Below, one piece after another: positions 1 to 64,000 of a stretch of DNA of 64,000 bases (position 1 is the stretch's first letter; every line of letters starts with the position of its first letter). The DNA is taken from the NCBI GenBank assembly GCA_965232515.1, contig CBDDPY010000002.1, positions 5,504,001 to 5,568,000 of the forward strand. The letters are read 5' to 3'. Both the position numbers and the translations under genes were made by a program. This DNA comes from Alphaproteobacteria bacterium (GTDB lineage Bacteria > Pseudomonadota > Alphaproteobacteria > GCA-2731375). The notes below the pieces were generated by a model, which was not told the DNA's origin, ran no database searches, and worked only from the letters and a program-made list of their open reading frames with translations.

Positions 1-2
1 AT

Positions 3-818
3 ATCACCACCCAGGGCTACACCCTGCCGAAGCCCGAACAGACGCTGGTGCACGTTTATCCCGACGCGGCCGCCATCGGCGCCGTATTCCCGGCGACGCA
101 TGCCATGGTCGCCGATGCCGGGGCGTTCGTGGCGGCGCTCGCCGAACGCAACGCGCCGCCGGCGCCCACGGGCCGCACCGAATGGAATGCGCGTTTGCAC
201 GAGATCCATACCGGGCTCGCGGCCTGGTCGCCGATGGACGCCACGGACGGCGTCGATTTCGGCCATGTCGTGCGGCCGTTGATCGACCGGCTCGGCGACG
301 ACGCCATCCTGATCACCGATGCCGGCAATTTCAGCAGCTGGCTGCACCGCTATTACCCGTTCAAGGAAACCAATCTGCTGCTCGGCGCTGTCACCGGCGC
401 CATGGGGCTCGGCGTGCCGGCCGCTGTCGCCGCCGCGCTGCGCGAACCCGGCCGGCAGGTCGTCGCGCTGATCGGCGACGGCGGCTTTCTGATGACCGGC
501 AACGAGCTGGCGACCGCCGTCAAGGAGGGCGCGCGGATCTGCCTGATCGTCTCCAACAACGGCGCCTACGGCACCATCCGGCTGCACCAGGAAAAGAAGT
601 TCCCCGGCCGCACCATCGCCACCGACCTGTCGAATCCGGACTTCGCTACGCTGGCCCAGGCCTTCGGCGCCACCGGCCTGACCATCGAGGCGCCGGACCA
701 GGCGGCCGGCGTGATCGACCAGGCGCTGGCGGCCGACGGCCCCGTCGTGGTTGACGTGCGCAGCAGCCTCGATCACATATCTGCCTACGCCACCATCGCC
801 GGCCTCCGCGGCCACTGA
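3..818 (+). CDS. Thiamine pyrophosphate-binding enzyme (acetolactate synthase-like), 5' end outside window
   Basis: Frame open from position 3; TPP motif GDGGF...NN, TDAGN and GAMGLGVPAA segments. Confidence 0.9.
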   Translation: MTTQGYTLPKPEQTLVHVYPDAAAIGAVFPATHAMVADAGAFVAALAERNAPPAPTGRTEWNARLHEIHTGLAAWSPMDATDGVDFGHVVRPLIDRLGDDAILITDAGNFSSWLHRYYPFKETNLLLGAVTGAMGLGVPAAVAAALREPGRQVVALIGDGGFLMTGNELATAVKEGARICLIVSNNGAYGTIRLHQEKKFPGRTIATDLSNPDFATLAQAFGATGLTIEAPDQAAGVIDQALAADGPVVVDVRSSLDHISAYATIAGLRGH

Positions 819-847
819 ACCAAAACCAAACCGGACCTGTAACGACC

Positions 848-2947
848 GTGAACCGCACGCCCCATTCGCTCGACCCCCTGATCGATCCCAAGACCATGGC
901 CATCCTCGGCGCGTCCAACGACGTGCACAAATTCGGTGGCCGGCCGATCCGCTACATGCTGGAAGGGGGCTATACGGGCAAGATCTTCCCGGTCAATCCG
1001 AAGGGCGGCGAGATCCAGGGCCTGACCGCCTATGCCGACGTGCGCGACATTCCCGAACCGGTTGATGTGGCCGTTGTCTCGCTGCCGGCGCCCTACGTGG
1101 TCGATTCCGCCAAGGCCTGCGTCGAGGCCGGCGTGCGCTCGATGGCGATCTTCAGCTCCAGCTTCGCCGAGGTGGACGAGCAGGGCCGGCAATGGCAGGA
1201 ACAGCTCACCGAGATCGCCCAGAGTTCGGGCATGCGCATCATGGGCCCGAACTGCATGGGCATGCTGAACGTGCACAGCCGCGCCATCGGCACCTTTTCG
1301 TCCGCCTTCGAGCATGGCTGGCCGCGGCCGGGCGGCATCACCGTCTTCAGCCAGAGCGGCGCCGTCGGCTCGCACATCCTGGTGCTGGCGCGCGAGCGCG
1401 GCATTGGCCTGCGCGCCTTCGCCACCACCGGCAACGAATGCGACGTCGACGTGGCCGACTGCATCTCCTACGGCGCCGAAGACCCCGAGACCAAGGTCAT
1501 CGTCGTCTACATGGAAGGCTGCAAGCACCCGGACCGGCTGATCGCGGCGCTCGAGTCGGCCCGCCGCAACCGCAAGCCCGTCATCGTCATGAAGGTGGGC
1601 GCATCTGACGTGGGCGCCATCGCCGCCAGCACGCACACGGCCTCGCTCGCCGGCGCCGATGCCGTGTTCGACGCCATCTTCCGACAATATGGCGCCTACC
1701 GCGTGCATTCGCTGGACGAGATGATGCTGATGGCCGGCGCCTGCGCCGCGGGCAAGTTTCCGGCCGGCCGCCGGCTCGGCATCGTCACCATCTCCGGCGG
1801 CGTCGGCGTGCTGTCGAGCGACACGGCCGCCGCCTGCGGCCTCGAGGTGCCGGCCCTGCCGGAAAAGGCCCAGGCCGAGCTGAAGGAACTGATGCCCTTC
1901 GCCGCCGTGCGCAACCCGGTCGACACCACGGCGCAGATGCTGAACGACGTCAATCTGCTGAAGCGCAACATGGAGGTCATCCTCGACCACGGCGATTGCG
2001 ACGCGGTGATGGTGTTCCTGACCAGCGTCGGCTTCGCCGAGCGCATGATGTCGCAGATGCGCGAGCTGCTGCCGGCCATGCGGTCTGCCTATCCCGATCG
2101 GCTGATCGTGCTCTCCATGCTGGCGAAGCCCGACGATATCACCATGCTCGAAAGCCACGACTACCTGATCGTCGAGGACCCCTCGCGCGCCATCGAAGCG
2201 ATCGCCGCCATGGCCGGCTTCGGCGAAAATTTTGCGCGGCCCGCGCCGCAGGCGCCGCTGCCGGTGCCCGCGACGGCCCGTCCGGCCCCGGCCGAGACCT
2301 TGAGCGAGGTCGAGGCTGCGAAGCTGCTGTCGGACGCCGGCCTGCCGGTGGTCGAGACCCGGCTCGCAACCTCGGCGGCCGAGGCGGCGGCGGCAGCCGA
2401 CGCGCTCGGCTATCCCGTGGTCATGAAGGTCGTCTCGGCCGCGATCCAACACAAATCCGACGTCGGCGGCGTGCGCCTGAATTTGGGATCGGCCGCCGAC
2501 GTCGAGGCCGCCTACGCCGCGATCATGGAGTCCGTCAGCCTCAAGCAGCCCGACGCCGCCATCGACGGCGTGCTGGTCGCGCCCATGGTCGGTGGCGGCG
2601 TCGAGACCATTTTGGGCACCTACACTGATCCGGTCTTCGGTCCCGTGGTGCTGTTCGGCCTGGGCGGGGTGTTTGTGGAGGTACTGAAGGACGTCACCTA
2701 CCGCGTCGCCCCGTTCGGCCTCGACGAGGCCCACCGCATGATCCGCGAGGTCAAGGGCTTCGCCATGCTGGAAGGCGTCCGCGGCCAGGCCCCCGCTGAT
2801 CTGGACGCCCTCGCCGAGGCGCTCACCCGCCTCTCCGTCTTCGCCCACGACAACCGCGACACCGTCGACAGCATCGACGTCAACCCGTTCCTGGTGCTGG
2901 AGAAGGGCGCGGTGGCGGTCGACGCGCTGATCGTCCCGAAGAAATAG
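848..2947 (+). CDS. Acetate/acyl-CoA ligase (ADP-forming), fused CoA-binding, ligase and ATP-grasp domains
   Basis: GPNCMG, SQSG, SHTASLAG-like phospho-His segment (STHTASLAG), NPVD, HKSDVGGV, DPVFGP. Confidence 0.92.
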   Translation: MNRTPHSLDPLIDPKTMAILGASNDVHKFGGRPIRYMLEGGYTGKIFPVNPKGGEIQGLTAYADVRDIPEPVDVAVVSLPAPYVVDSAKACVEAGVRSMAIFSSSFAEVDEQGRQWQEQLTEIAQSSGMRIMGPNCMGMLNVHSRAIGTFSSAFEHGWPRPGGITVFSQSGAVGSHILVLARERGIGLRAFATTGNECDVDVADCISYGAEDPETKVIVVYMEGCKHPDRLIAALESARRNRKPVIVMKVGASDVGAIAASTHTASLAGADAVFDAIFRQYGAYRVHSLDEMMLMAGACAAGKFPAGRRLGIVTISGGVGVLSSDTAAACGLEVPALPEKAQAELKELMPFAAVRNPVDTTAQMLNDVNLLKRNMEVILDHGDCDAVMVFLTSVGFAERMMSQMRELLPAMRSAYPDRLIVLSMLAKPDDITMLESHDYLIVEDPSRAIEAIAAMAGFGENFARPAPQAPLPVPATARPAPAETLSEVEAAKLLSDAGLPVVETRLATSAAEAAAAADALGYPVVMKVVSAAIQHKSDVGGVRLNLGSAADVEAAYAAIMESVSLKQPDAAIDGVLVAPMVGGGVETILGTYTDPVFGPVVLFGLGGVFVEVLKDVTYRVAPFGLDEAHRMIREVKGFAMLEGVRGQAPADLDALAEALTRLSVFAHDNRDTVDSIDVNPFLVLEKGAVAVDALIVPKK

Positions 2948-2994
2948 CCCTCACCCTCCCGCACGACGATAGTCGTGTGGGAGGGTGAGGGCTA
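2945..2994. repeat. Palindromic repeat (CCCTCACCCTCCC family) between convergent genes, possible terminator
   Basis: TAGCCCTCACCCTCCC ... GGGAGGGTGAGGGCTA inverted arms; related to element at 6426. Confidence 0.75.
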
Positions 2995-3007
2995 CGGCGC
3001 AGTCGAC

Positions 3008-3559
3008 CTACCGCACCTCCGTCACCGCCTCCGCCCCACGCTCAATCAGGCGCAGGCTCGCGCCATCGCTCTCCAGCACCGTCACCGAACAATTGTCCGG
3101 CCGGAAACCGACCACGCGGTCGTCGCCCGTCGCCGCGCCGACGGCGACGTTGATGGCGATGAAGTGGCTGACCACGACCGTATCCTCGGCAATCGCGGCC
3201 AGCCGGTCCACCACGCCCTGCCGCCACGGCGACAGGCCGTCATCGGCTTCAGCCCAGGTCCCGGCCATGATGCCGCGCAGCCAGTCGCCGCGCGCGGCCA
3301 GATTGTCGCTCGGGCTCGGCACCTCGGCGACATCAGGCTCGATCACGGCCTGCGCCCGCCAGCGCGTTTCCAGCGGCACGGCCGTCTCGCGCGTGCGCCG
3401 CAAGGGACTGCAGATAATCGGCAGCGGTCCCAGCTCGGCCAACCGCGCCGCCATCGCCTCGGCCTGCGCCCGGCCGGTGTCGTCCAGGCCGGGGTCGGGA
3501 TCGGCGTCCCAGCCGGCCGCGGCCTTGCCGTGCCGCACCAGAAAAAGCCGCGCCGGCAT
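3008..3559 (-). CDS. Histidine phosphatase family protein
   Basis: LVRHG, SPLRRTRETA, VSH motifs; ATG at 3559 overlaps upstream TGA. Confidence 0.88.
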   Translation of the reverse strand: MPARLFLVRHGKAAAGWDADPDPGLDDTGRAQAEAMAARLAELGPLPIICSPLRRTRETAVPLETRWRAQAVIEPDVAEVPSPSDNLAARGDWLRGIMAGTWAEADDGLSPWRQGVVDRLAAIAEDTVVVSHFIAINVAVGAATGDDRVVGFRPDNCSVTVLESDGASLRLIERGAEAVTEVR

Positions 3560-4191
3560 CAGTACATGGTCTTCTTGATGCTGTCCTGAACGCGCGTCTC
3601 GGCCTCCTCGGCGGTCATGCCGGTCTCGACCTGGTCGGTGATCATCTTGCCCAGCGTCGGCAGGGTTTTGCGGTCGATCTTGTAGTCCTCCTGCCACAGC
3701 TTGGCCCGCCGCAGCGCTTTCGAGCAGTGCAGGAAGGCCTCCTCGACGTCGATCCGGATCGCTGTCTTCGGCGTCTTGCCGTTCACCACCATGCCGGCCA
3801 GCAGATCCGCGTCCTCCGTGATCGAGGCCCGGCCGTTGACCCGTACGGTCTCGTCGACGCCGGGAATGAAGAAGATCAGGCCGACATGCGGGTTGGCGAT
3901 GATGTTCGACATCGTGTCCAGCCGGTTGTTGCCCGGCCGGTCCGGGATCAGCAGCGTGCGGTCATTGAGAATGGTCACGAAGCCTGGCGCGTCGCCGCGC
4001 GGCGAGTTGTCCGCCCCGCCGTCGGGCCGCGACGTGGCGATGCAGCAGAACGGCGACAGGCCGATGAAGCGGCGGATATGAGGATCGATCCGCGGCAACG
4101 ACTTCTTCGCCGCCAGCGGCGAGACTTGACCGTATTTGCCGCGCAGATCGTCTTCCGTGTCGACCTTATCCTGGCTTACCCGTGCGTCCAT
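3559..4191 (-). CDS. Pyridoxamine 5'-phosphate oxidase-like flavin-binding protein (MSMEG_1061 type); alternative start 4215
   Basis: SPRGDAPGFV, PDRPGNNRLD, ETVRVNGRA, HCSKA. Confidence 0.88.
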   Translation of the reverse strand: MDARVSQDKVDTEDDLRGKYGQVSPLAAKKSLPRIDPHIRRFIGLSPFCCIATSRPDGGADNSPRGDAPGFVTILNDRTLLIPDRPGNNRLDTMSNIIANPHVGLIFFIPGVDETVRVNGRASITEDADLLAGMVVNGKTPKTAIRIDVEEAFLHCSKALRRAKLWQEDYKIDRKTLPTLGKMITDQVETGMTAEEAETRVQDSIKKTMY

Positions 4192-4329
4192 GACCCGTTC
4201 CCTGTGCGTCTGCATCCGGCCCGCATTCTAGAGCTTTTGCGCCAAGGCAGACATCCCGGATTCGTGCTATGCATCGGGTCAAGCTGGTCAACAGCACACC
4301 TATTCCGCACATCTAGGGAGAAGCGCGAC

Positions 4330-6417
<2,088 letters not shown>

Positions 6418-6425
6418 GCCAGTTA

Positions 6426-6550
6426 GCCCTCACCCTCCCACGGACTAGCGTCCGCGGGCCCCTCCCTCTCCCGCGCGCGGGAGAGGGGCAACAAGCCGCA
6501 GCGGCAACAGCCCCCTCTCCCGTTTACGGGAGAGGGATGGGGTGAGGGCC
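6426..6550. repeat. Composite palindromic repeat with two CCCTCTCCC-N-GGGAGAGGG hairpins
   Basis: Outer CCCTCACCC/GGGTGAGGG arms enclosing internal hairpins, between convergent genes. Confidence 0.8.
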
Positions 6551-6591
6551 AACTGCCGCTGACGACAGTCTTACCCATTCCAGAAGCGTGT

Positions 6592-7758
6592 TCACTCCGA
6601 CCCCCGCACCGCCGGCAGCACGTATCGGTGCAGCATGTGGAAGATCTGTTTCTGCTTCGCCAGATTGCGGAAGCCGAAATTGTTGCCGGTCGTGACGACG
6701 ACGAGGTCATAGGCGGGCACGGCGACGACGAACTGACCGCCGTTGCCCCAGCTATGCACCAGCCGGACGTCGCGCCCGTCGACCGGCAAGTCGGTCTGGA
6801 ACCACTGATACTGATACCGGGAGGGCCGCCGGAACGCTGCGCCGTCGGCGAGCGAGCGGGTCCATGACCAGTCCGTCTCGACGCCGTCCGTCAGGATCGC
6901 GGCGATCCAGGCGGCTGGCACCACCTGCCGGCCTTGCCATTGTCCGCCGGACACCAGCAACTGCCCGATCTTGGCGAGATCGCGCGGCCGCATCCGGGCG
7001 CCGCCGTGCATCGCCAGATGCGTCGACCCATACCCACCCGGCAGATAAGCCGTAATGCCCAGCGGCCACAGCAGCCGCTTGTCCAGATAGGCTTGCATGC
7101 TGAAGTGCAGGTTCCTGATCAGCGCCGATTTCAGCGCGATGCCCAGGAGATAGGTGTTGGACGAGCAATAGCGCCAACGCGTGCCGGGCGCGGCCGCCAT
7201 CGGCAGTCCGAAATGCCCGACCAGGACGTCCGCAGTCTTGTTGATCTTGTCCTCGCGGAACGGGCGTCGGCCCGGCATCTCCGAACAGTCGAAACCGGAC
7301 GACATCTGCAGCAGGTCGCGGACCGTGATCGTCTGCTTGTCGGCGGCGTCGTCCGGCGTATGAAACCGGGCGATCAACGGCAGGACCGGCTGCTCCAGGC
7401 GCAGAAAGCCGTCGTCGATGGCAATGCCGGCGAGCAGGCCCATGATGCTTTTGAACGCCGACCGCGTCTCGTGCGGGCTCTCGGGCGTGAAGTCGCCGTA
7501 ATAGCGGTCGACCAGCAGCCTGCCGTGCCGGGCCAGCGTAAAGCTGTCGATGCCGGCATAACCGCTGTCGTCGATCCGCTTGATCATGGCCGCGATCGGC
7601 TTGGGGTCGATGTTCTCTGCCGCCAACGTCGAGATCGGCCAATCGTCGCCGATGTCGGTGGGGGTCTGTTCGGCCCACGCCATCCCGCTCCCGCCGCCGG
7701 CGCAGGCCGCAAGGCCGATCAGCGCGAAACCGAGGGCGAACGGCGCTAGCGATCCCAA
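6592..7758 (-). CDS. Serine hydrolase, beta-lactamase class C-like, probably exported
   Basis: SxxK (SAFK), LLQMSSG, YCS, PRDLAKIGQL, GNGGQ; hydrophobic N-terminus with possible lipobox LAAC; start uncertain. Confidence 0.85.
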   Translation of the reverse strand: MGSLAPFALGFALIGLAACAGGGSGMAWAEQTPTDIGDDWPISTLAAENIDPKPIAAMIKRIDDSGYAGIDSFTLARHGRLLVDRYYGDFTPESPHETRSAFKSIMGLLAGIAIDDGFLRLEQPVLPLIARFHTPDDAADKQTITVRDLLQMSSGFDCSEMPGRRPFREDKINKTADVLVGHFGLPMAAAPGTRWRYCSSNTYLLGIALKSALIRNLHFSMQAYLDKRLLWPLGITAYLPGGYGSTHLAMHGGARMRPRDLAKIGQLLVSGGQWQGRQVVPAAWIAAILTDGVETDWSWTRSLADGAAFRRPSRYQYQWFQTDLPVDGRDVRLVHSWGNGGQFVVAVPAYDLVVVTTGNNFGFRNLAKQKQIFHMLHRYVLPAVRGSE

Positions 7759-8447
7759 AAGAACACCTGCTCCATGCTGGTCAGGTGGTTGTCGAGCTTG
7801 CTGTAGTTGGTCGGCGTCAGATTCAGCGCCTTGACCATGCGCCGCACGATCCGGCCGTCGATCACATCGGCGTCGATGATGTTGAGGCAGCCCGGGTCCT
7901 GCTCGAAGGCGCCGAGACCGGCGAGCCCCGCGCCCGTCACCCAGGACAGCAGCGTGCGGTTGGTGCCGTCATGCGCCACCAGCAGCATCGTCGTCCAATC
8001 CGGCTGCAGCAGGATGGTCCGGAACACCGCCGTCACCCGGGCCTGGAAATCCGCGTAGGCTTCACCACTGGCAAAACGCGCGCCCGGTTCGGCGGCGCGC
8101 TCCATGCCGTAGACGAACTCGGCCTCGACCCGCTCACGCGACGGATCGACAAGCTTGCCGAGCCGGATCTCACGCAGTCCGCCGATCTCGGCCAGCGGCA
8201 GGTCGCGGCCGTTCAGCACCGTCTCGGCCGTTTGCCGCGTGCGCGGCAGGCCGGTATGCGCGGCCCGGTCGAACGGCACGTTTACCAGCAATTGGCCCAT
8301 GGCCCGCGCCTGCGCCTCGCCGTCGTCGGTCAGGCGCACCTCGTGCGGGTTCACCGGTCTGCCGTCGGCAGTGAAATAACGCACCTCGCCATGCCGCATC
8401 AGATAGATGCGGCGACGGCCGTTGGTGCCAGGCAGTCCGTGGGTCAT
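7746..8447 (-). CDS. Histidine phosphatase family protein
   Basis: YLMRHG, RTRQTA, LREI, VAHDG. Confidence 0.88.
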   Translation of the reverse strand: MTHGLPGTNGRRRIYLMRHGEVRYFTADGRPVNPHEVRLTDDGEAQARAMGQLLVNVPFDRAAHTGLPRTRQTAETVLNGRDLPLAEIGGLREIRLGKLVDPSRERVEAEFVYGMERAAEPGARFASGEAYADFQARVTAVFRTILLQPDWTTMLLVAHDGTNRTLLSWVTGAGLAGLGAFEQDPGCLNIIDADVIDGRIVRRMVKALNLTPTNYSKLDNHLTSMEQVFFWDR

Positions 8448-8483
8448 GCGAGATCGGTGCGCAACGTGGTCGTTCGCACTAGG

Positions 8484-8753
8484 TTAACCCACATTTCTCA
8501 CCCCCATCACGGTCTGCGTCGCACGCAGGCGCCCGCTCCGCCAGGAGCGGGCCGAAAAGCGTAGTGGGACTACGGTTGAGGGCCGCGACGCCGCGGGCGG
8601 GCGCCTGCGCGCGACCCTTCGGGCGGCGCCGTGCTGCCGACAGGGGGCGTCGCGTTGCTTGCCCGATGCCCCACATCGCGCCGCGCCGCGCTCCTGCCCT
8701 GTCGACAGCACGACGCCGCGCAGACCATGATGGGGGTGAGAAATGCGGGTTAA
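8484..8753. mobile_element. MITE-like non-coding element with 35-bp terminal inverted repeats
   Basis: TTAACCCACATTTCTCACCCCCATCACGGTCTGCG versus reverse complement of right end TTAACCCGCATTTCTCACCCCCATCATGGTCTGCG (2 mismatches); hairpin-rich interior. Confidence 0.7.
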
Positions 8754-8799
8754 GCCGCAGCGGCGCACGCCGTCGAGCAGATCCGTGGGGAGGCAGAAC

Positions 8800-9240
8800 G
8801 TGACGAAGATCCTGGTCATCAACGGACCGAACCTGACATATCTCGGCAAGCGCCAGCCCGAGCTCTACGGCACCACCACGGCGTCCGAGCTCGACGACAT
8901 GCTGCGGGCGCACGCGGCCGAGAACGGCTACGAACTCGACATCTTCTACACCCATGTCGAGGGCCACGCCATCGAGCGGGTCTATCAGGCCGTCGAACAG
9001 GGCTTCGATGCTCTGGTGATGAACCCCGCCGGCATGACCTACGCCGGCTACGCCATGCGCGACTGCCTGCTCGCCGTCGAGCCCGACCTGCCCTATGTCG
9101 AGGTCCACATCACCCACATCGAACGCCTCGGCAAGCGCTCGGTCACGGCCGAACCGTCCATCGGCATGATCTTCGGCTTCGGCGTCAAAGGCTACCTCCT
9201 CGGCCTCGACGCGGCACTGATGCACCTGGGCAAGAAGTAG
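8800..9240 (+). CDS. aroQ: Type II 3-dehydroquinate dehydratase homolog (divergent)
   Basis: NGPNL..LGKRQPELYG, NPAG, EVH, GFGVKGY; GGGAGG before GTG. Confidence 0.8.
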   Translation: MTKILVINGPNLTYLGKRQPELYGTTTASELDDMLRAHAAENGYELDIFYTHVEGHAIERVYQAVEQGFDALVMNPAGMTYAGYAMRDCLLAVEPDLPYVEVHITHIERLGKRSVTAEPSIGMIFGFGVKGYLLGLDAALMHLGKK

Positions 9241-9279
9241 CGGTTCGGCGCGGCGCAAAGGTACGTCCGGTCAATGCCG

Positions 9280-9368
9280 CTGGATGCCCGGATCAAGTCC
9301 GGGCATGACGATTAAGGTATTGATCCAGAACTCTGTTCGTCATTGCCGGGCTTGACCCGGCAATCCAG
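9280..9368. repeat. Pair of REP-like palindromes (GTCAT-stem-ATCCA family)
   Basis: TGGATGCCCGGATCAAGTCCGGGCATGAC and GTCATTGCCGGGCTTGACCCGGCAATCCA in opposite orientation. Confidence 0.85.
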
Positions 9369-9385
9369 GCTGCCGAGCGACATGG

Positions 9386-10330
9386 TTATGCCAACGAAAC
9401 GTCAGGCATGGCGGCGGCGGGGATGATGGCGCCGCGGTGACGGATGACCTCGGCCGCCAGGCGATGGCCGGTGCGCGCCGCCGCTTCCGGATCGCCGCCG
9501 GCGAGGCGCGTCGCCAGATAGCCGGCATTGAAGGAATCGCCCGCCGCCGTCGTGTCGACCGGCGTGGCAACGGCGTCCGTTCCCACATCGACCCGCCGGC
9601 CGTCATGCCGGATGGCGCAGGCCTGCGGGCCGTTCTTGACCACAATTTCCGCGACGCCCAGCGCCGCCATGCGGTCGATGCAGGCATCCGCGTCGGCGAC
9701 CCCGAACAATGCCTGCTCATCGTCGAGTGTCGGCAGGGCGATGTCGACGTGCTGCAGCATCTCGTTCATCACCGCCTGCGCCTCGACCGGATCCGGCCAG
9801 CCGCGCGGCCGGTAGTTGCTGTCGAAGGCCACAACGGCGCCGTTGCCGCGCGCCTGCCGTACCAGATCCGTAAGCGCCGCCCGGCCGTCGCCGTCCAGGA
9901 TCGACAGCGTGATGCCCGAGAGATAGAGCATGTCGTGCCCGTCCAGCCGCTCGGCGAGCGCGCCCGCCTCGGCGGACCTGAACAGATCCCGCGCCGCGGC
10001 GGCCGAGCGCCAGTAGTAGAACGAGCGCTCGCCGGCCGTGTCGGTGCGGATGACGTAGAGCCCGGGCAGCCGGCCGGGCAGGCGGGCGACGAGATCGGTG
10101 CCGACGCCTTCCTTGCGCCAGGCGACGACCATCTGATCGCTGTAGGGATCGTCGCCAAGTGCGGTCACATAGTCCACCGCGATACTGGCCTTGGCGCCGA
10201 GCCGGGCCAGGTAAACGCTCGTGTTTAGCGTGTCACCGCCGAAGGCCAGCGTCATGCTGCCGTCGCCCAGGTCGCTCAGCTCGATCATGCACTCGCCGAT
10301 GGCGGCAAATCTTTTTCCGTCCCCTGTCAT
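9386..10330 (-). CDS. kdgK: 2-keto-3-deoxygluconate kinase (PfkB family)
   Basis: IGECMIEL, GGDTLN, FDSNYRP, DTTAAGDSFNAGYL; adjacent to eda. Confidence 0.9.
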   Translation of the reverse strand: MTGDGKRFAAIGECMIELSDLGDGSMTLAFGGDTLNTSVYLARLGAKASIAVDYVTALGDDPYSDQMVVAWRKEGVGTDLVARLPGRLPGLYVIRTDTAGERSFYYWRSAAAARDLFRSAEAGALAERLDGHDMLYLSGITLSILDGDGRAALTDLVRQARGNGAVVAFDSNYRPRGWPDPVEAQAVMNEMLQHVDIALPTLDDEQALFGVADADACIDRMAALGVAEIVVKNGPQACAIRHDGRRVDVGTDAVATPVDTTAAGDSFNAGYLATRLAGGDPEAAARTGHRLAAEVIRHRGAIIPAAAMPDVSLA

Positions 10331-10376
10331 GCCGCGACTATAGTGGCGGCGGATCGCAGAGGTAACGGGAAATGCT

Positions 10377-10997
10377 ATGGCCGCGAGCAAGGACATCGCC
10401 GAGATCCTGAAGCTCGGCCGCGTCGTGCCAGTGCTCACCATCGAGCGGGTGGAAGACGCGGTACCGCTGGCCGAAGCGCTCGTAGCGGGCGGCCTGCCGG
10501 CGCTGGAGATCACCTTCCGCACCGACGCGGCGCTCGATGCGGTGCGAGCCGTGGCGAAGGTTCCGGGCGCGGTCCCGGGCGTCGGCACGCTGACCCGGGC
10601 GGACGAATTCGCCGCCGCGGCGGCGGCCGGGGCGCGTTTCGCCGTCAGTCCCGGTTTCCTGCCCGAGCTTGTGGCGGCCGCCGGCGATATGCCCTATCTG
10701 CCGGCCGTTGCCACGGCATCCGAATGCATGGCGGCGCGGGCCGCCGGCTTTTCCCATCTGAAGTTCTTTCCGGCGGGTCCCGCCGGCGGCGTGGCGGCGC
10801 TGAAGGCGCTTGGCGGGCCCTTCGCCGATCTGCGTTTCTGTCCGACCGGCGGCGTCAATGCCGACAACGCGGGCGACTATCTGGCGCTTGCCAACGTGGT
10901 CTGCGTCGGCGGTTCCTGGGTGGCGCCGCGTGACGCGGTCGCCGCCGGCGACTGGGCGCGTATCGAACAGCTTGCCCGCGCCGCCAGCGGCTTGTGA
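10377..10997 (+). CDS. eda: KDPG/KHG aldolase
   Basis: EITFRT, GVGT, FAVSPG, LKFFPA, FCPTGG, VGGSW. Confidence 0.95.
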   Translation: MAASKDIAEILKLGRVVPVLTIERVEDAVPLAEALVAGGLPALEITFRTDAALDAVRAVAKVPGAVPGVGTLTRADEFAAAAAAGARFAVSPGFLPELVAAAGDMPYLPAVATASECMAARAAGFSHLKFFPAGPAGGVAALKALGGPFADLRFCPTGGVNADNAGDYLALANVVCVGGSWVAPRDAVAAGDWARIEQLARAASGL

Positions 10998-11014
10998 GGT
11001 TTTAGATCGGGACG

Positions 11015-11473
11015 TCAGGCCGTCGCGGTCTGCGGCGTCGGACGCCCGAACACGTACTTTATACTGCCGATCAGCGGCACGGCGATCAGCGCGATCAGCG
11101 GCAGGTTGGCGATCACCAGCACCGGCGCGCCGAACGACAGCGCCACCCAGGTATCGATCACGAACCAGACGTCGACGCTGATGACGATCGCCCACCAGGC
11201 CCACGCCTCGCGGTTGCCGAAGGGCTTCCAGGCAACGAAGAAGAGCAGCAGACCCCAGCCCACGGTCATGGCCCCGATCAGGCCGTAGATGAAGGTCTGA
11301 TAGGCCAGCATTTCGGCCGGCGGCTGCGCCGTGCCGAAGAAGCTGGCGTTGATCGGGTCGTTGATCGGCGCGAACAGCCCCGAGGTGCCGAAGAACAGCA
11401 TGGCGAGCCCGTACAGGATCACCACGTCGGCCATCAGCATCATCATGCGGTGCCATATTTTGAACATGTCCAT
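11015..11473 (-). CDS. Hypothetical membrane protein (about 4 TM)
   Basis: Four hydrophobic segments; GGAGGA before ATG; divergent from regulator. Confidence 0.75.
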   Translation of the reverse strand: MDMFKIWHRMMMLMADVVILYGLAMLFFGTSGLFAPINDPINASFFGTAQPPAEMLAYQTFIYGLIGAMTVGWGLLLFFVAWKPFGNREAWAWWAIVISVDVWFVIDTWVALSFGAPVLVIANLPLIALIAVPLIGSIKYVFGRPTPQTATA

Positions 11474-11604
11474 GTCCTCCAATCGGTCCAAGGATGCCGT
11501 CACCATCGCGCCGCCGAGGTGGGCGTCTCAATTACGTCGGAGGTAATGTTGCCGCGTTGCCGACTGGCCTAATCTGTCCGAGCTTGGGCAAGGAGTTGTC
11601 GGTC

Positions 11605-12411
11605 ATGAAGCACATCCACCCCCTCGGACGGCTGCTGAAGCATTGGCGCACCGTCCGGCATATGAGTCAGCTCGATCTGGCGCTGCACGCGAATGTCTCG
11701 GCCCGCCATGTCAGTTTCATCGAAACAGGGCGCTCGCGGCCGAGCCGCGAGATGGTGCTGCAGCTCGCGGGCGCGCTGGAGCTGCCATTGCGCGAGAGCA
11801 ACGTGCTGCTGGAGGCGGCCGGGTTCGCCCAGGTCTACCGCCAGACCGACCTCGAAGACCCCGCGCTGGCCCAGGCGCGCCAGGCGCTCGACTTCATCCT
11901 GAAGGCGCACGAGCCCTATCCGGCCCTGGTGCTCGATCGCTACTGGAACATCGTCATGAGCAATCCGCCGTCGATGCGCGTCCTCGGCCATTTCATGGCC
12001 GATCCCGCCGCGATCACCCAGCCGCCGAACGCCGTGCGGCTGACCTTCGATCCGAACGGCTTGCGGCCCTTCATCGTCGACTGGGAGCCGGCGGCCGCTT
12101 TCGTCATCGACCGCGTGCACCGTGACGCGCTGGGCGGCGCCCCGGATGAGGGCACCATGGCCCTGCTGGACGAGGTGCTGAGCTATCCCGGTGTGCCGGC
12201 GGAATGGGCGCTGCCCAACCTCGACCAGCCGCCGGCGCCGCTGCTGCCGGTCTCGTTCGAGCGCGACAGCGTACGCGTCGACCTCTTCACCATGATGACC
12301 ACCTTCGGCACGCCCCAGGACGTCACCCTACAGGAGCTCCGCATCGAAAGCTTCTACCCGGCGAACCCGGAAAGCGAAGCGGCGCTGGCACGGATTTCTG
12401 GGGATGCCTGA
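11605..12411 (+). CDS. XRE-family HTH regulator with MmyB-like ligand-binding domain
   Basis: SQLDLA..ANVSARHVSFIETGRSRPS; HEPYPA; TTFGTPQDVTLQELRIESFYPA. Confidence 0.92.
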   Translation: MKHIHPLGRLLKHWRTVRHMSQLDLALHANVSARHVSFIETGRSRPSREMVLQLAGALELPLRESNVLLEAAGFAQVYRQTDLEDPALAQARQALDFILKAHEPYPALVLDRYWNIVMSNPPSMRVLGHFMADPAAITQPPNAVRLTFDPNGLRPFIVDWEPAAAFVIDRVHRDALGGAPDEGTMALLDEVLSYPGVPAEWALPNLDQPPAPLLPVSFERDSVRVDLFTMMTTFGTPQDVTLQELRIESFYPANPESEAALARISGDA

Positions 12412-12456
12412 AGTCGTTGGCCGGATTCCAAATTGCACGCTCGCGAACTCGGATCG

Positions 12457-12562
12457 CATCCTTCGAGACGGGCCTTTGGCCCTCCTCAGGATGAGGTTCT
12501 TGTTTGATATCAGTCCCTTGCCTCATCCTGAGGAGGCCCCGAAGGGGCCGTCTCGAAGGATG
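12457..12562. repeat. Rhizobial-type paired palindromic repeat (CCTCATCCTGAGGAG...GTCTCGAAGGATG family)
   Basis: Two inverted copies between convergent genes. Confidence 0.85.
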
Positions 12563-12594
12563 GGCCATCAGGTCGAGGCCGACGCCGCACGGCG

Positions 12595-13728
12595 TTAAAT
12601 TGCGTCGGCCAACCGCTCGAAATCCGACATCTCGTTGTAGACCTGCGCCGACAGCCGGGCCCAAAGGCGGCCTTGCCAGGGCAGCACCGGCACTTCGATA
12701 TCGTGCTCGAACAGCAACTTGTCCCGCAACGCCTGTGCTGTTTCCTTGTCCGCCGTGAACCGGTCTGGCAGGGCGGCGAGCGCCATCGACCCTGTCATAT
12801 CAGCCGGCGCCCCGACCGGCCCGTCCCAGCGTTGCCGCAGCATCTCGACCGCCTGGCGGACGAGGTCATGCCGATAGGCGGCGGCCGCCTCGATGCCCAG
12901 GTCCTCGAGAAACGCGATGCCGGCGGGCGCGGCGAGATAGGCCGAGGGGTCGCGGGTGCCCGTCCAGTCGAACTCTGCCGTATAGCTCTCGTCCAGCCCC
13001 CAGGAGATTACCGGCGGATGCAGACCGTCCTGGCCGTCGGCCGCGCTCCACATCACACCGCAGCCGCGCGGCGCGAAGGCCCATTTATGCAGGTTGCCGA
13101 CATACCAGTCGACGCCCAGCGCCGGTACGTCGACGTCGATCTGCCCCGGCGCGTGCGCGCCGTCGACAAGCACCTTGGCGCCGCGCTCATGGCACAGCGC
13201 CGCGATCTCCGCCACCGGCATCACCAGCCCCGTTTCCGAGACGATGTGGTCGATCAGCACCAGCCGCGTCTCCGGCGTCAGCGCCGCGCCGATCGCGGCG
13301 ACGGCCGCATCCGGCCCGTTGATCGGGAACGGGATCTCGGCCTCGTCCAGCCGCGCGCCCATCTGGCGGCACGCGTATCTGGCGGCGTTCTTCACCCCGC
13401 CATAGGTCTGGTTGTTGATCAGCACCGCGTCGTCCGGCGTCAGCGGAACTGAGCGCAGCACGGCGTTGACGCCCGTGGTGGCGTTGTCGACGAACACCCA
13501 GTCCTCGCCCGCGCCGCCAAGGAATGCCGCGACGGCGCCGGCCGCCTCGCGCAGCGCCGGCTTCAGCTCGCGCAGCATGAACTTCGCCGGTTGCCGCTCG
13601 ATGCGGGCGCGGATCTCGGCCTGAGCCTGCAGCACCGCCGTCGGCGTCACGCCGACCGTGCCGTGATTCAGATAGGCGACCGCTGGATCGAGCGGCCAGG
13701 CGTCGCGGATCGCGTGTCCGAACGGCAT
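12595..13728 (-). CDS. Class V PLP enzyme (isopenicillin N epimerase / EgtE-like)
   Basis: YLNHG, NATTG, VDGAHAPG, GNLHKW, GTRD, RLSAQVYN. Confidence 0.9.
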   Translation of the reverse strand: MPFGHAIRDAWPLDPAVAYLNHGTVGVTPTAVLQAQAEIRARIERQPAKFMLRELKPALREAAGAVAAFLGGAGEDWVFVDNATTGVNAVLRSVPLTPDDAVLINNQTYGGVKNAARYACRQMGARLDEAEIPFPINGPDAAVAAIGAALTPETRLVLIDHIVSETGLVMPVAEIAALCHERGAKVLVDGAHAPGQIDVDVPALGVDWYVGNLHKWAFAPRGCGVMWSAADGQDGLHPPVISWGLDESYTAEFDWTGTRDPSAYLAAPAGIAFLEDLGIEAAAAYRHDLVRQAVEMLRQRWDGPVGAPADMTGSMALAALPDRFTADKETAQALRDKLLFEHDIEVPVLPWQGRLWARLSAQVYNEMSDFERLADAI

Positions 13729-13733
13729 CCCGG

Positions 13734-14795
13734 CTATTGCGGCGCCGGTGCCGCGACCGCCGACTGGTCGAGCATCAGGCGCTTCAGATAGGCGAGATTG
13801 GCCATGTTCACGGACGGCCGGTTCGAGAACCGGGTCGGCGGCACGACCATGCGGCCGGCCGCGTCATAGATCGTGCGGATGCCCCAGATACCCCACAGCG
13901 TCGTGCCGGTCGCGCCGTAACGCAGGTCCGTCGCCTCGACCACGACACGGTTCCCGTCGCGGTAGCTGCGATAGAACGTCTTGCCCATGGCGAACCAATC
14001 CAGCAGGTCGGCCTCCCAACGCGCGCGGAAATCGGCGACCTGCGCATCGGTTGGCGGTTCCGCCTTGAACCACCGGATCGGACCAGGGTCCAGCATGGTG
14101 ATGAAGCCGACCCGCACCTCGTCCGGCCGGTAGACGATGATGCGGCGCAGGAAGGACTGGAAGATCGTCGGATAGGCGTGAACCTGGGCGTCCGCGACGC
14201 CTTCCGCCGCTAGTTGCCGGCGGGCCTCGTCCGCGGCCTGGCCGTTCAGCCACCAGGTATAGAGCAGGAAGCCGTTCGAAAAGATCAACGCCGCCATGGC
14301 CGTCCGGCGCGCCAGCCGCCATCGGCTGCCCGACCACCAGCCGACCAGCACCGCCAGCACGATCGGCACGGTATAGACCGGGTCGATGACCGGGATGGCG
14401 TCGATGGCGAAGCGCTGGTCGCTGAACGGCGCCAGCAGTTGCGTGCCATAGGCGGTGGACGCGTCCAGCAGCGAATGCGTCAGCAGCGCCAGCGTGCAGA
14501 GCCAGAGCCAGTCGGCGAACCGTCCCGGATCGGGCCCGCCGCGCCGCGCCCGCCACTGCGCCACCTGCCAGGCGAGCCAGCCCGTCGCCGGTCCGGCCAG
14601 CGGCACGATCAGCAGCGAGTGCGTGATGCCGCGGTGGTAGATCCAGCCCGACCACTGGTCGAACTTCACCACCACGTCCAGGTCGGGCCAGGCCGCGGCC
14701 ATGGCGCCGACGACGACGGCGCTGCGGCCGAGGCGCCGGTGGAACAGCGCCTGGCCGACGCCGGCGCCCAGAACGGCCTGAGTCAGTGGATCCAT
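13734..14795 (-). CDS. Membrane metal-dependent hydrolase (YdjM-like)
   Basis: MDPLTQ, PDLD, HRGITHS, THSLLD, YGT, IDP. Confidence 0.88.
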   Translation of the reverse strand: MDPLTQAVLGAGVGQALFHRRLGRSAVVVGAMAAAWPDLDVVVKFDQWSGWIYHRGITHSLLIVPLAGPATGWLAWQVAQWRARRGGPDPGRFADWLWLCTLALLTHSLLDASTAYGTQLLAPFSDQRFAIDAIPVIDPVYTVPIVLAVLVGWWSGSRWRLARRTAMAALIFSNGFLLYTWWLNGQAADEARRQLAAEGVADAQVHAYPTIFQSFLRRIIVYRPDEVRVGFITMLDPGPIRWFKAEPPTDAQVADFRARWEADLLDWFAMGKTFYRSYRDGNRVVVEATDLRYGATGTTLWGIWGIRTIYDAAGRMVVPPTRFSNRPSVNMANLAYLKRLMLDQSAVAAPAPQ

Positions 14796-14872
14796 ACGCG
14801 TAATCCAAATCCCACGGTCTTATATGGCACGGGCATGGTATATGCCGGAACCGCGAAGAGGAGGGGAAATTA

Positions 14873-15271
14873 ATGGCCGCAGCGCATCCGCCGATCGACC
14901 AGCAAGTAACATGGGTCTATACCGCCGATCTTCCAGGAACCGCGCCGTTCTATGCCGACATCCTGGGGCTGGAACTCGTGCTCGACCAGGGCCAGTGCCG
15001 GATTTTCCGGGCCGGTGCCGACAGTTTCATCGGCGTTTGCCACGCGCGTCCCGGCCGTCATGTCGAGCCCAAGGGCGTGGTCTTCACCTTCGTCACGCCG
15101 GATGTCGACGGCTGGCATGCCCGGCTGAAGGCCCACGGCGTCGCCTCGCTGGAAGAACCGCAGCGCAGCGAGGCCTTCAACGTCTATGCCTTCTTTGTGC
15201 GCGACCCCAACGGCTATCTCCTGGAATTCCAGCAATTCCTCGACCCCGCCTGGCCAGCGCCGAAGTCCTAG
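14873..15271 (+). CDS. VOC/glyoxalase family protein
   Basis: FYADILGL, RDPNGYLLEFQ; strong GAGGAGG upstream. Confidence 0.88.
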   Translation: MAAAHPPIDQQVTWVYTADLPGTAPFYADILGLELVLDQGQCRIFRAGADSFIGVCHARPGRHVEPKGVVFTFVTPDVDGWHARLKAHGVASLEEPQRSEAFNVYAFFVRDPNGYLLEFQQFLDPAWPAPKS

Positions 15272-15278
15272 AGGTCGA

Positions 15279-15370
15279 CTGGATTGCCGGGTCGAGCCCG
15301 GCAATGACGGTTTTTGCTGATGTCGACATCCTACACATTCGTCATGCCCGGACTTGATCCGGGCATCCAG
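15279..15370. repeat. Pair of REP-like palindromes (GTCAT-stem-ATCCA family)
   Basis: Same two unit types as 9280-9368, between convergent genes. Confidence 0.85.
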
Positions 15371-15379
15371 GGGCACCTG

Positions 15380-16528
15380 CTAAAGCGCCGCTTCGAGACG
15401 GTCGAGGGCGGTGGACAGGTTTTGTTCGGAATTGGCGAAGCAGAGGCGCAGATAGCCCGCGTTGTCCGGCCCGAACGCCGAGCCCGGCGCCAGGCCGACC
15501 CGGGCGTTGCGGATCAGGTCCTGGGCGAAGGCGAGATCGTCCTCGATGCCGTCGACGCCGAAAAACGCATAGAACGCCGCCTGCGGCCGGGTGATCCGCA
15601 CCCGGTCCATGCCCGACAGCCGCTGGAAGACGATTTCCCGGCCCCGACGGCAGCGCTCGACCATTTCCTGCACGAATTCCTCGCCCTGCTGAATGGCGGC
15701 GACGCCGGCATGCTGCACGAAGCTGGTCGAGCCGGTGTTGTTGATGCCCGACAGGTCGCCCATGCGGTCGCCGAGCTCGGCCGGATGGATCAGCCAGCCG
15801 CAGCGCCAGCCGGTCATGGCCCAGGACTTCGAGAAGCTGTGCACGGCGAAGATGGGATCGTCCGGCTTGGAAATCTGCAGGAACGACGGCGCCACCGGCC
15901 GGTCGTAGACGATGCGGTGATAAACCTCGTCGGCGATGATCCAGATGCCGCGCTTGCGGCAGAATTCCAGCACCGCCTCCTGTTCGTCGCGCTCCATCAG
16001 CCAGCCGGTCGGATTGCTGGGCGAGGCGATGAACAGTGCCTTGGTGCGCTCGTCGCAGGCCGCGAACAACTTGTCGAGATCGAGCTTCCAGCCGGTCTCG
16101 GTATCGTCCAGCCGCACGTGTCGGCATTCGCCGCCCATGGTCTCGACAGCGTAAAAGATGTTCGGCCAGATCGGCGAGATCATGACCACGTTGTCGCCGT
16201 TGTCGACCAGGCATTCGACCGCGATCATGATCGCCGTCATGCCCGAGCCCATGGCCGTGACCCGCTCGAATTCCAGCTCGATGTCGTATTGTGCCTCCAT
16301 GTATTTCTGGATGGCGGTGCGGATTTCGGGAATCCCACGTTTGTTGACGTATTTCGTATGACCGGCGCGGATCGCGGCGATCGCGGCCTCGCTGACGAAA
16401 TCGGGCGTCGCCAGATCGGACTCGCCGAACCACAGCGGGATGATGTCGGGATCGCCGATCGCCAGCTTGGCGACCTCGCCGATGCGCTGGTTCTCCATGT
16501 CGGCGACGGCGGGACGGATACGCGGCAT
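15380..16528 (-). CDS. Class I/II PLP-dependent aminotransferase
   Basis: WFGESD, SPSNPTG, DEVY, SFSKSWAMTGWRCG. Confidence 0.93.
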   Translation of the reverse strand: MPRIRPAVADMENQRIGEVAKLAIGDPDIIPLWFGESDLATPDFVSEAAIAAIRAGHTKYVNKRGIPEIRTAIQKYMEAQYDIELEFERVTAMGSGMTAIMIAVECLVDNGDNVVMISPIWPNIFYAVETMGGECRHVRLDDTETGWKLDLDKLFAACDERTKALFIASPSNPTGWLMERDEQEAVLEFCRKRGIWIIADEVYHRIVYDRPVAPSFLQISKPDDPIFAVHSFSKSWAMTGWRCGWLIHPAELGDRMGDLSGINNTGSTSFVQHAGVAAIQQGEEFVQEMVERCRRGREIVFQRLSGMDRVRITRPQAAFYAFFGVDGIEDDLAFAQDLIRNARVGLAPGSAFGPDNAGYLRLCFANSEQNLSTALDRLEAAL

Positions 16529-16638
16529 ATCTGGTCTCACTCGGCAGCGAAAATTCGTTTGAACGCGGTAACTTGCGATGATGGGCGGGCGGGCGCAATC
16601 AATGAATTGTCGCAATTGTCCCCGTTGTCGAGAGTCGC

Positions 16639-17274
16639 GTGATGGTTAACGCACCCGCCGATAAACGTTTCGAAGCCCCGTTCGAGCCGCTTTCCGCCGA
16701 AGCGCGGGCCGCGTCGCTGCGCGATACCTTGGCTGCGCGGCCCGAAAGCGGCGATGTCTGGCTGTTCGGCTATGGCGGCCTGATGTGGGACCCGCGTATC
16801 AACCACGTGGAAGCCAGGCCGGCCCGCATCGCCGGCTGGCACCGTAGCTTTTGCATCTGGACGCTGCTTGCCCGCGGCACCCCTGAACGGCCGGGGCTCG
16901 CATTGGCCCTGGACCGGGGCGGCGCCTGCGACGGCATGGCGTTTCGCATTGCAGAAGCCGATACGGACGACGCGCTGCGCCAGGTTTGGGATCGCGAGAT
17001 GTACACGGGCATCTACCGGCCGCGCTGGCTGCCGGCCACTGTCGACGGCGTTGAGGTCGACGCCATCGCCTTCACTGTCGAGCACACGCATCCCCAATAT
17101 GCCGGCGCCCTGTCCCCTGACACGGCTGCCCGCTACATCGCCCGCGCCCACGGCGAGAACGGCGCTTGCCGCGACTATCTCGCCAACACCGTGCGGCACC
17201 TGGCCGCGCTCGGCATCGACGAGCCGGACCTGCGGGATCTGTTGCGACGGGTTGACGAGATTGCAACCGGTTGA
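16639..17274 (+). CDS. ChaC-like gamma-glutamylcyclotransferase
   Basis: WLFGYGGLMW, RGTPERPG, WDREM, DYLANT. Confidence 0.9.
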   Translation: MMVNAPADKRFEAPFEPLSAEARAASLRDTLAARPESGDVWLFGYGGLMWDPRINHVEARPARIAGWHRSFCIWTLLARGTPERPGLALALDRGGACDGMAFRIAEADTDDALRQVWDREMYTGIYRPRWLPATVDGVEVDAIAFTVEHTHPQYAGALSPDTAARYIARAHGENGACRDYLANTVRHLAALGIDEPDLRDLLRRVDEIATG

Positions 17275-17322
17275 GGCCTGGGCGAGACTGCCGGCCGTGC
17301 TTTATCCATCAGATCAGTTCCC

Positions 17323-19584
17323 ATGACCGGCGGCGGGGGCAGGCTGGAGGACCGGCGGTTCCTCACCGGCGCCGGCCGCTATACCGACGACATCGCCGTC
17401 GACGGCGCGGCGCATGGCTGCGTGCTGCGCTCGCCCCACGCCCACGGCCGCATCCTGAGCATCGACGCATCGGCGGCGCGGGCCGCGCCCGGCGTGCTTG
17501 CCGTACTGACGGCGGAAGAGCTGCGCGCCGACGGCCTCGGCCCGATCCATTCGCCCATCGACATCACCAACAGCGACGGCAGTGCCTATGCCAATCCCGG
17601 CCGGCCGATTCTCTGCGCCGACCGCGTGCGCTTCGTCGGCGACGCCGTGGCGTTCGTCGTCGCCGAAACGGCGCTGCAGGCCCAGGACGCGGTCGAGCTG
17701 ATCGACGTCGACATCGAGCCGCTGCCGCACGCCGTCGACCCGGTTGCCGCCATGGCCGCCGATGCGACGCCGCTCTATGACGGCGTTGAGGCGAACCGCT
17801 GCTTCGACTGGACCATCGGCGACGCGGCGGCCACCGACCGTACCTTCGCCGATGCCGCCCACGTCGTCCGCCTGGACCTGGTCAACAACCGTCTGTCGCC
17901 GAACAGCCTGGAGCCGCGCGTCGCCATCGGCAGCTACGATTCCACCGACGGCCGCTACACGCTCCGCACGCCGTGCCAGGGCGTGCACATGGTGCGGGCG
18001 CCGCTGGCCGAGCAGGTCCTGCGCATCCCGCCGGACCGCCTGCGCGTGCTGACATCCGACGTCGGCGGCGGCTTCGGCATGAAGCTGTTTCCCTATCCCG
18101 AGCACGCGCTGGTGCTCTGGGCGGCGCGCCGGCTCGGCCGGCCCGTGCGCTGGTGTTCCGATCGCGCCGAGGCTTTCCTCGGCGACGCCCATTGCCGCGA
18201 CCATGTCACGCAGGCCGAGCTGGCCCTTGGCGCCGACGGCCGTTTCCTCGGTCTGCGCGTCCATACGCTCGCCAATCTGGGCGCGGCGCTCTCCTATTTC
18301 GGGCCGTCGATCCCAACCCGGGGCTACTCGAAGGTCATGGCCAGCATCTACCGCTGGACCGCCATGCATCTTTCGGTCGAAGGCGTGTTCACCAACACCG
18401 CCCCGGTCGACGCCTATCGCGGCGCCGGCAAGCCGGAAGCGATCTATGTTGTCGAGCGGCTGATCGATGCCGCCGCTTTCGATCTGGGCCTCGATCCGGC
18501 TGAGCTGCGCCGCCGCAACATGCTGCGCCCCGCCGATCTGCCACACACCACGCCATTCGGCTTCAGCATCGACAGTGGCGATTTCCCCGGGCTGCTCGAC
18601 GCCGCGCTTAAGCGTGTCGACCGCGCCGGCTTCGCCGCCCGCCGAGAGGCTTCGGCGGCCCGCGGCCGCCGCCGCGGCTTTGGCCTGGCCTTCTACGTGC
18701 ACGCCACCGGCGGCAACGCCGGCGAGACCTCGCGGATCGAGATCGGCGCCGCCGGCGTCGTCCGCGCCTTCACCGGCACCCAGTCCGGCGGCCAGGGGCA
18801 CGAGACGGTCTTCGCCGAGCTCATCGCCGAGCGCCTCGGCGTGCCGGTCTCGGCCGTCGAGGTAAGCCAGGGCGACAGCGATGCGCTGCCGCGCGGCGGC
18901 GGCACCGGTGGCTCGTCGTCCGCGATCATTAGCGGCAATACGCTGCTGCTGGCTGGCGACGCCGCCATCGCGGTCGGCCGCGATCAGGCGGCCGAACAGC
19001 TCGAGGTCGCGGCCGAGGACCTGGAATTCGCCGACGGCGCCTACCACGTCGCCGGCACCGACCGCCGGATCGAGTTGCTCGCCGTGGCCAAGGCGGCGCC
19101 GATCCGCGGCGAAGCGGACTTCGCCACCGACAACGAGAGCTACCCCAACGGCTGCCAGATCTGCGAGGTCGAGATCGATCCCGAGACCGGGCATGTCGAG
19201 ATCATGCGCTATACCTCGCTGGACGATATCGGCCGCATGCTGCGGCCGGCGCTGGTCGCGGGCCAGCTACAGGGCGGCATCGTCCAAGGCATCGGTCAGG
19301 CGCTCATGGAGCAGGCGGTCTACGATCCCGAGTCGGGCCAGTTGCTGACCGGCTCGTTCATGGACTATTGCCTCGCGCGAGCCGACGACCTGCCGGCCTT
19401 CGACAGCGATTTCCTGCCCGTCGCGACGCAACGCAACCCGCTCGGTCTCAAGGGCGTCGGCGAATGCGGCACCATCGGCGCGCCGCCGGCCGTGATCGGC
19501 GCCGTCGCCGACGCGCTGGGCCTGCGCCATATCGACATGCCGGCGACACCGGAGCGCGTCTGGCGCGCGCTTCGGCATCGCTGA
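17323..19584 (+). CDS. Xanthine dehydrogenase family molybdopterin-binding subunit (CoxL form II-like)
   Basis: [43 protein letters not shown]. Confidence 0.93.
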
Positions 19585-19602
19585 CGCTCCCGCGCCGACG
19601 GC

Positions 19603-20544
19603 ATGAACACCACGGTCGACATCGTCCTGCCTGTCTTTGCGCTCGTCGCCGTCGGCTATGCCATCGGCCGCACCCGCCTGCTCGGCGACGGCGGCGTGCA
19701 GGGCATCTCCAACTTCGTGTTCTATGTGGCGATCCCGACGCTCCTGTTCCGCACCATGAGCCGGATCGAGCTGCCCGAGATCGGCAGCCTCGGCATCGTC
19801 TTCGCCTATTTCGGCGGTTGTCTTCTGGTTTTCCCGGTCGCCGCCGTCGTCGGCCGGCTGCTGTTCGGCATCGGCCGCGACGAGCAGGCCGTCATGGGCA
19901 TGGGCGCGGTGTTCTCGAATACCGTGCTGCTCGGCATTCCGCTGGTTTTCACCGCCTTCGGCGAGGACGGCGTCGTCGCCATCATGCTGATCGTCATGTT
20001 CCATTCGATCACGCTGATTACGCTGCCGACGATCCTGCTCGAGGTGGCGCGCGGCGAGCGCGGCCGGAGCGGCCGGATCATCTGGTCGACGCTGACGGCG
20101 CTGGCGCGCAACCCGGTGATTGTCGCCATGCTGGCCGGGCTCGCCTATGGCGGCCTCGGCTTCACGCTGCCGGCCCCGGTCGACCGCTTCGCCGGCCTGA
20201 TGAGCGGCGCCGCCGCGCCGTGCGCCCTGTTCGCGCTCGGCGCCTCGCTCGCCGGCTACCGCATCGCCGGCAGTCTGCGCGAAACCTTCACCCTCATCGG
20301 ATTCAAGCTGCTGGTGCACCCCGTCGCGGTCTGGCTGCTGGGGCGTTACGTCTTCGATCTGGCGCCGCTCTGGCTCGCCGTCGCCACCATCACCGCGGCC
20401 CTGCCGGTCGGCGCCAACGTCTTCGTGCTGGCCCAGCGGTACGACGTCTATGTCCAACGTTCGACCTCGGCGACGTTGATCTCGACCGCGCTCTCGGTCG
20501 TCAGCCTCGCGGTCCTGATCGCCTATTTCGCGCCGAACGGCTAA
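19603..20544 (+). CDS. AEC (auxin efflux carrier) family transporter
   Basis: About 10 TM; [25 protein letters not shown]. Confidence 0.9.
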
Positions 20545-20553
20545 GATCGACGC

Positions 20554-20955
20554 ATGAGCGACCGCGACGCCGTGTTGTTTGCCAACGAGGCCTTTTATCG
20601 CGCTTTCGCCGACCGCGATCTGCCGGCGATGGACCGCGTCTGGTCGCAAGCCGACGATATCGTCTGCATACATCCGGGCTGGGCGCCGGTCGAGGGCCGG
20701 GACCAGGTCATGGAGAGCTGGCAGGCGATCCTCGGCAATCCGTCCTCGCCTGCGATCTTGTGTCGCGGCCCGCGTGCCTGGTTGCGGGGCGAGATGGCCT
20801 TCGTCGTCTGTTTTGAGGAAATCGACGGTCAATTCCTGCTGGCGACCAACATTTTTGTCCACGAGGGCGGAATCTGGCGGCTGGTCCACCATCAGGCAGG
20901 CCCCACTAACGGCGTGCCTGAGGAGGAAGAAGCGGCTGAACCGACGGTCAACTGA
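20554..20955 (+). CDS. SnoaL/NTF2-like protein
   Basis: ANEAFYRAF, CIHPGW, ATNIF, WRLVHHQA. Confidence 0.88.
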   Translation: MSDRDAVLFANEAFYRAFADRDLPAMDRVWSQADDIVCIHPGWAPVEGRDQVMESWQAILGNPSSPAILCRGPRAWLRGEMAFVVCFEEIDGQFLLATNIFVHEGGIWRLVHHQAGPTNGVPEEEEAAEPTVN

Positions 20956-21124
20956 CCGCCGAAACACGAGGTTGTGTCCAAATCCGCAGTTGCGCGCTGC
21001 AAAAAACTGGGCTAGCGAGGCTTCTGCACGCCACTATAATCAAAGCAGATCATGAATGTGGGATGCTCGTCTGGCGTGATCGGGCTGGACCGGACGGGTA
21101 CATCACGGAGGGGAGAGTTTCAGG

Positions 21125-22708
21125 ATGAGAGCAAAGCTGTTTATCGGCGGCATGCTGGCGGTCGCCACCGCCATGGCGGCCGCATCGGCACAGGCCGAGA
21201 ACGTGCTGCGTTGGTCGAGCCAGGGCGATGCCCTGACGCTGGATCCGCATTCGCAGAACGAGGGGCCGACGACGGTCACCAACCAGCAGATGTATGACGC
21301 GCTGGTGCAACGCGACTGGGAGCTGAAGCTGCACCCGGCGCTGGCGACCGAATGGAAGCCGCTGGACTCCAACACCTGGGAGTTCAAGCTGCGCCAGGGC
21401 GTGAAGTTCCACGACGGCAGCGATTTTACCGCCGACGACGTGGTCTTCAGCCTCAAGCGCGCCAAGGCCAAGACCTCGGACTTCAAGGGCTATGTCAACT
21501 CGATCACCGACGTGGTCAAGGTCGACGACTTCACCGTGCATATCCGTACCCAGGCCGCCAATCCGATCCTGCCGTCGCAATTGAACAGCGTCCGGATCAT
21601 GTCGAAGGGCTGGGCTGTGGCCAACAAGGTCGTCGAGCCGCAGGACTATGCCGATAACCAGGAGACCTTCGCGGTTCGCAACACCAACGGCACCGGTCCG
21701 TTCGTGCTCGAGCTGCGTGAGCCCGACGTGCAGACCGTGATGGTCAAGAACGAGAACTACTGGGATCTCACGAACTATCCGCACAACGTCGACAAGATCA
21801 TCTACCGGCCGGTGCAGTCGAACCCGACCCGGGTCGCGGCTTTGCTCTCGGGCGAGCTCGATTTCCTGCTCGACCCGCCGGTGCAGGATCTCGGCCGGAT
21901 CAAGGCGACGCCGGGCCTGACGCTGAAGCAGGTGGCGCAGATCCGCACCATCTTCCTTGGCATGGATCAGGGGTCGGAGGAACTGAAGTACGCCGACGTC
22001 AAGGGCGCCAATCCGTTCAGCGACAAGCGCGTCCGCCAGGCCATGTACCAGGCCATCGACATCGAGACGATCAAGAAGAAGGTCATGCGCGGCCTGTCGT
22101 TCCCGGCCGGCATCGTCACCTCGCCGGGCGTGCACGGCTATACCGAGGCGCTCGACAAGCGGCTGCCCTATGACGTCGACCGGGCCAAGGCGCTGATGGC
22201 CGAGGCCGGCTACGAGGACGGCTTCGGCGTCACGCTCGACTGCCCGAACAACCGCTACGTCAACGACGAGGCGATCTGTCAGGCCGTGGTGCCGATGCTG
22301 GCCCAGATCGGCATCAAGGTCGATCTCGCCGCCCGGCCGAAGAGCGTGCACTTCAAGCGTCTGCAACAGCGCGACACCAGCTTCTATATGCTGGGCTGGG
22401 GCGTGCCGACGCTGGATTCGCACTATGTCTTCGAGTATCTGGCGCACACGACCGACGGCAAGCGCGGCAGCTGGAACTTCACCGGCTTCTCGAACACGCG
22501 TATGGACGAAGTGACGCAGAAGATGCTGTCCGAGGTCGTGGCCGAAAAGCGCGATCAGCTGGTCGCCGAGGCCTGGGACATCCTCAAGGGCGACATCGCC
22601 TATCTGCCCCTGCATCACCAAGTGATCTCATGGGCGATGAGCGACAAGCTCGACCTGCCGATCGTCGCCAACGACTCGCCCAACTTCAAGTGGGCGCGGT
22701 TCAAGTAG
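21125..22708 (+). CDS. ABC transporter substrate-binding protein, family 5 (peptide/nickel)
   Basis: Signal peptide; LDPH, LRQGVKFHDG, GTGPF, VRQA. Confidence 0.95.
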   Translation: MRAKLFIGGMLAVATAMAAASAQAENVLRWSSQGDALTLDPHSQNEGPTTVTNQQMYDALVQRDWELKLHPALATEWKPLDSNTWEFKLRQGVKFHDGSDFTADDVVFSLKRAKAKTSDFKGYVNSITDVVKVDDFTVHIRTQAANPILPSQLNSVRIMSKGWAVANKVVEPQDYADNQETFAVRNTNGTGPFVLELREPDVQTVMVKNENYWDLTNYPHNVDKIIYRPVQSNPTRVAALLSGELDFLLDPPVQDLGRIKATPGLTLKQVAQIRTIFLGMDQGSEELKYADVKGANPFSDKRVRQAMYQAIDIETIKKKVMRGLSFPAGIVTSPGVHGYTEALDKRLPYDVDRAKALMAEAGYEDGFGVTLDCPNNRYVNDEAICQAVVPMLAQIGIKVDLAARPKSVHFKRLQQRDTSFYMLGWGVPTLDSHYVFEYLAHTTDGKRGSWNFTGFSNTRMDEVTQKMLSEVVAEKRDQLVAEAWDILKGDIAYLPLHHQVISWAMSDKLDLPIVANDSPNFKWARFK

Positions 22709-22722
22709 GTTGACCATGACGT

Positions 22723-22766
22723 CGCGCGGCCCGGGACTCCCTGTCCCGGGCCGCGCGCGCGTTTTT
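22723..22766 (+). terminator. GC stem-loop followed by T tract after the binding-protein gene (terminator or stabiliser)
   Basis: CGCGCGGCCCGGGAC / GTCCCGGGCCGCGCG then TTTTT. Confidence 0.7.
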
Positions 22767-22783
22767 CACGAGTGTGACGCGCC

Positions 22784-23776
22784 GTGACCGCGTTCATCGT
22801 CCGCCGGCTGCTGCAATCGATCGCGGTGATGCTGGCGGTCGCCTTCGTTTCCTTCGCGCTGTTCAACTTCGTCGGCGATCCCATCAACAACATGTTGGGA
22901 CAGGAGGCGACGACCGAGGACCGCGCCGAGCTGCGCGAGCGGCTCGGTCTGAACGACCCCTTCATCGTTCAGTTCGGCCGTTTCGTCGGCAATGCGCTGC
23001 AGGGCGAGTTCGGCATCTCCTACCGGCTGAAGCGGCCGGTCAACGATCTCATCGCCGAACGCCTGCCGGCGACGATGGAGTTGGTGACGGCGTCCGCCAT
23101 CCTGGCGCTCGCCTTCGGCGTGCCGCTCGGCGTTTTCACCGGCTTGCGGCGTGACAGCTGGTTCAGCCGCTTCGTGCTGACCACATCGCTCGTCGGCGTC
23201 TCGCTGCCGACCTTCGTGATTGGCATTTTTCTGATCTATATCTTCTCCGTCACGCTCGGCGTGCTGCCGTCCTTCGGGCGCGGCGAGACCGTCGATATCG
23301 GCGGCTGGACCACCGGCCTGCTGACGGCGGGCGGCTGGCGTTCACTGATCCTGCCGGCGATCACGCTCAGCTTGTTTCAGACGACGCTGATCCTGCGTCT
23401 GGTCCGGGCCGAGATGCTGGAGGTCCTGCGCACCGACTACATCCGTTTCGCCCGTGCGCGCGGCCTGACCAACCGGGCGGTTAATTTCGGCCATGCGCTG
23501 AAGAACACGCTGGTGCCGGTGATCACCATTACCGGCCTCCAGGTCGGCTCGCTGATCGCCTTCTCGATCATCACCGAGACCGTGTTCCAGTGGCCCGGCA
23601 TGGGCTTCCTGTTCATCGCCGGCCTGAATTTCGCCGACATCCCGATCATGGCCGCCTATCTGGTCATGGTCGCCTTCGTCTTCGTGGTCATCAACCTGGT
23701 CGTCGACATCCTCTACTACGTCGTCGATCCACGTCTGCGCATCGACCGCGCCGTCGCCGCGGGCAGGACGGGATGA
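22784..23776 (+). CDS. ABC peptide permease, DppB-like
   Basis: RLPATMEL, EAA-loop region DYIRFARARGL, ETVFQWPG. Confidence 0.93.
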   Translation: MTAFIVRRLLQSIAVMLAVAFVSFALFNFVGDPINNMLGQEATTEDRAELRERLGLNDPFIVQFGRFVGNALQGEFGISYRLKRPVNDLIAERLPATMELVTASAILALAFGVPLGVFTGLRRDSWFSRFVLTTSLVGVSLPTFVIGIFLIYIFSVTLGVLPSFGRGETVDIGGWTTGLLTAGGWRSLILPAITLSLFQTTLILRLVRAEMLEVLRTDYIRFARARGLTNRAVNFGHALKNTLVPVITITGLQVGSLIAFSIITETVFQWPGMGFLFIAGLNFADIPIMAAYLVMVAFVFVVINLVVDILYYVVDPRLRIDRAVAAGRTG

Positions 23777-24711
23777 GCGCGCCAGCGGATACGCGCGAGC
23801 TCGGCGCCTTCGCGCGGGTCTGGGACAGCGATCTCGGCTACAAGTTCCGGCGCTCGCCACTGGCGATCCTGGCGACGGCGCTGACGCTGACATTCTTCCT
23901 GGCCGCGGCCTTCGCGCCTTTGCTGGCGCCGCACAATCCCTTCGATCCGTCGACGCTGCGGCTGATCAACGCCTTCACGCCGCCGGTCTGGGTCGAGGAC
24001 GGCACGCCGGAATTCCTGCTCGGCACCGACGACCAGGGCCGCGACATCTTGTCCACGCTGATGTACGGCGCCCGGATCTCGCTCATCGTCGGTTTCGCCA
24101 GCGTGATCTTCTCGGTCGTCATGGGCGTCGGCCTGGGCGTCTTGAGCGGCTATGTCGGCGGCTGGTTCGAATCCGTGGTCATGCGCTGCGCCGACCTGCA
24201 GCTCACCATTCCCGGCATCCTGATCGCGCTCTTCGTCGACGGCATCACGCGCACGATCCTGCCGCGCGAGGTGCACAACGACATCGCCATCTATGTGGTG
24301 ATCTTCGCCATCGGCATCTCCGACTGGCCGCAATATGCCCGCGTCACCCGCGGCGCCACGCTGGTCGAGAAGGGCAAGGAATATGTCCAGGCCGCCCGCG
24401 TCGTCGGCGTCGGCCCTTGGCGCATCATGTTCCGCCACGTGCTGCCGAACGTGCTGACGCCGGTATTGGTGCTGGCCACCATCGGCCTGGCGCTCGCCAT
24501 CATCTCCGAGGCGACGCTGTCGTTCCTCGGCGTCGGCGTGCCGCCCACGACGCCGTCGCTCGGCACGCTGATCCGCGTCGGCAACGCCTTCCTGTTCTCG
24601 GGCGAATGGTGGATCACCATGTTCCCCTGCATCGCCCTCGTCGCGCTCGTGCTGTCCGTCAACCTGATGGGCGACTGGCTCCGCGACGCCCTGAACCCAA
24701 AACTGCGTTAG
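23773..24711 (+). CDS. ABC peptide permease, DppC-like
   Basis: LGTDDQGRD, YGARISL, EYVQAA, GDWLRDALNP; ATGA overlap with upstream permease. Confidence 0.93.
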   Translation: MSAPADTRELGAFARVWDSDLGYKFRRSPLAILATALTLTFFLAAAFAPLLAPHNPFDPSTLRLINAFTPPVWVEDGTPEFLLGTDDQGRDILSTLMYGARISLIVGFASVIFSVVMGVGLGVLSGYVGGWFESVVMRCADLQLTIPGILIALFVDGITRTILPREVHNDIAIYVVIFAIGISDWPQYARVTRGATLVEKGKEYVQAARVVGVGPWRIMFRHVLPNVLTPVLVLATIGLALAIISEATLSFLGVGVPPTTPSLGTLIRVGNAFLFSGEWWITMFPCIALVALVLSVNLMGDWLRDALNPKLR

Positions 24712-24721
24712 CTGGCGCCAC

Positions 24722-25393
24722 ATGCTGTTCGTCATCGAGGGGATCGACGGCGCCGGCAAGGGTACGTTGGCCCGTAATCTCGTCTCCCGCGCGGAAGCCG
24801 ATCGTGTAAACGTCGGGACGCTGTCATTTCCGCGCTACGACGACACCCGCTTCGCCAAGCTCATCGGTCAGTACTTGAATGGCCGCTTCGGCGCGCTGGA
24901 CGAGGTCTCGGTGCATTTCGCGGCGCTGCTCTACGCCGGCGACCGCTTCGAGAGCCGCGACGACCTCATGGCGCTGATCGCCGGTCATGACTTGGTTATC
25001 CTCGACCGTTACGTCGCTTCGAATGTCGCCTACAACGCCGCCAAGCTGCCGCCGGCCGAGCGCCAACCGCTGATCGATTGGATCTTCGAGACCGAGTTCG
25101 ACCTGTTCGAACTTCCGAAGCCCGACCTCACCGGCCTGCTCGGCACCTCGCCCGACACCGCCGACGACCTGGTGGCGAAAAAAGACAGCCGCAGCTACAC
25201 CGAGGCCAAGAAGGACCTGCACGAGGCCGACCGCGACTACATGACCGAGGTCGCCCGCGTCTACGACCGCCTCTGCGCCGACAACGCGATGGGTCCGTGG
25301 TTGCGTTTCGACCCCGCCGGCCCCGACGACCAGCTCCTGCCCCCCGGCCACATCGCCGACGGCGTCTGGCGCGAGATCAAGGCGCGGCTGTAG
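24722..25393 (+). CDS. tmk: Thymidylate kinase (FPRY type)
   Basis: EGIDGAGKGT P-loop, FPRY, DRYVASN, PD motif. Confidence 0.85.
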   Translation: MLFVIEGIDGAGKGTLARNLVSRAEADRVNVGTLSFPRYDDTRFAKLIGQYLNGRFGALDEVSVHFAALLYAGDRFESRDDLMALIAGHDLVILDRYVASNVAYNAAKLPPAERQPLIDWIFETEFDLFELPKPDLTGLLGTSPDTADDLVAKKDSRSYTEAKKDLHEADRDYMTEVARVYDRLCADNAMGPWLRFDPAGPDDQLLPPGHIADGVWREIKARL

Positions 25394-25546
25394 TCGGCAG
25401 GCAAGCTGGACGCGCATCGACGCCCGCCCCGGTCAAGATCGTTGGCGCCGCACGGGTCCGAGATCCGACGTCGCAATCCGGGCCGATAGATCGAAAAGGC
25501 CAAACGCACTAGACTTGAGGGTCGCTGATGTCCCGATGAGGCGACA

Positions 25547-28500
25547 ATGGCACGGGACGTTCGGGAGTGGCTCGAGGGTCTGAAGCTCGGACAATATGCG
25601 CAAGCGTTTGTCGAGAACGACGTCGATCACGCCCTGTTGCCGGAGCTTAGCGAAAACGATCTGGAAAAACTCGGCGTCGCTTCCCTCGGTCATCGCAAGC
25701 GGCTGGTCAAGGCGATAGCGCTCCTGAGGGCCGACATCGCGTCCGAGCGTTCCGTCGCGGCGGCGGCACTTACGCCGATCCCGCCGGGCGCGGGCGCGGA
25801 AGCGGAACGCCGTCAGCTTTCCGTGATGTTCTGCGATCTTGTCGGGTCCACGCCGCTCTCCGAACGGCTCGACCCCGAGGACCTGCGCGACGTGATCCGG
25901 GCCTATCAGGACGCCGTCGCGCGGGCGGCGAAGCACTATGGCGGGCATATCGCCAGATATCTCGGAGATGGACTGCTCGTCTACTTCGGCTGGCCGCGGG
26001 CACATGAAGATCAGGCCGAACGTGCGATACGGGCCGGACTGGCGGCGATCGCCGCCGTCAGGAACACGCAACTGGAAGGGGATTTGCAGCTCAATGCCCG
26101 GGTCGGCATCGCGACCGGACGCGTGGTGATTGGCGATCTCGTCGGCGATGTGGGCCGCGACGTCGATGCCGTCACCGGTGAGACTCCCAACCTCGCGGCT
26201 CGACTGCAGGGTGTTGCCCGATCAAACCAGGTTGTTATCGACGCCGCCACCTACGGTCTGGTCGGCACGGCATTTGAACTCGAGGACATGGGGGTCCGTG
26301 ATCTGAAGGGTTTCTCCCAGCCCGTACCGGTCTGGAACGTACGTGGCGAAGGCAAGGCGGAAAGCCGTTTCGATGCCGCGCACGAGGGGCGCCTGGCCCG
26401 CTTTGTCGGCCGGGAGCACGAACTTGGCCTTGTGCGGGAACGCTGGGAATTGGCGAAACGTGCCGAAGGTCAGGCCGTGTTTTTGACGGGAGAAGCCGGC
26501 ATCGGCAAATCTCGCCTGATACAGGCGTTGCGCGAGGAGATCGGCGACGATCGCTATTTTTACCTCCGCTACCAGTGTTCCCCCTATCATACGAACACCG
26601 CCTTCTACCCGGTTATTCAGCGTCTGGAACGCGCGGCCGGTTTTACGGGCGAGGACGACCCCGACACCCGTTTGGACAAGCTCGACGCTCTGGTCCGACG
26701 GATTTCGGCCGACGATGATCCCGACGTCGCGGATTTCGCGGCGCTTCTGTCGCTGCCCGCCGAACTGCGCTACGGCGCCCGGGAATTGTCGCCGCAACAG
26801 CAACGCGATCGCACGATCGAAGCGTTGATCGGTCAGCTCGTCGATCTGAGCCGGCTCCGGCCGGTTCTGTTCCTGCTGGAAGATGCCCACTGGATCGATC
26901 CGACGACGGAGGCGCTGATTGGTGAGGCGATGACGCGCATAGACGACGTACCGGCGCTGATGGTGATCACGTCGCGTCCCGAATACCTGCCGCCCTGGAC
27001 CAATCTCCCGAACCTGACCACGATCACGTTGAACCGTTTGTCCCGAGCGCAATGCGCGGAAATCGCCCGGGATATTGGCCGCGACCGGCTGACCGACAAC
27101 ATGATCGCGCAAATCGTCGCCCGGACGGATGGCGTGCCGCTGTTTGTCGAGGAACTGGCGAAGTCTCTGCTGGATAGCGACGAGGATCAGGCTGAGATAC
27201 CGGCGTCTTTGCAGGCCTTATTGACCGCTCGGCTGGACCGGCTGGGAAGCGCCGGCAAGCTTGCGCCGCTGGCGGCGACGCTGGGCAGGTCCTTCCACTA
27301 TCGCCTGATCCGCGCGGCATGCACCTTGGATAATCGCGAGTTGGACGCGACGCTGACCGCCATGACCGAGGCTGGACTGCTGTTCCTGCGCGGTACGCCG
27401 CCACAGGCCACCTACACGTTCAAACACGCGCTTATTCAAGACGCCGCATACAAGACCCTGCTCAGAAGCAAGCGGCAGCAATATCATCGCAACGTCGCCG
27501 AGGTCTTGCAGCGGGACTTCCGGGAGCAGGCGGCAACCGAGCCCGAATTGGTCGCGCGGCACCTGTCGCTGGCGGGACTGACCGAAAAGGCCGTCGCATT
27601 CTGGTTGCTCGCGGGCCAGCGCGCGGGCGAGCGGTCCGCGCATGTCGAGGCCATTGCAAATCTGCGGAACGGTCTTCGCGAACTTGAGCTGTTGCCCAAG
27701 TCTTCGCTGCGGGATGAACGGGAATTCGACCTTCGTATCGCCCTCGGCGCGTCACTGTTGGCGGTGAAGGGATGGTCCGCGCCGGACGTCGAGGAAAACT
27801 ACGAACTGGCGCAGGAACTGAGTGCGAGCACCGGCGACATTCGCAAGCTGTTCACCGCTTTGCGTGGACTGTTCAATGTCTTTCTGCTTAAGGGGCAGAT
27901 CGGCAACGCATGCCGCCTGGCCGACCGTCTTCTGTCGATCGCCCAACAGCAAGGTGATAAGGCGTTGCTGCTGGAAGGCTACCGAACGGTCGGCATGTGC
28001 GGGTTCTTTGTCGGAGACTTCGTGGCTGCGCATGAGAACCTGCAGCGCGCGAACGCGATCTATGACCGGTCACTGCATCATGCGCACGCCTTCGTCTACG
28101 GTACGGATCCCGCGGTGGTCGGTCTGAGTGTCGGCGGTTGGGTGGAGTGGTTTCTCGGCAATCCCGAAGCCGCCAGAAACAGCGCCGATGCCGCCGTCCG
28201 CCTCGCCGAAGAGGTGAAACATCCGTTCAGTCTGGCCTATGCCCGCAGCTTGGCCGCTTCCGTCTATCAGGTCTGCCGCCTGCCGGACGTGGCGCGCGAA
28301 CACGCCGAAGCGGCGATTATCATCGCGGAAGAGCATGACTATCCCTACTGGCGCGGATGGGCGACCGTGATGCAGGGCTGGGCGCTGGCCGCTCTCGGCG
28401 AGCCGGACAGGGGCATCGATTTTCTCAGGCGCGGGCTTGATATCTACGAGAGCACCGGCGCCCGGCAGATCAGGCCCTACATTCTGACCCTGCTGGCGGA

Positions 28501-28861
28501 AATGTACGGTTGGGCCGGAGCGCCGCGGGAAGGGATCGACGTGCTGGTCGAAGCGCTGGATGCGGGGAGCCGGTCGGATGTTTGTTTCTACGAAGCCGAA
28601 GCCGCGCGGATTCAAGGCGAGTTGTTGCGCCAGTCGCGGGCCGGGGATGGCCAAACGCAGTTCGAAACTGCCTTGAACCTCTCACGTCGCCAATATGCTC
28701 GTGGGCTCGAGCTGCGGGCGGCCTTGAGCGCGGCGCGCGCGTCGATCGCGCGCGGCGACAGAGCGGCCGCGGAAGCTCTCGTCAGCGCGATCTACCGGAC
28801 GTTTGACGCGCATCTAACGGACCCGGATCTGGCCGACGCGCGAGCAATACTCGGTGCCTGA
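25547..28861 (+). CDS. SAM - class III nucleotide cyclase - AAA/STAND ATPase - TPR protein
   Basis: SAM (WL..LKLGQY, LGHRKRL), ERRQLSVMFCDLVGST, GDG, NLAARLQ, GEAGIGKS, EDAHW, FKHAL. Confidence 0.93.
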   Translation: MARDVREWLEGLKLGQYAQAFVENDVDHALLPELSENDLEKLGVASLGHRKRLVKAIALLRADIASERSVAAAALTPIPPGAGAEAERRQLSVMFCDLVGSTPLSERLDPEDLRDVIRAYQDAVARAAKHYGGHIARYLGDGLLVYFGWPRAHEDQAERAIRAGLAAIAAVRNTQLEGDLQLNARVGIATGRVVIGDLVGDVGRDVDAVTGETPNLAARLQGVARSNQVVIDAATYGLVGTAFELEDMGVRDLKGFSQPVPVWNVRGEGKAESRFDAAHEGRLARFVGREHELGLVRERWELAKRAEGQAVFLTGEAGIGKSRLIQALREEIGDDRYFYLRYQCSPYHTNTAFYPVIQRLERAAGFTGEDDPDTRLDKLDALVRRISADDDPDVADFAALLSLPAELRYGARELSPQQQRDRTIEALIGQLVDLSRLRPVLFLLEDAHWIDPTTEALIGEAMTRIDDVPALMVITSRPEYLPPWTNLPNLTTITLNRLSRAQCAEIARDIGRDRLTDNMIAQIVARTDGVPLFVEELAKSLLDSDEDQAEIPASLQALLTARLDRLGSAGKLAPLAATLGRSFHYRLIRAACTLDNRELDATLTAMTEAGLLFLRGTPPQATYTFKHALIQDAAYKTLLRSKRQQYHRNVAEVLQRDFREQAATEPELVARHLSLAGLTEKAVAFWLLAGQRAGERSAHVEAIANLRNGLRELELLPKSSLRDEREFDLRIALGASLLAVKGWSAPDVEENYELAQELSASTGDIRKLFTALRGLFNVFLLKGQIGNACRLADRLLSIAQQQGDKALLLEGYRTVGMCGFFVGDFVAAHENLQRANAIYDRSLHHAHAFVYGTDPAVVGLSVGGWVEWFLGNPEAARNSADAAVRLAEEVKHPFSLAYARSLAASVYQVCRLPDVAREHAEAAIIIAEEHDYPYWRGWATVMQGWALAALGEPDRGIDFLRRGLDIYESTGARQIRPYILTLLAEMYGWAGAPREGIDVLVEALDAGSRSDVCFYEAEAARIQGELLRQSRAGDGQTQFETALNLSRRQYARGLELRAALSAARASIARGDRAAAEALVSAIYRTFDAHLTDPDLADARAILGA

Positions 28862-28896
28862 TTCCGGCCGCGCACGACGACGTCGTGACGACCTGG

Positions 28897-29772
28897 CTAA
28901 GCGCCGGTGTTGATGATGTAGGGATGCTTGCAACGTCCCAGGCAGTAGTCCTTCTGTGTCGGCAGCTCGGATTCGCGTGGCCGGCCACGGAACATCAGGT
29001 CGATGCAACTGTCCGGGCCGGACTGATAATCGGCGTGGCTTTGCGGCAGCAGAACACCGTCTTCATATACCGCGATGACGATGATGCCCGGTCCCTTGGC
29101 GAACAGCTTGTGGTCCAGCAGCCGGGCCTCGATATCGGCCAGCTTTTCGTCGGAAAACATCACCGTATCGGGAAATGGATTGTTGCGATCTTGCTTCTTC
29201 TTGATCACCTGATACGTGTCCGGGGCCACGGCAATGGCCCAGAAATGTTGCCGTTGCCATACGCGATTGCCGTTCAAGGTTATCGAGATCGTCGTATCGA
29301 CCTCGATATAGCCGCCGGCCGTGTCGTCATTGAAATAGTAGTGCCGGATCTTGCCGATCGATTCGAGACCGACCTTGTTCTCGTCGGCGAACTTATCCTC
29401 GTCGTCGAGCTTGCGGACGGCGGCTTCGATCAGGGCGCGGGCATAGGCGCCGCCTAGACCCGACAACGTGGCGGGAATGTCGGATTTGGGATCGTATCCC
29501 TGCAGTTTCGTCAACAGGCCCCTGAAGTCGGGCTTTGCGTCGGGGGCGGGCTCTTTGCCGTCCAATGCCAGCAAGATTTCCCACAGCTTGTCGGGGTCCG
29601 ACAGGACCTGGTCGGCGGCCAGGTCGCCAAAGTTCACCTGCATCGGGCCGACCTCGCCGGCGGAGAGCCGGTCCGGCGTCACGACTGGTTGTGTCGGTCG
29701 GGGTTTGGTACAGGCCGCGGCGGCGAACACGGCTGCGATCGCTGCCAGATGCACGAACCGATAGCGTGTCAT
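28897..29772 (-). CDS. Hypothetical lipoprotein
   Basis: Basic N-terminus, hydrophobic stretch, AAAC lipobox; GGAGGGG before ATG. Confidence 0.75.
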   Translation of the reverse strand: MTRYRFVHLAAIAAVFAAAACTKPRPTQPVVTPDRLSAGEVGPMQVNFGDLAADQVLSDPDKLWEILLALDGKEPAPDAKPDFRGLLTKLQGYDPKSDIPATLSGLGGAYARALIEAAVRKLDDEDKFADENKVGLESIGKIRHYYFNDDTAGGYIEVDTTISITLNGNRVWQRQHFWAIAVAPDTYQVIKKKQDRNNPFPDTVMFSDEKLADIEARLLDHKLFAKGPGIIVIAVYEDGVLLPQSHADYQSGPDSCIDLMFRGRPRESELPTQKDYCLGRCKHPYIINTGA

Positions 29773-30066
29773 TGATCCCCTCCCGCTTCTTAGACCGTTG
29801 CATCAACGCATCTGCAAACTGACCAAGATACGAACGCGAGCAGAATCAAGCTTGCCGGCACTACGGCTTATCGTTGTTTATTATGTCGGAAACGCAAGTT
29901 ACTGCATCAGATTATCGTTGTTCTGTCCAGGCACAAGTGATGGAAGGGGCCGACCCAACCGCATTAGGTGCGGTGGCGCCGTTGCCGTTCCGCAACCGTG
30001 GATCAGGTCGCCTTTTTAGGATGGGTGCGTTCGGCGTGTTCGCCGACGATTTGACGGCGCCGCGCC

Positions 30067-31341
30067 TTAAACGATCCGCGACTGCATCCAGGCGGCGATG
30101 GACAGCAGCTTGTCGTCGCCACCCATGGCGCCGACGGCCTGCACGCCTAGCGGCAGGCCGTTCGGGCCGACATGGCCGGGCAGGCTGACGCACGGTACGC
30201 CCAGCAGCGTCGTCATGCGGTTGAACAGCGGATCGCCGGTGGTCTCGAGTCCCGCCGGCGCCTCGCCCGCCGCGCTCGGCATCAGCATGGCGTCGTATTC
30301 GTGCATCAGGTCGTACCAGTAGCGCCGGCAGTCGTCGCGCACGCCGATCGCCGCCTCGTAGTCCGCATGCACCATGGCCAGGCCGTCGGCGATCAGGTCG
30401 TAGATATGCTGGCTCAGCTTGGTGCTGTGGCGGGCCCATTCGAACGGCAGGGCGCGGGCCGCGTCAAACGTCATCACCGTCCGGTGCGCCTCGACCGACC
30501 GATCGAACGGCGTCGGCAGGTCGATCTCGTCGACCACGGCGCCGGCATCGCGCAGGGCCGTGGCGGCGTCCTCGACGGCCTGCTGCATCACCGGCTCGGC
30601 CTGGTTCCATTCGTAGGTCCGGCAGAGGCCGATGCGCGGCGCTCCATCGAGCGCGTGCGGATGCGCCGGCGCGTCCAGCAGCGCCGCCCGCACCAGGCAG
30701 GCGTCCTCCACTGAGCGCGAGAACGTGCCCAGCGTGTCGAGCGTAAACGCCAGCGGCTTGATCCGGCTGAGATCGAAGCTGTCCCGCGACGACTTGTAGC
30801 CGACGACGCCGCAGTAAGACGCCGGCCGGATCACCGAGCCGCCGGTTTGGGTGCCGTAGGCGAGCGGGATCATGCAGTCGGCCACGGCCGCGGCCGAGCC
30901 GCTCGATGAGCCGCCTGGCGTATGCGCGGGGTTGTGTGGATTATGTGTCTTGCCGGGCTGGAAGAAGGCGAATTCCGTGGTCACCGTCTTGCCCATGATG
31001 ATCGCGCCCATGGTGCGGATCATGGCGACGCATGAGGCGTCGCGGCTCGGCCGGTGGCCCTGATAGATCGGCGAGCCGTAGGCCGTCGGCATGTCGTAGG
31101 TGTCGATGATGTCCTTCACGCCGAACGGCAGGCCGTGCAGCGGTCCGCGCAATGCGCCGGCATCGCGCCGTTTCGCCTGCTCCAGCGCCAGTTCCGGATC
31201 GAGGAACTCCCAGGCCTGGACCTCGCCCTCTCGGGCCTCGATCCGCTCCAGACAGGCTCGCGTCAGGGATTCTGAACTGATGGCGCTGTCGGCGATGGCG
31301 GTCGCCGCCTCGCAGGCGGTCAGCTCGTTCAGCGGTTTCAT
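30067..31341 (-). CDS. Amidase signature family enzyme
   Basis: GVKD, PGGSSSGSAAAV, GTQTGGSVIRPA; GAGGG before ATG 31341. Confidence 0.93.
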   Translation of the reverse strand: MKPLNELTACEAATAIADSAISSESLTRACLERIEAREGEVQAWEFLDPELALEQAKRRDAGALRGPLHGLPFGVKDIIDTYDMPTAYGSPIYQGHRPSRDASCVAMIRTMGAIIMGKTVTTEFAFFQPGKTHNPHNPAHTPGGSSSGSAAAVADCMIPLAYGTQTGGSVIRPASYCGVVGYKSSRDSFDLSRIKPLAFTLDTLGTFSRSVEDACLVRAALLDAPAHPHALDGAPRIGLCRTYEWNQAEPVMQQAVEDAATALRDAGAVVDEIDLPTPFDRSVEAHRTVMTFDAARALPFEWARHSTKLSQHIYDLIADGLAMVHADYEAAIGVRDDCRRYWYDLMHEYDAMLMPSAAGEAPAGLETTGDPLFNRMTTLLGVPCVSLPGHVGPNGLPLGVQAVGAMGGDDKLLSIAAWMQSRIV

Positions 31342-31485
31342 CGTCTTGCCCTCACGATTCGACGTCACCACATTAGAACACGGTATTTTACGCGTATCAG
31401 CGCCGGGAACGCACCGCACGGCGCGCCGCTTGCACTGCGGCTGAAGATAGAGAGAATCTACCGGCCAAAGATGAAGGACCCGGTA

Positions 31486-32988
31486 ATGCGGCGCCTGATC
31501 TTGCCGATTTTGGGAATGTTTTTGTTTTGTTCGGTTCCGGCCGCGGCGGCGGTGGAATTCGGCCGTTATCGCGCCCTCGTCATCGGCATCAACGACTATC
31601 AGCACCTGCCGAACCTGGAAACGGCGGTCAATGACGCCAGCGCCATGGCCGATCTCTTGCGCCGGCAATACGGCTACGAGGTCTCGTTGCTGCTGAACCC
31701 GACGCGCTATCAGATGGTCCGGGCGCTGAACGAGATGCGGGCCGAGCTGACGCCGGACGACAATCTGCTCATCTACTATGCCGGCCACGGCGTGCTCGAC
31801 CGAGAGACCGACCGGGGCTTCTGGCTGCCGATCGATGCCGAGACCGACAACGAGGCGAACTGGATCTCGAACGAGACGCTGACCAGCAACCTGCGCGCCA
31901 TGTCGGCGAAGCATGTGCTGGTGATCGCCGATTCCTGCTATGCCGGCACGCTGGTGCGCACGGCCGACGCCGAGCTCAAGACCGGCACCGAGCGCAATGC
32001 CTGGCTCCAGCGCATGGCCGAAAGCCGCTCGCGCACGGCCATCGTCTCCGGCGGCCTCGAGCCGGTCAGCGACGGCGGCGGTGACGGCCATTCGGTATTC
32101 GCCCGCAAGCTGATCGAGGCGCTGCGCGGCAACGACGACGTCATGGAGGCGCAGGGCCTGTTCGACCGCATCAAGGGCCAGGTCGTGGTCAACGCCGACC
32201 AGACGCCGCGCTATTCCGACATCCGCCGCGCCGGTCACGAGGGCGGCGACTTCCTGTTCGTGCCGACGGCGATTACCGCCGTCGAAGAGGCGCCGCCCCC
32301 GCCAACGGCGGCCGGCGGCGTCGACAGCGAGACCGCGGTCGAGCTCGCCTTCTGGGACGCCATCAAGGACAGCCAGGAGGCCGCCGACTACCAGGCCTAT
32401 CTCGACGCCTATCCGAAGGGCCGCTTCGCCAGCCTCGCCCGCCTGCGCCAGCAGCGGTTCGCGGTCGCGGCCCGGCCGCCTGCGCCGCGACAGCCGTCGC
32501 CGGCGCCCCAGCCTGCCCCGCAGGCCGCGCCCGCGCCGCCGACGATCCTCGCGCCGGCGCCCAGAACGAAGCCGGCGCTCAGGCCGGCGGAATCCGCGCC
32601 GCCGCCAACGCCGGCGCCCGAGCCCGAACCTGAGACGAAGGTCGCCGTCGCACCCCTCGTGCCGAAGGCCGCCGTCGATCCGCGCCGCTTCGACGGCGAC
32701 TGGCGCGGCGACACCGACATCTGCGGCCGCATCATCCGCGGCCTGAAAGAGCGGACGTTCCGCCTGGAATACACCGTCCGCGACGGCCGCATCGACGGCT
32801 ACCTCTACGAAGAGGTGGTGTTCGGCGGCAGCGAACCGCACCGCATGCAGGCCGAATTGCCGGCCGACGGCACGGTCGAGATCGACTTCCCGCTGTTCCG
32901 TTCGGTGCTGCGCTTCACCACCGACGCCGCCGGCAACCTCACCGCCCGCATCAACGACTGCCCCGTCCGCCTGCGCAAGCGCGGCTGA
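31486..32988 (+). CDS. Secreted caspase-family (peptidase C14) protein with Pro-rich linker; alternative start 31471
   Basis: Signal peptide; ALVIGINDY, YAGHG (His), DSC (Cys), GHSVF; FW..IK...Y..YL..YP.G.F helical motif. Confidence 0.9.
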   Translation: MRRLILPILGMFLFCSVPAAAAVEFGRYRALVIGINDYQHLPNLETAVNDASAMADLLRRQYGYEVSLLLNPTRYQMVRALNEMRAELTPDDNLLIYYAGHGVLDRETDRGFWLPIDAETDNEANWISNETLTSNLRAMSAKHVLVIADSCYAGTLVRTADAELKTGTERNAWLQRMAESRSRTAIVSGGLEPVSDGGGDGHSVFARKLIEALRGNDDVMEAQGLFDRIKGQVVVNADQTPRYSDIRRAGHEGGDFLFVPTAITAVEEAPPPPTAAGGVDSETAVELAFWDAIKDSQEAADYQAYLDAYPKGRFASLARLRQQRFAVAARPPAPRQPSPAPQPAPQAAPAPPTILAPAPRTKPALRPAESAPPPTPAPEPEPETKVAVAPLVPKAAVDPRRFDGDWRGDTDICGRIIRGLKERTFRLEYTVRDGRIDGYLYEEVVFGGSEPHRMQAELPADGTVEIDFPLFRSVLRFTTDAAGNLTARINDCPVRLRKRG

Positions 32989-33010
32989 CAAGGCGTCGTC
33001 CCTGGGGCCA

Positions 33011-33041
33011 CTGGATGCCCGGATCACGTCCGGGCATGACG
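33011..33041. repeat. Single REP-like palindrome (GTCAT-stem-ATCCA family)
   Basis: CTGGATGCCCGGATCACGTCCGGGCATGACG, one mismatch to the 9280 copy. Confidence 0.85.
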
Positions 33042-33070
33042 GTTACGGTGTCGCTATCAACGAAAACTCG

Positions 33071-33727
33071 TTATTGCCGGGCGCGCCGCCGGTACCAGGC
33101 GAGGCCGGCGAGGCCGAGGCCGAACAGCGCGAAGCCGGCCGGCTCCGGCACCTTGGCGAACGACAGGTTGTCGGCCTGGAAAACTTCCCTGAAATCTGGG
33201 TTCAGATCTTCGCCTGCGAAGATGATCGTGCTGAACGCGGCGTCGCCCACCACGCCCAGGAAGCCGTCCCCTTCGCCGCCCAATTCAGAAAAGAAGCTGA
33301 CAGTCGCGTCGCCGGCGCCGTCGAAATCGCCAGTCACGGTCAGGCCGTTCAACGACGCCGTGCTGGTCCAGTCGGCGCCGAAGGCGAAAATCGGCATCGG
33401 AAAGTCCCAGGCGATGGTGTCGTAGGTGCCAGCATCGGGACTGCTCCCACGCACCGCTCCTAGATAAGCGCCGGGGAAGCCGACTTCGTTCAGGTCGGTC
33501 GCCGTTGCCGGCGTTCCGGTGCTGATTACGCCGCTGTCGAAGGTGATGCTGTCGGCGCCGGCGATGTCATTGTCGAACGGATCGTCGATAACAGGCCCGC
33601 CCAGCGGCGAGGCCGCCACCGCGGCTTCCCACGAGTTGCGGTCGGTGAAGATCTGAAAGGCGTGGGCGCTCGCCGTCATCGCGAACACGGCAATGCCGAC
33701 AAGACCGGCGACAAGCGATTTGATCAC
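33071..33727 (-). CDS. PEP-CTERM sorting domain protein
   Basis: Signal peptide ending AHA; C-terminal VPEP, TM helix, RRRAR; GTG start after AGGGGG. Confidence 0.92.
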   Translation of the reverse strand: MIKSLVAGLVGIAVFAMTASAHAFQIFTDRNSWEAAVAASPLGGPVIDDPFDNDIAGADSITFDSGVISTGTPATATDLNEVGFPGAYLGAVRGSSPDAGTYDTIAWDFPMPIFAFGADWTSTASLNGLTVTGDFDGAGDATVSFFSELGGEGDGFLGVVGDAAFSTIIFAGEDLNPDFREVFQADNLSFAKVPEPAGFALFGLGLAGLAWYRRRARQ

Positions 33728-33997
33728 GGAAGTCCCCCTGCGTTTGGCGTCCGCCGCGCCGCGCCAACCGCGCGCGCAACCGGACAAGACGCGCATTTAA
33801 CCTTAAGCGATTATCGCGTCAGAAAGTAGAATCAACGATTTCAGTGGTTTGGCCGATTAGCATCGGCGCATTTGTGGCAATCACCGACACTGCCGTGCGC
33901 GAAAGCCGGCGAGTTCTCGGCTAAGCGCTCGATTACAATGAAAAACCGACGCCCGTTCAGTCGTTAAGGATTTCGACGCCGCGTTCGATGCGGCGCC

Positions 33998-34765
33998 TCA
34001 CCAGGCCGTGTAGCCGCCATCGAGCAGCAGGTCGGCGCCGGTCATGAAACTGGCGTCGTCGCTCGCCAGGAACACGGCGCCGCGGGCGATCTCGTCCGGC
34101 TGGCCGAGCCGGCCCATGGGGTGCTTCGGGCCCCAGATGCGTTCCGCCGCGTCCAGGTCGCCGAAGCGTTTCGCCAGCCGCCCCGTGGCGATGCCGCCCG
34201 GCGACAGCGTGTTGACGCGGATCTTGTCGTCGGCGTGGTCCAGCGCCATGCCCTTGGCGAGCTGCACCAGCGCGCCCTTGGTCGTGCAGTAGGCGGCCTG
34301 GCCGGCGTTGGCCACGCGCGCCATCTGCGAGGCCATCAGGATGATGCTGCCGCCGCCGGCGGCGCGCAGGTGGGGAATCGCGTATTTGCAGATGTGAAAG
34401 GCTCCGGTCAGGTTGACGTTCAGGGCCTGTTGCCAGTCATGCTCCGTCATGTCGGCGATGGTGGTGATCGGCGAGAACACCGCAGCGTTGCAGACCACGA
34501 TATCGAGTCCGTCGAAAGCGTCGACCGCCGCCGCTACCGCCTGCTGTGCTGAAACGCTGTCGGCGACGTCGCAACGCTGCGCCGCCGCCCGCCCGCCGCC
34601 GGCGCCGTTTATCTCGGCCGCGACGGCCTCGGCATCGTCGACGGCGATATCCGCGCACAGCACATCGGCCCCCTCCGCCGCGAAGGCCAATGCGATCGCC
34701 CGCCCGATGCCATTGCCCGCGCCCGTGACAATGGCGCTGCGGCCGTCCAACTTGCCTGTCGTCAT
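33998..34765 (-). CDS. SDR family oxidoreductase
   Basis: TGAGNGIG, NAA, YCTTK, IRVN..SPG, DGG. Confidence 0.93.
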   Translation of the reverse strand: MTTGKLDGRSAIVTGAGNGIGRAIALAFAAEGADVLCADIAVDDAEAVAAEINGAGGGRAAAQRCDVADSVSAQQAVAAAVDAFDGLDIVVCNAAVFSPITTIADMTEHDWQQALNVNLTGAFHICKYAIPHLRAAGGGSIILMASQMARVANAGQAAYCTTKGALVQLAKGMALDHADDKIRVNTLSPGGIATGRLAKRFGDLDAAERIWGPKHPMGRLGQPDEIARGAVFLASDDASFMTGADLLLDGGYTAW

Positions 34766-34869
34766 TCCAAGCTCTCCCAATCTTGGCCCCGATTGTAGGT
34801 CGCGCGGTCTCGGTTGGCATCCGTCGATACGCATTGACCCGTCGGCGCGCGCCGCTTAGACGTAGCGCC

Positions 34870-36480
34870 ATGGCCAGTGCAGCGGATCTCATTGCCCGCC
34901 GGCTCTATGACGCCGGCTGCCGCCACGCCTTCGGGATTCCCGGCGGCGAGGTGCTCACCCTCATCGACGCGCTCAATCGTGCCGGCATCGAGTTCGTGCT
35001 GACCAAGCACGAGAACGGCGCCGGCTTCATGGCGGAAGGCACCTATCACATGACCGGCGCGCCGGGCATCCTGGTCGCCACCATTGGTCCGGGCGCCGCG
35101 AACGCGGTCAACGTGGTCGCCAACGCCGAGCAGGACCGGGTGCCGCTGATCGTGCTGACGGGCTGTGTCGACGCTGCTGAAGCGCTGACCTACACGCACC
35201 AGGTCTTCGACCACGGCGCCATGTTCGGGCCGATCAGCAAGGCTACGTTCAAGGTCGCCGACGGTGCTGCCGACGTGCTGGCCGACAAGGCCGTCGCCAT
35301 CGCGCTCGACGACCGGCCGGGCCCGGTGCATATCGACGTGCCGATCTCGCTCGCCGGCCAGGAGCAGGCCGAGACGCCGTCGTCCCGCCGCGCGCCGACC
35401 GCGCCGGCTGCGCCCGCCGAGGGGCCCGAGCTGGACCGGGCGCGCCAATGGCTGGCGGCGGCCGAGCGGCCGATCATGATCGCCGGCCTTGATGTCATGA
35501 ACCATGACGCCGTCGCCGATGTAACGGGCCTCGCGGAAGACTTCGGCATCCCGCTCATCACCACCTACAAGGCGAAGGGCGTGCTGCCGGAGGATCATCC
35601 GCTGGCCTTGGGCGGCGCCGGCCTGTCGCCGGTCGCCGACCGCGAGCTGCTGCCGCTGATCGGCGAGGCCGACCTCATTCTGCTGGCCGGCTACGACCCC
35701 ATCGAGATGCGCACCGGCTGGCGCCACGTCTGGGACGCAAGCCAGCAGAACGTCGTCGAATTCGCGGCCGCGCCCAACACCCACTACATGCACCAGGCCA
35801 CGGTCAGCTTCGTCGGCCATGTCGGCGCCGGCCTCAAGTGTCTGCGCAACGGCGCCGCGCCGCGCCAGACCTGGCCCGACGGCGCGCCGGCCCGCGTCAA
35901 GGAAGCCGTGCAGGCTGCCTACGGCCCGAACGAAGCCTGGGGTCCGACCGCGGTGGTCAAGACCGTGCGCGCGAACCTGCCGCGCGACGGCGTGGCGACG
36001 GTTGACAGCGGCGCGCATCGCATCCTGCAGAGCCAGGTCTGGGAAGCCTACGAGCCGCGTACGCTCTTGCAGTCGACCGGCCTCTGCACCATGGGCTGCG
36101 CCCTGCCGCTCGCCATCGGCGCCAAGGTCGCCGCGCCCGAGCGCGCCGTGGTGGCGTTTACCGGCGATGCCGGCCTGGAGATGATCCTGGGCGAGCTGGC
36201 GACCCTGCGCGACTTGAGGCTACCGCTCGCGGTCGTGGTCTTCGTCGACGCCTCGCTGGCGCTGATCGAGATGAAGCAGCGCGGCGTCGGCCTCGGCAAT
36301 CTCGGCGTCGATTTCGGCGAAACGGACTTCGCCGCCGTCGGCCAGGCCATGGGCGGCTACGGCGTCACCGTCGAGAGCCGCGAGGCACTGGCCGAGGCCA
36401 TGCAGACCTCGCTCGCCGCCGACCGCTTCACCGTCATCGCCTGCCGCATCGGCGCGGCCGCCTACGACGGCCGGATTTGA
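34870..36480 (+). CDS. Thiamine pyrophosphate-binding enzyme (acetolactate synthase-like)
   Basis: FGIPGGE, KHE, GPGAAN, PGPVH, TMGCALP, GDAG. Confidence 0.92.
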   Translation: MASAADLIARRLYDAGCRHAFGIPGGEVLTLIDALNRAGIEFVLTKHENGAGFMAEGTYHMTGAPGILVATIGPGAANAVNVVANAEQDRVPLIVLTGCVDAAEALTYTHQVFDHGAMFGPISKATFKVADGAADVLADKAVAIALDDRPGPVHIDVPISLAGQEQAETPSSRRAPTAPAAPAEGPELDRARQWLAAAERPIMIAGLDVMNHDAVADVTGLAEDFGIPLITTYKAKGVLPEDHPLALGGAGLSPVADRELLPLIGEADLILLAGYDPIEMRTGWRHVWDASQQNVVEFAAAPNTHYMHQATVSFVGHVGAGLKCLRNGAAPRQTWPDGAPARVKEAVQAAYGPNEAWGPTAVVKTVRANLPRDGVATVDSGAHRILQSQVWEAYEPRTLLQSTGLCTMGCALPLAIGAKVAAPERAVVAFTGDAGLEMILGELATLRDLRLPLAVVVFVDASLALIEMKQRGVGLGNLGVDFGETDFAAVGQAMGGYGVTVESREALAEAMQTSLAADRFTVIACRIGAAAYDGRI

Positions 36481-36521
36481 TAGGCCGAGAGGGCCGTTTC
36501 CGAATTTGAGTGAGGCGCATT

Positions 36522-36602
36522 AGGCCGCGACTGCGGCCCGCCGGCTTATCCGGCGCGCCCGCGCAGGCGCGGACCGTCAGGTCCGCTGCCGTGAGCGCAA
36601 AA
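36522..36602 (+). repeat. 81-bp multi-hairpin dispersed element, copy 1
   Basis: AGGCCGCGACTGCGGCCCGCCGGCTTATCCGGCG...GTGAGCGCAAAA, identical to 48710-48790. Confidence 0.9.
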
Positions 36603-38315
36603 CTAAGTCGCGGGATGGGCGTGCGGGCGTGGGTCGAGCGGGCTGCGCACGATCGCCCCGCCGCGCCGCCGCAGGCGGCTGGCGGCGAGCTCGCCGGCCT
36701 GGTCCAGGATCGGATAGGCCACGGCCGTCAGGTGCGAGTTGATGCGCTTCAGGTCGCGCAGGATGTCGAGATGCAAGGCACTGGTCTCGATGCTCGCGGT
36801 CTGGCCCGAGCGCAGGCGGGCGAGATGGTTCTCGGCGGCCTGCCGTTCCAGGTCGCGGAAGCGTTCCTTCGCGGTCAGCAGGTCGCGCGCGGCCGCCACC
36901 TCGCCCGTCAGGAACACACTCAAGGACAGCTTCAGCGTCGCCATCACCCGGTGGTGCAGGTCGACCAGCTCGCACAGGCCCTCATCCGAGAACTGATAGC
37001 GGTTGCGGATCTTCTTCCGCGCCAGCTCCATCAGGTTCTTGTCGATGATGTCGCCGACATGCTCCAGGTTGGTGGCGAAGGTGATGATGTCGATGCAGCG
37101 GTCGCTGTCCTGGCCGTTCAGCGGCTCGCGCGAGAACTCGGTCAGATAGAGCTTGATCGACTCGTGCAGCGCGTCGACCTGGTCGTCCATGGCCTCGACC
37201 TCGGCCTTCAGCTTCTTGTCGTCGGCTTGGAACACCTCGATGGTCTGCGCCAGCATGTTCTCGACCAGGTCTGCGAGCCGCAGCGTTTCGCGCGTGGCGC
37301 CGGCCAGCGCCAGGTTCGGACTGTCGAGCGCTGATGTGTCCAGGTGCCGCGGCTGGCCCTCGTCGTCGGCCGCCGCCGGCGCCGGCAGCAGGCGCTCGGT
37401 CAGCCGCGCCACCGGTCCGGTCAGACCGAGGAAGACGACGGTCAGCAGCAGGTTGAAGCCGAGATGCGCGTTCGCCACCTGCCGGATCGGCTCGGTCCCG
37501 AATTCCGCGAGGTGCGGCGTCACAAAGGGCAGCAGCGGCAGCAGGACAACCGCGCCCGTCACCCGGAACAGCAGGTTGCCCAGCGGCACGCGCCGGGCCT
37601 GCGGCGGCTCGTTCAGCGTTACCATCAGCGCCGGTAGGGCCGCGCCGGCATTGGCGCCCAGCACCAGGACAAAGGCGAGATCGAGCGGTATGGCGCCGGT
37701 CGCCGCCAGTGAGGCGATCAGCAGCACGATGGCCAGGCTGGAATGGGCGAGCCAGGTGAGCGCGGCGGCCAGCAGGAAGGCCAGCAGCGGTTCGCTCGCC
37801 AGCGCCACGAACAACGCGTGCAGCAGATCGCTGTCGTTGATCGGCATGGCCGCGCCGCGGATCAGATGCAGGGCCAGCAGCATCAGGCCGAGGCCGATGG
37901 CGATGCGGCCGAAATGTCGGACCCGCGGCGTGTCGCTCGCCATGAAGCAGGCGACGCCCAGGAACAGCAGCACCGGGAAAGCGGCGGTCACGTCGAGCGT
38001 GAACACTTGCGCCACCAGGCTGGAGCCGACATCGGCGCCAAGCATGAGCGCGAGCGCCGGCGCCACGGCAATCAGTTCGCGGCCGGCGAACGACGTCGTC
38101 AGCGTCGCCGTCGCGGTCGCGCTCTGCAGCAGCGCGGTGACGCCGAGGCCCGTCAGCCAGGCCGTGAACCGGTTGCGCGTGCTGGCGGCCAGCAATCGGC
38201 GCAGGTCGGCCCCATAGGCGCGCAAAACGCCCGTGCGCACCATGCGCGTGCCCCAGATCAGCAGCGCCACGCCGCCAAGAACGTTGAGCAACAATTCCGT
38301 ACCGGACAACGCCAT
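36603..38315 (-). CDS. Na/Pi cotransporter family protein with PhoU-like domains
   Basis: LQSATA, GADVG, HSSLA, GANAG; NLEHVGDI, ETSALHLDILRDLKRINSH. Confidence 0.93.
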   Translation of the reverse strand: MALSGTELLLNVLGGVALLIWGTRMVRTGVLRAYGADLRRLLAASTRNRFTAWLTGLGVTALLQSATATATLTTSFAGRELIAVAPALALMLGADVGSSLVAQVFTLDVTAAFPVLLFLGVACFMASDTPRVRHFGRIAIGLGLMLLALHLIRGAAMPINDSDLLHALFVALASEPLLAFLLAAALTWLAHSSLAIVLLIASLAATGAIPLDLAFVLVLGANAGAALPALMVTLNEPPQARRVPLGNLLFRVTGAVVLLPLLPFVTPHLAEFGTEPIRQVANAHLGFNLLLTVVFLGLTGPVARLTERLLPAPAAADDEGQPRHLDTSALDSPNLALAGATRETLRLADLVENMLAQTIEVFQADDKKLKAEVEAMDDQVDALHESIKLYLTEFSREPLNGQDSDRCIDIITFATNLEHVGDIIDKNLMELARKKIRNRYQFSDEGLCELVDLHHRVMATLKLSLSVFLTGEVAAARDLLTAKERFRDLERQAAENHLARLRSGQTASIETSALHLDILRDLKRINSHLTAVAYPILDQAGELAASRLRRRGGAIVRSPLDPRPHAHPAT

Positions 38316-38373
38316 TACCCCCTCAAGCCTGCCGGCATGCCGCATTGGCCATACCGTGGTCCCCAGGTGAATG

Positions 38374-38402
38374 TTGTCGTAAAACTGTAATAAAAAATTA
38401 AC
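38374..38402 (+). promoter_or_regulatory. Pho box-like tandem repeat
   Basis: TTGTCGT-AAAA-CTGTAAT-AAAA, 11-bp period resembling CTGTCAT-N4-CTGTCAT, next to a phosphate transporter. Confidence 0.5.
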
Positions 38403-38494
38403 ATTAACAGATTCCTGCCGTGAACGCTCGGACGCGACGCTAGCAAACGGGATTGTGAAGGCTTGTGCGGTGCCTCACATCGTAGGCTTCCGGC

Positions 38495-40094
38495 GATGCG
38501 CGCGAGATGCCCGGGCCCGATCGTTGTGGCGTTTGCTTCGCTGATCACGACGGCGACGCAGGCTGAGACCAGGCTGGAGGTGCTGGCCCGGGTCGGGCCC
38601 TGGCCGGTCGTGTCGCAACTGATCGGCTATGACGGCCGGGTCTGGTTCGCCAACAGCGTCAAGGGTCGCAACCACAACTCCGCCGATATCTACAGCTACG
38701 GTCCGCCGGGCGGCGAGCTTCGCTACGAGCGGCATCTGTTCAGCCAGGACGCCGGCAAGCCCGTGGTCGCCGACGGCCTGCTGTACTGGCCGTTCGAGGA
38801 TTCCCGATTCAGCCTCGGCTGGGGCCATTTCATGGTCACCAACGGCCGCGACTGGCGCTACGGCGCGATTCCCACGGCGCTCTCGTTCCACACCCATGCC
38901 ATGGCCGCCGCCGGCGGCCGTCTGGTCGCGGCGACCTCGGCCTGGCGCGCCGGCCTGCAGGTCTCCGACGATGCCGGGACGACCTGGCGCCAAGTTTACG
39001 ACCACCCGACCGCCAACCGCCGCCTCAGCCGCATTTATGAGATGGCGGCGCTCGGTTCTGTTCTGTTCGCGCCGCTCGTCGACCGCAGCAGCAGTCCACC
39101 GGTTCGACGACTGCTTCGGTTTGCGAGCGACGACGTGGGTGACGTACCCGGATGGCCCGTGCAGCGGATCGTCCTCGGCATGGCGTCGTTCGACGCTTGG
39201 CTCTACGCCGCGATTTGGGACGACGACGGGGCCGCGATCTGGCGCACCGACGGTCGAATGAGCGAACGGATCACAGAACCGCGGGCTGGCTGGCGCGTGC
39301 GGGATCTGGCTGCCGGTCCGGACGGTCTCTGGGTGCTCGAGGCCGCTGGCAATGGCGGCCGTCTGTGGTTCAGCGCCGACGGCCGGACTTGGCGGATCAG
39401 CCGGACGATCGACGGCGGCCAGCCGCAGGACCTGCTGGTCTATGGCGGCGCGGCTTACGTCGGGGGCGCCGGCGATGACGGGCAGGGAATACTGTGGGGC
39501 GACGCCGCACCACTGGCCGTTCCAGCGGCGGCGCTAAAACCGTTGCCGCCGATACCGGCCGGACGGCCGCGCGACTGGCCGGCGCTGGCGGCGGAACTGG
39601 ATGCCTTGTTGGCCCGGCCAGACAGCTACGATCGCCACGGCCGCGTACTGCGCGACGCGCTCTATCGGGCCGTCATCTCATCGCCGCCGCCGGGCTGGCT
39701 GGCGGCGCGCCTCAGCGCCGCGATGCCGGACCGGCGGCTGTCGCTGATCGGCGGCGCGGTCACGGTGCCCGCGCACAAGCTCGGCCAGTGGGCCGTGCTC
39801 TGGGCCATGGCGCTCGCCCGCCAGGGATCTGTGCCGGTCGATCTGATCGCCGCTCCCTGGACCGCGCCCGACAACGGCAGCGAAAAGTATTTCGAGCCCG
39901 CGCCGGCGGCGATCTGGGCCGCCGCCATGGCCGGTCAGGACGATCCCGACACGATCGCGTCCCTGATCGACCGCCTGGACCGTCCGGGCGATCCGCTCTG
40001 GCTGCGCGGCGACGTCGTCGGCGCGCTCACCGCACTCACCGGTCAACGTTTCGGCTACGACATCGCCGCCTGGCGACGGTGGCAAACACGCTGA
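38495..40094 (+). CDS. Hypothetical secreted Asp-box beta-propeller protein with helical C-terminus; start uncertain
   Basis: Signal-like N-terminus; SDDAGTTW, SADGRTW, TNGRDW repeats; C-terminal ALTALTGQRFGYD..AWRRW. Confidence 0.7.
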
Positions 40095-40187
40095 AACATG
40101 CCGTCTTCACGCCGCCAAGGCGTTGATCCTAAGATGTGGCCATAACAACGGCCGATTCGGCCGCAGAACACGAACGGGGGGCAGCTT

Positions 40188-43145
40188 ATGCGCATCCAGC
40201 TCGTGGACGATTTTCGCTTCGTTCATGAGCCGCGCGGCCTGGACGCGACGCCGGGCCGCGCCCGTGTTGTCGCCCGCGATTCGGACGCCGAGGCGCTTGC
40301 GAGCCGCATCCTGCTGTCCGACGGCGGCGCTTTCCTGATCACCGGCTATCGCGGCGTCGGCAAGACGACGTTCGTGAATGAGGTCGTCGGCCGCGTGCGC
40401 GATCGCCTGGAAAGCGGGCGTGTCACCGGCGGCACCGCGCACCTGCTCGACGTCTATCTCAGTCTCGCCCGGCCGATGACCGGCGTTGAGCTCATGCACC
40501 ACATCCTGCGCGGCCTGCACGACCGGCTGCGCCGCGACCGCCTGCTGCGCCGCCTGGCGCCAGGTCTGCGCGAGGACATCGAGCTGGCTTTCATGCGCAC
40601 CAGCACGACGCTCGCCTACAACACGTCCGAAAGCGCCGAGCACAGCTACAGTCTCGGCGGACTTTCCGCCAAGCTGCCATTCCTCGGCCTCGCGCCGTCG
40701 CTCGATCTCGGCGGCAAGCGCAGCCGCGGCCTCAGCCGGCAGATGACGTATCTCGCCTATGACGACAAGGCTGCCGAACAGGATCTGATCCGCATCGGCC
40801 GCGAGCTGACCGACGGCTACGAGACGCAGGCCGCCACCCTTCGCCGGCTCGCGCGGCTGTTCGGCGCCGCGCCGCGGCGCCTGCCGATCAAGGTGCTGTT
40901 CGTCTTCGACGAGCTTGACAAGCTGGAACGCGGCGGCAGCGACGCCGCGAGCGCCGTCGACGAGATGCTGGGCAGTCTGAAGACCCTGCTGACGACATCC
41001 GGCATGTCGTTCATTTTCGTCGCCGGCAAGGATTTTCACGACCGCTGGCTCGCCGACGTCAGTCGCGGCGACAGCATCTACGAGAGTGTCTTCGCGCATG
41101 TCAGCTATTTGCCGGCGCTATGGGCCGATATCGGCGAGTTCTGCGATCCCGTCGTGCACAAAACGGAGCACGAAGGCGGCGGCAGCGCCACGCGCCGCGC
41201 CTATGGCGACTTCAAGAAGTTCCTCGCCTTCAAGGGCCGCGGCATTCCGCGGCGCATCTTCCGCGGCTTCTACGAGCATGTGGTCTGGGAGGACGGCGCT
41301 GCACGCCTCGCCTTTGACGCCGAGGATTTGCGCCGCTTCGAATTTTTCGCCGGTCTGTTCGATGCGCTGCAAGCGGGCGAGCGGGAGCTGTTCGGCGAGC
41401 GCGCCGGCGAACGCCAGAGCGAGCGCACCGACCAGCAGCGGCTCGGCATCTACTACCTTACTGACTGGATCCTGAACCGAGGCGCGCAGTGGTTCAGCAA
41501 GGAGGACGCGCTTGCCGCGTCCAGCCGCCTGAGCCGCCTGGTGGCGCCGGCCGAGGACGTGGCGCCGTCGGTCGTCGAGGGCCTGACCGCGCTGCTTATC
41601 GCGCGGGGCTACCTCGAGCCGGTGAAGGACGAAACCGTCGCCCGCGTCGTGTCGAAGGAGGGCCAGACCCCTGTCTGGTACCGCGTGCCGCGCCGGCGTT
41701 TGATCGAGATGGGCCGCATGTCCGGTTTCTTCGAGCGCGAGTCCGAGGCGCTGCATGACGAGGACGCGCCCGGCGTGCCGCGCGAGCGCTACGAGATCCT
41801 GGGCGAGATCGGTCGCGGCGGCTCCTCCACCGTGTTCAAGGCGCTCGACCGGCGCACCGGACAGCTCGTCGCCATCAAGCAGCTCCACGCCTCGCTGGTC
41901 GATTCCGATCTGGCGCCGCGCTTCCGCGCCGAGATCGAGTTCCTCGCCAACCTGCACCATCCGGGCATCGTGCGGCTGCATGACGCCGGCCTCGACGCCG
42001 AACGGCCCTACCTGGTGATGGACTATCTCGAGGGCGTGTCGCTGCGCCACACCATCGGGCGCGACCAGGGCCTCGAGCCCGACGCCGTGCTCGCTCTCGC
42101 CGATCCGTTGCTCGACGTGCTGGCCTACATTCACGAGCAGGGCGTGCTCTGGCGCGACGCGAAGCCGTCGAACGTGCTCCTGACGCCGCAGGGCCGGCTC
42201 GTCATTATCGACTTCGGCATCGCCCAGGCCATGCGCGACGAGCTGACCCGGACGCAGAGCGTGATTGGCACGCCGCGCTACATGGCGCCCGAGCAGATCC
42301 GCGGGGAGCGTCTCGACACCCGCACCGACATCTACGCCGTCGGCACCATCCTCTACGAATTGCTGACCGGTCACGCGCCCTACGAGGCGACGCAGATCGT
42401 CGAGGCCATGCAGCGCGTGCTGAACGAGACCGCCGCGCCGCCGTCCTCGCTTGCCGACGTGCCGCCGGCTCTGGACGCCGTCGTCATGAAGTGCATGGAA
42501 AAGGACCGCGACGACCGGTACGAGTCGGCCGCGGCCCTGCGTGCCGCGCTGCCGGCGCCGTCGTCGAAGATTGATCTGCGCGACATCGCCGCGCGGGCAT
42601 TGGCTCGCAAGCAAGACGCGGACAGCTACGAAGCCGCCGCGACACGGCTCGTCACCATGGCGGCGACCATGGCGACCGAGGTCGCGCCGCCGCCGCCCGT
42701 CTCGCCGGCACCCGCGCCGCCACCGCCGCCACAACCGACCGCTGTCGCGCCGACCGTACTGGTGCCGGACCAGCCGGCGGAAGCGACGGTCATGATCGCG
42801 GCACCGGCCGCCGGTCCGCGCATCGTCGTGGAATCTGACGCCGGCACGCGCCAGATCGTGCTGGGCGGGCACGACGCCTCCATCGGCCGCAGCCATGACA
42901 ACCGCATCGTCGTCCGCAGCAGCGGCGTGTCGCGTTACCACGCCATCCTCCGCGCACGGGACGCGGGTTATGTCGTCGAGGACGTGAACAGCGCCAACGG
43001 TCTGATGGTCAACGACAGGCTCACGCGCGGCCCGACCACGCTCAACGATGGCGACGTGCTGCGGATCGGCGACGTGAATCTGCGTTATCGCGAGGGCGCC
43101 GACGACCGGGTGGACGAGACCGCGGAAAATGCCGCGGCCTCGTAG
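40188..43145 (+). CDS. P-loop NTPase - Ser/Thr protein kinase - FHA fusion
   Basis: Walker A GYRGVGKT, Walker B VLFVFDE; kinase GRGGSSTV, VAIK, WRDAKPSN, DFG, APE; FHA IGR, VSRYHA, SANG. Confidence 0.9.
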   Translation: MRIQLVDDFRFVHEPRGLDATPGRARVVARDSDAEALASRILLSDGGAFLITGYRGVGKTTFVNEVVGRVRDRLESGRVTGGTAHLLDVYLSLARPMTGVELMHHILRGLHDRLRRDRLLRRLAPGLREDIELAFMRTSTTLAYNTSESAEHSYSLGGLSAKLPFLGLAPSLDLGGKRSRGLSRQMTYLAYDDKAAEQDLIRIGRELTDGYETQAATLRRLARLFGAAPRRLPIKVLFVFDELDKLERGGSDAASAVDEMLGSLKTLLTTSGMSFIFVAGKDFHDRWLADVSRGDSIYESVFAHVSYLPALWADIGEFCDPVVHKTEHEGGGSATRRAYGDFKKFLAFKGRGIPRRIFRGFYEHVVWEDGAARLAFDAEDLRRFEFFAGLFDALQAGERELFGERAGERQSERTDQQRLGIYYLTDWILNRGAQWFSKEDALAASSRLSRLVAPAEDVAPSVVEGLTALLIARGYLEPVKDETVARVVSKEGQTPVWYRVPRRRLIEMGRMSGFFERESEALHDEDAPGVPRERYEILGEIGRGGSSTVFKALDRRTGQLVAIKQLHASLVDSDLAPRFRAEIEFLANLHHPGIVRLHDAGLDAERPYLVMDYLEGVSLRHTIGRDQGLEPDAVLALADPLLDVLAYIHEQGVLWRDAKPSNVLLTPQGRLVIIDFGIAQAMRDELTRTQSVIGTPRYMAPEQIRGERLDTRTDIYAVGTILYELLTGHAPYEATQIVEAMQRVLNETAAPPSSLADVPPALDAVVMKCMEKDRDDRYESAAALRAALPAPSSKIDLRDIAARALARKQDADSYEAAATRLVTMAATMATEVAPPPPVSPAPAPPPPPQPTAVAPTVLVPDQPAEATVMIAAPAAGPRIVVESDAGTRQIVLGGHDASIGRSHDNRIVVRSSGVSRYHAILRARDAGYVVEDVNSANGLMVNDRLTRGPTTLNDGDVLRIGDVNLRYREGADDRVDETAENAAAS

Positions 43146-43219
43146 TTTCGCCGCGAACTCCCATCTAAGAGGGGCAGAGGCGCCGGATGGTGTAAACTCG
43201 GCGCTATGAAGGGATCCGC

Positions 43220-46072
43220 GTGAGCGAACAACGGCAAGCCGATACCGACGTCGACCGCACCGACGCCATGGCCGGCCAGGTGCTGCAGATCGTTCACGAT
43301 CTCGCGGTCGAGCTCAATCCCGGCCGCGAACGCACGCTTCAGGTCGGCCTGAATAGTTCGCTTGACCGCGACCTCGGCCTCGACAGCCTCGGCCGCGCCG
43401 AATTGCTGCTGCGTCTGGAACGCGCCTTCAAGGTCGAGATGCCGCAGAGGCTTTTGGGCGAGGCCGAGACGCCGAACGATCTGCTGGCCGTGCTCGCGTC
43501 GCTGGAGCCGGCCGAGGGCTGGGGCGTCGCGCCCGAGCGCCGCCGGCCGGCTCTCGAAGTGGTCGACGCGGCGCCGACCGAAGCCGAAACCCTGATGGAG
43601 GTGCTGGACTGGCAATACGACCGGCACCCCGACCGGCCGCACATCCTGCTGGCCGAGGACGAGGGCGGCGAGCGCACCATTACCTATCGCGATCTGACCG
43701 AGGCCGCGCGCGCCCTCGCCGCTCGCCTGCAGCATTGGGGGTTGGCGCCGGGCGACCGGGTGGCGCTGATGCTGCCGACCTGCCGGGAGTTCTTCGACGC
43801 CTTCTTCGGCATCCTCTATGCCGGCGGCGTGCCGGTGCCGATCTATCCGCCGATGCGGTTGTCGCAGCTCGAGGAGCATATGCGCCGTCAGGCGGTGATC
43901 CTGGAGAATGCCGGCGCCGTGTTGCTGATCACCGTGGCGGAAGCGCGCCGGGTCGCGGCCGTGCTGCGCGCCCGTGTCGACAGCCTGCGCGCCGTCGAGA
44001 CCGTCGACAGCCTGCCGACCGCGTCGGCGGCCTGGACCCCGGTGCCGCGGCAGCCGGACGATCTGGCGCTGTTGCAATACACCTCCGGCAGCACCGGCGA
44101 TCCAAAGGGTGTGATGCTGACGCACGCCAATCTGCTGTCGAACTCGCGCGCCATGATCGAGGCCATGCACGCGGACTCGTCCGACGTCTTCGTCAGCTGG
44201 ATGCCGCTCTACCACGACATGGGCCTGATCGGCGCCTGGCTCAGCACCATGTACTGTTCGGTGCCGGTCAACATCATGTCGCCGCTGGCGTTCCTGGCGC
44301 GGCCGTCGCGCTGGCTCTGGGCCATGCATCGGCATCGCGGCACGCTGTCCGGCGGCCCGAACTTCGGCTTCGAGCTCTGCCTTCGCAACGTCGACGATTC
44401 CGAGATCGAAGGCCTCGATCTCAGCAGCGTGCGCATGATCGTCAACGGCGCCGAGCCGGTGAACGCCGACACGCTGCAGCGGTTCTCGGAGCGCTTCGCG
44501 CGCTACGGTCTGCGGCCGGACGCCGTGGCGCCGGTCTACGGTCTCGCCGAATCCACCGTCGGCCTCGCTTTTCCGCCGCCCGAACGCCTGCCCATCATCG
44601 AACATATCCGCGCCGGCCCCCTGGCGACGACCGGCGTCGCCGAACTGGCGCTCGCCGGCGAAACGGATACGCACACATTCGTCGCCTGCGGCCGGCCGAT
44701 CCCGCGCCATGAGGCCCGCATCGTCGACGAGACCGGCCGCGAGGTCGGCGAGCGCCGGCAGGGCCGGCTCGAATTCCGCGGCCCGTCGATGACGCAGGGC
44801 TATTTCGGCAAGCCCGAGGAGACCGCGAAGATCTACCACGACGGCTGGATCGACAGCGGCGACTTCGCCTACATGGCCGGCGGCGACATCTTCATCACCG
44901 GCCGCAGCAAGGACATCATCATCCGCGCCGGCCGCAACATCTATCCGCACGAAGCCGAGGCCACGGTCGGCGAAGTGCCGGGCGTGCGCCGCGGCTGCGT
45001 CGCCGTGTTCGGCAGCACTGACGCCGCGGCCGGCACCGAGCGCATCGTCGTGCTCGCCGAAACCCGCGAGACCGATCCGGCGGCGTTGGAGTCGTTGCGT
45101 GGACGCGTCAGCGAAGCGGCCTCCGACGTGCTCGGCGGGCCGCCCGACGAAGTCGTGCTGGCGCCGCCGCAAAGCGTGCCGAAGACATCGAGCGGCAAGC
45201 TGCGCCGGTCGTCCGCCCGCAGGCTCTACGAAGAGGGCCGGATCGGCAGCAAGGCCCGCGCCGTCTGGTGGCAGATCGCCCGCATGACCGCGGCCGGCCT
45301 CGGCGCCGTGGTCCGGCGGCAGGCGCGCCGCGCGCTGTCGCTGGTCTATGCCGGTTATTGGTGGACCGTTATCGGCCTGCTCGGCGCCGTTTGCTGGCTG
45401 CTGGTTGTGGGCGTCAGTCCACCGTCATTGCGCTGGGCTGTCGTGCGCGGCGTCGGCCGGGTGTTCCTGGCGCTGACCGGCGTGCGCTTCACCGTCGAGG
45501 GCGAGGGCAGGGCGTCGACCGGCGACGCCATCGTCGTTGCCAACCACTCAAGCTATATCGACAGTCTGGTGCTGGCGATGGCGGTGCCGGCCGACCTCAG
45601 CTTCGTTGCCAAGAAGGAGCTGGAGAGCCAGCGCGTCGCCGGCCCGTTCCTGCGCCGGCTCGGCACGCTGTTCGTCGAACGCTTCGATCCGGAAGCCGGC
45701 CTCGCCGACGCCGCCGCCGCGGCCGGCGCGGCCCAGGACGGCCATCCGCTGGTGTTCTATCCCGAGGGCACCTTCACCCGGGCGCCTGGTCTGCTGGCGT
45801 TCCGGCTCGGCGCCTTCAAGACCGCGGTCGATGCCGGGCGGCCGGTGCTGCCGGTAACGCTGCGCGGCACCCGCTCGCTGTTGCGCGGCGGCCAGTGGTT
45901 CCCCCGCCGCGGCCCGCTCTCGGCCGTGATCGGAGAGACCATCGCGCCCGACGGCAGCGACTTTGGTGCGGCCATCCGCCTGCGCGACGCCGCCCGGGCG
46001 CAGATCCTGGCGCAATGCGGCGAGCCCGACCTGGCGCACGAACGGCCGGCGATCTTCGACGCCGACGGCTAA
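43220..46072 (+). CDS. Carrier protein - fatty acyl-AMP ligase-like - PlsC acyltransferase fusion
   Basis: LGLDSL; LQYTSGSTG, WMPLYHDMGLIG, YGLAE, PKTSSGK; NHSSYID, YPEGT. Confidence 0.93.
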   Translation: MSEQRQADTDVDRTDAMAGQVLQIVHDLAVELNPGRERTLQVGLNSSLDRDLGLDSLGRAELLLRLERAFKVEMPQRLLGEAETPNDLLAVLASLEPAEGWGVAPERRRPALEVVDAAPTEAETLMEVLDWQYDRHPDRPHILLAEDEGGERTITYRDLTEAARALAARLQHWGLAPGDRVALMLPTCREFFDAFFGILYAGGVPVPIYPPMRLSQLEEHMRRQAVILENAGAVLLITVAEARRVAAVLRARVDSLRAVETVDSLPTASAAWTPVPRQPDDLALLQYTSGSTGDPKGVMLTHANLLSNSRAMIEAMHADSSDVFVSWMPLYHDMGLIGAWLSTMYCSVPVNIMSPLAFLARPSRWLWAMHRHRGTLSGGPNFGFELCLRNVDDSEIEGLDLSSVRMIVNGAEPVNADTLQRFSERFARYGLRPDAVAPVYGLAESTVGLAFPPPERLPIIEHIRAGPLATTGVAELALAGETDTHTFVACGRPIPRHEARIVDETGREVGERRQGRLEFRGPSMTQGYFGKPEETAKIYHDGWIDSGDFAYMAGGDIFITGRSKDIIIRAGRNIYPHEAEATVGEVPGVRRGCVAVFGSTDAAAGTERIVVLAETRETDPAALESLRGRVSEAASDVLGGPPDEVVLAPPQSVPKTSSGKLRRSSARRLYEEGRIGSKARAVWWQIARMTAAGLGAVVRRQARRALSLVYAGYWWTVIGLLGAVCWLLVVGVSPPSLRWAVVRGVGRVFLALTGVRFTVEGEGRASTGDAIVVANHSSYIDSLVLAMAVPADLSFVAKKELESQRVAGPFLRRLGTLFVERFDPEAGLADAAAAAGAAQDGHPLVFYPEGTFTRAPGLLAFRLGAFKTAVDAGRPVLPVTLRGTRSLLRGGQWFPRRGPLSAVIGETIAPDGSDFGAAIRLRDAARAQILAQCGEPDLAHERPAIFDADG

Positions 46073-46075
46073 TTC

Positions 46076-46504
46076 GTGCTGAACGACGCCGAGCGGCGCT
46101 TCCTCGACAGCCAGCCGGTCGGGCGGCTGGCGACGGCCGACGCCGCCGGTCGGCCGCACGTCGTGCCGGTCTGCTTCGCCATTGCCGGCGATAACGTCTA
46201 TGTCGCCATCGACGCCAAGCCCAAGCATGGCGATCCGCTGCGCCTCAAGCGCCTGCGCAACATCGCCGAGAACCCATCGGTATCCCTGGTCGTCGACCGC
46301 TACACCGACGACTGGTCCCGCCTCGGCTGGGTGCTGCTCCACGGCCGAGCCGAGATCCTGACCGGCGGCGCGGAACACGCAAACGCGCAAGACCTCGTCC
46401 GCGCCCGCTACCCGCAAATGCAGGCCATGGACCTCACCGGCCTGCCGGTCATCGCTCTCCGCGTCGCCCGTACCAGCCACTGGGGCGACCTGACGCCGGA
46501 TTGA
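46076..46504 (+). CDS. PPOX class probable F420-dependent oxidoreductase (Rv0121 type)
   Basis: RLATAD..GRPHVVPVCF, DAKPK, LKRLRNI..NP, DRYTDDWSRLGWV. Confidence 0.88.
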   Translation: MLNDAERRFLDSQPVGRLATADAAGRPHVVPVCFAIAGDNVYVAIDAKPKHGDPLRLKRLRNIAENPSVSLVVDRYTDDWSRLGWVLLHGRAEILTGGAEHANAQDLVRARYPQMQAMDLTGLPVIALRVARTSHWGDLTPD

Positions 46505-46525
46505 GCTAAACCGCAAAAATGATGG

Positions 46526-47536
46526 TCATCCTGGCGCAGGCCAGGAGGTGGATTCACATTCGAAGTGCAACAGGTGTTCGATGAAGACCTCGGCTGGGGT
46601 TCTGTAGTCAAGGCATTTCCGCGGCGTGGTGTTGTAGGCGCGCAGGTATTGGTGCAGGCGCCGGCGGTTGAGCTCGTCGAGGTTTGTCTTTCGGGGGATG
46701 AAGCGTCGGAAGCGGCCGATGGCGTTTTCGATGCCGCCCTTCTGCCAGGGGGCATGGGGGTCGCAGAAGTAGGTTTGCATGTCGATGTGCTGGAGTTCGG
46801 TGTGGCGGGCGAATTCGGTGCCGTTGTCGAAGGTGACGGTCTGGCGCAGGTCGGGCGGCAGGTCGGCGAACAGGGCGTGCAGGTGGTCTGCGATGGGCTG
46901 TGCGGCCTTACCCGGTGGCCGGGTGGCGAGGAGGATGCGGGAGAGACGTTCATGGCAGACGAGGATGGCCTGGCCGTAGGTCGCGAACAGCATGAGGTCG
47001 GCTTCCCAGTGTCCCGGGGTTGTGCGGTCGTCGACGTCGGCCGGGCGATCGGCGATGGGCACGCGGCCGGCGATGAAGCTGGCCGGGCTGCCGCCCCTGC
47101 GGCCGCGCCAGCCGCGTTTGCTTTTGCCGCGCGGCAGCAGCAGGCGCCAGCGGAAGTCCTGGGTGCGGGCGAGCTGGGCATAGACGAAGCGGTAGATGCT
47201 TTCATGCGAGATGACGTGTTGGCCGGCGGTGTGGGCGAGCCGGCCGGCGACCTGTTCCGGCGACCAGCCGCGTTTGAGGCCGTCGAGGACGCGGTCGCGC
47301 AAGCTCGGATCGCGTTGCAGGCGGGGCCCGGACCAGCGCCGGGCGCGGGCCTGCTGCTGGGCATAGGCTGGCTTGTAGCCGACCTGTCGGCCGCTGTTGC
47401 GTTTCAGTTCGCGAGAGACTGTTGATGGCGCGCGATCCAGAGCTGCCGCGATTTGCCGGATCGAGCGGCCGGCGGTTTGAAGGCGGGAAATCTCACACCG
47501 CTCTTCCAGTGACAACTGGGCGTAATCGGATCCCAT
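46526..47536 (-). CDS. IS30-family DDE transposase
   Basis: HTH SIRQIA..LDRAPSTVSRELKRN, WSPEQ, GHWEAD, TFDNGTEF, PWQKGGIEN. Confidence 0.96.
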   Translation of the reverse strand: MGSDYAQLSLEERCEISRLQTAGRSIRQIAAALDRAPSTVSRELKRNSGRQVGYKPAYAQQQARARRWSGPRLQRDPSLRDRVLDGLKRGWSPEQVAGRLAHTAGQHVISHESIYRFVYAQLARTQDFRWRLLLPRGKSKRGWRGRRGGSPASFIAGRVPIADRPADVDDRTTPGHWEADLMLFATYGQAILVCHERLSRILLATRPPGKAAQPIADHLHALFADLPPDLRQTVTFDNGTEFARHTELQHIDMQTYFCDPHAPWQKGGIENAIGRFRRFIPRKTNLDELNRRRLHQYLRAYNTTPRKCLDYRTPAEVFIEHLLHFECESTSWPAPG

Positions 47537-47583
47537 CGCAACACCTCCAACACAAGGTGTTGCACTTCGTTTGTGAACTCAGG
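46547..47583 (-). mobile_element. IS30-family insertion sequence inserted in a REP-like palindrome
   Basis: Imperfect IRs TGGATTCACATTCGAAGTGCAACA / TGAGTTCACAAACGAAGTGCAACA; GGA repeated at 46544-46546 and 47584-47586; ends uncertain by 2 bp. Confidence 0.88.
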
Positions 47584-47605
47584 GGATCCATGTTGGAGTC
47601 AGCGA

Positions 47606-47632
47606 TGGATACCGGCCTTCGCCGGTATGACG
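47606..47632. repeat. REP-like palindrome, partner of the IS-disrupted copy
   Basis: TGGATACCGGCCTTCGCCGGTATGACG, reverse GTCAT...ATCCA unit. Confidence 0.75.
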
Positions 47633-47669
47633 ATGGTTTTGGGCCTCGGCCGAATGTCTCCGCCGCCCC

Positions 47670-48608
47670 TCAAGCCTCCACCGGCACTGCCGCCAGCGTC
47701 GGAATGGCCGGCAGAACCTCGTCGATCAGCCGTTGCGTCTGCTCCACGATGTCGTCCGAGCCGGCGAGCGGCCGCAGCACGAACTTCGACACGCCCGCGG
47801 CGACATAGGCCCGCAGGCAGTCGATGATCGCGTCCGTGTCGCCGACCGCGAAATAGTCCGACGGATCGCGCTTGAAACGCTTGGCGTAGCTCTCGGCTTG
47901 GCGCTTGACCGCTGGCTCGTCCCAACTGCCGAAACGAAACGGCATGCCGGCGCCGTAATGGTCGTCGTCGATGCGCCGGCCGGCCGCTTTGGCCGCCGCC
48001 TTGATGGCGCTGACCACCGGCGCCACCTGGGCCGGCGTTTCCAGGCCGGCGAGCCAGCCGGTGCCGAAGCGGGCCGTGCGCCGGATCGCCGCCTCGCTGG
48101 AACCGCCCAGCCACAGCGGCAACTGCTTCTGCACCGGTCGCGGCGCGATCGTGGCGCCTTCGAGCGTGAAGTATTCGCCGTGGAAGTCGACCTTCTCCTC
48201 GTGCCAGAGCCGGCTGATGATCTCCAGCGCCTCATCGCTGCGCTTGCCGCGGCCCTTGGTCGGCCGGCCCGTGGCCTGCCAATCCGGCGCCAGCACGTGG
48301 CCGAGACCGAAGGCCGGCAGCAGGCGGCCGTCGCTCAGCACGTCGATGGTGGCGCATTGCTTGGCCAGCAGCAGCGGGTCGCGCAGGCCCACCGAGGCGA
48401 CGTTCATGCCGAACTTGAGGCGCATCGTGCCGCCGGCCAGCGCCGCCATCGCGCTCATGCATTCCAGCATCGGCTCGCGCGAGACCAGCCGGTCGGTCTG
48501 CCAGATCGAATCCACCGGGCTGTCCTCGCACAGCGCCACCCAGCGCCAGAAGTCCTTGGCCGTCTCGAACGGAAAGACCGAGAGCCCGAGACCGATCGCA
48601 ATGCCCAT
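47670..48608 (-). CDS. LLM class flavin-dependent oxidoreductase
   Basis: LAKQCATIDVLSDGRL, FHGEYF, PRPVQ..LPLWLGG, RRTARFGTGW. Confidence 0.92.
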   Translation of the reverse strand: MGIAIGLGLSVFPFETAKDFWRWVALCEDSPVDSIWQTDRLVSREPMLECMSAMAALAGGTMRLKFGMNVASVGLRDPLLLAKQCATIDVLSDGRLLPAFGLGHVLAPDWQATGRPTKGRGKRSDEALEIISRLWHEEKVDFHGEYFTLEGATIAPRPVQKQLPLWLGGSSEAAIRRTARFGTGWLAGLETPAQVAPVVSAIKAAAKAAGRRIDDDHYGAGMPFRFGSWDEPAVKRQAESYAKRFKRDPSDYFAVGDTDAIIDCLRAYVAAGVSKFVLRPLAGSDDIVEQTQRLIDEVLPAIPTLAAVPVEA

Positions 48609-48709
48609 GCCGCTGCCTCCTAAAAGTGAAGGCTATGCTAGCACTGACGCTTGGCCATTGGCTGTTGGAAGTTCAGTTTGGATTGACGGATTGCCGAAGA
48701 CTCGCTTCC

Positions 48710-48790
48710 AGGCCGCGACTGCGGCCCGCCGGCTTATCCGGCGCGCCCGCGCAGGCGCGGACCGTCAGGTCCGCTGCCGTGAGCGCAAAA
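48710..48790 (+). repeat. 81-bp multi-hairpin dispersed element, copy 2
   Basis: Identical to 36522-36602. Confidence 0.9.
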
Positions 48791-48793
48791 GAA

Positions 48794-49447
48794 CTAAATC
48801 CCGCTGCGAAGCCCGTTCGGCTCGCGGTGATGCTGCAATTCCGACGGCAGACTGGCGACGGTCATCAGCATGTCGACCGCGCTGCCGTCGCTGGTCAGCG
48901 GCAGGGTCAGCCGCCGCATGGTGTGCGTCTTCCAGCCGTCCGAGAACTGCAGTTCGTGCAGCACCGGCCGGCGCAGCCGCACGGCCTCGGCGAAGGCGTC
49001 GTGGATCAGTGCGGCATAATCCGGCGGCGTCAGGTCGCGGACGCTGCGGCCGGTGACGTCGCGGCCATAGGCCTGCACGACGCCGGTGCCAACCAGGCGG
49101 AACCGGAACGCCGGCAATTGCGGCCGCACGTCGATCAGGTTGATCCAGCCCAGGCTGCGGCACAGGTCCTCGGGCCGGATATCGGCGCGGCCCGGCATCT
49201 CGCGCACGCCGCGGCGTTCCTGCCAGTAGGCATAGACCGCGCGCAGCCGCTCGTCGCGCAGGGCTTCCACCGGCCGGCTGCGCTGACTGACGCGTTCAAT
49301 GGGGAACAGGCGTGGCGACACCGGGCTCGTCACGGCGATGCGCGCAAGATCGTGGGCGTTGAAATCGGCATCGAACCGTCCCTCTTCACCTGGGCTGACG
49401 GACTTGCCGGCTGCTGCAACCGTATCGACGCTGGATATCACGGCCAT
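48794..49447 (-). CDS. PAS domain-containing protein (PAS_5-like); start uncertain
   Basis: YAYW..RRG...PGRADIRP, FRFRLVGT, GRDVTG, RLTLPL. Confidence 0.82.
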   Translation of the reverse strand: MAVISSVDTVAAAGKSVSPGEEGRFDADFNAHDLARIAVTSPVSPRLFPIERVSQRSRPVEALRDERLRAVYAYWQERRGVREMPGRADIRPEDLCRSLGWINLIDVRPQLPAFRFRLVGTGVVQAYGRDVTGRSVRDLTPPDYAALIHDAFAEAVRLRRPVLHELQFSDGWKTHTMRRLTLPLTSDGSAVDMLMTVASLPSELQHHREPNGLRSGI

Positions 49448-49760
49448 GGACCCCCTGGTTGTGCCTCTCGGCTCCGTCGAGCGTCGAGAGGCTAGACTGC
49501 CTATACGGCCCCACAAGGTCGAAAATGGGGCCATATTGCGGCGTGCGCTGTGAAGCGCTTCACAGCGCACCGGGGATTTTCGGGAAACCGCGTCGCCGGC
49601 CGCCACGGAATCGCCTAATTGGTTGACGGATAAGCGGTTTTCGACCCGCTCGAAGCACCGGATTCGACGCAAAGTTAACCGGCCCTTAGCGCCGGCCGGG
49701 GTATCAAGGTCCGTCCGGCGGCGAGGTCCGCCGGGCCGCCAGTGCGGAGGGCGCCGGCCC

Positions 49761-50744
49761 ATGGACCTGACACACTTCTTCAGCAGTATCGCCGCGCCGT
49801 TTTTCTATGTGCTGATGCCGAACCAGCGCATCTTCATGCTCTATCTGCTGAGCGCGCTGGTCCTGGCCTTCGCCGTCTATTTCGTGCGCAGGCGCCGGTC
49901 GACAGCGGCCAGCGATAAAGGATTTTGGTCCTATGTATTGCCGAAATCGGTCTACTGGCACCCCTCGGCACGGGTCGACTACCGCTATTTCATCATCAAC
50001 CGCATCGCCCACGCTCTGATCCTGGCGCCGGTGATCGCGGTCAGCATCGTCGGCGCCAAGTCGGTCGCGGCGCTCGCCACGCTGCTGTTCGGCGAGATGA
50101 GCGCGCCCTTGCTGCCGGTAACGCCGCTGACGACGGCGCTGGTCACGCTCGCCGCCATCCTGGCGTTCGACTTCGGCCTCTACGTCACCCATTACCTGCA
50201 GCACAAGGTGCCGAGCCTCTGGGAATTCCACAAGGTGCACCATTCGGCCGAAGTGCTGACGCCGATCACGGTCTACCGCATGCATCCTGTCGACGACCTG
50301 TTCAGCGCCACGACGGCGGGTTCGCTGATCGGCATTGTGCATGGCGTTTTCGGCTATCTGACGGCCGGCGGGGCCGAGGAATACCGGCTTTTCGGCATGA
50401 ACGTGCTGCTCGCGGTGTTTTACGTGGCCGGCTACAACCTGCGCCATTCGCATGTCTGGCTGCCGCTCAAAGGCGTCTGGGGGCGTCTGTTCATCAGTCC
50501 GGCCCACCATCAGATCCACCACAGCGACGCCGAGCGCCATTACGACCGCAATTTCGGCTTCATCTTCGGCATTTGGGACTGGGCCTTCGGCTCGCTCTAT
50601 GTGCCTGAAAAGTATGAGAAATTGAGCTTCGGCCTGTCCGAGGGCGAGCATCGCGAATATGACGGCGTCTGGCGGCTCTACGCCCTGCCGTTCGTCAAGG
50701 TTCTACGCCGCTTGGCGCCGCCGGTCCGGAGCAGCCGCACGTGA
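49761..50744 (+). CDS. Sterol desaturase / fatty acid hydroxylase family protein
   Basis: His boxes HYLQH, HKVHH, LRHSH, HHQIHH; NFG. Confidence 0.92.
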   Translation: MDLTHFFSSIAAPFFYVLMPNQRIFMLYLLSALVLAFAVYFVRRRRSTAASDKGFWSYVLPKSVYWHPSARVDYRYFIINRIAHALILAPVIAVSIVGAKSVAALATLLFGEMSAPLLPVTPLTTALVTLAAILAFDFGLYVTHYLQHKVPSLWEFHKVHHSAEVLTPITVYRMHPVDDLFSATTAGSLIGIVHGVFGYLTAGGAEEYRLFGMNVLLAVFYVAGYNLRHSHVWLPLKGVWGRLFISPAHHQIHHSDAERHYDRNFGFIFGIWDWAFGSLYVPEKYEKLSFGLSEGEHREYDGVWRLYALPFVKVLRRLAPPVRSSRT

Positions 50745-51580
50745 AGCGCCTGCTGGCCGCGTTCGCGGGCGTTATCGGCGGTCTCGCCGTCGCCTACGGC
50801 CTCGCCGTCGGCGGCCCGGTGACGGCGCCGCTTAGCGACCGGGTCGAGATCGGGGCTCTGACATGGGTCGAGCTGCGCGAGCTGGTGCGCCACGGCAAGA
50901 CCACGGCCATCGTGCCCACGGGCGGCGTCGAGCAGAACGGCCCGCACATGGTACTCGGCAAGCACAACCACGTCGTCCGCCATGCCGCCGCGGCCGTCGC
51001 CCGCCGTCTCGGCGACGCGCTGGTGGCGCCGGTCGTCGCTTATGTGCCCCAAGGCGACATCGACCCGCCGTCCGGCCACATGCGGTTTCCCGGCACGCTG
51101 TCGGTGCCCGAGCCCGTGTTCGAGCAGATCCTGGAACACACCGCCCGCAGCCTGCGCGCCCACGGCTTCCGGACCGTGCTCTTCCTGGGCGACAGCGGCG
51201 GCAACCAGGCCGCCCAGACACGGGTCGCCGAACGCCTGGATGCGGCCTGGCGCGACGACGGCGTACGGGTGTTTCACGTCGGCGACTACTACGCGCCGGA
51301 GGCCAACGGACAGATCCGCTGGCTCGAGGATCGCGGTGAGACCCGGGCCGCGATCGGCACCCACGCCGGCATCCGCGACACCTCCGAGCTGCTCGCCGTG
51401 CACCCCGACGGCGTGCACATGGACCGGGCCAGACCGCATGGCGGCTACCGCCTCAGGGACGTCGGCGTGAACGGCGATCCGAGCCGCGCCAGCGCCGAGA
51501 TCGGACGCGCGCTGATCGACTTGAAGGTCGACGCTGCGGTCCGGCAAATTCTGGCCCTACGCAACCAACCGTTGTCGTAG
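50741..51580 (+). CDS. Creatininase family amidohydrolase with N-terminal signal or anchor
   Basis: PTGGVEQNGPH, FPGTLS, DSGGN, HAG..DTS; GTGA overlap with desaturase. Confidence 0.88.
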   Translation: MKRLLAAFAGVIGGLAVAYGLAVGGPVTAPLSDRVEIGALTWVELRELVRHGKTTAIVPTGGVEQNGPHMVLGKHNHVVRHAAAAVARRLGDALVAPVVAYVPQGDIDPPSGHMRFPGTLSVPEPVFEQILEHTARSLRAHGFRTVLFLGDSGGNQAAQTRVAERLDAAWRDDGVRVFHVGDYYAPEANGQIRWLEDRGETRAAIGTHAGIRDTSELLAVHPDGVHMDRARPHGGYRLRDVGVNGDPSRASAEIGRALIDLKVDAAVRQILALRNQPLS

Positions 51581-51649
51581 CGCGACCCCGGCTTTCCCTC
51601 GGTCGCGACCGGCGTTAGGCTGGTCTGGAACGGCCGAAAGGATGCCGGC

Positions 51650-51994
51650 ATGCCGGACACCGAGATCGACGTTGACGCCTTTAAGGCGCTGCTGCTGGCG
51701 CGCCGTCAGGACCTGACCGACACCGCTGCGGCATCGAGCGATGAGCGCTGCCCGGTCGACCTGGACCAGACCAAGGTCGGTCGTTTGTCGCGCATGGACG
51801 CCATGCAGGCGCAGGCCATGAGCATCGAGACCGACCGCCGTCGCAGCCGCGAGATCGCCCGCATCGACGCGGCCCTGAAGCGCATCGAGAGCGGCGACTA
51901 CGGCTACTGCCTGACCTGCGGCGATGAGATCGCCTTGAAGCGTCTGCAGACCGATCCGGCGACGCCCACCTGCGTCGACTGCGCCGGTCGCTGA
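51650..51994 (+). CDS. TraR/DksA C4-type zinc finger protein
   Basis: LDQ..VGRLSRMDA, YGYCLTC, RL..DP....CVDC. Confidence 0.92.
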   Translation: MPDTEIDVDAFKALLLARRQDLTDTAAASSDERCPVDLDQTKVGRLSRMDAMQAQAMSIETDRRRSREIARIDAALKRIESGDYGYCLTCGDEIALKRLQTDPATPTCVDCAGR

Positions 51995-52226
51995 CCGGTT
52001 GGCGGCCCGGTAAACCAGAAATTCGGGTCGACAAAAGAGCACGTGATGGATAGTGCTAAGATCTAAAGCATCGATTTTCGGCACTACGCAACTCAAATTA
52101 ATGACTTAAGATCAGAAGAAGTTTCTGAAATTAGCTTGGGTACCCACAAGGGTACCAGTGATTTTCCAGTCAGTTCGACCGATTTCGGGCACCTGAGGGC
52201 CGCAAAATCGGCCTGTCGGGCGGGCC

Positions 52227-53402
52227 CTACCGGACCGTTTCGGCGATCCCACGCACGTGCTCACCCCAGGCTTCCAGCGCCGTCCGCATGTCCTCGAAAC
52301 CGCTCCGCGTATCGCCGACATCGACGCCGCCGACGGTCGAGCTGGCGGTCCGGTCGAGGATGTTCCGGACCACCGGCGCCGGCGCCCCCAGCGCCATCAT
52401 TCCGGCCGCGGCGGTGCGGCGCAGGTCGTCCGTGCGCCAGTCCGCGACGCCGGACAGATCACTCGCCCGGCGGGCCGCTTTCGAGAAGCCGGAGACATGT
52501 CGGTCGGGCTTGCCGCGGGCCGGAAACACATAGCGGCTGGTCGTGCGCGGCACCGAGGTCACGACCTCCAGGGCCTGGGCCGAGAGCGGGATCTCGTGCC
52601 CTAAATCCGATGTGCCGGTCTCCGGCGGCACGGTCCAGATCTGGTCGGCGAAGGTAACATCCGTCAGGCGTAAACTCGCCACCTGGTTGCGTCGCTGGCC
52701 GGTCAGCAACAGCAATTTGAACAGCGTTCCAAATGGCCAGGCCATGTGCGCCCAAGCCCGCCACAAGGCCCCGATCTCGGCCTCGTCCAGCACCCGCTGG
52801 CGCCGTACCTCGCGCCCCGGCGCGGTGATGCCGACCACCGGCGTCGCCCGCACCATGTCGACCTCGACGCCCCAGGCGAACATGGTGCGCAGCAGCGACA
52901 GGCGCCGATTGGCGGCATAGCCGTGGCCGCGGGCATTGATGGTTTCGATCACCTCGATGACGTCGCGGCGGCCGATGCCGTCGACCGCGCGCCGGCTCCA
53001 GACCGGCAGCAGGTCGCGTTCGATCATGCGCGCGTCCGACCGCCAGGTGCGCTTCGACCGCTTGGCGTAGCGTTCCACATAGGCCGCGGCGAAGCGCTCG
53101 AAGGTCAGTTCGCCGCCGCGCACCGCCGCGCGCTGGGCGGCCGGGTCCTGACCCTTCGCCACCTCGGCCAGCGTCGCCCGGGCCGCGTCGCGGGCGAGCT
53201 TCAGCGGCAGAGCTGGGAAGTTGCCCAGCGTCAGCCGCCGCTTGCGGCCACCGATCCGGTACATCACCTGCCAGGTCCGCCGCCCCGAGGACGAGATCCG
53301 CAATCCGAACCCCGGCAGCTCCGCGTCCCACAGCTCCACCCGCCCCGCCGCCGGCACCGCGGCATCCATCACCACCCGGTCGTTCAGCGTCTCGGTGGGC
53401 AT
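52227..53402 (-). CDS. Tyrosine recombinase/integrase homolog with arm-binding domain, catalytic residues degenerate
   Basis: WD..LPGFGLR, RRLTLG.FP, LLLLTGQRR, DDLRRT; no Tyr after DLRR. Confidence 0.85.
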   Translation of the reverse strand: MPTETLNDRVVMDAAVPAAGRVELWDAELPGFGLRISSSGRRTWQVMYRIGGRKRRLTLGNFPALPLKLARDAARATLAEVAKGQDPAAQRAAVRGGELTFERFAAAYVERYAKRSKRTWRSDARMIERDLLPVWSRRAVDGIGRRDVIEVIETINARGHGYAANRRLSLLRTMFAWGVEVDMVRATPVVGITAPGREVRRQRVLDEAEIGALWRAWAHMAWPFGTLFKLLLLTGQRRNQVASLRLTDVTFADQIWTVPPETGTSDLGHEIPLSAQALEVVTSVPRTTSRYVFPARGKPDRHVSGFSKAARRASDLSGVADWRTDDLRRTAAAGMMALGAPAPVVRNILDRTASSTVGGVDVGDTRSGFEDMRTALEAWGEHVRGIAETVR

Positions 53403-53518
53403 TTCCGTCCGTTATCCCGACGAATCAGCGATCGCCGGCGCATTATCCACCCATCGCGTAATCGGTCATACCGGCGGAAACGCCCGAAGGGCACTGCACA
53501 GGCCAATTCGCACTCACC

Positions 53519-53698
53519 GTCATCCTGGCGCAGGCCAGGATCCATTGTTTGTGTTTTTCACGTTGTTTGAAAACCCGCAACAGCCGGCTTTTGCCATTAC
53601 ATAATGTCATTGTAGTTGATTGGGATATTATTCACAGATTGTTATGTCGTTATCCCCGGCGTTCGCGGTAATGGATGCAGGCCTCCGCCAGCATGACG
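53519..53698. repeat. Pair of REP-like palindromes flanking an AT-rich spacer
   Basis: GTCATCCTGGCGCAGGCCAGGATCCA at 53519-53544 and TGGATGCAGGCCTCCGCCAGCATGACG at 53672-53698. Confidence 0.75.
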
Positions 53699-53734
53699 GA
53701 TTGGCGTCCAATGGCAGGCGACTCGATCACGGCG

Positions 53735-54553
53735 TCAATCGCCGCCCTTGCCGAACACCGGCGCCCGCTTCTCGATGAAGGCCCGCACGGCTTCGCGGTG
53801 GTCGTCGGTCTGGGCCGTGCGCACCATCAGCACGGCCTCGTGGTCGAGCGCGCTAAAGAAGTCGTCGCTCAGTGCCCGGTCCAGGTTCTCCTTGATATGC
53901 CGCAGCGCCGTGCGCGGCCCCGCTGCCAGCCGCCGCGCTAGCTCGAACGCGGTCTCCTGCAGCTGATCGTCCGGCACCACCTGGTTCACCAGCCCCGTAC
54001 GCTCGCAGGTCGCGGCGTCAATCTTCTCGGCCGTGAACATGAACTGCCGGGCGCGGGCCGTGCCGACCAGCCGCGTCAGCAGCCAGGCAATGCCGTAATC
54101 GCCGCTGAGTCCTACCCGCGCATAGCCCGTGCTGACAAACGCCGAGGCCGCCGCAATGCGGATGTCGCAGGCCAATGCCAACGCCAGCCCCGCGCCCGCC
54201 GCGGGCCCCGGCAGCGCCGCGATGGTCGGCACGCGCACCCGCACCAGCGCGCCCGTCAGTGTACGCTGCCGCTCCTGCAGGTCGGCGACGGCTTCCTCCG
54301 GCGTCATCGTGCGTTTGCGATTGTCGCCCATGCCCTTGACGTCGCCACCGGCGCAGAACGCCGTGCCGGCCCCGGTGATCACCAGCGCGCCGACATCTTC
54401 GTCGTCGCCGCAACTCTTGATCATCCGCCTGAGCGCCGGCGTCAACTCGTTCGACAGCGCGTTCCGCGCCTCCGGCCGGTTCAGCGTCAACGTCGCCACG
54501 CCCTCGCGGACTTCCGCCAATACCTGTTCCGTCCCCGTCTCCAACCGCGTCAT
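53735..54553 (-). CDS. Enoyl-CoA hydratase/isomerase family protein
   Basis: LNRPEARNAL, FCAGGD, AAGAG..LALACD, AFIEKR. Confidence 0.93.
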   Translation of the reverse strand: MTRLETGTEQVLAEVREGVATLTLNRPEARNALSNELTPALRRMIKSCGDDEDVGALVITGAGTAFCAGGDVKGMGDNRKRTMTPEEAVADLQERQRTLTGALVRVRVPTIAALPGPAAGAGLALALACDIRIAAASAFVSTGYARVGLSGDYGIAWLLTRLVGTARARQFMFTAEKIDAATCERTGLVNQVVPDDQLQETAFELARRLAAGPRTALRHIKENLDRALSDDFFSALDHEAVLMVRTAQTDDHREAVRAFIEKRAPVFGKGGD

Positions 54554-54560
54554 GTCCCGC

Positions 54561-54980
54561 TCACGCCCCGTATTTCGTCCGCATGTAATCCACCGACAGC
54601 CGCACCAGCTCCGCCAGCACCTCGAGGTCCACGTCGTCGAGCTTGTTGATGTAGAGGCAGGATTTCCCCGTCCGGTGCTTGCCGAGCCGCGCCATCAGCC
54701 CGTCGTACTGCGAAAACCCCGGCATGATGTAGACCGTCAGCGCCGATTTGCGCGGCGCGAACGCGGTCAACATCCATTCCCCCTCGCGCCCGCTGTCGTA
54801 TTTGTAGCGATACCGCCCGAACCCGACGATCGACGGCCCCCACATCTCAGGTTCTTCGCCCGTCACCCGCCGCATCATCGCCAGCACAACGCGCGCGTCC
54901 TCCCGCCGCCGCGCATGCCCGACCGCATCGATAAACGCGTCCACGCTCACCCCGGTCGGCTTCGTCTTCGGCTCCGCCAC
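54561..54980 (-). CDS. DUF1801-like protein
   Basis: MWGPSIVGFG.Y.YKY.SGREG, LGKH.TGKSCLYI. Confidence 0.85.
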   Translation of the reverse strand: MAEPKTKPTGVSVDAFIDAVGHARRREDARVVLAMMRRVTGEEPEMWGPSIVGFGRYRYKYDSGREGEWMLTAFAPRKSALTVYIMPGFSQYDGLMARLGKHRTGKSCLYINKLDDVDLEVLAELVRLSVDYMRTKYGA

Positions 54981-55051
54981 GTGCTTGCCCCCTGCCGCAC
55001 TTCCGCCAAGCTACCACGCCCCCCGCCGCTCTGTTATACCTGTCCCGCGCT

Positions 55052-55128
55052 GTCCCCGTAGCTCAGTCGGATAGAGCACTGGATTCCTAATCCAGGGGTC
55101 GCAGGTTCGAATCCTGCCGGGGACGCCA
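55052..55128 (+). tRNA. tRNA-Arg (anticodon CCT)
   Basis: GTCCCCG/CGGGGAC acceptor stem, TAGCTCAG D arm, CTGGA-TTCCTAA-TCCAG anticodon arm, GGTTCGAATCC, encoded CCA. Confidence 0.97.
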
Positions 55129-55155
55129 CACTGCTTCGCCGGCCCGCCGCATCAC

Positions 55156-56016
55156 TCACTTCTCCACCGTCGCTTTCTCAATCGCCAGCAGCTTGTCGAG
55201 GCCGATGGTGGCGTGCAGTTCCCGTTGCAGGGCGGACCAGTCGTCAGACGTGCGTGTGCCGTCGCGGAAGCCGTCGGCGAGGTGGGCGTAGACGGATTTC
55301 ATGGCGGCGTAGGCGGCGAGGAGTGGCGTCGAGGTGTCGATCAGGAGCTTGAAGCCGAGGGCGGCCATCTCCGCCGGCGTCAGGCCGATTTGGGCGAGGC
55401 CGCCGGGTGGGCAGAGATACATGAGCGGCGGTTCGAGGCGTTCGCCGATGTGGCGGGCTTCCTCGGCGTTGCGCGGCGATAGGAGCAACACATCGGCGCC
55501 GGCGGCGCGGTAGGCGTCGGCGCGAGTGAGCGCGTCCGACATGTCGCTGGCGCGGACGCCGTTGGTGCGGGCGATGATGATGAAGTCGGGGTTGCGCCGC
55601 GCGGCGACGGCCTCGCGCACCTTCGCGGCCATGAGGTCGACCGGCACCATGTGCTCGATGCCGATATGGTGGTGGGCGCGTTTCGGCAGGATCTGGTCCT
55701 CGATCTCGATGCCGGCGAAGCCCGCGGCCTCCGTCATGCCGATCGTGCGGTGCATGTGCATGGGATCGCCCCAGCCGGCCGCACCGTCCAAAATCAGCGG
55801 CAGGTCCGACACCGCGCCGATGTCGATCCCGGCCTGCGCCATCTCGCTCAGGTTCAGGTTCGCTTCCAGCGCCACCTTCTGATAGCCCGTGGCGCCGCCG
55901 CCGAGATAGAGCGCCTTGAAGCCCGCGGCCTCGGCCAGCTTCGCCATCAGCGGGTTCAGCACCAGCGGCACGCAGACCGGGTCCGCCCCCGCCAACATCG
56001 CGCGCAAGCCTGCCAT
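55156..56016 (-). CDS. Isocitrate lyase / PEP mutase family protein
   Basis: AEAAGF..LY, D..AGWG, IEDQ..PKR, IIART. Confidence 0.9.
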   Translation of the reverse strand: MAGLRAMLAGADPVCVPLVLNPLMAKLAEAAGFKALYLGGGATGYQKVALEANLNLSEMAQAGIDIGAVSDLPLILDGAAGWGDPMHMHRTIGMTEAAGFAGIEIEDQILPKRAHHHIGIEHMVPVDLMAAKVREAVAARRNPDFIIIARTNGVRASDMSDALTRADAYRAAGADVLLLSPRNAEEARHIGERLEPPLMYLCPPGGLAQIGLTPAEMAALGFKLLIDTSTPLLAAYAAMKSVYAHLADGFRDGTRTSDDWSALQRELHATIGLDKLLAIEKATVEK

Positions 56017-56052
56017 GATGTCCTCCCCCTTGTTGCCGTCGTTGGCGTGAGC

Positions 56053-57090
56053 TTAGCGGGCGGCGTTGTTGTCCGAAACAGGACTGCGGCAGATGTCGCC
56101 GGCACAGTCGACCGCCTCGGGGTGCATGCCGAACAGGCGGCCGGTGGCGAGGGTGAGGGCGATGCCGGCGAGCATGGCGGCGAAAGCGGGGAGCGCGTGC
56201 GGGGACAGGTTGGGGATGCCGTGCAGGAGCAGCACGTCGTTGCCGCCCGGCACCACGGCGGCGCCGGCGCCCATGGCGAGCCCGCCCGCGAAATGGCGCA
56301 GCCAGACCGGCCGCGGCCTGGCGTCGATCCGCAGGCTGCCGCGTTGCCAGGCCGAGAGCGTCATGCCGGCGAGCACGGCCGCGAAGAGGGCCCAGAACAG
56401 GAGCGGCGGCCCGGCGGCGCCGCCCAGCGCCAGGCGCAGCGTGCGGGTGTAGATCCAGGGGCCGTGCAGGGCGTAGAGCAGGCCGTTCGCGACGCCGATC
56501 AGCGCGGCGGCCGTCGACAGCCGGTAGAGGTCGGCCAGCAGCAGCGCCCGCCAGCCCTGGCCGCGTGGCCGCGTGCGGACAAGGCGCGCCAGCTCCCAGG
56601 CCATCCATGCCGCGAGCGCCAGCAGCAGCCAGGGCGCGCGCGCGTGCGCCGTGGTCGCCAGCGGCGGCGCGTCGGCATTGGGAGGCAGCAGGCCGAGCGT
56701 GGTGCCGGCATCGAGCGCGACCACGCCAAAGCCGAAGCCCAACAATGTGCCGAGCATGCCGAGCTCGCCGCTGCCGAGCCGGTTCAGGGTCGAGATGGCG
56801 CAGCCGCCGTTGACGCCGGCGCCCAATCCGAACAGCAACCCGCCGCCGAGGCCGGCGAGCGTCAGCGCCCAGCTCTCCGGCCTGAGGCGTGCGTCCGGCA
56901 CAAAGAGCGCGATCGCGAGCGTGACGCCCGCGACCCACAGCACCGACTTGGCGAACGCCAGCAGCATGAAGCCGCGCCGCGTGGCGAAGACCTCCTCGAC
57001 CGCCTTCACCGTGCACAGGCCCGCCCGGTGCGCCGAAAAGCCCAGCAGCGCCGCCAGCGCCAGCGACACCGCGCCCGTAACGATTTCCAC
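56053..57090 (-). CDS. YeeE/YedE (sulfur compound transport) family membrane protein; start uncertain
   Basis: GF..HRAGLC, GG.LFG.G...NGGC, GG..MG.GA..PGGND. Confidence 0.82.
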   Translation of the reverse strand: MEIVTGAVSLALAALLGFSAHRAGLCTVKAVEEVFATRRGFMLLAFAKSVLWVAGVTLAIALFVPDARLRPESWALTLAGLGGGLLFGLGAGVNGGCAISTLNRLGSGELGMLGTLLGFGFGVVALDAGTTLGLLPPNADAPPLATTAHARAPWLLLALAAWMAWELARLVRTRPRGQGWRALLLADLYRLSTAAALIGVANGLLYALHGPWIYTRTLRLALGGAAGPPLLFWALFAAVLAGMTLSAWQRGSLRIDARPRPVWLRHFAGGLAMGAGAAVVPGGNDVLLLHGIPNLSPHALPAFAAMLAGIALTLATGRLFGMHPEAVDCAGDICRSPVSDNNAAR

Positions 57091-57173
57091 CGCCGTCGCC
57101 CCCGATTTCCGGATCCGGTCCCGTCGTCCGTCCGGCGGGCCGCGTTTCGTTGGATGCGGGAAGCCGCGCGCGG

Positions 57174-57599
57174 TTACGCCGGCCGGTCGTCGGTCCGATC
57201 GTGACAGGCGGCGAGGTTGTCCGGTAGCACGAAAACCTCGCGCGCGATGTCGGAGGCGAGGGTTTCGCGGCGATAGAGGCTGTTCAGCAAGGGGTTCGGA
57301 TAGTCGAACAGGTCGGGATTGCGCCGGCGGAAGGTATCCCACGGCGCGTCGCGGCCCTGGCGCTGCATGCGCTCGTTGATGGCGACGATGAAGGCATACG
57401 TGATGGTCTCGTGGTAGAGCCCGTCCTTGCCGAGCGCCGCGGCGTAGCGCTTGAGGCCACCCGAGAACCGTTTCATGGCGTCCGGCAGCGGGGCGTCGCG
57501 CAAGTACAGCCAGGCGAGCCGGATATGGTCGGCATGCCGGAACTTTTCGGGCGGCAGGGTCGTCGCCTCGAAGGCGGCGATGAAGTCGGCGTCGTTCAT
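57174..57599 (-). CDS. Conserved-looking hypothetical protein with H..H and YHET motifs
   Basis: FRHADHIRLAW, YHETIT, Y....L.S..AR..FVLPD; ATGA overlap with upstream gene. Confidence 0.75.
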   Translation of the reverse strand: MNDADFIAAFEATTLPPEKFRHADHIRLAWLYLRDAPLPDAMKRFSGGLKRYAAALGKDGLYHETITYAFIVAINERMQRQGRDAPWDTFRRRNPDLFDYPNPLLNSLYRRETLASDIAREVFVLPDNLAACHDRTDDRPA

Positions 57600-57901
57600 G
57601 CCGGCGCACCCCGTTTGGCCGGGGTGGGCGGCGCCGCGAACGCGTCCACCAGCCGGTGGCTCGCCGTGGCGTCGAGGTCGAGGCCGTAGACCCGCTTCAG
57701 ATCGGCGATCCGTTGCAGCGTGGCCTCGCCGAACGGGCATTTGCCCTCGAAATTGTGCAGCACGATGCCCTCGATCAGGTCGCCCAGCGTCAGGTCGTGC
57801 AGCTCGGCCACCGCCTTCAGCACCTTTAGCGTCCGCTTCTCGATGCGCACCCCGGTCTGCACCCGCTCAACCCGGATCCGCCCCGCATTGTCGATTGTCA
57901 T
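57596..57901 (-). CDS. Small hypothetical protein, ribbon-helix-helix-like DNA binder
   Basis: RVQTGVRI strand followed by two amphipathic helices. Confidence 0.7.
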   Translation of the reverse strand: MTIDNAGRIRVERVQTGVRIEKRTLKVLKAVAELHDLTLGDLIEGIVLHNFEGKCPFGEATLQRIADLKRVYGLDLDATASHRLVDAFAAPPTPAKRGAPA

Positions 57902-57961
57902 GACTAACTTGTACCAATGTACCATGGTACTGATCAAGCCATAGTTGACGTCAGTCCCCAG

Positions 57962-58045
57962 AGGCCGCGACCGCGGCCCGCCGGTCGTCCGGCGCGCCCG
58001 CGCAGGCGCGGATCCCGTTGGGATCCGCTTACCGTGAGCGCAAAA
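57962..58045 (+). repeat. Multi-hairpin dispersed element, copy 3 (diverged)
   Basis: Same stems with altered loops and an extended last stem GCGGATCCC/GGGATCCGC. Confidence 0.85.
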
Positions 58046-58085
58046 ACGCCAGAACCCCCGCCCATGAAATGGGCGGGGGTCCTGG
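58042..58085 (-). terminator. Probable intrinsic terminator
   Basis: ACCCCCGCCCAT/ATGGGCGGGGGT stem followed on the minus strand by TTTTT. Confidence 0.65.
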
Positions 58086-58093
58086 AGAAATTA

Positions 58094-58211
58094 CGTCCCT
58101 GCCGGCCGATGCCGGAACCGTGCGTGGCACCACTGCTGCATTGGGTCGGGTGATGAGTTTATTGGTTCAACACCAAACCACGACGCGGCGCCGGTGCGGC
58201 CGGCAGGGACG
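58094..58211. ncRNA. Candidate structured RNA, unassigned
   Basis: 15-bp perfect outer stem continuing through bulged helices around an AT-richer loop of about 50 nt. Confidence 0.45.
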
Positions 58212-58228
58212 CAAGTCGGGGTCTTCGT

Positions 58229-58531
58229 TCAGCAGAGCTTCCTGAAAACCTTCACGTTGGCGATAAATGAGTCGGCCGATATGCCGAAGTCCTCGAAGCG
58301 GCCCTGGGCCACCGAAAAGGTCGGCTCGACGATCAGCCCCGCTTTGACGGCGTCGTCCATGGCTTCGTTCAGCGTCCTGACGGCGCCGACGATGGCCGCG
58401 GCGATCTCGGCATCGCGGCCCTGCGCGCCATCGGCCACGGCCGCCAGCGGCGCCGGGCTCTCGGACGGGGAAGCCGGCTTTTTGTCCCGGCCCTTGGCCA
58501 GGTCCAGCCTTGCGATATTGGGGGCGTTCAT
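58229..58531 (-). CDS. Small hypothetical protein
   Basis: Typical codon usage; GAGAG before ATG; helical AVRTLNEAMDDAVKAGLIVE. Confidence 0.65.
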   Translation of the reverse strand: MNAPNIARLDLAKGRDKKPASPSESPAPLAAVADGAQGRDAEIAAAIVGAVRTLNEAMDDAVKAGLIVEPTFSVAQGRFEDFGISADSFIANVKVFRKLC

Positions 58532-58831
58532 ACTCTCGGTCCCTTCGGTAGCCCCGCTGCCTTGCCTACGCCGCAAGGTCGGTGGCTTTGCGTCCCGCCG
58601 TTGCCGACGGTTTGCCGTTTCGAGGACATGGGCGACGGCACGCGCCAACGGCGCTGCGTCCCAGGTCTTGCGGGGACTTTAGCGGACCTGCCTTAACGGC
58701 GGGTTAACGGCGGGTCGACAATTCGTTCCGGGCAGGCCGGATCGCGGTCCGGGGTGACGTCGGTTTGTTTCGTAGAATCAAACGGTTGCGGCTGATATGC
58801 GGTCCGACGGGCCGATCGGCCAAGCCCCCAA

Positions 58832-59350
58832 TCAGTCGCCGAACAGGGCGTCGAACGGCACCGCATAGGTCAGCACCAGGTTCTCGGTCCCCGGGTTGTC
58901 GTCGCCAATCCCGGCATTTGACATATGCGACAACGCGACGCCCAACCGCGACCTGTTGTCGAAGCGGTAGCTGACCTCGATCTGCGAGCGGAACTCCAGC
59001 ACGCTGCCCAGGTCCTTGCTGTCGCCCTCGATATAGGCGCCCGGCGCGAAGCTGGGCGTGACCACGATCCGCCGGCCGAAGAACAGGTCGATCAGCACGC
59101 CGGCATAGACATAGCCGCCGCCGTCGCCGTTCGCCATCACGCCGCCGAACGGCTTGAACATCCACCAGCGCCAGTCCGAACGGTATTCCAGCCGCCCCTC
59201 GACCGTGGTCTCGTCGTCGTTGACGTCGAAGGCGCCCAGGCTGACGGCGAGGAAGTCCGGATCGTCGGCCGCCGCCGGCCCGGCCCCCAGCAGAATGATG
59301 GCGATCAGACCCGCCGCCTGGCGACGCAGCCGCATAAATGAAACAGGCAT
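58832..59350 (-). CDS. PagL-like lipid A 3-O-deacylase / acyloxyacyl hydrolase outer-membrane barrel; start 59350 or 59335
   Basis: Signal peptide, alternating beta strands, EF and HMSNAG....NPG motifs. Confidence 0.88.
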   Translation of the reverse strand: MPVSFMRLRRQAAGLIAIILLGAGPAAADDPDFLAVSLGAFDVNDDETTVEGRLEYRSDWRWWMFKPFGGVMANGDGGGYVYAGVLIDLFFGRRIVVTPSFAPGAYIEGDSKDLGSVLEFRSQIEVSYRFDNRSRLGVALSHMSNAGIGDDNPGTENLVLTYAVPFDALFGD

Positions 59351-59401
59351 CGGTCGGGAGAGGTCTCTTTTGGTTATGCTTTTCTGAATCGGACAGCCGG
59401 A

Positions 59402-60226
59402 GTGTATGAGAACTTGGTGATTGTTCAAAGCACGGTTGCTCGCCGCGCGCGCCTGAGCGTCGGTTTGTTATTGATTGTGGCCGCGTTGCACGGCCGCGTC
59501 CCGGCCTTGGCGTCGGAGCTGACCGGCGGGGGCGCGGCGCAGGTGGTCGAGATCGTGGACGGCGACACCGTGCTGCTCGACGACGGCCGGGAGGTGCGTC
59601 TCGTCGGCATCCAGGCGCCGAAGCTGCCGCTCGGTCGGGCGCACGTAAAGAAATGGCCGCTCGCCGACGACGCCAAGGCCGTGCTGGCGGGGATGACGCT
59701 GAACCGCCGCGTGCGCCTGTCCTATGGCGGCCGCCGCCTCGACCGCTACAAGCGCGTGCTGGCCCACCTGCATGACGAGAGCGGCCGCTGGATCCAGGGC
59801 GAGCTGTTGCGCCGGGGCATGGCGCGGGTCTACAGCTTCCGCGACAACCGCGCGCTGGTGGCCGACATGCTGGCGCTCGAGCGCGAGGCGCGGGCCGCCG
59901 GCCGTGGCATCTGGGGCCTCGACTGGTATGGCGTGCGCGATGCCACGCAATCGCCGCAATTCGTCAATAGCTTCCAGCTCGTGACGGGACGCGTGCGGGA
60001 GGTGGCCGTGGTCCGCGGCCGGGCGTATCTCAATTTCGGCGCCGATTGGCGCAGCGACTTCACGGTGACGATCGCGCCGCGCGACCGTAAGCTGTTCGAC
60101 CGCGAGGGCGTCGACTATCGCGGCCTCGCCGGACGGCAAATCCGCGTGCGCGGCTGGCTGAAGGATTTCAACGGACCGATGATCGAGGCGACGCATCCCG
60201 AGCAGATCGAGGTGTTGCCGGAATGA
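59402..60226 (+). CDS. Thermonuclease (SNase) family protein with extra C-terminal domain; start uncertain
   Basis: VDGDT, VRLVGI.AP, DRY.R.LA, AR..GRGIW; C-terminal YLNFG.DW..DF. Confidence 0.88.
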   Translation: MYENLVIVQSTVARRARLSVGLLLIVAALHGRVPALASELTGGGAAQVVEIVDGDTVLLDDGREVRLVGIQAPKLPLGRAHVKKWPLADDAKAVLAGMTLNRRVRLSYGGRRLDRYKRVLAHLHDESGRWIQGELLRRGMARVYSFRDNRALVADMLALEREARAAGRGIWGLDWYGVRDATQSPQFVNSFQLVTGRVREVAVVRGRAYLNFGADWRSDFTVTIAPRDRKLFDREGVDYRGLAGRQIRVRGWLKDFNGPMIEATHPEQIEVLPE

Positions 60227-61698
60227 GGCGCGGCCGGCGTTTCGCGGCCTTGTCCGTCGTGGCCTTGACGACGATGGCGGTGGGCCTGACCGGCTGCAGG
60301 ACGACCAATCCGGCGACCGGCCAGAGCGAGTTCACGCCCCTGATGACGCCGGCCCAAGAGGTCCAGGTCGGCGCCGAGGAACATCCCAAGATCATCAAGC
60401 GGTTCGGCGGCGTCTACGACGATCCTGATGTCGGCGGCTGGATCGCTCAGGTCGGCGGCGGGCTGGCCGCGAATTCCGAGCTGCCCGATCTCGCCTTCAC
60501 CTTTACCGTGCTGGATACGGATCAGGTCAACGCCTTTGCCGTGCCGGGCGGCTACATCTACATCACCCGCGGCCTGATCGCGCTCGCCAATACCGAGGCC
60601 GAGATCGCCGGCGTGCTGGCGCACGAGATCGGTCATGTCACGGCCCGGCACACGGCCCAGCGCTACAACCGCACGGTGGCGGCGAACCTGCTGACCACGG
60701 TGCTCGGCGCCGCCACCGGCAGCCGCGAGATCGCCCAGGTCGGCCAGCTCGTCGGCGCCGGCGTGCTCGCCAGCTATTCGCGCGACCAGGAATTCGAGGC
60801 CGACGTCCTGGGCGTGCGCTACATGAGCCGGACCGGCTACAACCCCTACGGTCAGGCCGACCTGTTGAGCCAGCTGCAGCGCGAGCGCGAACTGGCCTTG
60901 GCCATCGCCGGCCGCGAGGGCGAGGACCCGACGGCCAATTTCTTCGCCAGCCATCCGAATACGATCGAACGCGTGCAGCGCGCCGTTGCCGCCGCCAACG
61001 AAACCGGCGCCGCCAACGCGCCCTACCGCCGCGACGAATTCCTGGCCCGCGTCGATGGCCTGATCTATGGCGGCTCGCCCGACCACGGCTATATCCGCGG
61101 GCGCACCTTCTGGCATCCGAAGCTGCGCTTCGCCTTCACCGTGCCGCCCGATTTCCGGCTGATCAACACGCCGCGCGCGGTCTACGCCAAGGGGCCGGGC
61201 GGCGCGCAGATCCGCTTCGACATTTCCAAGAAGGCCGGCGGCGGCGATCCGCTCGCCTATCTCACCGATGTCTGGGCCCGCAAGCTGTTGCTGCGCGAGG
61301 TCGAGCGCATCACCGTCAACGGGCTGCCGGCGGCGACGGGGGCGGCCGACGTGAACACGCGGTCCGGCCGGCGCGGTCTCCGGCTGATCGCCGTGCGCTC
61401 ATCGACCGGCGCCATGTTCCGGCTGATGTTCGTGACGCCGCCCGGCCTCGAGGACCGGCTGCGGGAAGACCTGCAGCGCACGACGTACAGCCTGCGCGAG
61501 CTCAGCCCGGCGGAGGCGGCCCGGCTGAAGCCGCGGCGTATCCGCGTGGTTACGGTCGGCGTCGGTGATACGGTGGAAACGCTGGCCCAGCGCATGACCG
61601 TCGACGACTTTCCGGTCGAGCGCTTCCGGGTGCTGAACGCGCTGACGGCGGACGCCCGCCTGCGCGTCGGCGAGCGTGTAAAGATCGTTTCGGAGTAG
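60223..61698 (+). CDS. M48 family metalloprotease lipoprotein with C-terminal LysM-like region
   Basis: LTGC lipobox, NAFAVPGG, HEIGH, SRDQEFEAD, SHP. Confidence 0.92.
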   Translation: MRRGRRFAALSVVALTTMAVGLTGCRTTNPATGQSEFTPLMTPAQEVQVGAEEHPKIIKRFGGVYDDPDVGGWIAQVGGGLAANSELPDLAFTFTVLDTDQVNAFAVPGGYIYITRGLIALANTEAEIAGVLAHEIGHVTARHTAQRYNRTVAANLLTTVLGAATGSREIAQVGQLVGAGVLASYSRDQEFEADVLGVRYMSRTGYNPYGQADLLSQLQRERELALAIAGREGEDPTANFFASHPNTIERVQRAVAAANETGAANAPYRRDEFLARVDGLIYGGSPDHGYIRGRTFWHPKLRFAFTVPPDFRLINTPRAVYAKGPGGAQIRFDISKKAGGGDPLAYLTDVWARKLLLREVERITVNGLPAATGAADVNTRSGRRGLRLIAVRSSTGAMFRLMFVTPPGLEDRLREDLQRTTYSLRELSPAEAARLKPRRIRVVTVGVGDTVETLAQRMTVDDFPVERFRVLNALTADARLRVGERVKIVSE

Positions 61699-61703
61699 GG
61701 GCA

Positions 61704-62294
61704 ATGGTGGCGACGGCACGGGACAAGCTCGCGGATGGCATCGTCGACGCGGCGTTAGAGATCGCCGATGAACGGGGCTGGGATGCGGTGCGCCTGCACG
61801 ACGTCGCCGACCGGCTCGGCGTCGGTCTGCCGCGGATCCGCGCCTGCTATCCGGACCGCGACGCCGTCGCCGATGCCTGGCTTGGCCGCGCCGACGACGC
61901 CATGCTGTCGGTGCGCGAGCGCCCGGGCTTCGCCGAGCTGCCGGCGCGCGAGCGGCTGCAGGCGGCCTTGGACGCCTGGTTCAACGCGCTCGGACCCCGC
62001 CGGCGCATCCTGCGCAGCGTGCTGGTCTACAAGCTGCAGCCGCCGCACCTGCATCTGCAGGCGGGGCTGGTGGTCGCGACGTCGCGCCGGGTGCAATGGC
62101 TGCGCGAGGCGGCCGGCCTCGACGCCGAGGGCTTTCAATGCAGCATCGAAGAGTCCGGCCTGACGGCGCTGTTCGTGGCCGCCGTCGGCGTCTGGCTCAC
62201 CGATGACAGCGAGGACTACCGACGCACCCGCAATTTCATCGCCCAGCGGCTGCAGAACGCCGAAAATCTGATGCAGCGACTGTTCCGCGGCTGA
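61704..62294 (+). CDS. TetR-like regulator
   Basis: IVDAAL..A...GW..V.L.DVA.RLGV N-terminal HTH. Confidence 0.8.
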   Translation: MVATARDKLADGIVDAALEIADERGWDAVRLHDVADRLGVGLPRIRACYPDRDAVADAWLGRADDAMLSVRERPGFAELPARERLQAALDAWFNALGPRRRILRSVLVYKLQPPHLHLQAGLVVATSRRVQWLREAAGLDAEGFQCSIEESGLTALFVAAVGVWLTDDSEDYRRTRNFIAQRLQNAENLMQRLFRG

Positions 62295-62320
62295 GCGGTC
62301 ACATTGCTACGTTGTCGCCA

Positions 62321-62399
62321 AGGCCGCGACCGTGGCCCGCCGGCTTATCCGGCGCGCCCGCGCAGGCGCGGACCGCTAGGTCCGCTGCCGTGAGCGCAA
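62321..62399 (+). repeat. Multi-hairpin dispersed element, copy 4
   Basis: Near-identical to copy 1 with loop changes and one G-T stem variant. Confidence 0.88.
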
Positions 62400-62433
62400 C
62401 AGGCCTAAAACCGACCCGTCCCAAGGGACGGGT

Positions 62434-63318
62434 TTAGGCGATCAGCAGTTCGGTATCGTCCGTATCGCCGACGCGGCGCTCCAGCGACACGCGCAGTTTC
62501 TTCATGGCCTGGTGCTCGATCTGCCGCACCCGCTCCTTGCTGATGCCGAGGCGTTGGCCCAGCGCCTCCAGCGTCACCGTCTCCTCGCTCAGGCGCCGCT
62601 CGCGGATGATGGTCTGCTCGCGCTCGTTCAGCGCGCCCAGCGCCTCGTTCAGCCAACGGGCCCGGGTGGCGCCGTCGCGCAGCGCCGTTACCACCTCTTC
62701 CGGACCGGGACGGTCGTCCTCCAGAAAATCCTGCCATTCGCCGTCGCTGTCCTCGCCGACCGTGGCGTTCAGCGACCGGTCGTTGGCGCTGAGGCGCACC
62801 TCCATGGCCTCGACCTCGTGCAGGGCGACGTTCAGCTCATCCGCGATGAACTGCCGGCCCTCGTGGGTCAGCTGCAGGTCGCCGCCCTCGATCATCGCCC
62901 GCAGCCGGCGCAGGTTGAAGAACAACGATTTCTGGGCCGCGGTCGTGCCGGTGCGCACGATCGACCAGTTGCGCAGGATGAAGTCCTGAATGGCCGAGCG
63001 GATCCACCAGCTGGCATAGGTCGAAAAGCGCACCTCGCGGTCCGGATCGAACCGCGCCGCCGCCTGCATCAGGCCGATATTGCCCTCCTGCACCAGGTCG
63101 CCCATGGGCAGGCCATAGCTGCGGAAGCGCGACGCGGTGCTGATGACGAGGCGCATATAGGCCGAGACCAGCTCGTGCAGGGCTTCTTCGTCCTGCTCGA
63201 AGCGCCAGCGCTTAGCCAGGTCATGCTCGTGCTCGCGGCTGAGCAGCGGCGCCTTCATCGCCGTCTTGATGAAGCGGCGATTTGCCCGCTGCGTTTCCGG
63301 TGTGTCGATGAATGCCAT
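62434..63318 (-). CDS. rpoH: RNA polymerase sigma-32 factor (RpoH2-like)
   Basis: DLVQEGNIGLMQA, RFSTYASWWI, RpoH box QKSLFFNLR, ISKERVRQIE. Confidence 0.93.
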   Translation of the reverse strand: MAFIDTPETQRANRRFIKTAMKAPLLSREHEHDLAKRWRFEQDEEALHELVSAYMRLVISTASRFRSYGLPMGDLVQEGNIGLMQAAARFDPDREVRFSTYASWWIRSAIQDFILRNWSIVRTGTTAAQKSLFFNLRRLRAMIEGGDLQLTHEGRQFIADELNVALHEVEAMEVRLSANDRSLNATVGEDSDGEWQDFLEDDRPGPEEVVTALRDGATRARWLNEALGALNEREQTIIRERRLSEETVTLEALGQRLGISKERVRQIEHQAMKKLRVSLERRVGDTDDTELLIA

Positions 63319-63573
63319 GCGCGCGTTCCCCGGTTGCTCGCCTGCGACCACCCACCTGGCTGGCGTACCGGTTCGGCTTGCGGCTTGACCCGTACCCAGG
63401 CGCTAGGCGTGTCCCCCCTGCATTCATGTACGTACCGGATTCCACGTTGGATCAATTCTAAAACTCAGAAAATTCGACTCGACGCCGAATTCATCGATCT
63501 GCACGAATGATAAAATATTAGTTCAATTTAAGATTGTGTAGCCGGCGCGCTCGGACGGCCTTGGCGGCGCCGA

Positions 63574-64000
63574 TCAGGCTTCGATCCAGTCCAGGATCTC
63601 GCCGTGGGGGGTCAGGCAGGCGGCGCAGAGCGGGCCGCCGAAGCCGCACCCGCCGTCGATCGACAGCGTGTGCTCGGTGACCACGCGGCCGGCATGGTTG
63701 CGGTCGAAGCCGCGCACGATGCGCCGGAAATCGCCGTAAGGCGCGCGGATATCGTCGAAATAGCTGCTGCCCCACCAGAAGGTATCCCGCTGTTCCGACA
63801 GCGGCCGGTGCGGGTCGACGCCGGCATGCACGAACAGCAGATCGCCGCTGTCGCTGACCGCATAGCGGCGCAGCGCCGTCACCAGATCCTCATGACCGTG
63901 ATGCCGGCGCATGGCGGCCCGCAGCTCCATGGTCCAGCGGGTGATCGACACCGTGCCCTCGCGGCAGCGCTGGCGGGCGAGATCGATGTCGTCGCCATAG
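63574..64000 (-). CDS. Metallophosphoesterase family protein, 5' end outside window
   Basis: LFVHAG..P, Q....WW, IDGG.GFGG.L C-terminal motifs. Confidence 0.78.
   Translation of the reverse strand, partial: YGDDIDLARQRCREGTVSITRWTMELRAAMRRHHGHEDLVTALRRYAVSDSGDLLFVHAGVDPHRPLSEQRDTFWWGSSYFDDIRAPYGDFRRIVRGFDRNHAGRVVTEHTLSIDGGCGFGGPLCAACLTPHGEILDWIEA

Follow-up and report, generated by a model that had tools for sequence, protein, structure and literature searches.

Bacterial kinases joined to nucleotide switches are known and, to our knowledge, very few of them have been studied. ORC/Cdc6, TnsC, MuB, MalT, RdrA, ZAR1 and Avs3 all act by nucleotide-dependent assembly, and the KAP NTPases, described as a family in 2004, reportedly have Walker A and Walker B separated by a long insert, often with transmembrane (TM) helices. 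In PknK the kinase comes first and is followed by a MalT-like NOD and repeats; in Chk2 and Rad53 the FHA domain lies ahead of the kinase and there is no NTPase. A section of PMC4381067 names PknK of M. tuberculosis a STAND kinase and gives the NOD of the STAND scheme as an NBD, a helical domain and a winged-helix domain. Mycobacterial kinase-FHA pairs are also described, with PknH-EmbR and PknF-Rv1747 listed in a section of PMC2877116.

Here we describe a gene, present once in an alphaproteobacterial genome of 7.39 Mb, whose product carries a P-loop NTPase module (residues 1-525), a Hanks kinase (535-784) and an FHA domain (898-961) in a single chain. It lies in the window, i.e. the whole stretch of 64,000 nucleotides that was analysed. 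We give an even chance to the reading that the gene product is a self-contained switch for phospho-signalling in the cytoplasm, in which an ATP-gated, self-assembling kinase would be coupled to an FHA domain that reads Thr819 of the linker. The features are as follows:

40188..43145, plus strand: whole gene, 985 aa, in the order NTPase module, Hanks kinase, Pro-rich linker, FHA (from the ORF list and translation)
40188..41117, plus strand: AAA+-like P-loop NTPase base, residues 1-310 (AF2 model, fold matches, invariant columns)
40344..40367, plus strand: Walker A GYRGVGKT, residues 53-60 (motif scan of the family)
40623..40748, plus strand: low-confidence but conserved loop in the Walker A-B insert, residues 146-187 (K-R-[ST]-R-[ST] motif)
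40893..40913, plus strand: Walker B VLFVFDE, residues 236-242, then D244-K245 (family alignment)
41118..41312, plus strand: helical lid, residues 311-375, with G350-R351-G352-I-P-R355-R356 (GIPRR at 41241-41255; model helices 316-362)
41313..41762, plus strand: helical arm and winged-helix domain, residues 376-525 (AF2 sub-model, winged-helix matches)
41790..42539, plus strand: Hanks-type Ser/Thr kinase, residues 535-784 (Pfam Pkinase)
42150-42173, plus strand: catalytic loop W655-R-D657-A-K659-P-S-N662 within the kinase domain
42573..42857, plus strand: linker, residues 796-890, with the conserved Thr819 (codon 42642-42644) and then a Pro-rich spacer
42879..43070, plus strand: FHA domain, residues 898-961 (Pfam FHA)

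Sequence and predicted folds

The codon-position GC of the 985-residue reading frame is 0.72/0.47/0.88 in DNA of 68% GC, which matches the expectation for a real gene, and a G-rich ribosome-binding stretch is found just 5′ of its ATG. A scan of 38300-46600 yielded no promoter-like sites and five terminator-like sites where 3.5 were expected, an uninformative outcome. The kinase and FHA domains are recognized by Pfam far above the respective cut-offs (Pkinase: 185.5 bits, cut-off 31.7, E 1.6e-54; FHA: 61.3 bits, cut-off 20.7, E 1.2e-16) and no TM segment is apparent in the protein, the maximum Kyte-Doolittle 19-residue mean being 1.29. Pfam, motifs and hydropathy bear out an earlier note on this DNA, which had described three domains, a long insert between Walker A and B and no TM segment, and the motifs that it named were all found: Walker A at residues 53-60, Walker B at 236-242 and GIPRR at 352-356. 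As they vary little or not at all among 121 aligned family members, these motifs stand far above chance.

The pattern GYRG[VI]GK[TS] was found in 121/121 family sequences scanned, with K59 present in every one, and D241, E242, D244 and K245 are each conserved in 121/121. K59 and D241 are separated by 180 residues. Within this long insert the AF2 model falls below a pLDDT of 50 at residues 146-164 and 166-187; the same loop contains conserved columns (K177 in 106 of 121, S/T179 in 101, R180 in 84, S/T181 in 83, E/D185 in 111). Conservation was also observed in the N-terminal strand of the base (L5, F9-R10-F11, H13-E14-P15) and in the arginines of the lid, where R351 and R355 are found in all 121 sequences and R356 in 117. 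R286, a candidate arginine finger, occurs in 115. The net charge is -2 for the winged-helix segment and -4 for the arm.

Assignment of the NTPase to a Pfam family depends on the model: AAA_22 scores 34.9 bits (cut-off 27), the STAND-type model AAA_16 reaches 30.0 bits and stays under its cut-off of 32.6, and many homologues do carry this model (PF13191). The earlier note had pointed to KAP NTPases, a lead that fails for the protein itself and holds for part of its kin: the 985-residue chain gives 11.6 bits with KAP_NTPase (PF07693), under the cut-off of 20, whereas a precomputed PF07693 match is found in 32 of the 120 homologues listed, 8 of 18 scanned more distant relatives (4/9 and 4/9) pass the cut-off, and KAP_NTPase occurs in 13-78% of the members of the nearest Atlas clusters. 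Judged by sequence, the module sits at the border of AAA_16 and KAP_NTPase.

The AF2 model that includes the NTPase base has a pLDDT of 83.7 and a pTM of 0.83, and the sub-model of arm and winged helix a pLDDT of 81.9. The best structural match is ORC2 of A. pernix (1w5s_A: Z 14.4, rmsd 4.7, 259 residues aligned), and Cdc6/Orc1 of S. solfataricus (2qby_A: Z 14.1, 332 residues) aligns over residues 4-518, which cover base, lid and winged helix. TnsC (Z 13.4 and 12.8), MuB (12.6), MalT (12.3), RdrA (12.3), ZAR1 (11.9), Avs3 (11.4) and Apaf-1 (10.2) follow, and Avs5 is a further structural relative. Foldseek with the NTPase module likewise retrieved ORC/Cdc6, RdrA and NLRs at E 1.6e-7 to 1e-5 (RdrA: 5.6e-7). 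For the winged-helix part the rows range from Z 6.5 to 7.9, with an NLR (9h2l_A, 7.9) and an archaeal AAA+ protein (2fna_B, 7.7) as the best ones and Fur/PerR/PadR, the ORC2 winged helix (7.2-7.6) and the Apaf-1 WHD (6.6) among the others. These Z values, all below 8, are middling, and Foldseek with the arm/winged-helix sub-model gave no match at E<=1e-3. The module is predicted to fold as an AAA+ base, a lid and a winged helix, like the NBD-lid-winged-helix part of ORC/Cdc6 and STAND proteins; the model contains the NBD, helical domain and winged helix of the STAND NOD scheme, and ORC/Cdc6 scores higher. Phmmer against PDB sequences returned nothing meaningful, with no ORC/Cdc6 protein at E<=1 and RdrA at E 0.76. 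A homodimer prediction for residues 1-435 with ATP and Mg (score 0.00, mark 0.42) carries no weight either way. Sensor repeats (TPR, WD40, LRR, ankyrin) were not detected by Pfam, and the kinase follows directly after the winged helix.

In the kinase all catalytic residues are present (K564, E582, D657, K659, N662, D675-F-G and the APE motif). They are highly conserved in the family: K564 and E582 in 121 of 121 sequences, D657, K659, N662, D675 and E702 in 119 each. The position of the HRD histidine is occupied by W655; among the 121 family sequences 83 have R here, 36 have W and 2 a gap, and none has H. This departure lies within the Hanks kinase family and gives no ground for exclusion. R or W at this position might change or weaken catalysis. 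Members with an additional N-terminal kinase retain HRD or HGD in that kinase, unlike in the one after the NTPase. The kinase directly behind the NTPase forms a clade of its own in which R or W replaces the HRD histidine.

The linker is variable except for T819, which is conserved in 114/121 sequences; in 80/121 position -4 is an E or D. A relative about 95% identical has a 15-nt in-frame insertion behind 42743, within the linker. The residues by which FHA domains bind phosphothreonine (G-R, S-R-x-H, N) are intact: G900 is found in 119, R901 in 118, S915 in 115, R916 in 116, H918 in 93 and N942 in 107 of 121 sequences.

A possible phospho-signalling switch

The mechanism that we infer starts from the first 525 residues, which would form a module for nucleotide binding and oligomerisation of the ORC/Cdc6-STAND-KAP kind, its AAA+ base bearing a 180-residue insert of helices and loop. 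A biological input would trigger ATP binding, upon which the NTPase module may assemble as a dimer, ring or filament. Assembly would bring the attached kinase domains together and permit mutual phosphorylation, with Thr687 of the activation loop, Thr819 of the linker and possibly the K-R-[ST]-R-[ST] loop of the NTPase insert as likely sites. The C-terminal FHA domain would bind phosphothreonine, most likely pThr819 of the same or an adjacent chain, and latch the active assembly in a Chk2/Rad53-like manner; alternatively, it may recruit phosphorylated targets. ATP hydrolysis would reset the switch; Glu242 of Walker B and Arg286, a candidate arginine finger, are both conserved.

Given the conserved Arg after strand 4, Thr819 and the intact FHA residues, it is reasonable to expect oligomerisation and self-reading of phosphothreonine, although the conservation of Thr819 could instead have a structural cause. 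The host genome contains only two Hanks kinase loci; therefore the FHA ligand most likely stems from the protein's own kinase, and the protein likely defines a small, separable phospho-network. Accessory domains that are signalling parts count in favour of a signalling switch: among the 120 homologues listed, SpoIIE/PP2C is found in 9, mostly with GAF, and zinc ribbons occur in others. The absence of sensor repeats, by which most STAND proteins are gated, counts against it, as does a very sparse spread, which one would not usually see in an ordinary signalling kinase and which suits conflict or defence genes at least equally well. As a one-gene, well-conserved and soluble family, these proteins offer a tractable model for the control of a Hanks kinase by AAA+/STAND-type assembly and for the contribution of the FHA domain.

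Distribution, gene context and alternative readings

At E<=1e-30 the family accounts for 245 of 1.84 billion clusters. Of the 243 family proteins covered by a census, 223 have at least one kinase: the order NTPase-kinase-FHA in 157, NTPase-kinase in 43, kinase-NTPase-kinase in 13 and other kinase-bearing orders in 10. The other 20 are NTPase-only pieces of 257-567 aa. The linkage of NTPase and kinase is obligate, and the dedicated non-HRD kinase co-occurs throughout the family. The domain order, which the earlier note did not recognize from characterised proteins, is therefore recurrent, yet the family is small and no characterised protein with this order was found in the literature searched. 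Full-text searches returned no description of an NTPase-kinase-FHA chain; the architecture tables in the supplements to the papers by Kaur et al. could still list it.

The family is rare, very patchy and scattered across many phyla, which raises the question of a conflict system. A single-gene anti-phage or conflict system, in which the NTPase senses an invader component and assembles and the kinase broadly phosphorylates host or phage proteins and aborts infection, would resemble staphylococcal Stk2 or PD-T4-6-type kinases and Avs- or RdrA-type ATPases. The extreme patchiness of the family would suit such a role: it was found in 0/40 relatives, in the own phylum a search of 400 genomes with the 525-residue NTPase part alone as query (without kinase columns) gave one weak partial match, and 0/300 genomes matched in the phylum of another carrier. 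Phyla are intermingled in the tree, which requires 11 label changes where 7 would be the minimum; Ketobacteraceae and Caldilineaceae, for instance, are sister groups with 99% support. RdrA, Avs3, Avs5 and NLRs are among the structural relatives; furthermore, a section of PMC8195603 cites KAP-type NTPases as phage-defence players, and PMC13001434, a paper in which the term 'KAP family' also appears, describes protection against phage by Tmn, a P-loop NTPase of the YobI family.

The gene also stands alone. In 34 loci plus the window no neighbouring cluster occurred in more than three loci as judged by a longest-ORF caller, crude for high-GC DNA, and blastp clustering; the clusters shared by several loci came mostly from close kin. 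An IS30-type element lies 3.4 kb downstream. The gene appears to have entered this genome by horizontal transfer long ago and not to belong to an operon. Two neighbouring genes were considered as partners and rejected. The upstream gene (38463-40094) encodes a secreted 543-aa protein with no Pfam match and no homologue at the other loci compared, and the downstream PP-binding/AMP-binding/acyltransferase gene has similar genes at two other loci, several kb off, which we judged coincidental.

A defence role is possible, but the gene context gives it no support. The 20 flanking proteins at 13 loci are mostly metabolic or unknown, and the only hints at defence or mobile DNA are one Methylase_S (type I R-M specificity subunit), one Bro-N protein and one SNF2 helicase that adjoins the gene; the neighbours in the window include no defence gene. 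There was no match in 72,556 plasmids or 50,697 phages. All 25 PADLOC matches listed (PD-T4-6, mad6, MkoA) fall within residues 522-864 and reflect generic kinase similarity, and no partner gene of the PADLOC defence kinases (methylase or other) adjoins the gene. A variable sensor domain is lacking; the sequence is strongly conserved between phyla (39-51% identical over 525 residues, the Walker A octapeptide being invariant), unlike that of fast-evolving sensors; and the FHA, GAF and PP2C additions are in the style of a regulatory circuit. Taken with these points, an anti-phage system is rather unlikely.

We also consider a single-chain bacterial 'signalosome' of a hitherto unrecognised type, in which the KAP/STAND-like NTPase would itself sense through the conserved, unstructured K-R-[ST]-R-[ST] loop, assemble as a ring or filament and activate the non-HRD kinase, with the FHA domain latching on pThr819, as a mobile immune or checkpoint switch. 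The loop would bind a ligand derived from an invader or from damage, or would itself become phosphorylated. If true, assembly of the Apaf-1/NLR type and phospho-latching of the Chk2/Rad53 type would be united in one horizontally mobile polypeptide; as a whole we regard this version as improbable.

The phospho-signalling switch that we prefer has to be weighed against an ordinary soluble Ser/Thr kinase, whose NTPase would be a mere nucleotide-binding scaffold or localisation domain without switching or assembly. Several listed family proteins bear the JGI label 'serine/threonine protein kinase/Cdc6-like AAA superfamily ATPase', which is in line with this reading and assigns no function. However, the invariance of K59, D241, E242, R351 and R355 (121/121) and the presence of R286 in 115/121 argue for an active hydrolytic cycle under selection, and NTPase and dedicated non-HRD kinase co-occur family-wide, so that we consider a passive NTPase quite unlikely.

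Very doubtful, too, is a nucleic-acid-associated checkpoint-like kinase, a bacterial analogue of Rad53/Chk2 whose ORC/Cdc6-like module and winged helix would load on DNA or RNA while the FHA-kinase part signals. DNA-bound AAA+ proteins (ORC2, Cdc6/Orc1, TnsC, MuB) do lead the structural rows, but STAND proteins that do not act on DNA (MalT, ZAR1, Avs3) rank nearly as high. A winged helix follows the lid, yet both it and the arm are acidic. Kinase plus FHA is the Chk2/Rad53 arrangement and the SNF2 helicase adjoins the gene at one locus; against this, replication or repair genes do not recur near family loci and the solved ORC/Cdc6 proteins give no match at the sequence level.

An assembly chimera, or separate genes mis-called as fused, is practically impossible and found no support, since 157 proteins share the order in many assemblies and independent contigs cross the domain junctions. 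A 99%-identical 985-residue protein is present in another assembly (P0003), contigs of a second sample align to the gene with 0 differences, and a contig about 95% identical from an independent RNA-seq assembly of an unrelated study covers 41352-41992, the NTPase-kinase junction.

Comparison with described systems

The fold is shared with RdrA (RADAR) and the Avs/NLR STAND ATPases (RdrA: Foldseek E 5.6e-7, VIA Z 12.3; Avs3 11.4; ZAR1 11.9), which also are often single large proteins with a patchy distribution. In contrast to these, our protein lacks a partner deaminase or nuclease effector as well as sensor repeats and does not lie in a defence-island context, and RdrA is only reached at E 0.76 by sequence. 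ORC/Cdc6 proteins (1w5s, 2qby) are the best structural matches with Z 14.4 and 14.1; the protein differs in that it shows no detectable sequence similarity to them and no replication context, its winged helix is acidic, its insert is far longer and it also carries a kinase. With the KAP P-loop NTPases it shares the long Walker A-B insertion, and distant relatives pass the KAP cut-off, whereas the protein itself remains at 11.6 bits against 20 and no TM helix is apparent in its insert (maximum 19-residue hydropathy 1.29). No KAP-kinase fusion turned up in the searches run.

As in Chk2/Rad53 and the bacterial kinase-FHA pairs, an FHA domain and a Ser/Thr kinase would cooperate, and activation or the choice of substrate is expected to be driven by docking to pThr. 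The mycobacterial pairs have the FHA domain on the substrate, unlike the single NTPase-kinase-FHA chain. PknK likewise combines a Hanks kinase and an NBD-helical-winged-helix switch in one chain, and in both proteins nucleotide-dependent assembly is expected to control the kinase. Unlike in PknK, the NTPase precedes the kinase, there is neither a repeat sensor nor a DNA-binding output and an FHA domain closes the chain; the NTPase described here belongs to a different clade, at the KAP/AAA_16 border, with a 180-residue Walker A-B insert, and the kinase is without the HRD histidine. Three traits set the family apart from the known kinases joined to nucleotide switches: the NTPase comes first, it forms a clade of its own, and the kinase behind it always belongs to a subfamily in which the HRD histidine is replaced.

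Gene integrity and domain anatomy

The family gene occupies 40188-43145 (+) of the window as one open reading frame of 985 codons. Its codon-position GC (0.72/0.47/0.88) follows the pattern of the surrounding real genes, a G-rich ribosome-binding stretch lies upstream of the ATG, and the host genome (7.39 Mb, four contigs) carries one copy. An earlier note had placed an NTPase with three signature motifs, a kinase and an FHA domain on a single chain; Pfam and motif positions bear this out.

Domains and motifs of the window's protein (Pfam bit scores in brackets)
Residues 53-60: Walker A
Residues 236-242: Walker B
Residues 352-356: GIPRR
NTPase part: AAA_22 (34.9); AAA_16 (30.0, slightly below cut-off); KAP_NTPase (11.6, faint, fails cut-off)
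Residues 535-784: Pkinase (185.5)
Residues 898-961: FHA (61.3)

No membrane segment is apparent, as had been claimed, since the 19-residue hydropathy mean reaches a maximum of 1.29. A sensor domain is absent.

The note had also raised the possibility of a chimeric assembly. A single contig from sequencing run X1 covers 39800-43400 with zero differences, although X1 may itself be the source of the window DNA, and short contigs from a second sample (X3) are identical to the gene. X4, an RNA-seq library from another study with another organism label, yielded contigs of 94-96% identity: one of them (41352-41992) crosses the NTPase-kinase junction, and overlapping contigs lead from the kinase to the FHA domain. 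As 157 proteins moreover share the same domain order, a chimera is excluded. The X4 contigs hint at transcription of the gene, without proving it.

Fold and affiliation of the NTPase module

Residues 1-525 were modelled with AlphaFold2 from 88 homologues. The model is confident (pLDDT 83.7, pTM 0.83) except for residues 146-187 within the Walker A-B insert. A structure scan covering ~48,000 PDB representatives gave archaeal ORC2 as the top match (Z 14.4, rmsd 4.7, 259 residues aligned), followed by Cdc6/Orc1 (Z 14.1, spanning residues 4-518), TnsC (Z 13.4 and 12.8), MuB (Z 12.6), MalT and RdrA (both Z 12.3), ZAR1 (Z 11.9) and Avs3 (Z 11.4). Foldseek was concordant: ORC/Cdc6, RdrA and plant NLRs scored E 1.6e-7 to ~1e-5. 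Residues 376-530, modelled separately (pLDDT 81.9), match winged-helix domains: the NLR WHD (Z 7.9), the archaeal AAA+ C-terminus (Z 7.7), the ORC2 winged helix (Z 7.2-7.6) and the Apaf-1 WHD (Z 6.6), besides Fur/PerR/PadR regulators. With such middling Z values, and with no Foldseek match to this model at E<=1e-3, a winged helix after the lid is probable rather than certain. From the fold and winged-helix matches the module would thus read NBD-lid-(arm)-WH; NBD-lid-WH is how ORC/Cdc6 and STAND proteins build their nucleotide-binding oligomerisation module (scheme in PMC4381067).

Judged by profile matches, the NTPase part falls between Pfam AAA_16 and KAP_NTPase. The KAP lead of the earlier note was therefore partly right: the window's protein itself fails the KAP cut-off, but PF07693 is a precomputed match in 32/120 close homologues listed, and the cut-off is passed by 4/9 distant NTPase relatives from genomes (L040, L052, L054, L075) and by 4/9 distant family proteins (P0193, P0199, P0207, P0241). 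The closest Atlas clusters are stand-alone ATPases of 390-485 aa labelled AAA_16, AAA_22 or KAP_NTPase.

Conservation is strong across 121 aligned members. The Walker A octapeptide GYRG[VI]GK[TS] and each of K59, D241, E242, D244, K245, R351 and R355 are present in all 121, and K281, R286 and W287 in 104, 115 and 118, respectively. The low-confidence loop is also conserved (K177 106/121, S/T179 101/121, R180 84/121, S/T181 83/121, Y191 121/121), and this loop is the most obvious candidate for an input surface.

Family architecture, distribution and gene context

With residues 1-525 as query, 198 proteins were found at E<=1e-3 (8000 candidates scored); an exhaustive HMMER search, run against 1.84 billion representatives of clusters, produced 1398 hits at E<=1e-3, of which 496 reached E<=1e-10 and 245 reached E<=1e-30. 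Among the 120 homologues listed, Pkinase occurs in all and FHA in 116; nine carry a C-terminal SpoIIE/PP2C phosphatase, mostly together with GAF domains, and several have added zinc ribbons. Domain order was mapped by phmmer on 243 family proteins.

Domain orders among 243 family proteins (N, NTPase; K, kinase; F, FHA)
N-K-F: 157
N-K: 43
N only: 20 (257-567 aa; many may be fragments)
K-N-K: 13
K-N: 3
F-N-K-F: 2
Five further orders: 1 each

By this census the NTPase is tied to a kinase throughout the family, with FHA as the most frequent addition. The kinase retains all catalytic residues, and the HRD histidine is found in 0/121 members (R in 83, W in 36, gap in 2); the window's protein reads W655-R-D. 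In the K-N-K proteins the additional N-terminal kinase keeps the usual HRD (or HGD), whereas the kinase after the NTPase has R-x-D wherever the motif search picked up the catalytic loop; the NTPase-linked kinase is thus a separate subfamily. Thr687 of the activation loop is kept in 106/121 and Thr819 of the linker, with an acidic residue at -4, in 114/121, within an otherwise variable stretch; the pThr-binding residues of the FHA domain are conserved. In the X4 assembly, a relative of ~95% identity has 15 extra nucleotides, in frame, within the Pro-rich linker at window 42743, so the length of this linker is free to vary.

The NTPase part was found in 0/40 relatives, among them one same-genus and 23 same-family genomes. 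In 400 genomes of the host's phylum there was a single weak partial match (E 2.4e-7), in 300 genomes of another carrier's phylum none at E<=1e-20, and no plasmid or phage record searched encodes it. Five of five carrier genomes examined have one copy each. When 185,579 species genomes were scanned by pattern, 77 loci emerged, and 34 of them (L005-L037 and L039) were counted as belonging to the family; the genomes that carry these 34 are Acidobacteriota, Chloroflexota, Cyanobacteriota, Planctomycetota, Myxococcota, Bacteroidota, KSB1 and Alpha- and Gammaproteobacteria. In three MAG contigs (L031, L037, L039) the gene is broken into 3-4 ORFs, which could reflect pseudogenisation or long-read frameshift errors. 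In a quick NTPase+kinase tree of 28 sequences the window's protein falls into a clade (97% SH-aLRT) with two alphaproteobacterial MAGs and one MAG each of Pseudomonadales, Ketobacteraceae and Caldilineaceae; phylum labels change 11 times against a minimum of 7, a number that MAG binning errors may inflate.

Such a sparse, phylum-hopping distribution, like the fold relatives, would suit a single-gene defence or conflict system. The strong sequence conservation speaks against it, as does gene context: beyond close kin no neighbour is conserved across family loci, and the defence-gene neighbourhood that the note had led one to expect did not appear, 20 flanking proteins from 13 loci being metabolic or without known function except for one type I R-M specificity subunit, one Bro-N protein and one SNF2 helicase. 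We consider a defence role unlikely.

In the window, the neighbours are a Na/Pi cotransporter, a secreted protein, a PP-binding/AMP-binding/acyltransferase protein and an IS30-type transposase. At the DNA level the flanking genes have matches in 12 relatives, but for 38463-43145 none is listed there.

Other elements in the window
33071-33796 (-): 241-aa protein with C-terminal PEP-CTERM sorting motif (E 1.3e-6)
36523-36606 and 48705-48791: ~85-bp repeat, 88-99% identical at many places in the host and a same-genus genome (G001); resembles intergenic elements of REP or MITE type
38463-40094 (+): 543-aa protein, apparent signal peptide, no Pfam family
46524-47633: IS30-type element; ORF 46526-47536 (-), HTH_38 + rve transposase

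The 543-aa protein lacks homologues in the other 34 family loci, and its gene has no DNA match in the 12 relatives; this gene may be specific to the lineage or may have come in together with that of the kinase. The IS30-type element is probably active, since the same chromosome holds at least five other copies that are 99-100% identical. In three closely related Acidobacteriota/Blastocatellia loci (L005, L007, L014) a second kinase gene (~456 aa) and an ORF of ~192 aa sit immediately upstream of the family gene, an arrangement seen in none of the other family loci.

The host genome is otherwise kinase-poor: Hanks kinases occupy only two loci, and there are four FHA ORFs and a single SpoIIE-type phosphatase, with no match to PP2C or PP2C_2. 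Its only other Hanks kinase (contig C2 1001642-1002319 (-), inside a 1483-aa ORF) lies ~1.5 kb from a 306-aa FHA ORF (C2 1003858-1003986 (+)), forming a second, separate kinase-FHA pair.

A possible ATP-gated kinase and its nearest relatives

The best-supported reading, to which we give an even chance, is that of a self-assembling kinase gated by ATP. The NOD-like module would bind ATP and assemble, the kinases would then trans-phosphorylate, with Thr687, Thr819 and S/T179/181 as predicted sites, the FHA domain would dock on a phosphothreonine, Thr819 being the best candidate, and ATP hydrolysis would reset the switch. What the proteins show directly is the parts and how well these are conserved; each dynamic step we infer by analogy with what ORC/Cdc6, STAND and FHA-kinase proteins do. 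A kinase whose NTPase is a passive scaffold seems distinctly improbable, and a nucleic-acid-bound, checkpoint-like kinase very improbable.

The domain order, which the earlier note had not recognised among characterised proteins, is described nowhere in the literature searched; in the text of the Kaur et al. papers, S/T/Y kinase and FHA are named solely among the effector domains that multi-gene systems may optionally carry. The NTPase-kinase-FHA family is thus real, conserved, tractable and, within that literature, undescribed. The window's protein differs from KAP proteins in failing their cut-off, and from STAND proteins in lacking a repeat sensor and failing the AAA_16 cut-off. The nearest known kind is the STAND-type Hanks kinase, e.g. 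PknK, from which the family is set apart by its domain order, a different NTPase clade, the missing sensor, the terminal FHA domain and a kinase without the HRD histidine. In the mechanism proposed for the ATP-gated kinase, the family protein would work in the manner of a STAND/ORC-type switch.
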